A stretch of DNA of 22,870 nt. It comes from a virus (lineage: Duplodnaviria; Heunggongvirae; Uroviricota; Caudoviricetes). Numbering within the stretch: the stretch's first letter is position 1; every line of letters starts with the position of its first letter. The notes under the pieces are model-generated. The model searched no databases. It was not told the DNA's origin and saw nothing but the letters and a program-made list of their open reading frames with translations. The position numbers and the translations under genes are program-made. Where the stretch lies: IMG/VR virus record IMGVR_UViG_3300036828_000615, positions 64,001 through 86,870 of that record. One strand, written 5' to 3'. Positions 1-22,870 of this stretch are shown in pieces.

Positions 1-468
1 CTGGATCGTCGACAGCGCGAGCTCGTAGGCGACCTCTTTGACGGGGTTGGGCAGCACGTCGTAGCCGTGGTTGAAGGTGACCTGCGCCTCGCCGGCCTGA
101 AACACCGGCAGGTAGTAGGGGTCGTTGCCGTAGTAATAGCCCGAGTAGGTGTCACCCCACAGCGGCCAGCCGTTGCGCTGAATCCAGCCGTCGGCATACC
201 AGGTGTAGTCGCGCTCGGGGTCCAGCACGCACGGATCATTGCTCTTGGGGAACACCGTCACGTTGCTCACGTCGGTGACATACCGGCTGCGCAGCATGAT
301 GATGCCTTTGGCGCCGATCGGGCTGACCTTGGTCGCCTGCACGTTCGGGAACAGGTGCCAGCCGCAGTAGATACGGATCGCGTCGCCGGCGACCTTCAGG
401 AACCAGTCCGGATCCTTGGTTTGAAACGCCTGCCAGTCGGGGTCCGCGGTGGAAACGAGATCCTGCAC
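1..468 (-). CDS. Head-to-tail adaptor/connector protein (truncated at window edge)
   Basis: Not in the ORF track. GGAGG then GTG at 468; frame open to base 1 (MQDLVSTADPDWQAFQTKDPDWFLKVAGDAIRIYCGWHLFP...YDVLPNPVKEVAYELALSTIQ). The IRxYCGWH and LPxxVKEV motifs and the position two genes after the capsid gene fit actinophage adaptors. Confidence 0.75.
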   Translation of the reverse strand, partial: MQDLVSTADPDWQAFQTKDPDWFLKVAGDAIRIYCGWHLFPNVQATKVSPIGAKGIIMLRSRYVTDVSNVTVFPKSNDPCVLDPERDYTWYADGWIQRNGWPLWGDTYSGYYYGNDPYYLPVFQAGEAQVTFNHGYDVLPNPVKEVAYELALSTIQ

Positions 469-479
469 GGCGTCACCTC

Positions 480-1016
480 CTACCCACTCTGCGAGAGCAG
501 CTCGATCAACTCAGCCTTGCGCGCGGTGGAAGGGTACTCGACGCCGCGTTCCTCCAGCTGCGCCTTGAGTTCGGCGACCGTGAACTCCCCGAGGTCTTCC
601 TCGTCGTCGTCGGCCTCCGGCTCAGGCACGGGCTCGGGCTCAGGCTCGGGCTCAGGCTCGGGCTCGGGCTCCGGCGAGGTCTGCCAGGCGCGAGTGGCGC
701 CGTCGGGCAGGTCCTCACCCGCGTCGTGGTCGACGACATCGACATCCTCCATCAGCTCACCGGTGGCCTTGTCGACCAGGATGACGTCGTCGTCGTCGTC
801 GGCCACGTCACCTTCCAGCGCGGCCGCCATCGCGGCCAGGTGCTCGGGCACCTCCTGGCCCAGCGCCTCGAACAGCTCAACCTGGCGCCGGACGGCCAGT
901 GCGCTGGCCGCCACCGGATCGCGCACGAACACACCGCCCTTGGGCGGTGCCGCGAGCCGGCCGAATTGACCGCTGGAAACCTCGGCCTCGGTGTGATCCT
1001 TACGACCAACGGCCAT
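480..1016 (-). CDS. Acidic protein with PE-repeat linker and C-terminal HeH/SAP/Rho-N-like domain
   Basis: AAGGAGG RBS before ATG 1016; 178 aa. The C-terminus LGEFTVAELKAQLEERGVEYPSTARKAELIELL has the helix-extended-helix pattern. Confidence 0.8.
   Translation of the reverse strand: MAVGRKDHTEAEVSSGQFGRLAAPPKGGVFVRDPVAASALAVRRQVELFEALGQEVPEHLAAMAAALEGDVADDDDDVILVDKATGELMEDVDVVDHDAGEDLPDGATRAWQTSPEPEPEPEPEPEPEPVPEPEADDDEEDLGEFTVAELKAQLEERGVEYPSTARKAELIELLSQSG
619..672. repeat. Nine tandem 6-nt units (mostly GGCTCR) encoding EPEPEP... linker
   Basis: ggctca ggcacg ggctcg ggctca ggctcg ggctca ggctcg ggctcg ggctcc read directly. Confidence 0.9.
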
Positions 1017-1061
1017 CGCTACCTCCTTGGGCGCCTGAGCGGAGATTACCGCCGGGAGGTG

Positions 1062-1278
1062 TCAGAGGGGCGCAGGTGCGGGGCGTGTCCGGAGAAGATA
1101 GTCGACCAATCCCAGCAGCCGCTCAACATCGTCATCGGCCATACCGAGAGCAGTATTGCACTTACCGCAGAGCAATCCGCGGACCTCGCCGGTCTCGTGA
1201 TCATGATCGACGTGCAGCCGCTTACCCCGCTCCTCCGACTCCTTACCAGTCGGCCACAGCCCCGGCCTGTTCACGCAG
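1062..1278 (-). pseudogene. Endonuclease VII (HNH-type) remnant
   Basis: [27 protein letters not shown] is the EndoVII core. The N-terminal CxxC is missing in frame and there is no RBS; a neighbouring frame reads [11 protein letters not shown]-stop. Confidence 0.65.
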
Positions 1279-1310
1279 GCGCGGGGTCTTTACTGCAACC
1301 TACTACGCAT

Positions 1311-1346
1311 ACCGAGCGGCCACCCATTTCTGAGTGGCCGCTCGGT
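1311..1346. terminator. 13-bp perfect hairpin just downstream of the capsid gene
   Basis: accgagcggccac-N10-gtggccgctcggt, 15 nt after the capsid stop. No U-tract, so terminator versus RNA stabiliser is unresolved. Confidence 0.5.
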
Positions 1347-1361
1347 CCTAAAACGTTGGAT

Positions 1362-2813
1362 CTAGAAAGTGGGCGCGGTCAAACCCGTGATCTCGACCAC
1401 GCTCTGCGGATATCGGCCGGCCGAAAATGCTAAGTAATTGTAGATTTGGAGCAGCACGGTCAGATTTTGCGCCTTGGTCTCGGGCAGCACGCGCGCCCGG
1501 ATCCCGCTCTCCCAGAGCACCAGGTCGGAAGTACGCGCGACGATGATGACGTCGTTCGTACCGGCCGCGGTGCCCACGCCCGCCGTGGTGGTGATGTTCG
1601 GGTCGGTCACGACCGGCAGCCCGTGCATCTGGCCCACGACCTGCTGGCTGGCGACCTCCTCGAGGATGCCCGCGGCGTTGAACGGGTTGTTGGCCGACGG
1701 CAGGAACAACGGGCGCTGCTGACCATCCAGCAGGGACAGGAACCAGCCCCAGCGCCGGGGGTGCATCACGATCACCTCGGCCGGCAGGAAACGGGTCGTG
1801 TGGATCGTCTGGATGGCGTTGGCGATCGCGGAGTACACGCCCTGAATCGTGACCGCCGAGGCCGGCACGGTACCGATGCCCGGCGTCTTGTCGACACCGA
1901 GTACCTGACCGCTGACGCCGGTGCCACTCAGCACCTGCTGGTCGGTCGAGGCGGCGTGCGCGGCGACCAGGTCGCGGAACACGACGTCGTCGAAGGCGAT
2001 CGGGCTCTGGTCGATCAGCTGGATCGAAACCCCTTGCGCGCCAGCCAGAGTGCACACCGGCGCGTTGATGAAGGTGTCGGTCAGATCGACGTCCACCACC
2101 GGCACGTTGTCGGCGGTCTGGATACCGACCGCGGTACCGGTCAACAGCTTGGGGATGTTGATGCTGTCGGTTCCACCGGGCAATGGTTGCCGCTGCACGA
2201 GATTGGCGAAAGCCCTACCGGGACGGGCCAATTCGACGTACTGGTCCATGAGCCAGGCGGGTGGGACCGCATATCCGCCGGAGCCGTCGACCCGGGAGAG
2301 GTCGCGGTACTCCTTGTACTCGTCGAGCGTGGCGACGTCCTGGGCGTGGCGGAACAGCCGCTCGCGGCTGGACCCGTCGTAGTCGATGTTCATCTGGTGC
2401 CTGATGAGGTCGTTGACCCAGGACCGCTGTCGATTGCCCTTGGTGTAGATGGCCTGTTCCTTGACCGATACCAGGCTGTTGGTCGCCTTGCGGATACCGG
2501 CCAGGTTCTTGGCGATCTGCCCGGTGCGCTCCACCTCGGAGCGAACCTCGTCGATGCGTTCGTCGAGGCCGATGATCTCGGCGCCCTCGCTGCGCATGTC
2601 CTTCATGTAGCGGCGGTACTCGCCGTCTTCCTCGGGCTCGAGGTCCTCGCGGCCCTGCTCGCGGGCGAGCAGCAGTACCGCTTCGGCCTTCTGCTGGCTG
2701 CGGGCGCGCTTCTCGGCCGTGGCCTCGCGCCGCTTGACGAGTTGGCTCAGGAAGTCTTCCAGGCCGCTGGAACCGACACCGGTGTCCAGGCGGCTTTCAA
2801 GCATCTCGGTCAT
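1362..2813 (-). CDS. Major capsid protein, HK97 fold, with N-terminal coiled-coil delta-like domain
   Basis: 483 aa. Contains GGYAVPP, a YWxxE-like/pointer region, IVMHPRRWG, LHGLPVVTDPNI-type and LQIYNYLAF motifs; sits downstream of protease and portal. Confidence 0.92.
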   Translation of the reverse strand: MTEMLESRLDTGVGSSGLEDFLSQLVKRREATAEKRARSQQKAEAVLLLAREQGREDLEPEEDGEYRRYMKDMRSEGAEIIGLDERIDEVRSEVERTGQIAKNLAGIRKATNSLVSVKEQAIYTKGNRQRSWVNDLIRHQMNIDYDGSSRERLFRHAQDVATLDEYKEYRDLSRVDGSGGYAVPPAWLMDQYVELARPGRAFANLVQRQPLPGGTDSINIPKLLTGTAVGIQTADNVPVVDVDLTDTFINAPVCTLAGAQGVSIQLIDQSPIAFDDVVFRDLVAAHAASTDQQVLSGTGVSGQVLGVDKTPGIGTVPASAVTIQGVYSAIANAIQTIHTTRFLPAEVIVMHPRRWGWFLSLLDGQQRPLFLPSANNPFNAAGILEEVASQQVVGQMHGLPVVTDPNITTTAGVGTAAGTNDVIIVARTSDLVLWESGIRARVLPETKAQNLTVLLQIYNYLAFSAGRYPQSVVEITGLTAPTF

Positions 2814-2975
2814 GACGAATCCTTAATGAGGGTGCGATCAGATGGGGGCGTGGCCCGAACTGGGCGGATGGCTCGTCACCGCTCCGGCCCGTTTGGTGGG
2901 TTCGTCACCGGCACCTGGGGCACTCGGTCGGCGTTCCGGCGATCGGTTGTACGCGCGGGAACAGACCTGCCCGTG

Positions 2976-3014
2976 ATTATGCAACCAGGACGCCGCCGGT
3001 GTGAGCCGACACGC
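2976..3014 (-). promoter_or_regulatory. Candidate capsid-gene promoter: GCGTGTCGG box, 24 nt, CATAAT
   Basis: Motif at 3014-3006 and -10-like CATAAT at 2981-2976 in the non-coding gap; similar geometry at 12688-12649. Confidence 0.4.
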
Positions 3015-3015
3015 C

Positions 3016-3035
3016 GGTGCCCGAATTTGGGCACC
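3016..3035. terminator. 7-bp hairpin immediately after the stop at 3036
   Basis: ggtgccc-gaattt-gggcacc; no U-tract. Confidence 0.35.
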
Positions 3036-3185
3036 TCATCGCGCGGTCCACATCATCCACCACGGCGGGCGCCAGCCCGGCCATCGTGCCGAGGCGAGAT
3101 AGGCGTCGATCTGCTCCTCGGTCCAGCCCTTTCCGCGCAGATAACCCGCCTTCTCGGCGCTGGCCTGGGCCAGGGCCTCGTTCAT
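3036..3185 (-). CDS. Hypothetical 49-aa microprotein
   Basis: Not in the ORF track. ATG overlaps the upstream TGA; MNEALAQASAEKAGYLRGKGWTEEQIDAYLASARWPGWRPPWWMMWTAR. Confidence 0.55.
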   Translation of the reverse strand: MNEALAQASAEKAGYLRGKGWTEEQIDAYLASARWPGWRPPWWMMWTAR

Positions 3186-3355
3186 CACTCCTCCGGCGGC
3201 GGCTTAGCGGCCTCGTCGCGCTCATGCGCCAGCTGAGGCTCCAGCGCGGGATCGGCGGCCAGCCGCTCCTGGTCGGTCTTCGCCAGGTCGGTGTCGTGGC
3301 CCGGTTCGCCCGGTTCCTGCGCGTCGCCGGGGTCGTCGATGGGGGTGTCGGTCAT
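3185..3355 (-). CDS. Hypothetical 56-aa acidic microprotein
   Basis: Not in the ORF track. GGAGAGAGGG upstream of ATG 3355, right after the protease stop; MTDTPIDDPGDAQEPGEPGHDTDLAKTDQERLAADPALEPQLAHERDEAAKPPPEE. Confidence 0.6.
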   Translation of the reverse strand: MTDTPIDDPGDAQEPGEPGHDTDLAKTDQERLAADPALEPQLAHERDEAAKPPPEE

Positions 3356-3367
3356 TTCCCTCTCTCC

Positions 3368-5056
3368 TTAACTCGCTTTGGTCTTGGGCTGCATGGTGTC
3401 GGCGAAGCCGGACTGGCGGATCACGGCCAGCCCTTCGGAGACCTTGATCGTCTTGGGCTCGCCGAACTCGGCGCGCAACTCCTCGAGCCTGCGAGTCACG
3501 TCGGTGTCAGTGGGCGCGCTGGCCTGCAGATCGCGGATCTGGCGGCGGGCCTTGGCCAGCATGGTGCGCAGATCCTTGTCGCCCTCGGCCATGTTGTAGC
3601 AGGTGACAATGGTGGCTTCCAGCGCCTTGGCCAGGCCGAGGTCCAGGCCCAGCTCCTGCTCGTGCTCGTCCTCGTCGCAGTCCTCGTTCTCGCCGATGGC
3701 GCCCTCGGCGTCGGTACCGGCGTAGTCGTCCATCTCCGAGTGCGCGTCGGGCATCCCGCGCCGGCCCTTCTTCTCGTCGTCGTCGCCCTCGCGGCCGCCG
3801 CCCTTCTTGAACGGCTTGGCCTGCTTGTCGGCGAAGTCGCGATCCTCGTTGTCGTTGCAGGACTCGTCGTCGTCGTGCTCGCCGTCGCAGCTCGCGTCAT
3901 GCCCGCGGTCGGCAATCTCGTCAATCATCGCGTGTTGCTCCTTGTCGTATTCCTCGTCGTGCGGGTCCAACGGCCAGTCGGTGGGCCGCCAGACATAGGG
4001 AGCGCCCTTGAAGGCCGTGCCCCGCTTGGCCGAGGGCAGTTGCACCTCGCTGCCGTCCTGCAGGACCGCGACCAGCATGGTGCCACCCGCCGCGTCGGGC
4101 CGCAGGTCGATGTGGTCGACACCGCTCAGCGTCTTGGATTCGTCGACCGTGATGCCGAACGACTTGGCCGCCGACCGGAGCTTGCCCATGATCGCGGACT
4201 GCTGCTCGGAGGTGTAGCTGCCTTTGTTCTGGGCGAAGCGCGCCAGCGCGTTGCGCACCCGGGCGGCGGAGTTCAACGGGTACCGCTTCACGCCGTTACC
4301 CTCCTTGGCGGGCTTGCCCTTGCTGTCCAGGTAGCCCGGGTCGGCGAAGGTGGAGACCCCGGAGTACTTCTTGGGTGTCGACGCCCGGATCGTCGCCTTC
4401 AGCACGCCCATCGCCCGCTCCACCTGATCGCGGTCCATCTTGCGCAGCTCAACCAGGTCGTTGTTCGACAGCTGGGCCAGCGCGGAGACCGCCTCGGTGG
4501 ACAGCATCGCCGCCGTGTTGGGATTGGCGCCGTAGTTGACCACCGACACGTCACCCTTCTGCAGGTTGATCTCGGTGATGGTGCGCCGGGTGTAGGAGTC
4601 GTCCCATTCCTGGCCGTTGTTGGCCACCCGGAACGCGAAGCTCATCTCGTCCATATCGCCGCGGCGCATCTTGGGCATGAGCCGCTGCACGTCGGGGTCG
4701 GTCGGGTCCAGCGTGGCGCGCACCAGCAGCCCGTGCGGGTCGGTCGACAGGCTCATGGTGCCGCTCTTGGTCCGGGCCAGCGGCAGCCCTTCGTGGTTGA
4801 GCAGCAGCTGCACGTCGGGACTGGTGGACAACGTACGGTCGAACGCGCGGGTGTGGATCGACTCGTCCCAGCCCCCGCCGGTCGGACCGCCGTACACCGG
4901 GTAGGGCTGATCGAAGGTCGCCGCGTAGCCCTCCAGGATCACCTGGGGACGCTCGCCGTCGTTGCGGTATTCGTAGTGCAGCGGCTGCGCCATCCGGCGC
5001 TGCTCGCGCACGTCGAAGATCTTCGCCCGGAAGCTGTAGTCGGTGGCGGTGGTCAT
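3368..5056 (-). CDS. HK97-type prohead protease (S78) fused to an extra helical domain and an acidic scaffold-like tail
   Basis: AGGAGG RBS. The N-terminal ~190 aa has LEGYAATF, LLNH, DPHGL, MSFAFRV and EINLQKGDVSVVNYGANP motifs; 562 aa in total. Confidence 0.88.
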   Translation of the reverse strand: MTTATDYSFRAKIFDVREQRRMAQPLHYEYRNDGERPQVILEGYAATFDQPYPVYGGPTGGGWDESIHTRAFDRTLSTSPDVQLLLNHEGLPLARTKSGTMSLSTDPHGLLVRATLDPTDPDVQRLMPKMRRGDMDEMSFAFRVANNGQEWDDSYTRRTITEINLQKGDVSVVNYGANPNTAAMLSTEAVSALAQLSNNDLVELRKMDRDQVERAMGVLKATIRASTPKKYSGVSTFADPGYLDSKGKPAKEGNGVKRYPLNSAARVRNALARFAQNKGSYTSEQQSAIMGKLRSAAKSFGITVDESKTLSGVDHIDLRPDAAGGTMLVAVLQDGSEVQLPSAKRGTAFKGAPYVWRPTDWPLDPHDEEYDKEQHAMIDEIADRGHDASCDGEHDDDESCNDNEDRDFADKQAKPFKKGGGREGDDDEKKGRRGMPDAHSEMDDYAGTDAEGAIGENEDCDEDEHEQELGLDLGLAKALEATIVTCYNMAEGDKDLRTMLAKARRQIRDLQASAPTDTDVTRRLEELRAEFGEPKTIKVSEGLAVIRQSGFADTMQPKTKAS

Positions 5057-5072
5057 GATTCCTCCTGGTTGC

Positions 5073-6446
5073 TCACTGTCTCACCGGAACGCTTTTTCCG
5101 TTACGCGGCGCGCCGCGCGGCCGTCGGGGCGGCTCGTCCTCGTCATCTTCACCGCCGCCGTCGTTCTCACCGCCGGCGATCGGGGGTGTCGGCAGACCGC
5201 CTGGTGCAGTACCCGGCTTGATCAGCGGCGGCGGCGGGTTCATCAGGCCGGGCGGAGTGCCCAGCGGGACCATCGTGCCGGGGTGGAAGATCTCGTCGCC
5301 GCCCTCGACCGGGTCCATCTCCTCGCGGGCGCGCACCTCGTTGGTGGAGGTCCAGCCCGCGACGGTCGACCCGCCCAGCGCGTTCTTGTACGCCGCGAAG
5401 CGGGCTTCGATATCCCCGCGCAGCAGGGCGTCGAAGTCGAACCGCACGTATTGGCCGCCCGGCAGGCAGCGGTTGATCATGGATTCGATGCAGGCCGTCC
5501 AGGCGCGGAAGGTGTAGGTGATCGCACCCAGGGTGATCTGCTCGACGCCGGTGCCCCAGGCGGTCGTCTCCTTGGTGTCGCCGATGAGGATGGGCGGGAC
5601 GCCGAACATGATGCAGATCTCGGACCGCTGGAATTGCCGGGTGGCCAAAAACTGCGATTCCTCGGGGCTGATCGACAGGTTCTTCCAACTGAACCCGCTG
5701 GTCAGCACCGCAGGTAGCCGCCGCCCGCCGTGGGAGGCGATCCAGTTCTTCTGCTGGCGCTCCACCGCGCCCTCGTCGAGGTCCTGATCGGTCATCAGCA
5801 GACCTGACGGGTTGGCCGACTCCTTGAAGTAGCGGAAGCCGTATTCCTCTGCGCCCAGGCTCATCCCGATCGCCACCGCGGCCTGTTTGACCGGCGAGAG
5901 CCCCCACGGCTCGCCGGGCATGGTGAAGCGTCTGATGTGCAGCATGTCGGCGGGACTGACCTTCTCGCCCATGATCCGGTAGATCGGGTCGAACCACATC
6001 AGGATGTCGGGACGGCGCTCGAGGAACACGATGTCGGGGTGCAGCGGCAGCAGTGAGGTGGGGTAGTTCAGCCGGTCGCGGCTGGTGATCAGGTGATAGC
6101 TGTTGCCACGCAAGGCCATTGAGGCCACGACCATCCACTTCCACTGGAACAGGTCGAAGCCCGGGAACGGCTCGCGCAGCAGCACCGGCTGCGGCTTGAC
6201 CTCCTTGGGGATGCCCTTGGCGTCGCGCCGGTACGCCTTCCACGGCAGGCTCGCGATGGTGTCGGCCAGGATGCGCACGCAGGCATACACCGTCATGTTC
6301 GCCATAGCCCGGTGCACGCCGAGGTAGTCGTCGATCACCCCGACCTGCGGGGGCGGCACGAAGGCGCTGGTGGTCAGGGTGCGCTGCTCGGCACCGCCGG
6401 TGCCGCCGGCGCGGCCGGTGCGCAACAGGTTGGTCAGGACGCTCAA
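5073..6446 (-). CDS. Portal protein, HK97 family
   Basis: 457 aa, TTG start. VYACVRILADTIASLP, GNSY, LHIR, GLSP, ISPEESQFL and ICIMFGVPP motifs; between TerL and the protease. Confidence 0.93.
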   Translation of the reverse strand: MSVLTNLLRTGRAGGTGGAEQRTLTTSAFVPPPQVGVIDDYLGVHRAMANMTVYACVRILADTIASLPWKAYRRDAKGIPKEVKPQPVLLREPFPGFDLFQWKWMVVASMALRGNSYHLITSRDRLNYPTSLLPLHPDIVFLERRPDILMWFDPIYRIMGEKVSPADMLHIRRFTMPGEPWGLSPVKQAAVAIGMSLGAEEYGFRYFKESANPSGLLMTDQDLDEGAVERQQKNWIASHGGRRLPAVLTSGFSWKNLSISPEESQFLATRQFQRSEICIMFGVPPILIGDTKETTAWGTGVEQITLGAITYTFRAWTACIESMINRCLPGGQYVRFDFDALLRGDIEARFAAYKNALGGSTVAGWTSTNEVRAREEMDPVEGGDEIFHPGTMVPLGTPPGLMNPPPPLIKPGTAPGGLPTPPIAGGENDGGGEDDEDEPPRRPRGAPRNGKSVPVRQ

Positions 6447-6447
6447 C

Positions 6448-6849
6448 TCAGCCCCTCATCACCTTGGAGGTGGCCACCCCGAGCAGGATCAGCGCGATCC
6501 CGATGATCGCCAGGCCCAGCGCCGGATGCACCAGCCACCCGGCGACGCTCAGCGCGGTGATCCCGGTCAGCTCCAGCAGGGTGGAGAACAGCTCACGCCA
6601 GTCGAAGCCCGGCTCGCCCACCGGCTCGGGCAGGTTCTTCGGTGTCACCACCGACACCGGCTTCTCCGGCTCCTTGTCCCCGTCCTTGTCCTTCTTGGCC
6701 TTGTGTGGTGGCTCGGGCTCGTCGGCCCAGGGCGGCGGATCGGGCAGCAGCATCTCCGCGCGGCGCTGGTCCTCGAGCGCCTCCCGGGCGTCGGCGTACA
6801 GCTTGCCGCCGCCACCGAAAGAGACCACGTTGTCAGGAGAATCGCTCAT
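6448..6849 (-). CDS. Small membrane protein between terminase and portal
   Basis: 133 aa with two C-terminal hydrophobic segments; overlaps the TerL end and abuts the portal start. Confidence 0.75.
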   Translation of the reverse strand: MSDSPDNVVSFGGGGKLYADAREALEDQRRAEMLLPDPPPWADEPEPPHKAKKDKDGDKEPEKPVSVVTPKNLPEPVGEPGFDWRELFSTLLELTGITALSVAGWLVHPALGLAIIGIALILLGVATSKVMRG

Positions 6850-8428
6850 CGGCTTCCTTTCGCCAGGTGTCGAGGGTTTCTTCGTCGGGCCACTCCCAGA
6901 TCGTGGGTGGCCCCGGGGTCGGCGGCGGGTTGTTGAGCAGCCACACCGCCCCTGCGACCGCGACCAGCGGTGCGGCGTCGACCGGCGAGTTGCGCCGGGA
7001 GAAGAACCAGGCGTCCCCCGACGTGCGCGCGATCGTCGAGGCCGCGGCCCGGTCCAGGATCGCCGACGGGCGGTGGCGGATGGTTCCGTTGACGATGCCG
7101 TCGTAGAACTCCCCGGCGCCGCTGGCGAGCTGGGCCACCGGCGCGCCCCATTCCACCACGTCGAGCCCGGCCGCGCGCAGGTCCTCGATCATCGACGAGG
7201 CCGGTGCCCCGGTCTTCTGCACGCACAGTCCGGCGAAGTTCGCCTTGCGTTCGGCCAGCCACGCAGGCACCCACTCGGTGCCGGTGACCGGGGTTTTGAG
7301 CACCTCGGCGTGGATCTTGCCGTCGGCCCGCAGTGCGGCCATGGCGATGTAGGCGCGGGTGCGGTGGTAGTTGACGTCGACGCAGATGTAGGCCGGGTTG
7401 GCCTTGTCACGCTCCGAGTCCTTGTCCTTGGTGTCGGCCCACGCCTGGGCCGGGATGATGCCCGGGTCCAAAGAGTCCACCCACTGACATAGGTATTCGG
7501 TCTGGAAGCCCGGCATGTCCCCGGCCTCCATCGCCTCGAACTTGCCCATCAGGTCGTCCATACAGAACTCGTTGAGCAGCCCCAGCGCAGGCTGCGCCAG
7601 GTGCCAGTACTCGGGCTTACGCGGGTCCACGTCGTCGGGTACCGACCACTCGAAAAACCCGGTGCGGGTGCGCTCGGTGTTCCGCGTGACGATCGCGCGC
7701 ATGGCGGTCTCACGCAGGCTGCGCAGCACGATCGAGCGATTGTCCCCGGCGTTGGAGGTGACCAGCAGCTGGCTGCACGGGCGCACCGTGGTGGTCGGCT
7801 CAATGGCGCGGTAGGCGTCCCAGGTGGAGTGCGTGCGCAACTCGTCGAGCCACGCGAAGTCCACCGGCAGGCTGCGCCCGCCCGAGGAGTTGGCGGTCAC
7901 CGCGCGCCACAGCCGCCGGTAGGTGAGGATCGCGCGGTGCTTGCCGTTGGTGACGGCGTGGTTGAGCAGCTCGGGGGCCAGCAGCGGATGATCGCGCATC
8001 TCGTCCACGCAGTCCTTCAGTGTGGACTCCGCGTATTCCAGGTTCTGCGCGGCGACCACCGCCAGCTTCGCCGCCGGCCAATGCTTGCTGCCGCGCCCGC
8101 GCTCGTCCATGAACAGCCGCCAGAGCCCCAGGCCGCGGCCCCACTTGGTCTTGCCCTGCTGGCGCCCGACCATCACGATCAGGATGCGGAAGCGGAACCC
8201 GGTGTTGTCGGTCTGCTTCTCCAGCGCGCGGTAGTAGAGCCATTTCTGCCAGGGCAGCAGATGCCAGCCCAGGATCATTTCCAGGAAGTAGCAGCACAGC
8301 GGGCCCCAGGTGGCCTCGGGCCTGATGCCGTACTCAGCCTCGGGATCGACGTGTTCGGGCAGCGGAGGAGTGAACATCCGCGGCGTGGTGGACCCGATCC
8401 GTGGATCGACGTCGAGTGCAGTGCTCAT
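6833..8428 (-). CDS. terL: Terminase large subunit
   Basis: 531 aa. LLPWQ adenine motif, Walker A GRQQGKT, Walker B AWLDE, TSNAG coupling motif, C-terminal nuclease with CVDV and PVDAAPLVA. Confidence 0.93.
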   Translation of the reverse strand: MSTALDVDPRIGSTTPRMFTPPLPEHVDPEAEYGIRPEATWGPLCCYFLEMILGWHLLPWQKWLYYRALEKQTDNTGFRFRILIVMVGRQQGKTKWGRGLGLWRLFMDERGRGSKHWPAAKLAVVAAQNLEYAESTLKDCVDEMRDHPLLAPELLNHAVTNGKHRAILTYRRLWRAVTANSSGGRSLPVDFAWLDELRTHSTWDAYRAIEPTTTVRPCSQLLVTSNAGDNRSIVLRSLRETAMRAIVTRNTERTRTGFFEWSVPDDVDPRKPEYWHLAQPALGLLNEFCMDDLMGKFEAMEAGDMPGFQTEYLCQWVDSLDPGIIPAQAWADTKDKDSERDKANPAYICVDVNYHRTRAYIAMAALRADGKIHAEVLKTPVTGTEWVPAWLAERKANFAGLCVQKTGAPASSMIEDLRAAGLDVVEWGAPVAQLASGAGEFYDGIVNGTIRHRPSAILDRAAASTIARTSGDAWFFSRRNSPVDAAPLVAVAGAVWLLNNPPPTPGPPTIWEWPDEETLDTWRKEADERFS

Positions 8429-8637
8429 GGCGGCGGCCCCGGCGTGACCGGATCAACAGCACCCCAGGTCAGGGCGGAGCCGTTGCACCCGGTGTCCATA
8501 TGTGGACACCGCTGCAGCGTTACGGAATCGGCGCGGCAGTCGAGGGCCTCGCCGATCGCGTCGGCGAACAGCCTGCGAAGCGGTGCAGTGAGCAGGAGCC
8601 AGGCCGCTTCGAAGGCGTCGCCGAGCAGTTTCCGCAC
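8425..8637 (-). CDS. Hypothetical 70-aa protein coupled to terL
   Basis: ATGA overlap with the terL start; GACAAT-N6-GTG upstream suggests a leaderless start. Confidence 0.55.
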   Translation of the reverse strand: MRKLLGDAFEAAWLLLTAPLRRLFADAIGEALDCRADSVTLQRCPHMDTGCNGSALTWGAVDPVTPGPPP

Positions 8638-8670
8638 GTCATCATTGTCGAAGCGATTTGCCTATACCTT

Positions 8671-8750
8671 GTGTCAAGCACATTTCCCGGCGTGTCGCAT
8701 TCGCTCTCGGTGATCGTTGGGCGTGTCGGCACTGCGACCTCGGCGTGTCG
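8671..8750. repeat. Phased GTGTC (GACAC) boxes, three as GGCGTGTCG
   Basis: GGCGTGTCG at 8689, 8720 and 8742; GTGTC cores at 8671, 8692, 8723 and 8745 (spacing 21, 31, 22). Confidence 0.75.
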
Positions 8751-8775
8751 CCGGAATCACCCCGACAATTGACAG

Positions 8776-8916
8776 GTGCGCAGCCTGGCAATCTCGCTGT
8801 TTGTGCTCGCCGCGCTGATCGCCTGGCTGATCATCAGCCAACCCGACTCCGCAAGCACCACGATCCGCCCACCGCTGACACCGGTCACGAGCCCCTGGTA
8901 CGGCGACCGCGATTGA
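8776..8916 (+). CDS. 46-aa single-pass membrane/secreted microprotein, opposite strand to the head module
   Basis: Not in the ORF track. MRSLAISLFVLAALIAWLIISQPDSASTTIRPPLTPVTSPWYGDRD; GACAAT-N6-GTG upstream; the stop abuts the convergent TerS-like stop. Confidence 0.55.
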   Translation: MRSLAISLFVLAALIAWLIISQPDSASTTIRPPLTPVTSPWYGDRD

Positions 8917-9378
8917 TCATCCCAGCTTTTCGCGCTGCTGGCGGTAGCGGGCCAGCTCGTCGAGCTGGGGTCCGTCCACCTCGATGTCGTTGTCGTTCAT
9001 CGGCGGGATCGGCGCACGCACGACGTCGGCCAGGCCGTACACGTCGATCTGCTCACGCAGCAGCCGGCGCGCCACCTCGATGGCCTTTAGGTCGCCGGTC
9101 TCGACATGCTCTAACGCCTTGCGCACCAGCGACTCCATCCGCGCCAGCAGGATGATCATGGCGTTCTCGTTGCGCAGGATGTGATCCTTGGTGGCGCGCT
9201 CCAGCTCGGTGCGGATGATGCGCCCGACGTGGTAGTGGCTCAGCTTGACCTGCGCGTTGGCGGCGATGTCGCGCTGGCTGTGCCCGGCCAGGAACAGATC
9301 CAGGATCAGGTTGTCGCGCTTCTCCCGCTGCGCCGGGGTCAACCGCGGCGGGGGTTTGGGTTTGCGTTTGGCGGCCAT
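8917..9378 (-). CDS. HTH protein, probable terminase small subunit
   Basis: AGGAG RBS before ATG 9378 (the track ORF is over-extended); 153 aa with an N-terminal HTH (ILDLFLAGHSQRDIAA), a helical middle and a position upstream of terL. Confidence 0.6.
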   Translation of the reverse strand: MAAKRKPKPPPRLTPAQREKRDNLILDLFLAGHSQRDIAANAQVKLSHYHVGRIIRTELERATKDHILRNENAMIILLARMESLVRKALEHVETGDLKAIEVARRLLREQIDVYGLADVVRAPIPPMNDNDIEVDGPQLDELARYRQQREKLG

Positions 9379-9386
9379 GGCTTCTC

Positions 9387-11171
9387 CTAGTGCCCGACCG
9401 GGAAGCCGTAGTCGACCAGCGGTCGCTCTCCGGCTTCCCGCAGCGCCAGGATATGGCGCATAAGCCATTGTCGCCCGTTGGCGTTTCGATAGGGCTTCAT
9501 CAGTGCTTCGTTGCGGGCGATGTCGCGATCCCAGCCCGGCGAGTCGGCCTTGGCGTCGTGGTATTCGCCGGCGTTGGTGTTGTGCTCGAACGCGTAGACA
9601 TTGCCCTCGATGCGCTTGAGCCTCGACAGCGTCTGCACGATCGCGGTGAACGCGGTGTCCTCCCAGCCCCAGCCGCAGTTGCCGGTGAAGTACACCTTGC
9701 CGTTGCGCCGGGCCAGCCATGTCCCGTTCTCAGTCGTCGGGCACCACACGATTCCCTCGACCTGGTGACGCGTGTGTGTCCCCTTGGACAGCATGAACCG
9801 GCGTTGACGTCGGATCGACACGACGGTCATGCCGTAGCCGTACTTCGTCATAACCGGCCTGGTCACCGACGAGGTGGCATAGCCAGCCAGGATGCACGCG
9901 AACTGGAATGACTCAGCGGCAGCTTGGTTCTTCTGGGCCAGCTGCTGCTCATAGGACCGGGTCCGGGTGTGACCGTCAGCCCAGAGGGAGGTCTGGATGA
10001 AAGATTCCAGCTGAGACTGGGTGAGCGATATCAGGAACTCGTGGGTGACCACCCGGTTCGGGGCACAGGACTGGACGAGAGCACCGGCTTCAGCGTTGAG
10101 GTTGAAAATGGCGGTCTGCCCCGCACGGGTTTCCCGCCAGGCTGGAGGTACTTCGGGCGAGCGGCCCGACCGTCGCTGTGCGCCTATCGGTGGCCCCAGT
10201 GATCGACGCAGTGCCGAGCGGATCCTTTCGCAGTGGTCCGGGTTGACGGTTACCGACTGGCTGATCGAAACGGTTCTCGCCCGGGAGCCGTCCCGGTTCC
10301 GGGAGATGCAGCCCTCGGTCCAGAACCAGCCCACTAACTCCACGAAAGCGTCGGTGTATTTCGGCTCCGTGGGCAGGTCCGAGCAGTGAGCAGCGGTCGG
10401 AACGTAGTCCTGCTGCTGGAAGGTTCCCGTCGTAGTCCACGTCCGACGGGTCCGTCGGAATGATCTCTTGCCAACCTGGCGGACGTTCCAGTTCCGCTCG
10501 ACCGGCCAGCGGTGATCCATCGTGCTCAACGAGGAGTGGGTCTTGCTTTCGATCCCGACCATCTCCCGGCTACCGGGGTAGACGTTCACCCGCTGAAGCG
10601 GTTTCCATTCGCTCATAGCCGTGTCGTGGTTCAGGGTTAAGACAGGCTCACCGATAGTGATATCGGTATATCGCTTCCAGCCCTGACTGGTCAGAATCTC
10701 GGTGGGCTCATCCACGCAGAACTCCGGCGGTTGCCCGCCCAGACGCCAGTACTCGGTCTGGGTGGCGACCAGACAGCCACCCACCCCGTTGACCCCGTCA
10801 CCGTCCCAGGAGGTGGTCATGTAGGGCGCCCGGTCCAGCTGGTCGAACGGCGTATAGAGGTAGTCGGTGCTCAGAATGCGGTAGTGGGTGAAGGGCCAGC
10901 AGACGCACTGCTGCGGGTCGGCGACCGCCGCGCGCACATTGTCGAGCACGGGAATCGTGTCGGCGTCGCAGATCACCACGACCTCGGTGCGGGCCTTGCG
11001 CACCGCGTTGTTGCGGGCCTGGGCGAGGCTGAAGATCTCGGTGTCTGAGTCGGCGGTGACCACCGGCCAGCCGACCTGCTCCCAGAACGCCATCACCCGC
11101 TCGAAGATCGGGATCCGCGACGGGGACGGGCGCCACGGAATGCACACGGTGGCTTCAGGTTTCGTGGACAC
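9387..11171 (-). CDS. GT-A glycosyltransferase (GT2/GT7C-like) interrupted by an intein
   Basis: CIPWRP, ARNNAV, ICDADT (DxD), and after intein removal GGQPPEF-CGWGWED; about 247 aa of extein. Start is GTG 11171 (GAGG RBS) or ATG 11177. Confidence 0.85.
   Translation of the reverse strand: MSTKPEATVCIPWRPSPSRIPIFERVMAFWEQVGWPVVTADSDTEIFSLAQARNNAVRKARTEVVVICDADTIPVLDNVRAAVADPQQCVCWPFTHYRILSTDYLYTPFDQLDRAPYMTTSWDGDGVNGVGGCLVATQTEYWRLGGQPPEFCVDEPTEILTSQGWKRYTDITIGEPVLTLNHDTAMSEWKPLQRVNVYPGSREMVGIESKTHSSLSTMDHRWPVERNWNVRQVGKRSFRRTRRTWTTTGTFQQQDYVPTAAHCSDLPTEPKYTDAFVELVGWFWTEGCISRNRDGSRARTVSISQSVTVNPDHCERIRSALRRSLGPPIGAQRRSGRSPEVPPAWRETRAGQTAIFNLNAEAGALVQSCAPNRVVTHEFLISLTQSQLESFIQTSLWADGHTRTRSYEQQLAQKNQAAAESFQFACILAGYATSSVTRPVMTKYGYGMTVVSIRRQRRFMLSKGTHTRHQVEGIVWCPTTENGTWLARRNGKVYFTGNCGWGWEDTAFTAIVQTLSRLKRIEGNVYAFEHNTNAGEYHDAKADSPGWDRDIARNEALMKPYRNANGRQWLMRHILALREAGERPLVDYGFPVGH
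9678..10718 (-). mobile_element. Intein with LAGLIDADG homing endonuclease (347 aa)
   Basis: Starts CVDEPTEILTSQGWK; block B STMDH; endonuclease motifs LVGWFWTEG and IQTSLWADG; ends VWCPTTENGTWLARRNGKVYFTGN followed by Cys+1. Confidence 0.9.
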
Positions 11172-11835
11172 CGTCATCCTCGTCGTGCACGTACTTCCAC
11201 ATCCCGGGCCCGGCCGGACGCCGCCACACCGAGTGGATCGTCGGCACGTCCACCAGTGTGTAGCCGGCGGCCACCAGCGCGAAGGACTCGTAGACGTCGG
11301 CGCCCCAGTGCGCGTAGGGGCCGTGGATGTCGGGCGGATAGGGGACCGCGCGCAGCGCCTCGATCCGCGCCGCGAACACCCCGCCCTGGATGTGCAACTC
11401 GGGCAGCGCGGAGTCAAAGCCCATCGCGGCCGGCGGACCCGCGTCGGCCAGCGTGCCGGTCATCCCCGCCCTCGGGTTGTTGATCAGCGGCGTCAGCAGA
11501 TCCCAGGGCCAGCTCGGGTCGTAGCTGTGGCCGTGGTTGGTGCAGACGTAGAGCAGGTAGGGATGGCGCGCGAGCTCGGCGGCCACGTTCAGCGCCGGCC
11601 CGCTTTTCAGGTTCGCCCCGCGCTGCCAGCGGTAATGCGGTTCGCACACGCCGTTGTCGTACACCGCCGTGGCCAGCTTGTTGGCGCGCCGCGTGCTGTT
11701 GTCGATGACGATCAGCTCGGCGTCGAGCTTGTGGCGCAGGTGTCCCAGCGCGGGCACCAGGTCGCGCTGCAGCCGGACCAGGGCCCGGTCCTCGTTGTTG
11801 TGCACGATCATCACCGCGCTGACCCCGAACCTCAT
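11155..11835 (-). CDS. Putative GT-A fold glycosyltransferase
   Basis: ATGA overlap with the upstream methyltransferase; 226 aa. VSAVMIVHN, LIVIDNS, ALNVAAELARHPYLLYV, HIQGGVFAAR and WGADV fit a divergent GT2-like pattern. Confidence 0.65.
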   Translation of the reverse strand: MRFGVSAVMIVHNNEDRALVRLQRDLVPALGHLRHKLDAELIVIDNSTRRANKLATAVYDNGVCEPHYRWQRGANLKSGPALNVAAELARHPYLLYVCTNHGHSYDPSWPWDLLTPLINNPRAGMTGTLADAGPPAAMGFDSALPELHIQGGVFAARIEALRAVPYPPDIHGPYAHWGADVYESFALVAAGYTLVDVPTIHSVWRRPAGPGMWKYVHDEDDGVHET

Positions 11836-12482
11836 CGCGCCGCCTTGCGCAGGATCACCAGCGAGGGCCAGAAGTGGGCGAACTCGACCGCATAGCCGCG
11901 CCAGAACCGCTCGGGATACAGCGGTTCGGTGGGGCGCCAGTGCAGCCGGTAGCTCACCTCGTCGACCATGCCTTTGAACCACTGCACCGACGTCGGCCCC
12001 TGCGCCCGGGCGCCCTGCGGGTCTTCGAGCTCGGTGTAGGCCAGCCAGGTGTCCTCGCAGACGTAGAACCCACCGGGGCGGACGAGCGGCCACACCGCGG
12101 CGAAGGTGGCGATGGTCAGCTCGGAGCAGTGACTGGCGTCGTCGATGACGATGTCGAACAGGCCGTAGTCCTCGGCGATGCGTCCGGCCAGACCGGCGTC
12201 GGCCTGATCGCCGGTGAGAACCCGCACCCGGCCGGGTAGGTCCAAGGTCTTGGGCTGGTTGTCGATACCGATGACGGTGGCCTTGTCGAAGTAGTCGCTC
12301 CACATGCGCAGCGACTCGCCACCGGCGCGGGGATCGCCGTAGCCGCCGACGCCGTACTCGACCACGGTGATCGGCTCGAACCGCAGGTGCGAAAAATACC
12401 GCTCGTAGATCAGGGTGTAGGCGTGGTGCTCGGTGGACTTGTCGGTGTGATGCCGGATGGCCAGCTCATTAAGGGTTTCCAT
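11832..12482 (-). CDS. Class I SAM-dependent sugar O-methyltransferase (MycE/TylE-like)
   Basis: 216 aa. TDK..HH.Y..IYERYF, VEYGVGGYGDPRAGGESLRMWSDYF, GIDN, GDQAD, FDIVIDDASH and GGFYVCED. Confidence 0.82.
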   Translation of the reverse strand: METLNELAIRHHTDKSTEHHAYTLIYERYFSHLRFEPITVVEYGVGGYGDPRAGGESLRMWSDYFDKATVIGIDNQPKTLDLPGRVRVLTGDQADAGLAGRIAEDYGLFDIVIDDASHCSELTIATFAAVWPLVRPGGFYVCEDTWLAYTELEDPQGARAQGPTSVQWFKGMVDEVSYRLHWRPTEPLYPERFWRGYAVEFAHFWPSLVILRKAAR

Positions 12483-12642
12483 GTGCCCCTTTCACCCGTG
12501 CTGCGCCGCAGAGCACACAGCCGCCGTGCTCGAGATATTCATGCGGACACGGCGGCGGCCCGTGGCGCACCGCGCAACCCCACGGGCACCGCCCATCGGG
12601 CGTGATGTCGGTGCGGCCACAGAAATGGCACGGTGCAGGCAT
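12469..12642 (-). CDS. Cys/His-rich 57-aa microprotein
   Basis: MPAPCHFCG...CPWGC...CPH...HGGCVLCG; GACAAT-N6-ATG upstream; overlaps the methyltransferase start. Confidence 0.6.
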   Translation of the reverse strand: MPAPCHFCGRTDITPDGRCPWGCAVRHGPPPCPHEYLEHGGCVLCGAARVKGAHGNP

Positions 12643-12648
12643 CGGCCT

Positions 12649-12688
12649 ATTGTCGGCCCACAACCCCGGCGTGGTTGCCCCGACACGC
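12649..12688 (-). promoter_or_regulatory. Candidate leaderless promoter: GCGTGTCGG box, 25 nt, GACAAT, 6 nt, ATG
   Basis: Lies in the only gap inside the glycosylation cluster. Confidence 0.45.
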
Positions 12689-12689
12689 G

Positions 12690-13406
12690 CTAGCCATCTG
12701 GCTTACTCCATCCGTTGCAGTACCCCAGCGGCGTCGCCGCTGTCGCCCAGTTCTGTCGCGTTCCGCAGCTCCAGGCCCGCCGCTCACTGCGTGCCTCGTC
12801 GGGCCCGTACCCGATCGGTGTGTCATCGGCGTGATCGACCAGGCTGGGGACGGTGTAGCAGATGGGCATCTCCCAGTTCTGCGCCCACCGCGACACCGCC
12901 AGCGGATACTCCACTCGCGCATACCGCTGCTCAGCCGCGCCGAGTGTCTCGACCAGCTCGGGCAGCATCGCCTCGATCAGCGAGGTGCGGATCGCGTACC
13001 CCACCGACCCGATCAGACAGTCCGCGGTGATCCAGGCCAGATTGCGGCGCTGCGCCGTCATCAGGGCTGCGCGCATCTGGCGCTGCACCTGGCCCGAAGG
13101 ATTGCCGGTACCCAGGTAGAGCCCGATGACAGGGGCCGGCGTGTGCCGCACCGCCTGGGCGATCTCGACACGGAAGGCCGACACCGGCTCGGCGTCGTCC
13201 TCGAGTACCACGCTCCAGCCGGTGTCGTACCCGGCCAGCTCGCCCAGCACCTTCAGATGGTTGCCCGCACAGCCCAGCGTGCCGTCGTCGACGTTGCAGT
13301 AGTCGGCCTTGACGGCATCGAACAGCGCGTGGGCCCGCTCGACCCGCGCGCTGTGGGCGACGATGCCGATCGCGATGTGGTCGACGATGCCGATCGCGAT
13401 GCTCAC
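12690..13406 (-). CDS. Glycosyltransferase of the type found in mycobacteriophages (GT-A, LEDDA motif)
   Basis: 238 aa. IGIVAH..R, VDDGTLGCAGNH, WSVVLEDDA, VGYAI and YTVPSLVDHAD. Confidence 0.78.
   Translation of the reverse strand: MSIAIGIVDHIAIGIVAHSARVERAHALFDAVKADYCNVDDGTLGCAGNHLKVLGELAGYDTGWSVVLEDDAEPVSAFRVEIAQAVRHTPAPVIGLYLGTGNPSGQVQRQMRAALMTAQRRNLAWITADCLIGSVGYAIRTSLIEAMLPELVETLGAAEQRYARVEYPLAVSRWAQNWEMPICYTVPSLVDHADDTPIGYGPDEARSERRAWSCGTRQNWATAATPLGYCNGWSKPDG
13353..13400. repeat. 24-nt tandem duplication at the glycosyltransferase 5' end
   Basis: 13353-13376 and 13377-13400 differ at one base; encode IAIGIVDH IAIGIVAH. Confidence 0.9.
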
Positions 13407-13588
13407 CCGTCTACCTGTGTCGTCTGCAACGCGTAGAGGCGATGGGCGTTGCTGACGGCGTCACGGACAGCTTCCAGGTAACGGTCTGCACGGCCCTGAA
13501 AATCGTGTGCGTCGGCGGAGTTGTCGAGAACTTGGCGCAGCGACGAGAAGGCCAGCATGATCATTTCGTCAAGCGGGTTGTTGGTCAT
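13403..13588 (-). CDS. Hypothetical 61-aa protein
   Basis: 4-nt start/stop overlaps with both neighbours. Confidence 0.7.
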   Translation of the reverse strand: MTNNPLDEMIMLAFSSLRQVLDNSADAHDFQGRADRYLEAVRDAVSNAHRLYALQTTQVDG

Positions 13589-13920
13589 CGCTTCTCTTTC
13601 TTCAGCCGCGCCGTCACCCGGTCGATGGCGGCGTGGAAGCGTTCCTGGAAGTCAGGGTCGGAGATCTCCCCCTCCACAATCTCGTCGGCCACCTTGGCCA
13701 GCTTCAATGGCACCTTGCGACCGGACGGGATGACCGCGATGATCGGCTTGTCCAGCATGATCATGAAGCCCAGCTCGACGGCGAACTTCACGTCCAGCTT
13801 CCCGTCTCCGGGGACCAGGGACACGGTGACCGCGCTGTCTTTGATCATCGGGATCAGTTCGGCGCGGATGCGGCGCTGGTAGTCCTGCCATTCCGGGCCG
13901 TCGAACGGGTCCCCGCTCAT
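13585..13920 (-). CDS. Small alpha/beta protein resembling the nucleoside 2-deoxyribosyltransferase-like fold
   Basis: ATG 13920 overlaps the upstream stop; 111 aa; DVKFAVELGFMIMLDKPIIAV resembles the NDT-family ElGxAxalgKPv motif. Confidence 0.5.
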   Translation of the reverse strand: MSGDPFDGPEWQDYQRRIRAELIPMIKDSAVTVSLVPGDGKLDVKFAVELGFMIMLDKPIIAVIPSGRKVPLKLAKVADEIVEGEISDPDFQERFHAAIDRVTARLKKEKR

Positions 13921-14300
13921 CCCACGCACCCCCGCATGTGCAGGATCTCCCAGAGCACCCAGACCGCCAGCACGAATGCGACCAGCGCGACGATAAGTGC
14001 CGCGCCCATCGCCATCAGCAGCCCGTGCCGGGGAGCCGGTGGCGGGGGTTGGTCGTCCTCAACCCATGGCTTTTTGTCCGCCACCGGCTCCGGCTCAATG
14101 CGCGGCAGCTCGTCGGTCCGGTGCATGCCGCGGAACATCGGGGCGAAGTGATGGTGCCGCGTGCGGTCCCAGGTGAGCGGGCCGCCCTTGTGTACGGGGC
14201 CACCGTGCCCCTCGGGCAGCTCGCATTCGTAGGTCGGGCCGCCCAGCAGCCCGCCCCGGTCCCGGCACAGCGGCACTTCCACCGCGAGGATCTCTGTCAT
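13917..14300 (-). CDS. Hypothetical membrane protein
   Basis: GAGGA RBS before ATG 14300 (alternative ATG 14333); C-terminal transmembrane segment; N-terminal C..C...H..H. Confidence 0.65.
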   Translation of the reverse strand: MTEILAVEVPLCRDRGGLLGGPTYECELPEGHGGPVHKGGPLTWDRTRHHHFAPMFRGMHRTDELPRIEPEPVADKKPWVEDDQPPPPAPRHGLLMAMGAALIVALVAFVLAVWVLWEILHMRGCVG

Positions 14301-14377
14301 GTCGTCCTCACCTGGCCTGTGATGCTTGCCCATTGACCCCCAGCTCTTTCATTTCGGTTCCCTTCTCGTGGCTTCAC

Positions 14378-14566
14378 TCATCCGTCATCCCGTGGGCTGG
14401 GCATGTAGATCGGGGTTCCGTTGATGACGCACCGCCACTCATACCAGCCCGTGTTGGCGATATAGCCGCCCCGGTCATGGCACCACTGCCGCTGAGACTC
14501 CATGCCGCCGCCCCGGTTGCAGCAACCGGCGAGCAGTAGCGCCAACGCGGCGGCGAGCACCCTCAT
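14378..14566 (-). CDS. Small putative lipoprotein (62 aa)
   Basis: ATGA-coupled start; MRVLAAALALLLAGC has a basic n-region, hydrophobic h-region and LAGC lipobox. Confidence 0.65.
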   Translation of the reverse strand: MRVLAAALALLLAGCCNRGGGMESQRQWCHDRGGYIANTGWYEWRCVINGTPIYMPSPRDDG

Positions 14567-14889
14567 CGAACCGAGTCGATCTGGCGGTCCACCCACATCT
14601 GTGCGTAGGCCACCCCGGCCTCGTCGGGCAGATCGGGATCGGGGATTTCGAGGATCTCGTTGACCTCGGCGAACCAGCCGTCAGCGATACCGCTGATCGC
14701 TACCCGCCGCCAGGACAGCGGGCCGATGATCGCGCTCAGCGTCTTGATCCGCTCCCCGATGGATTCACAGCCGATCGTCCACGCCTGGAACGGGCCGGCC
14801 GCCGCCTCCGAGTGGGCGTTGCGCAGGTGGCCCCAGAGCCATTCCAGCTGGAAGTCGGCCCACTCACGCAGGGCGGCGTCGTCGGTCAT
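14563..14889 (-). CDS. Hypothetical 108-aa protein
   Basis: AAGGAG RBS before ATG 14889; first gene of the leftward operon. Confidence 0.7.
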   Translation of the reverse strand: MTDDAALREWADFQLEWLWGHLRNAHSEAAAGPFQAWTIGCESIGERIKTLSAIIGPLSWRRVAISGIADGWFAEVNEILEIPDPDLPDEAGVAYAQMWVDRQIDSVR

Positions 14890-15047
14890 TATTCGGTTCT
14901 CCTTCTCGTGGTGCCACGATAGTAACGGTAAACCTTGCAAACGGCGGAATGTGGCTGTGAACACGCCCGAAACGCCGAAAAGTCCTGCATTGATTTGCCG
15001 TTACCGTGGTGTAGGTTCGGCGGGGAATCAACGCTTAGGAGGACAGC
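14890..15047. promoter_or_regulatory. Divergent promoter region
   Basis: Rightward TTGATT(14990)-16-TAGGTT(15012); leftward TACTAT; inverted GTAACGG(T/C)AAA at 14922-14932 and 14994-15004. Confidence 0.55.
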
Positions 15048-15848
15048 ATGGCCAAGGGCATGAGGGTCTGGAAGGCCGGGGACAATCTGGACGAGTCGAT
15101 CGGGTTCAAGTTCCGGGTGACCGATGCCGACGAGTTGGTCAAGGCCGCCGCCGAGAACTTCGTCGAGGAGCAGGCCCGCGCCTGGCGTGATGTCCGCCAA
15201 TGGGCCGATGACCAGATGGAGCTGATCGAGGTTGAACCCGGCGGCTCCCCCAACGGCCCGGGCGCGAGCCTGTCGTTGACCGAGAACCTACGCACCGAGC
15301 TGCCCAAGCTGTGGGTGCGCCACAACATCCGTTCGGTGCTCGACGTGGCGTGCGGCGACCTGAACTGGATGCGCCACGTCGACTTCACCGACCTGACCGC
15401 CCCCGAGCACACCAGGCCGTTCAACTACTTCGGCTGGGACATCGACCCTGAGCTGATTGTGCGCGCACAACAGCGCGCGGGCGAGATGAAGGGCAACCCG
15501 CACACCTGGTTCGAGATGCACAACATCCTCGACACCCCGTTCCTCAACGTGGACTGCATCCTGGCCCGGCACATCCTGATCCACCTGCCCAACGACTACA
15601 TCAGCGCGGTGCTCGACGAGATGCGTCACAGCCACGCCAAGTATCTGTTGGCCTCCAACTTCCCCGACGAGACCAACGACTTCATCTACGACCCGACCCG
15701 CTACGCCTGGATCGGCTACATGGAGCATCCGGTCAACCTGGAAGCCCCGCCGTTCAACCTGACGACCAAGATCGACGCGATTCCCGAGACGCCCGGCCCG
15801 GCCGGGGTGCTCACCGCGCGTCACGAGCTCGCGCTGTTCAAGCTATGA
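15048..15848 (+). CDS. Class I SAM-dependent methyltransferase with N-terminal extension
   Basis: AGGAGG RBS; GPGAS, VLDVACGDLNWM, YFGWDID, VDCILARHILIHL, AKYLLASNF and PVNLEAPPFNL. Confidence 0.82.
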   Translation: MAKGMRVWKAGDNLDESIGFKFRVTDADELVKAAAENFVEEQARAWRDVRQWADDQMELIEVEPGGSPNGPGASLSLTENLRTELPKLWVRHNIRSVLDVACGDLNWMRHVDFTDLTAPEHTRPFNYFGWDIDPELIVRAQQRAGEMKGNPHTWFEMHNILDTPFLNVDCILARHILIHLPNDYISAVLDEMRHSHAKYLLASNFPDETNDFIYDPTRYAWIGYMEHPVNLEAPPFNLTTKIDAIPETPGPAGVLTARHELALFKL

Positions 15849-15985
15849 GGGCCGCCGACGGATACGCGAACTGCGCGGAGTGCAAGCAGGCCCGGCTGGC
15901 CAAGGTGCTCAACGCCGACGGGGTGTGCCCGTGGTGCCTGCTGAGCGCGATCCTGGTCGCGCCCAATCCACTGCTGCACCGATGA
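15845..15985 (+). CDS. 46-aa CxxC...CxxC zinc-finger microprotein
   Basis: Not in the ORF track; ATGA overlaps at both ends; CAEC and CPWC. Confidence 0.65.
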   Translation: MRAADGYANCAECKQARLAKVLNADGVCPWCLLSAILVAPNPLLHR

Positions 15986-16365
15986 TCTCCGACGCCATCG
16001 ACATCAAGGCGATCGACCGCCGGCTCAACCCGGACAGGCGGATGTGGGACAAGCCCGAGCGGTGGGGCGATGACGCCTGGTTCATCACCGGCCCGCACCA
16101 GTGCATCATCGTGAGCCTGGATCAGGCCAGCGACCCCGGCACCGACTGGATCCACGCGTCGATCAGCTACCAGATGCGCTCGCGGATGCCCAGTTACAAC
16201 GACCTGAAGATGCTGCACCGCGCCGTGTTCGGCGACGCCCCGGCGTATCAGTGCTTCGTGCCCGAAGGCGAGCACATCAACCAAACCCACAACGTGCTGC
16301 ACCTGTGGGGAAAATTGGACGGTAAGCCCGCATTACCGAATTTCGGCTGGTTGGGGACGATATGA
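15982..16365 (+). CDS. Conserved phage hypothetical protein (W-x-H-x-S...LHLW type)
   Basis: ATGA-coupled start at 15982; WIHASIS..RMPSY..L...FG....Q.F.P..EHIN..HNVLHLW is a pattern recurrent in phage proteins. Confidence 0.7.
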   Translation: MISDAIDIKAIDRRLNPDRRMWDKPERWGDDAWFITGPHQCIIVSLDQASDPGTDWIHASISYQMRSRMPSYNDLKMLHRAVFGDAPAYQCFVPEGEHINQTHNVLHLWGKLDGKPALPNFGWLGTI

Positions 16366-16601
16366 CGGTGGCGGCCTGCATTCTCGGTGCCCTCAATGTG
16401 TTCCTGCTGATCTGGATGCTCTGGATTCTGTCCAACATCCGCGATGACCAGATGATCATCCGCACCTGGATCGCCAACCAGCTGCGTGAGCGCCGCGCCC
16501 TGATGGGTGCGCCGATGGAGGACGGCGCGTTTTACGAGTGGTTGCGCGCGCATCCTGACCGGCCCGGCCGCGACAACCCTCCGGTGATGGGAAAGCAGTG
16601 A
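16362..16601 (+). CDS. Hypothetical membrane protein (79 aa)
   Basis: N-terminal hydrophobic segment; 4-nt overlaps on both sides. Confidence 0.68.
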   Translation: MTVAACILGALNVFLLIWMLWILSNIRDDQMIIRTWIANQLRERRALMGAPMEDGAFYEWLRAHPDRPGRDNPPVMGKQ

Positions 16602-16795
16602 GCACCTTGAGCGAGTACGTGGACAAACTGCGCACCCTGGCCGAGGGCGCGCTGAGAACCATCGACGAGAAGCGGGTCAAGGAAGTGCAGAAGCCCATCT
16701 TCACCGACCATGAGCGCCAACGTAATTGGTGGGACGGCTACTACCAGGCCATCCTCGACGTCACCGCCGAGATGGAAAAGCAGGCCGCCTCGTGA
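16598..16795 (+). CDS. Hypothetical 65-aa protein
   Basis: GTGA overlap; WWDGYYQAILDV helix. Confidence 0.68.
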   Translation: MSTLSEYVDKLRTLAEGALRTIDEKRVKEVQKPIFTDHERQRNWWDGYYQAILDVTAEMEKQAAS

Positions 16796-16953
16796 TGCGG
16801 GTCTCCAAAGCCAACGCCGAGAACGCCAAGGCCAGCTCCGCGGCGGCCAACGAGGCGCGGCGCAAACGCGTTCCCACGGTGATCGACTGGGACGCGGCCA
16901 TCGCCCGCTGTCGCGACATGCTCGACGAGGAGCCCGGTGAGCGGGCCGGTTGA
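16792..16953 (+). CDS. Hypothetical ~53-aa protein
   Basis: GTGA/ATG overlap with the upstream stop; MRVSKANAENAK... Confidence 0.55.
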   Translation: MMRVSKANAENAKASSAAANEARRKRVPTVIDWDAAIARCRDMLDEEPGERAG

Positions 16954-17287
16954 ACGGCTGAGCACACCGATCGAGCGGCTACACCGTACGGTCGGGCGGG
17001 TGCTGGTCACGGTGGCCCAGCTCATGGACATGCACCCCGGCGTGAGCCTGCGCCTGCAGGATGGCGTCTGGATCTGCGAGGAGGCTGCTCCCGCCGTCTG
17101 GTTCGGGATGCCGTTCGTGTGGGGGATCAGGGCCGACCGCGTGGCTAGCCCCTGGTGCCGGCGCGGGCGCATCGTGAACCTGGACGCCGCCAACGGCAGC
17201 TGGCGCTGGAAGCTCACCGATCAGTACCGCATGGGCACCAACCCCGACGGCGAGCTGCGCTCCCAGCTCGGGATCTGGCCGGACTGA
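16937..17287 (+). CDS. WPD-terminal family protein 1
   Basis: GAGGAG before GTG 16937 (alternative ATG 17024); WRWKLT...LGIWPD-stop. Confidence 0.65.
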   Translation: MSGPVERLSTPIERLHRTVGRVLVTVAQLMDMHPGVSLRLQDGVWICEEAAPAVWFGMPFVWGIRADRVASPWCRRGRIVNLDAANGSWRWKLTDQYRMGTNPDGELRSQLGIWPD

Positions 17288-17415
17288 TGAGTATCCACAA
17301 GGTCCGCTGCTGGCTGTGCGGGCACATGGTGACGGCCCAGGCTTCGCGATGGAACGACGAGAAGTTCGCCTGGCAGTGCAAGGACGCCGGGCGGTGCCGC
17401 AAGCGACGGAAATGA
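17287..17415 (+). CDS. 42-aa Cys-rich basic microprotein
   Basis: TGATG overlap; MSIHKVRCWLCG...WQCKDAGRCRKRRK. Confidence 0.62.
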   Translation: MSIHKVRCWLCGHMVTAQASRWNDEKFAWQCKDAGRCRKRRK

Positions 17416-17718
17416 TCACTCCGGCGTAGAGAAAATATCCGTATATCCGTACGGGTTCTCGGCGTCGTCGATGAAGCCCTCCGCGCGCAGCCACGCCAAC
17501 CACTGCTCGGTGCTGCGGCGGCGCGCCGGCAACTCCACGCCGGGATGCGGGTTGGCCGCCATCCACTCGGCGACCAGCTGATTGGTGCACACCACCGCCG
17601 GGTCCAGGCTGCCGTCGGTGCGCGGGAACTGCGGCTGCGGCGGCGTGAACGGGTTGGGCCACGCCAGCATGTAGCGCAGCAGCTCCCACTGCCACGGCTG
17701 CATCTCTAGTCCGGCCAT
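17416..17718 (-). CDS. Hypothetical ~100-aa protein
   Basis: The ATG at 17718 lies inside the upstream WPD-stop (MAGLEMQ...); alternative ATG 17703. Confidence 0.6.
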   Translation of the reverse strand: MAGLEMQPWQWELLRYMLAWPNPFTPPQPQFPRTDGSLDPAVVCTNQLVAEWMAANPHPGVELPARRRSTEQWLAWLRAEGFIDDAENPYGYTDIFSTPE

Positions 17719-18092
17719 ACCCCCAGTCTCCACACGTCATCGTCGCGCCCGAAGGTCTCCACGCCGAACCCGCGTCGGGCGTCGGCCGGGTCGCGCGGGA
17801 TGGTGGTGTCGGTCAGCCGCCACACCGCCGACCACTTCACCGTCGTCCACTCGTCGGTGCCGTAATGCTCGTAGCGCAGGTGGCCCAGCGTGAAGACCTT
17901 GCCTTCGACGGGGTTCAGCGTCCAGGCGCCCAGGTCGAGCTCGTCGATCGGCCACCGCGCATCGCCGATCGGCCACCGCTCGGCCAGGAAGACTTGCTCG
18001 AGGTGGCGGTCCAGAAACCACAGCCGGGGCCGACGTTCGGGTACGCCGGTGAAGATGTAGCCGACGAACTCGTCGTCACTCAGTCCGGCCAT
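17706..18092 (-). CDS. WPD-terminal family protein 2
   Basis: 128 aa; VWRLT...LGVWPD-stop; start lies inside the preceding WPD-stop. Confidence 0.7.
   Translation of the reverse strand: MAGLSDDEFVGYIFTGVPERRPRLWFLDRHLEQVFLAERWPIGDARWPIDELDLGAWTLNPVEGKVFTLGHLRYEHYGTDEWTTVKWSAVWRLTDTTIPRDPADARRGFGVETFGRDDDVWRLGVWPD
17708..18092 (-). repeat. 11-bp direct repeats ATGGCCGGACT bracketing WPD gene 2
   Basis: Plus-strand agtccggccat at 17708-17718 and 18082-18092. Confidence 0.85.
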
Positions 18093-18451
18093 TTGCCCTC
18101 GTACATCGTGCTCTGCGTCAGCGGGAAGTAGGTCCCGGTCAGCACCCAGATCCCGCGGTCATGGTGGGGGAACTCGTGGGTGATCTTGGTGCCTTTGGGC
18201 CACAGGAACCAGCCGACGTAGTCCCGCTCGTCCTTGCACACCGCCTCGTAGCCCCGGGCGAGCAGGACGTGGTACTCGTAGCGGTCCCATTCGGGCATCG
18301 TGGCCAGCCAGTTGTGCGCGTCCTCCAGGGCCGGCAGCGCGACCTCGCACCACATCGGCGGCTCGGACAGGAACGCGTCAGTGAAGTACAGCCGCGGGCA
18401 TTCGATGATCGGCCCGCTGACCCCCGGCGGGTGCACGATACCCAGGCTCAT
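18080..18451 (-). CDS. WPD-terminal family protein 3
   Basis: ATGA-coupled start at 18451; 123 aa; IWVLT...EGKWPD-stop. Confidence 0.7.
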   Translation of the reverse strand: MSLGIVHPPGVSGPIIECPRLYFTDAFLSEPPMWCEVALPALEDAHNWLATMPEWDRYEYHVLLARGYEAVCKDERDYVGWFLWPKGTKITHEFPHHDRGIWVLTGTYFPLTQSTMYEGKWPD

Positions 18452-18672
18452 ATTCCCAACACCTTGTCGACGGCCTGGTCGATGCTCAGCTCGCCGGCCT
18501 GCACGGCACGCAGGAGGATCACGGTGCGGCAGCCCAGACAGCCCTCGTCGAGATAGCACCACTCACGGCACTGGAAACACCAGGCGCGGTGCTCGCCGAC
18601 CGTGCGGTGCTCGCCGCAGGGACGCGGGTCGTGTCCTTGGAAGTTGCCCGCCGCGTCGTAGACCGCGCTCAT
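18448..18672 (-). CDS. Cys-rich 74-aa protein (CGEHRTVG..RAWCxxCxEWC type)
   Basis: 4-nt overlaps at both ends; the motif is one I recognise from small mycobacteriophage proteins. Confidence 0.72.
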   Translation of the reverse strand: MSAVYDAAGNFQGHDPRPCGEHRTVGEHRAWCFQCREWCYLDEGCLGCRTVILLRAVQAGELSIDQAVDKVLGI

Positions 18673-18821
18673 AGATTCTCGATCGTCACGCCGGCCACGA
18701 TCTGCTCGGCGATGCCGCGCAGGATCGCGACCACCAGCTCGTTGCCCACCCCGGGCGCCTGCTTGAAGTCGTAGGTGCCGTCGCGGCGGTAGACCACTTC
18801 GAGCAGGGTGTCCTCATCCAT
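18669..18821 (-). CDS. Hypothetical 50-aa protein
   Basis: Not in the ORF track; MDEDTLLEVVYRRDGTYDFKQAPGVGNELVVAILRGIAEQIVAGVTIENL; overlaps both neighbours. Confidence 0.65.
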   Translation of the reverse strand: MDEDTLLEVVYRRDGTYDFKQAPGVGNELVVAILRGIAEQIVAGVTIENL

Positions 18822-19341
18822 CGCGACCGTCCATGCGCCACTCGTCCTCCTCGCAGCCGCCGTAGGCCCACCACGGTTTCATCCCGGCCCGCACGTCGGT
18901 CACCGCCTCGAGGTGCCCGCGGGCCGCCTGTGCCTCGGTGCAGTAGCGGCGCTGCCAGTGGCTGTATTGGCCGCCGAAGATCATGGTCTCGAAGATGACC
19001 GGTTGATACGCCTCGCCCAGCGCCTCGCGCTCGGTGAAGCTGCAGAAGCCGTGGTCGATGCCCAGCCACACCGTGCTCACGGTGACCTCGCCGATGCGGT
19101 CCTCCCCGACGCGCAGATACGCCCGCGCGCCGTAATGCCCGTCGGGGTCCAGGCCGGTCTCGCGCAGCTCGCCCCAGCGGGTCATGGAGATCGGGCGGGC
19201 CTGGCGGTCGAAGTAGAGCGGGCGGCCCATGAACGGGTCGATGACGTCGTCGATCCAGTCGTCGATCGCGATCACCCGGCCGACCTTGACCGTCTGCCAG
19301 GCCGCGAACAGCGGGTCGTACGGCAGCGGCAGGTTAGTCAT
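18814..19341 (-). CDS. Conserved phage hypothetical protein (VSTVWLGIDH...FETMIFGG)
   Basis: TGATG-coupled start at 19341; 175 aa; motif VSTVxLGxDH...P..FETMIFGG...RY.T...A..GH. Confidence 0.72.
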   Translation of the reverse strand: MTNLPLPYDPLFAAWQTVKVGRVIAIDDWIDDVIDPFMGRPLYFDRQARPISMTRWGELRETGLDPDGHYGARAYLRVGEDRIGEVTVSTVWLGIDHGFCSFTEREALGEAYQPVIFETMIFGGQYSHWQRRYCTEAQAARGHLEAVTDVRAGMKPWWAYGGCEEDEWRMDGRDG

Positions 19342-19580
19342 CACCGGTCCTGCGCGATCCGGCGCCACGCCTCGGCCGACTCCCGCCAGGTCGCCGCTGT
19401 CTGTTGCCACATCAACGACGCCTCCCGCCACGCGTCAATGGTCTTCTGGTTCATGATGAGCACGCCCAGTAGCAGCGCCAGCGAGAGGGTGTCGAGGTTG
19501 TGGCCGTAAAACAGGAACAACCACAAGTTGAGCGCCGCGGCGATCCCGTACACCCAGATACTCACCCGCGAGAAGGTCAT
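19341..19580 (-). CDS. Two-TM membrane protein
   Basis: TACGGT-N7-ATG 19580 (alternative GTG 19589); two hydrophobic segments then an amphipathic tail. Confidence 0.65.
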   Translation of the reverse strand: MTFSRVSIWVYGIAAALNLWLFLFYGHNLDTLSLALLLGVLIMNQKTIDAWREASLMWQQTAATWRESAEAWRRIAQDR

Positions 19581-19615
19581 GGACGTCACCGTACCGCGTC
19601 AGGCACAATCCAGTA

Positions 19616-19774
19616 ATGGCAAATGCGGAGGTGTGTCGGCACTGCGGCGAACCCATCCTCAAATTCAACTTCCGCGACCAGGGCGAGCAGTGGTGGCACG
19701 CCAACCCGCTGCGCGGATCCACCACCTATCTGCACTGCGCCGCCGACATTGACCGGCCCAGGGCCGCGCCGTGA
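19616..19774 (+). CDS. 52-aa zinc-ribbon-like microprotein
   Basis: Not in the ORF track; MANAEVCRHCGEPI...WWH...LHC...; CACAAT-N6-ATG upstream; GTGA overlap with the DNA methyltransferase. Confidence 0.65.
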   Translation: MANAEVCRHCGEPILKFNFRDQGEQWWHANPLRGSTTYLHCAADIDRPRAAP

Positions 19775-21135
19775 AGCCCTACTACCACGACGATCAGCTC
19801 ACCCTGTACCACGGCGACGCCCTGGCCGTAGCGCGCGAGCTGCCCGATCGCGCCGTGGACTGCATTGTCAGCAGCCCGCCGTATTACGCGCTGCGTGACT
19901 ACGGCGACCCCGGCCAGTACGGGCTCGAGGACACCCCGGCCGATTATGTGGAGCACCTGCGCGCGCTGTTTTTCGAGCTGCGCCGGGTGCTGGCCGCCGA
20001 CGGGACCTGCTGGCTGGTGCTGGGCGACAGCTACAGCAGCAGGAAGGGCGCGGCCGCCGACGACAAGAACCTGATGGGCATGCCCTGGCGGGTGGCTCGT
20101 GCGCTGCAGCAACCGCAGTACGTCGGCAAGATTCACAATGAAGCGGACCGCGCGTGGCTCGCTGCGATGGTCGACGGTGAAGGCTGCATCGCCATGCATC
20201 GCCGGATGTCTGAAGAACGTAAGCGACCGACCTTCGCGCCGGTGGTCCAAGTGGCTAACACCAATCTGGGATTACTTGAACGCTGCCAACAGGTAGCGGG
20301 CGTTGGGACAATCTCGCATAGCGACCGCGGGCGGAACCGGCGCATTTATCGCTGGTGTGTAATGAGTAACCAAGCGCGTCAACTACTTCGCGAGCTATAT
20401 CCGCACCTAATTGCCAAACAACCGCAAGCTCGCGCCGCGGTAGCCGCATCGTGCGGGGGTGGCCGCTGGGGAGAATCGTCGCCCGGCGCGGAGCGCGCAT
20501 GGTTAGAGATAAAGGCCCTCAACAAGGGCGGCACGCATGATGGCGGATGGCCCGTCCCGGCCAGCATGTTCACTCCTGGATGGATTTTGAGAAATGCCAT
20601 TATTTGGTCGAAGCCCAACACGATGCCCGAGTCGGTCACCGACCGGCTCGCCTCGCGCTACGAGCACGTGTTCCTGTTCGCCAAGCAGCAGCGGTATTTC
20701 TTCGACCTCGACGCGATTCGCGAAGCGCATTCGCCGATCACACTGGACCGCTCGGCGCGTTCGGAGCGCAAACCGTATTCGGCCCGCGGCAGGAGCGGGA
20801 TGGCCAAGGTCCCCGGCCTGGGCGCCTACGGCGCGATCTCGGCGGGCAGGCGCACCCTCAACGAGGCCGGCGCCAACCCCGGGGACGTGTGGTCGGTCCC
20901 CACCGAGAAATTCCCCGGCGCGCACTTCGCCGTCTATCCCGTGGCGCTGGCGCAGCGCGCTATTTCCGCCGGGTGTAAACCCGGCGGAGTCGTATGCGAT
21001 CCGTTCAACGGCAGCGGTACCACCGGGCTGGCCGCCCAGAAAACCGGGCACCACTACATCGGCATCGACATCAGCCGCGACTACCTGGACCTGGCCCTGA
21101 GCACGCGCTTGAGCCAGGCCGCCCTGGACTTCTGA
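19771..21135 (+). CDS. Beta-class N4-C/N6-A DNA methyltransferase with in-frame LAGLIDADG insertion
   Basis: LYHGDAL, IVSSPPYY (motif IV), WLVLGDSY, GWILRNAIIWSKPN.MPES..DR....YEHVFLFAK, HFAVYP and CDPFNGSGTTG (motif I). Confidence 0.9.
   Translation: MKPYYHDDQLTLYHGDALAVARELPDRAVDCIVSSPPYYALRDYGDPGQYGLEDTPADYVEHLRALFFELRRVLAADGTCWLVLGDSYSSRKGAAADDKNLMGMPWRVARALQQPQYVGKIHNEADRAWLAAMVDGEGCIAMHRRMSEERKRPTFAPVVQVANTNLGLLERCQQVAGVGTISHSDRGRNRRIYRWCVMSNQARQLLRELYPHLIAKQPQARAAVAASCGGGRWGESSPGAERAWLEIKALNKGGTHDGGWPVPASMFTPGWILRNAIIWSKPNTMPESVTDRLASRYEHVFLFAKQQRYFFDLDAIREAHSPITLDRSARSERKPYSARGRSGMAKVPGLGAYGAISAGRRTLNEAGANPGDVWSVPTEKFPGAHFAVYPVALAQRAISAGCKPGGVVCDPFNGSGTTGLAAQKTGHHYIGIDISRDYLDLALSTRLSQAALDF
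20113..20574 (+). mobile_element. Single-motif LAGLIDADG endonuclease-like domain without intein blocks (~154 aa)
   Basis: WLAAMVDGEG at 20155-20184, QVANTNLGLL, YRW and LLRELYPHLIAKQPQA; many A/T-ending codons unlike the flanks. Confidence 0.75.
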
Positions 21136-21482
21136 GGCTGGGCGTCTGGTGAGACGCCGGTGAACCACTGCGACGGGTCGAACATCTCGCCGGACAGCAG
21201 CCACACCGGCGCCGGCGGCGTCTTCCACCGGATCCACCGGCACGCGCTCACCAGCCGTGCCCGCTCGTCCTCGTTCCCGGGTGCATTGAGGTAATCGGCA
21301 TGATCGGCGATCGCCGCGCCGACGGCGAACTCGCGCCCACCGACCGCCGACCAGAACGCCAGGCGCATCACGAACACGTTGGGGCCGACGAACTCCTCGT
21401 ATGGCCGCACCAGCCGCCATACCGCCGGGTCGATTCCGCGCGGCTCATCAGGCCGCGGCTCCAGCAGCTTGCGCAGGCTCAC
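21081..21482 (-). CDS. Hypothetical 133-aa protein
   Basis: GTGA-coupled start at 21482; the 3' end overlaps the convergent methyltransferase by 55 nt. Confidence 0.6.
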   Translation of the reverse strand: MSLRKLLEPRPDEPRGIDPAVWRLVRPYEEFVGPNVFVMRLAFWSAVGGREFAVGAAIADHADYLNAPGNEDERARLVSACRWIRWKTPPAPVWLLSGEMFDPSQWFTGVSPDAQPQKSRAAWLKRVLRARSR

Positions 21483-21733
21483 GGGTCCTTCCTCCACACT
21501 GCCACGCCGGCCGCGTCGACCTCCCGGGCGATGATCTCCACGGTCACCGTGTAGGAGCCCTCGGCCAGCCGTTTCACCACTGGTCCGCGTTCGCTGATGT
21601 GCCACGGGAAATCCACCCCGTCGATGCGCAGCACATGTTCCTCGCCGTCCTCGCCGGGTGGCGCGGTCGCGGTCGCACACTCGCACCGGTGCCGGATGAC
21701 CACGGTCTCGGCAACCTTGGCCTCAGTCCGCAC
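21479..21733 (-). CDS. Hypothetical 84-aa beta-rich protein
   Basis: GGAGGG upstream; GTG 21733 lies inside the repeat; LRIDGVDFPWHISERGP. Confidence 0.68.
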   Translation of the reverse strand: MRTEAKVAETVVIRHRCECATATAPPGEDGEEHVLRIDGVDFPWHISERGPVVKRLAEGSYTVTVEIIAREVDAAGVAVWRKDP

Positions 21734-21874
21734 GGCGGTCCACCCTCCAGGGCAGCGAATGAAACGGGGCGCCGCACCAGCAGTTCTGGTGCCGGTGGGT
21801 GCGGACGGGAACGCCTGACAGATCGCTGAGAAGCCACACGGGCGGCACGTAGTACTCAGTCCGCACGGCGGTCC
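21722..21874 (-). repeat. 20-bp perfect direct repeats bracketing a microgene
   Basis: ctcagtccgcacggcggtcc at 21722-21741 and 21855-21874. Confidence 0.92.
21723..21866 (-). CDS. 47-aa microprotein between the direct repeats
   Basis: Not in the ORF track; MRTEYYVPPVWLLSDLSGVPVRTHRHQNCWCGAPFHSLPWRVDRRAD; starts in one repeat and stops in the other. Confidence 0.55.
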   Translation of the reverse strand: MRTEYYVPPVWLLSDLSGVPVRTHRHQNCWCGAPFHSLPWRVDRRAD

Positions 21875-22038
21875 CGTCCGGGGTCGCCGCGCTCGATGCG
21901 CTCCAGGCTGCGACACACTCCCGAGGCGCTCATGCCCACCTGGCGCGCGATCTGGCGCATCGAGTAGCCCTTGTTGTAGAGCTCGAGGATGCGCCGGTCG
22001 CGTTCGTCGGCCGCCAGCATGTAGCGCCGCTCAGCCAT
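21856..22038 (-). CDS. Small HTH DNA-binding protein
   Basis: RDRRILELYNKGYSMRQIARQVGMSASGVCRSL. Confidence 0.8.
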   Translation of the reverse strand: MAERRYMLAADERDRRILELYNKGYSMRQIARQVGMSASGVCRSLERIERGDPGRDRRAD

Positions 22039-22213
22039 ATGCCCGCCACCGCTCCACCACGTCGTGGACCTCCTGCATCGTCCCGTACACCACGTCAGTG
22101 ACCTTCAGATCGCGCCCGAAGCGGGTCGCCACCCAGCGCCCGCCCACCACGTCCACCCGCAGTAGGCGGCCGTCGTGGGCCGTCACATGTCCGGTTGACT
22201 GGCCGCTGATCAT
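22031..22213 (-). CDS. Hypothetical 60-aa protein
   Basis: Overlaps the HTH start by 8 nt; GGAGGTGGAG lies upstream but rather far from the ATG. Confidence 0.55.
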   Translation of the reverse strand: MISGQSTGHVTAHDGRLLRVDVVGGRWVATRFGRDLKVTDVVYGTMQEVHDVVERWRAYG

Positions 22214-22289
22214 CGGTTCTCATCTCCACCTCCAAGTCTGAACCGCGTCGAGCGTGGCCGAGGGCGCGACACACCAGGCCATGAGCGAT

Positions 22290-22317
22290 ATGGTAGAGGA
22301 TTACCATGGCCGCGCAA
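22290..22317 (-). promoter_or_regulatory. Leftward SigA-like promoter TTGCGC-16-TACCAT
   Basis: In the AT-richer divergent gap; the -10 is one arm of the palindrome ATGGTA-N6-TACCAT (22290-22307). Confidence 0.45.
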
Positions 22318-22330
22318 CCGCTAATTCCAC

Positions 22331-22359
22331 TTGACATAAGGAGGTAAATAAGGTATAAT
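22331..22359 (+). promoter_or_regulatory. Perfect consensus sigma70/SigA promoter
   Basis: TTGACA (22331)-17 nt-TATAAT (22354). Confidence 0.9.
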
Positions 22360-22413
22360 TAATGTAGAAGGTTGAATTCTGCTTCAAATCCCCACGAGAA
22401 ACGGAGAACTACT

Positions 22414-22719
22414 GTGCCCCCTGATTACCAGGATGAGACCCTGTCCTATCTGCAGTTCGGCGATCTACCCACCGGAATCGGCCCCAACGCCTGGTGTCCG
22501 AATATGGACACCCCCGACTTCTACAGCTACCCCGAGGCGCGGCCGGTGTTCCAGCACGTCACGGTGGTTCCGGCCGAGGGCGTCGTCGAGCGCGCCATCC
22601 TGGCCGACTTCCTCGACTGTCCTCATCGGAGCTGGGCCCAGGCGTTCGCCGCGCTCTGGGCCATCATGGTGATCACCCTGACCGTGATCTGCTTCATCTT
22701 CTGGACGGCCAGCGCATGA
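22414..22719 (+). CDS. Hypothetical membrane protein (101 aa)
   Basis: GGAG RBS before GTG 22414; C-terminal transmembrane segment. Confidence 0.68.
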   Translation: MPPDYQDETLSYLQFGDLPTGIGPNAWCPNMDTPDFYSYPEARPVFQHVTVVPAEGVVERAILADFLDCPHRSWAQAFAALWAIMVITLTVICFIFWTASA

Positions 22720-22865
22720 GCCCGCGCAGCTTCGCCGTCGCGTTGGCCGCGGTGTTCCTGCTGGCGAACCTGTGGAGCAATCCACTGGCCAGCATCGCGG
22801 TCGCCGCGGTCGGCACCGTGCTCATCGCCGGAGGCGCGGCCTGGGCGCTGAGTTTCCGGTCATGA
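22716..22865 (+). CDS. 49-aa two-TM membrane microprotein
   Basis: ATGA overlaps at both ends; MSPRSFAVALAAVFLLANLWSNPLASIAVAAVGTVLIAGGAAWALSFRS. A further gene starts at ATG 22862. Confidence 0.65.
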   Translation: MSPRSFAVALAAVFLLANLWSNPLASIAVAAVGTVLIAGGAAWALSFRS

Positions 22866-22870
22866 GGATC

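What the first reader, a model, noticed from the sequence alone, without database searches (positions are those of the whole stretch)
9387..11171. Intein with homing endonuclease inserted at the active-site motif of a phage glycosyltransferase
Seen: a 347-aa insert (Cys1 ... TxxH ... two LAGLIDADG motifs ... Gly-Asn / Cys+1) splits GGQPPEF from CGWGWED. Known: the WGxED-type motif carries the catalytic base region of GT7C/GT2-like enzymes; phage inteins mostly sit in terminase, replication and nucleotide-metabolism proteins. The penultimate residue is Gly rather than the usual His. Inferred: an uncommon extein class; glycosylation would depend on splicing and could be conditionally switched.
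Basis: partly seen in the sequence, partly recalled or inferred. Interest (0 to 1): 0.8.

Follow-up and report, generated by a model that had tools for sequence, protein, structure and literature searches.

The report
Homing intein in phage sugar-coating enzyme
A selfish, self-splicing protein insert (an intein with its own DNA-cutting enzyme) really does interrupt the active-site loop of a sugar-transferring enzyme that a soil mycobacteriophage-like virus probably uses to coat its particle; the element is of a known kind, but I found no published record of it in this host enzyme.

Summary
Confirmed. A 347-aa intein (10718-9678, minus strand) splits a GT-A glycosyltransferase between GGQPPEF and CGWGWED, seven residues before the predicted catalytic Asp. 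Its AlphaFold model (pLDDT 96) matches Hint+LAGLIDADG inteins (TliVMA, Z 24.7); Pfam and NCBIfam miss it. The host gene is a homolog of Che8 gp109/Corndog gp37 in a virion-glycosylation-type cassette beside terminase. Closest empty alleles carry Ile/Val at +1 (53 of 58), so Cys+1 probably arrived with the intein. Related inteins sit in 29 GT-A proteins at four sites. Intein and host trees disagree, and one phage occurs with and without a sister-site intein at 99.75% DNA identity: a homing parasite. Penultimate Gly is family-normal (221/224) and published. No evidence for a conditional switch. Two actinophage intein surveys list no glycosyltransferase host; fungal chitin-synthase inteins are the precedent. 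The scan had already noted glycosyltransferase inteins on other DNA, mostly at GT4 EX7E sites. Splicing, cleavage and glycosylation were not tested.

The parts
9387..11171 (-). Intein-containing GT-A glycosyltransferase gene (594-aa precursor from GTG 11171; 247 aa after splicing); PHROG 1721 galactosyl transferase, Che8 gp109/Corndog gp37 family
   Evidence: (E 7.7e-28)
10719..11171 (-). N-extein, ends GGQPPEF
10959..10967 (-). DxD metal/nucleotide-sugar motif (DAD), invariant in 100 empty homologs
9678..10718 (-). Intein, 347 aa, Hint + two-motif LAGLIDADG endonuclease; GC3 0.78 against 0.88-0.94 for uninterrupted neighbour genes
10716..10718 (-). Cys1 (block A nucleophile), 224/224 in family
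10506..10523 (-). Block B T66-x-x-H69-R70-W71: TxxH, Arg B11 (candidate substitute for missing His), Trp B12 of the WCT triplet
10311..10343 (-). First LAGLIDADG motif (block C), acidic residue E135, 29/29 in GT inteins
9972..10004 (-). Second LAGLIDADG motif (block E), acidic residue D248, 29/29 in GT inteins
9741..9743 (-). Cys326, block F position 4 (class-3 type nucleophile), 223/224
9678..9686 (-). Block G Thr345-Gly346-Asn347 (Thr G5 of WCT, penultimate Gly, terminal Asn)
9675..9677 (-). Cys+1 codon TGC; closest empty alleles have ATC (Ile) here
9657..9674 (-). GWGWED loop with predicted catalytic base Asp+7 (aligned to WGWGGEDD of beta-1,4-galactosyltransferases)
   Evidence: role of the Asp from established knowledge of GT7
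9387..9677 (-). C-extein, 96 aa
11155..11835 (-). Upstream second GT-A/GT2-like glycosyltransferase of the cassette
   Evidence: syntenic in L005-L007, L031
11832..12482 (-). SAM-dependent methyltransferase (candidate sugar O-methyltransferase)
12690..13406 (-). Glycosyltransferase, 41% identical to Che8 gp110 and 40% to Corndog gp38 (PHROG 854)
6833..9378 (-). Downstream terminase small and large subunit genes that open the head operon (context)

Best explanation
A selfish, homing intein. The 594-aa precursor is made from the late glycosylation/head gene block; the Hint domain excises itself (most likely by the class-1 route through Cys1, with Arg70 or another residue replacing the missing block-G and block-F histidines) and joins Phe-1 to Cys+1, restoring a 247-aa inverting GT-A enzyme that probably extends glycans on virion proteins, as the Che8 gp108-110 and Corndog gp35-38 cassettes do. 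The released LAGLIDADG endonuclease cuts empty alleles of co-infecting phages in the conserved GGQPxEF-x-GWGxED coding stretch; repair copies in the intein and, where the target has Ile/Val at +1, co-converts that codon to Cys/Ser. Shown here: anatomy, fold, conservation, patchy and incongruent distribution. Inferred: splicing, its chemical route, cleavage, co-conversion, the glycan and its acceptor.
For: Fold and motifs. Splicing residues and both endonuclease acidic residues invariant in all 29 GT-A inteins. Intein identity exceeds host identity for distant hosts: 65.6 vs 28.1% (P0005), 62.5 vs 24.3% (P0006), while hosts 49-53% identical (P0007, P0012) hold a more distant intein at another site. 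The four close same-site hosts are rejected as one clade (p-AU 3.6e-85). One phage occurs with (L113) and without (L114) a sister-site intein at 99.75% identity over 4.4 kb, and 3 of the 5 SNPs in the 813-nt gene lie at -1, +3 and +6 nt of the insertion point. An empty Ile allele of a related phage is in the same soil sample (joint skipping 1043 nt with AT between, depth 3.7). 53 of 58 close empty alleles have Ile/Val at +1, 2 have Cys; co-conversion of +1 has precedent in Haloferax MCM (PMC10643990). Host family and cassette; PMC4351075, PMC12363180.
Against: No splicing, cleavage or glycosylation data. The three closest invaded hosts (P0001-P0003) are not rejected as one clade (p-AU 0.36), so Cys+1 may have been gained once, or the intein may have entered a rare Cys allele. 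No near-identical empty allele of this phage was found, so this copy's own recent movement is not shown. Homolog sets were picked by similarity to the query, which biases counts. The link to Che8 gp109 is remote (direct phmmer E 4.7e-5; family profile E 2.6e-23).
Confidence: 0.8

Rival explanations
1. Conditional switch: the phage keeps the intein because splicing responds to redox, metal or temperature and so turns virion glycosylation on or off.
For: The insertion is in the catalytic loop, so enzyme activity should need splicing (inference). Three thiols (Cys1, Cys326, Cys+1) lie at the intein active site, and active-site disulfides can make splicing redox-sensitive (PMC4031507).
Against: Most close homologs, including the syntenic L005 (terminase 82%, portal 91% identical), have no intein. 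Distribution is patchy and horizontal, endonuclease intact. Cys+1 is not kept (Ser in 14 of 19 same-site alleles). The same intein family sits in portals, terminases, amidases, methylases and tail proteins, which share no regulatory logic.
Confidence: 0.1
2. Same selfish element, but it splices by the class-3 route (Cys326 attacks first) or can use either cysteine; Cys1 is kept for another role.
For: W71, C326 and T345 are kept in 224, 223 and 223 of 224 members, the triplet that defines class 3 (PMC2807308). The best Hint-only structural match is the class-3 AceL NrdHF intein (Z 18.8, rmsd 1.8 over 144, next Hint 16.3).
Against: Cys1 is invariant (224/224) and Thr B7 is kept in 221/224, both class-1 marks; class 3 is defined by lack of a position-1 nucleophile (PMC2807308, PMC7891396).
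Confidence: 0.25
3. The gene is a dead-end: the intein does not splice well here and the glycosyltransferase is in effect knocked out, tolerated because virion glycosylation is dispensable.
For: No His at G6 or in block F; many phages lack these enzymes.
Against: Frame intact, exteins keep every invariant residue, splicing residues invariant across 29 GT-A inteins that are only 46-66% identical; penultimate-Gly phage inteins splice efficiently (PMC5050341).
Confidence: 0.05

Closest known systems
Actinobacteriophage LAGLIDADG inteins of portal and terminase genes (Gordonia phages Woes/Hail2Pitt gp8, GMA3 TerL; Mycobacterium phage Pinkcreek gp135; surveys PMC5050341 and bioRxiv 10.1101/2025.01.02.630785)
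   Same: Full-length homologs, 33-41% identical, same Cys1...FTGN ends.
   Different: Host protein: neither survey lists a glycosyltransferase among its exteins; no GenBank phage carries this extein-intein pair.
Class 3 (WCT) inteins, e.g. MP-Be DnaB, AceL NrdHF (6zgq), and the three WCT inteins with Cys1/Ser1 noted in PMC2807308
   Same: Trp B12, Cys F4, Thr G5 all present; closest Hint-only fold match is 6zgq.
   Different: Cys1 and TxxH are kept, penultimate Gly instead of His; not in a helicase or ATPase P-loop.
Bethlehem gp51 (RDF) intein (PMC5050341)
   Same: Phage intein with penultimate Gly; shown to splice.
   Different: Different host protein; sequence relationship not tested.
Fungal chitin synthase (CHS) inteins (PMC5784728)
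   Same: Intein in a glycosyltransferase (chitin synthase is GT2, GT-A fold; own knowledge).
   Different: Eukaryotic membrane enzyme, intein related to glutamate-synthase inteins; equivalence of the insertion site not tested.
Mycobacteriophage virion glycosylation cassettes: Che8 gp108-110, Corndog gp35-38 (Freeman et al. 2023, known through PMC12363180 and PMC11256854; PMC4351075)
   Same: Three glycosyltransferases plus a methyltransferase next to head genes; homologs of gp110/gp38 (41/40%) and gp109/gp37 (profile E 2.6e-23, 5.3e-27).
   Different: One enzyme is intein-split; glycosylation of this uncultured phage is untested.
Beta-1,4-galactosyltransferases 1 and 7 (GT7), K4 chondroitin polymerase (GT2), ppGalNAc-T (GT27)
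   Same: GT-A fold, DxD and GWGxED loop.
   Different: 13-16% structural identity; donor and acceptor unknown.

Membership tests
Intein (Hint superfamily) | In-frame insert absent from homologous alleles | tested here: met
   130 intein-free homologs collinear across the site; L005 syntenic
Intein (Hint superfamily) | Hint fold formed by N- and C-terminal segments | tested here: met
   Model pLDDT 96; VIA Z 13.6-18.8 to mini-inteins over 122-148 residues, Z 24.7 to TliVMA
Intein (Hint superfamily) | Terminal Asn and Cys/Ser/Thr at +1; His B10 | tested here: met
   N347, C+1, H69; 224/224 in family
Intein (Hint superfamily) | Self-excision with extein ligation | not testable with these tools
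   needs a splicing assay
Class 1 intein | Cys/Ser at position 1 and TxxH in block B | tested here: met
   C1 224/224, T66 221/224
Class 1 intein | Position-1 nucleophile required for splicing | not testable with these tools
   needs C1A versus C326A mutants
Class 3 intein | WCT triplet (Trp B12, Cys F4, Thr G5) | tested here: met
   W71, C326, T345
Class 3 intein | No nucleophile at position 1 | tested here: not met
   Cys1 invariant; so not filed as class 3
Class 3 intein | Block F Cys is the obligate first nucleophile | not testable with these tools
   needs mutagenesis
LAGLIDADG homing endonuclease | Two LAGLIDADG helices ending in acidic residues, I-DmoI/PI-SceI-like fold | tested here: met
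   E135, D248; Foldseek to PI-SceI, PI-PfuI, I-DmoI
LAGLIDADG homing endonuclease | Cleaves the empty allele and drives homing | tested here: inconclusive
   Only indirect: incongruent trees and a near-identical plus/minus pair at a sister site
GT-A glycosyltransferase, GT7C/GT2-like | GT-A fold, DxD motif, GWGxED loop | tested here: met
   Empty homolog P0121 (71% identical) modelled at pLDDT 92.6; hits to K4CP, b4GalT1/7, GalNAc-T; PF02709 in homologs
GT-A glycosyltransferase, GT7C/GT2-like | Sugar transfer, donor and acceptor | not testable with these tools
   needs biochemistry
Mycobacteriophage virion glycosylation system | Homologs of Che8 gp110/gp109 or Corndog gp38/gp37 clustered near head genes | tested here: met
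Mycobacteriophage virion glycosylation system | Glycans on capsid or tail-tube proteins | not testable with these tools
   uncultured phage
Conditionally splicing (regulatory) intein | Splicing in native exteins depends on a physiological signal | not testable with these tools
   indirect evidence points away

The most novel reading that the evidence does not exclude
A large, unannotated phage intein lineage (1,776 representatives at E<1e-30, almost invisible to Pfam/NCBIfam) keeps two catalytic cysteines and can splice by either the class-1 or the class-3 route; this tolerance of flanking residues, plus import of its own +1 nucleophile codon, lets it colonise non-essential virion-modifying enzymes and hop between neighbouring positions of one active-site loop (F|xGWG, GWG|xED, GMD|xRF).
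Probability: 0.2. Interest if true: 0.7.

Novelty: new member of a known kind. Interest (0 to 1): 0.42.

Why it matters
It extends intein hosts beyond nucleic-acid and packaging proteins to probable virion-glycosylation enzymes, which tests the idea that inteins persist only in essential genes. [quoted passage not shown] Practically, the family escapes Pfam and NCBIfam, so many phage glycosyltransferases, amidases and portals are mis-sized or left hypothetical.

Tried and rejected
Pfam, NCBIfam and PDB sequence searches of the intein gave nothing (only 3 of 83 members hit Hint_2 weakly): a library gap, not evidence against. Assembly artefact rejected (and independent homologs). Penultimate Gly as a novelty rejected. 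Monophyly of all 29 GT-A inteins: one side of a branch in a quick mixture tree (SH-aLRT 95) but unresolved in a careful tree, where only the three loop sites group (91/93); not claimed. Two origins of the GWG|xED site: not shown (p-AU 0.19), although site-a inteins alone are rejected as a clade (p-AU 1e-5). No GT-hosted member among 74 bacterial-genome hits. No second copy of this intein or GT7C gene in the phage genome. No RNA holder listed. Promoter/terminator scan at chance level. Freeman 2023, Tori and Perler 2011 and InBase could not be read, so 'not catalogued' rests on two phage surveys and full-text searches only. No complex prediction was run.

Full report
Context. The window is the last 22.9 kb of an 86.9-kb uncultured virus record from a soil metagenome. 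Its capsid protein is 48-58% identical to those of mycobacteriophages (prophiT37-1, Typha, Bipper, Omega). On the minus strand run a PHROG 854 glycosyltransferase (12690-13406), a methyltransferase (11832-12482), a GT2-like enzyme (11155-11835), the gene in question, then small and large terminase, portal, protease and capsid.

Observation. The insert is 347 codons, Cys1 at 10718 to Asn347 at 9678, followed by Cys+1. The exteins alone match PHROG 1721 (E 7.7e-28) and 130 intein-free proteins that run straight through the site, up to 71% identical. An AlphaFold model built on 83 homologs has pLDDT 96.3 and matches TliVMA, PI-SceI, PI-PfuI and I-DmoI; VIA gives Z 24.7 to TliVMA and 13.6-18.8 to Hint-only structures. 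Pfam and NCBIfam do not recognise it. A source-sample contig spans the region without differences.

The host enzyme. A profile of 100 empty homologs aligns GGQPEEFxGWGxED to the NGFPNNYWGWGGEDD stretch of beta-1,4-galactosyltransferases 1 and 7 (E about 1e-5), and the model of the 71%-identical empty allele P0121 matches K4 chondroitin polymerase, b4GalT1 and GalNAc-Ts. From established knowledge of GT7, the GWG loop closes on the UDP-sugar and the Asp after Glu is the catalytic base; the intein lies seven residues before it, so the precursor is very unlikely to be active (inference). The family profile hits Corndog gp37 (5e-27) and Che8 gp109 (3e-23), and the neighbour at 12690-13406 is 41% identical to Che8 gp110 and 40% to Corndog gp38, which PMC12363180 calls essential for capsid glycosylation. 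Corndog has the same three-GT-plus-methyltransferase set among head genes (PMC4351075). In related uncultured phages the empty gene lies before terminase or between protease and capsid (L005-L013). Virion glycosylation is therefore the likely role (about 75%, inferred).

The intein's chemistry. In 224 full-length family members Cys1, His B10, Trp B12 and terminal Asn are invariant; Cys F4 and Thr G5 occur in 223, penultimate Gly in 221. So Gly is the family norm, and a penultimate Gly is published for phage inteins, where restoring His slowed splicing (PMC5050341). There is also no block-F His; Arg B11 (R70; Arg/Lys in 217 of 224) is the residue that assists Asn cyclization in Ssp DnaE (PMC4031507) and is my candidate substitute. 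Class 3 is defined by WCT plus no position-1 nucleophile, and three WCT inteins with Cys1/Ser1 were already noted in 2009 (PMC2807308). This element fails class-3 membership on Cys1; I favour the class-1 route (about 70%) because Cys1 and Thr B7 are kept, but cannot exclude class-3 or dual use. A 341-aa family member in a Thermobifida fusca amidase (L167) may be one of those three (memory, unverified).

Distribution. The family is large (1,776 representatives at E<1e-30) and promiscuous: portals, terminases, amidases, DNA methylases, SNF2 and DnaB helicases, tail proteins. Twenty-nine members sit in GT-A proteins at four sites: F|[CST]G[WH]G (19, this site), GWG|[SC]ED (6), GMD|SRF (1) and, near the N-terminus, P[FY]|SK (3). 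The three loop sites group together (91/93) and site-a inteins alone are not a clade (p-AU 1e-5), which fits retargeting by a few codons within one lineage; the position of the fourth site is unresolved. The sample is biased toward relatives of the query.

Evidence for homing. Intein identity to the query is 62-66% in hosts only 24-28% identical, while hosts 49-53% identical hold a more distant intein at another site. The four close same-site hosts are rejected as a clade. Two Logan contigs of one phage, L113 and L114, are 99.75% identical over 4.4 kb and differ by a precise 1053-nt sister-site intein; three of five SNPs in the gene flank the insertion point at -1, +3 and +6, the pattern of a recent conversion tract. 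Both endonuclease acidic residues are kept in all 29 GT inteins. The intein's GC3 (0.78) is below that of uninterrupted neighbours (0.88-0.94), consistent with foreign origin.

The +1 residue. The site is the variable position of a conserved motif: among 58 close empty alleles +1 is Ile 44, Val 9, Cys 2, other 3. The syntenic L005 has ATC where the window has TGC, and the next 27 nt are identical; an ATC empty allele co-occurs in the source sample. The three invaded alleles of this clade all have Cys and each has Ile-bearing nearest neighbours, so the nucleophile codon probably travels with the intein, as reported for Pro-to-Ser at a Haloferax MCM site (PMC10643990). Caveat: those three are not rejected as one clade (p-AU 0.36), so a single gain, or entry into a rare Cys allele, remains possible. 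Natural empty Cys alleles (P0085, P0087) show the spliced product should be functional.

Switch or parasite. Nothing found supports regulation: most relatives lack the intein, it moves horizontally, Cys+1 is not conserved (Ser in 14 of 19), and the family occupies unrelated proteins. Redox sensitivity through Cys1/Cys326 is chemically possible but untested.

Novelty. No glycosyltransferase appears among the hosts in Kelley et al. 2016 or the 19 host proteins of 784 actinophage inteins in the 2025 survey, and full-text searches found no report. Fungal chitin-synthase inteins (PMC5784728) are a precedent for a glycosyltransferase host. InBase could not be checked. This scan had earlier noted glycosyltransferase inteins in at least 22 other genomes, mostly at the GT4 EX7E motif, a few possibly in GT-A enzymes (unchecked AI notes). 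Verdict: real; a new insertion-site group of a known kind of element, with a still-unresolved dual-cysteine signature. Interest 0.42.

Noticed in passing
window 19771-21135 (+), insert about 20107-20577: DNA methylase with an in-frame insert of about 157 aa carrying one LAGLIDADG motif and no Hint ends; cultured homologs (Xula, PopTart) lack it. Resembles the 'second homing endonuclease' of PMC9957025.
   Followed up: partly
L113:4001-5866 and L114:4001-4813: Same phage in two SRA runs with and without a sister-site GT intein, 99.75% identical, SNPs clustered at the junction; a ready-made homing test pair.
   Followed up: yes
L031 about 4385-5454: A phage with the same-site GT intein also has an insert of about 1.07 kb in its large terminase, with a weak match to the intein profile: probably a second intein.
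   Followed up: partly
L122-L201 (e.g. L122, L127, L167): The same intein family sits at a DI[GA]Y|[ST] site of N-acetylmuramoyl-L-alanine amidases in many Nonomuraea, Nocardiopsis, Streptosporangium and Thermobifida genomes, named only 'peptidoglycan-binding protein' or amidase; amidase is not among the published actinophage intein hosts.
   Followed up: partly
P0230-P0356; L048, L061, L062, L072: Many family members interrupt large proteins that look like tail or virion components (sites NHW|S[AG]W, GY|SN, GNY|[ST]DYS), several with two inteins; hosts not identified.
   Followed up: no
L006, L008, L010 around 6001-6700: The empty glycosyltransferase gene lies between the head protease and major capsid genes, in others before terminase: a mobile module that stays with head genes.
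   Followed up: partly
P0033, P0042-P0044, P0055, P0058; P0006, P0057: Relatives fuse this glycosyltransferase to a SAM methyltransferase domain; some intein-bearing distant relatives are fused to a polysaccharide pyruvyl transferase domain.
   Followed up: no
P0145, P0152 versus P0003: The nearest empty relatives (80-84%) of an invaded allele read DPAF|I instead of PPEF|I just before the site: possibly homing-resistant alleles or a conversion tract.
   Followed up: no
window 15048-15848 (+): Second SAM methyltransferase (PHROG 3382) on the opposite strand, also present next to the cassette in L005.
   Followed up: no
window 480-1016 (-): Gene after the capsid encodes an acidic protein with a Pro-Glu repeat run and a short C-terminal helical domain; function not examined.
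   Followed up: no

Follow-up and report, generated by a model that had tools for sequence, protein, structure and literature searches.

An in-frame LAGLIDADG domain within a phage DNA methyltransferase: a probable homing element that does without splicing

The stretch of viral DNA analysed here (22,870 nucleotides, hereafter the window; Caudoviricetes, IMG/VR record IMGVR_UViG_3300036828_000615, positions 64,001 to 86,870) encodes a DNA methyltransferase into which a LAGLIDADG domain is inserted in frame, and this insert is probably a non-splicing homing element that is tolerated in a loop of the methylase. It is commonly assumed that homing endonucleases can spare their host only by residing in an intron, in an intein or between genes. 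In-frame copies that are kept in the finished protein represent a third route of persistence, documented for nine mycobacteriophage methylases (PMC9957025). The family described below indicates that this in-frame, unspliced mode of persistence is widely distributed among uncultured phages whose hosts belong to many groups. Three or more loops of a single enzyme family have been struck, one of them at a site that an unrelated hidden HNH element also uses, and a conversion tract can still be read. Compact natural nucleases of the I-CreI type, tethered at both ends, are also of practical interest for engineered nuclease fusions.

In the proposed mechanism, the endonuclease gene would persist without splicing by lying in frame in the turn between the PWRVAxALQ helix and the GWxLRN strand, and the insert would be translated as part of the methyltransferase protein. 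Two such fusion proteins may pair through their LAGLIDADG helices in the fashion of I-CreI, and such a dimer could then cleave an allele that lacks the insert, near the ALQ-DD-GW codons, whether the allele belongs to a co-infecting phage or to a resident prophage. Repair templated by the filled allele would bring in the insert along with short flanks. Methylase activity would be expected to persist because the turn, judged from the topology of the Rossmann-type fold only, should face away from the catalytic loops.

The methyltransferase gene and its product

The gene (Table 1) begins with a GTG codon that overlaps the stop codon of an upstream 52-aa ORF (GTGA), and its product matches the Pfam family PF01555 (N6_N4_Mtase) in two separate stretches (E 6e-44). 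Motif IV (SPPY) precedes motif I (DPFNGSGTT), which is the order of beta-class N4/N6 methyltransferases, and the Rossmann-type body matches M.BceJIV, CcrM, M.RsrI and M.PvuII in Foldseek (E 1e-11 to 4e-15). The product is a beta-class SPPY DNA methyltransferase with intact motifs on both sides of the insert, and the enzyme is a phage orphan methyltransferase; an N4-cytosine target is suggested only by the SPPY motif and the source names of relatives. Within the variable region of the C-terminal part, aa 339-360 are modelled with low confidence.

Table 1. Features of the methyltransferase gene and of its insert, in window coordinates
Feature	Residues	Position	Strand	Remarks
Entire gene, a beta-class DNA methyltransferase interrupted in frame by the LAGLIDADG insert	454 aa plus stop	19771..21135	+	
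Methyltransferase, N-terminal part	1-113	19771..20109	+	Pfam, alignment, model
Motif IV, SPPY	35-38	19873-19884	+	Within N-terminal part
Helix PWRVARALQ		20083-20109	+	Within N-terminal part
Codon R110	110	20098..20100	+	R or K in 4/5 close insert-bearing alleles and in 1/9 insert-free sisters
In-frame insert: linker, I-CreI-like LAGLIDADG domain, linker	114-268	20110..20574	+	GC3 0.65
LAGLIDADG motif, WLAAMVDGEG	129-138	20155-20184	+	Helix is the predicted dimer interface
E137	137	20179-20181	+	Pairs with metal-binding D20 of I-CreI; invariant in 56 relatives
K216	216	20416-20418	+	Pairs with K98 of I-CreI; nearly invariant in the family
Methyltransferase, C-terminal part	269-454	20575..21132	+	Includes strand GWILRNAIIW, variable region and motif I
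Downstream flank that goes with the insert	269-280	20575..20610	+	A/T-ending codons, Leu273 = TTG, S280
Motif I, DPFNGSGTT	410-418	20998-21024	+	Within C-terminal part

Position and fold of the insert

The first-pass annotation, which was made from the letters alone, had reported that the ALQ/GW segment is split by about 154 aa with one LAGLIDADG motif, and the ORF, the motif and an alignment with seven insert-free relatives agree with this description: the turn ALQ-DD-GWILRN is replaced by aa 114-268/269, and the net gain is of that size. The two domains for which a structural check had been proposed are both present in the full-length AlphaFold2 model (pLDDT 87.9, pTM 0.83), one being the methylase body and the other a LAGLIDADG fold. 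The insert itself is modelled with a pLDDT of 91.2; the fold occupies aa 124-251, with linkers of about 10 and 17 residues beside it, and its secondary structure follows the canonical order alpha-beta-beta-alpha-beta-beta-alpha plus two helices.

The nearest structures in Foldseek are I-CvuI, I-CreI and I-MsoI (E about 1e-7, probability 1.00), with the best core superpositions reaching an rmsd of 1.6-2.0 Å over about 106-109 columns. A profile of the insert likewise matches I-MsoI (8e-15), I-CvuI (9e-13) and I-CreI (7e-9), in alignments that pair E137 and K216 with the I-CreI residues given in Table 1, and the acidic residue at position 8 of the LAGLIDADG motif (E137) is that of I-CreI-type enzymes. 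The Pfam model LAGLIDADG_1 scores the insert below its cut-off (E 0.18, 13 bits, cut-off 23), and the free-standing phage family phrog_5046 matches it at E 3e-18. As modelled, the insert is a complete single-motif LAGLIDADG domain of the I-CreI fold with a catalytic-type Glu and Lys.

A homodimer formed through the motif helix is predicted. The dimer prediction reached a score of 0.73, the best control being 0.00, and passed a mark that is reached by 20/30 solved one-chain pairs and by 1/23 solved single chains; three runs showed 100% contact agreement, a partner pLDDT of at least 82 and an interface at aa 124-137. This pass may reflect mere likeness, because dimers of I-CreI have already been solved.

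Absence of splicing features

Introns and inteins are the usual home of LAGLIDADG genes, and a spliced element, either an atypical intein or an intron with an in-frame ORF, would give a mature methylase from which the insert has been removed. For the present gene this explanation is extremely improbable. Q114 is the first residue of the insert and F267-T268 are its last, with P269-G270 next in the chain; intein junction residues were not found, as both junctions lack a Cys, Ser or Thr nucleophile and His-Asn is absent. Pfam gave no Hint or intein family, and Rfam no intron family over positions 19000-22000, in either case at E values up to 1. The LAGLIDADG fold fills the insert between its two short linkers, so that there is no room for further elements, and the reading frame runs through the entire insert, which is conserved at the protein level up to and including the highly conserved peptides at both junctions. 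The intein and intron readings were rejected on the lack of nucleophiles, of His-Asn, of a Hint domain and of any Rfam match, in keeping with the earlier statement that the insert has no Cys or Ser start, no Hint blocks and no spare RNA. Since both the Hint domain and the junction nucleophiles are missing, the host protein must retain the insert.

Composition and the putative converted flank

The GC3 of the insert (Table 1) is well below the 0.90 and 0.86 of the two methylase parts (pooled 0.88; Fisher p 1.7e-8), and the run of A/T-ending codons reaches codon 278 (nt 20604), covering about 30 nt of the downstream methylase. Near the junction, a strict search for diagnostic amino-acid positions yielded too few sites, and the flanks were read directly instead. 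S280 is as in the insert-bearing alleles, whereas T284 (20620-20622) and A294 are as in the nine insert-free sisters. This switch between S280 and T284 coincides with the tract of A/T-ending codons and looks like the edge of a co-conversion tract, as had been proposed from the codons. The insert together with about 4 to 12 codons on each side resembles insert-bearing alleles of other lineages; on the upstream side, codon R110 is possibly the end of the converted tract, or else an adaptation to the insert.

A comparison of codons between filled and empty alleles supports the same tract, the empty ones being those of deposited phages, as a scan of viral contigs with the insert-free P0009 gave only one close relative. 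The codon for Leu273 is TTR in 5/5 filled alleles and CTN in 10/10 empty alleles that have Leu there, and downstream GC3 is lower in filled than in empty alleles (Mann-Whitney p 0.003). A/T bias is stronger in the downstream flank than in the insert, a difference that plain co-conversion does not account for. Around the insertion point, the empty allele of P0009 carries 6-bp inverted arms (GCAGGA ... TCCTGC) with a spacing of 11 nt; they are not retained in P0011 or PopTart and could be due to chance or codon usage.

Distribution, phylogeny and selection

The distribution of the insert is patchy among close relatives. The methylase body of the window falls within a starred clade of 11 whose other 10 members lack an insert at this site (site A), while its insert groups with the inserts of non-sister methylases; the tree comparison that had been suggested for homologues with and without the insert thus places the body among insert-free relatives. 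For the five genes with monophyletic inserts, the AU test rejected a single clade of methylase bodies (delta lnL 103, p 0.001), the group having been named post hoc, once the first tree was known. Two further sites of this methylase family, one in P0019 and one in P0008, hold related LAGLIDADG domains, and the inserts at sites A, B and C all match PHROG 5046 (E 3e-18, 7e-18 and 8e-24, respectively). A hidden out-of-frame HNH gene lies at the window's insertion site in the homologue P0098. With three insertion sites and an unrelated HNH element at one of them, invasion fits better than a single fusion.

The LAGLIDADG module might alternatively have been domesticated, that is, it would be a working part of the enzyme, inherited mostly vertically and lost occasionally by recombination with empty alleles, and it could serve for dimerisation or additional DNA binding, or as a nuclease of use to the phage, e.g., by cutting competitors. 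We consider this the less likely reading, although it draws on several observations. Purifying selection is stronger on the insert (omega 0.05-0.22) than on the methylase body (0.20-0.48), the 56 relatives all retain E137 and nearly all of them K216 and N163, and the junction peptides are conserved; a role that is beneficial to the host would be expected to leave the same pattern of constraint. Of the 150 best representative clusters, at least 48 have the insert at this position, the architecture recurs in 40-odd viral contigs of 31-72% G+C, most of which have an insert composed like its host gene (mean GC3 difference 0.05), and the distances between inserts correlate positively, if only weakly, with those between bodies (Mantel r 0.40, p 0.0005); the weakness of this correlation in turn fits mobility. 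The host-like GC3 and the span of G+C content also fit a long residence of the insert. Against domestication stand the patchiness and the rejected monophyly, the composition break and flank markers of the window, which indicate acquisition, the three insertion sites with an unrelated HNH element at the same site, and the insert-free enzymes, which form the large majority and are evidently complete. The first-pass annotation had offered both readings: all testable evidence (the LAGLIDADG fold, the missing intein or intron, patchiness, rejected monophyly and co-conversion markers) fits the non-splicing homing element, and the domesticated domain, for which a strongly conserved insert and a wide G+C range speak, is the less likely of the two.

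Synonymous sites are saturated between all sampled inserts, and no recent transfer is seen between the sampled genomes. Both observations would suit an inactive relic, i.e., an old invasion whose nuclease is dead and merely tolerated. Such a relic is improbable, as the constraint on the insert exceeds that on its host gene, the catalytic-type residues are retained throughout the family, the fold is modelled with confidence (pLDDT 91) and the 40 aligned insert copies are free of frameshifts and deletions. The low GC3 of the window's insert, despite saturation relative to its nearest sampled insert, argues from codon usage for a recent arrival from an unsampled donor.

It is also conceivable, if rather doubtful, that the methylase-endonuclease fusion is a selected weapon in phage-phage competition. 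Insert-free relatives, co-infecting or resident, would have their conserved methylase gene cut by the fusion and their markers displaced by those around the filled allele, and the A/T-shifted downstream half-site (Leu273 as TTR) might shield the carrier's own gene from cutting. This would account for an insert that is more constrained than its host gene, as well as for a flank that is more A/T-biased than the insert.

A megablast search of the gene against 50,697 phage records gave no match, and tblastn with the insert found only free-standing genes of less than 36% identity, in phages of Caulobacter, Streptomyces and Xylella; as all of these are free-standing, the architecture is absent from the deposited phage genomes searched. 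Foldseek against the AlphaFold DB clusters returned only methyltransferases (TM about 0.5), with no clear two-domain match, and a PHROG search with the plus-strand ORFs of the first 15 kb, where the genes lie on the minus strand, returned nothing.

Comparison with known systems

An in-frame selfish LAGLIDADG domain of this kind has already been published, in a different phage methylase family, as the non-intein 'second homing endonuclease' of cluster-F mycobacteriophage methylases such as Taj gp79 (Gosselin et al. 2023, Genes 14:288, PMC9957025). Taj gp79 resembles the window's gene in carrying the domain in frame within a phage PF01555 methyltransferase, with neither intein nor intron, and in that the insert is predicted to fold on its own beside an intact methylase. 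The two differ in the enzyme, Taj being of the PopTart gp63 type and the window of the PopTart gp60 type, which was left out of that study (PMC9957025); in the site, the Taj insert lying directly behind motif IV and the window's between the ALQ helix and the GWxLRN strand; and in the lineage of the endonuclease, since Pfam LAGLIDADG_1 matches Taj at 7e-16 and the window's insert far more weakly, as given above. Consistent with the last point, tblastn with the window's insert gave no mycobacteriophage match. The nine Taj-type copies form one clan with no strong sign of transfer (PMC9957025), whereas the copies of the present family are patchy and a converted flank is visible.

The ShiLan domain, a hidden out-of-frame HNH endonuclease in actinophage methylases (Arsenault et al. 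2025, Genes 16:178, PMC11855218), is likewise an unspliced homing element within a phage methylase gene, with the frame of the gene open across it, and the element of P0098, at exactly the window's insertion site, conforms to the ShiLan pattern. The in-frame reading of ShiLan is a low-complexity loop, with the nuclease in another frame, whereas that of the window is a folded nuclease domain. Bipolar and Pollywog were considered as carriers of the published LAGLIDADG insert and rejected, as both carry the ShiLan element.

The insert is like I-CreI, I-CvuI and I-MsoI in fold and size, in having one motif whose position 8 is acidic, in its conserved Lys and, by prediction, in dimerising via the motif helix. 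Those enzymes are free proteins from self-splicing group I introns, whereas the insert is a domain within a host protein, 17-27% identical to them and held by two conserved linkers. LAGLIDADG inteins, such as PI-SceI and the intein of Dorothy gp75 (PMC9957025), also place an in-frame nuclease within a conserved host protein, and differ from the window's insert by their Hint splicing domain and junction nucleophiles. The nearest sequence family is PHROG 5046, which consists of free-standing phage genes annotated as 'HNH endonuclease'; its members of 140-165 aa are independent genes, each with a start and a stop codon of its own, and they align with the insert from the motif helix to the last helix.

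Structure of the split methyltransferase

The 454-aa product is recognized by Pfam as PF01555 (N6_N4_Mtase, E 6e-44) over two stretches, and motif IV SPPY (aa 35-38) precedes motif I DPFNGSGTT (aa 410-418), which is the beta-class order. In an alignment with seven insert-free relatives, aa 114-268/269 stand in place of the ALQ-DD-GWILRN turn (hereafter site A), a net gain of ~154 residues that includes WLAAMVDGEG at aa 129-138. The insert begins with Q and finishes with F-T, and the next residues are P-G, so that neither an intein nucleophile nor His-Asn is present; no Hint or intein family was found in the Pfam search of the product and no intron in the Rfam search, with E values up to 1 considered in both. 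The first-pass annotation described a real feature, and described it accurately, as a methylase split by an in-frame LAGLIDADG insert with no intein or intron around it and with A/T-ending codons continuing into the downstream methylase, here for ~30 nt, to codon 278. The methylase body, i.e., the protein without its insert, has Foldseek matches to M.BceJIV, CcrM, M.RsrI, a rotifer N4-cytosine enzyme, M.MboIIA and M.PvuII, and omega below 1 in the body among insert-bearing (filled) alleles indicates, at the level of sequence, that the methylase itself is still functional.

Identity and fold of the insert

The insert is matched by PHROG 5046 (E 3e-18), whose members are free-standing phage genes of ~160 aa and whose "HNH" label is loose; Streptomyces phage relatives of the insert carry a LAGLIDADG annotation, and Pfam LAGLIDADG_1 matches the window weakly (E 0.18). 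A whole-protein AlphaFold2 model built from 40 insert-bearing homologues (pLDDT 87.9, pTM 0.83) arranges aa 124-251 as helix, two strands, helix, two strands and helix, with two further helices; the domain modeled by itself has pLDDT 91.2. In Foldseek the insert matches I-CvuI, I-CreI and I-MsoI at ~E 1e-7, with a core rmsd of 1.6-2.0 A. A profile built from 56 sequences, both inserts and free-standing proteins, finds I-MsoI (8e-15), I-CvuI (9e-13) and I-CreI (7e-9), pairing E137 with D20 and K216 with K98 of I-CreI; among relatives of the insert E137 is invariant, and W129, D135, N163 and K216 are nearly so. The domain is also predicted to form a homodimer through the motif helix (score 0.73, best control 0.00, a mark that 20 of 30 proteins solved as homo-pairs attain, against 1 of 23 single chains), with contacts agreeing 100% between runs and pLDDT of at least 82, a prediction that speaks for likeness rather than binding because I-CreI dimers are solved.

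Distribution and signs of transfer

An insert at exactly site A is present in ~20 of the best 120 whole-protein homologues, ~100 being without it. The full HMMER search matched the insert to 340 representative clusters (E ≤ 1e-10), and the best 150 of these include at least 48 methylases with a site-A insert and ~20 free-standing proteins. Viral contigs with the same architecture range from 31% to 72% G+C, genome bins from many bacterial phyla, as well as from some archaea, contain relatives of the LAGLIDADG domain, and the methylase-LAGLIDADG architecture was found in none of the deposited phage genomes searched.

In a methylase tree computed without the insert columns, the window falls within a starred clade of 11, whose remaining members have no insert at site A, P0008 being interrupted by a LAGLIDADG domain elsewhere in the protein. 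As for P0003 to P0006, the further close genes with an insert, each adjoins insert-free genes. The inserts of the window and these four form one clade, and constraining the five bodies to group together lowers the log-likelihood by 103 units (AU p 0.001, for a group defined by trait but named only once the first tree was known). Window and P0003 share 88% identity in the insert vs 64% in the body; for P0020 and P0022, where site A is occupied by a second LAGLIDADG lineage, the values are 33-36% and 56%. Insert and body distances are weakly correlated (Mantel r 0.40 over 780 pairs).

The flanks of the insert bear on its movement as well. At R110, P269 and S280 the window agrees with insert-bearing alleles, whereas at T284 and A294 its residues are those of all nine insert-free sisters and occur in no insert-bearing allele; this switch, which coincides with the end of the A/T-ending codons, may be read as a conversion tract and counts among the evidence for movement. 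The codon of Leu273 (20587-20589) is TTR in 5/5 close filled alleles (TTG in the window; TTA at loci L002, L092, L093 and L094), in genes with GC3 of 0.7-0.9, and CTN in 10/10 empty alleles having Leu there. GC3 of the ten downstream codons is lower in filled alleles (Mann-Whitney p 0.003). These codons are, however, more A/T-biased than the insert itself, an excess that plain co-conversion does not explain; a protected remaining half-site or a translational pause may be considered. The insert has GC3 of 0.65 between flanks of 0.90 and 0.86 (Fisher p 1.7e-8), and this low value in a gene of 0.90, despite saturated synonymous sites relative to the nearest known insert, suggests that the insert arrived recently and came from an unsampled, less G+C-rich donor.

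Selection and the two readings

Other observations weigh against movement. Purifying selection is stronger on the insert than on the methylase (omega 0.05-0.22 vs 0.20-0.48 in ten pairs, dS being saturated in both), insert GC3 equals that of the host gene in most viral contigs, and both junction peptides remain conserved even in distant members. Together these observations rule out a decaying relic, and they fit either an element persisting by its activity or a domain now serving the phage. The reading with the best support, which we regard as fairly probable, is that the insert is a non-splicing homing endonuclease, which would have entered a methylase gene like that of the insert-free relative P0009 by gene conversion, carrying short flanks along.

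Published cases and other invaders of the family

A non-intein LAGLIDADG domain has been reported in nine cluster-F methylases, e.g., Taj gp79, and the same two readings were discussed (Gosselin et al., 2023; PMC9957025). The window resembles Taj gp79 in having an in-frame LAGLIDADG domain in a phage methylase without an intein, but Taj gp79 is a PopTart gp63-type methylase, whereas the window's is of the gp60 type that PMC9957025 set aside, and the Taj insert lies directly after motif IV and belongs to a different LAGLIDADG lineage. The insert is a new example of an already published kind, distinguished by insertion site, host family and LAGLIDADG lineage; signs of transfer and selection are clearer here than in the published cases. 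The present case falls outside those treated in a 2025 preprint on actinophage inteins.

Two further members of the methylase family, P0019 and P0008, carry related in-frame LAGLIDADG domains, each at a site of its own distinct from site A.

ShiLan conceals an out-of-frame HNH gene (Arsenault et al., 2025; PMC11855218), an arrangement shared by the homologue P0098 (gene L091:2001-3599), in which a 215-aa low-complexity in-frame stretch occupies the window's own site (ALQDD ... WILRN). The HNH frame has no match in Pfam; judged from sequence, this stretch of P0098 represents a hidden element of the ShiLan sort within a gp60-type methylase. In P0062 and P0112 (Mycobacterium phage Henu3; match H35 in two pieces), an ~80-90-aa low-complexity in-frame stretch, SQNPA...SYPSPNSEY..., sits upstream of the KNLLGIPW segment and might host another out-of-frame gene.

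Features of the locus and of related methylases
Feature	Position	Strand	Evidence or context
Head module (major head protein, maturation protease, portal, large terminase)	1362-8428	-	PHROG E 1e-58 to 8e-93
Second methyltransferase, class I SAM-dependent	15048-15848	+	PHROG 3382 E 4e-40; Pfam Methyltransf_25
52-aa ORF	19616-19774	+	CxxC ... H ... HC pattern; overlaps methylase start
Insert-bearing methylase	19771-21135	+	GTG start
Inverted repeat GGCGTCT GGTG AGACGCC	21141-21158		6 nt past methylase stop codon
LAGLIDADG domain in P0008	aa ~226-395		Inside NPGD-VW segment; PHROG 5046 E 8e-24
LAGLIDADG domain in P0019	aa ~174-346		After FLFSKS strand; PHROG 5046 E 7e-18
HNH endonuclease, other frame of P0098 stretch	L091:2378-3022	+	PHROG 2255 E 1e-5

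Genomic surroundings

The window forms the final 22.9 kb of an IMG/VR viral contig of 86.9 kb and has ~67-70% G+C; a protein identical to the 454-aa product is recorded from one other contig. The methylase start overlaps the stop of the 52-aa ORF as GTGA, an arrangement usual for phage operons. This small ORF has no match in Pfam; in many cluster-F phages the gp60-type methylase is preceded by a gene with an HNH endonuclease annotation. The inverted repeat may be a terminator stem, and it produced a spurious, below-threshold Rfam match to HIV-1_SD. The second methyltransferase gene, located 4 kb upstream of the insert-bearing one, is unrelated to PF01555, and the head module, within the first 9 kb, diverges from the plus-strand block containing the methylase.
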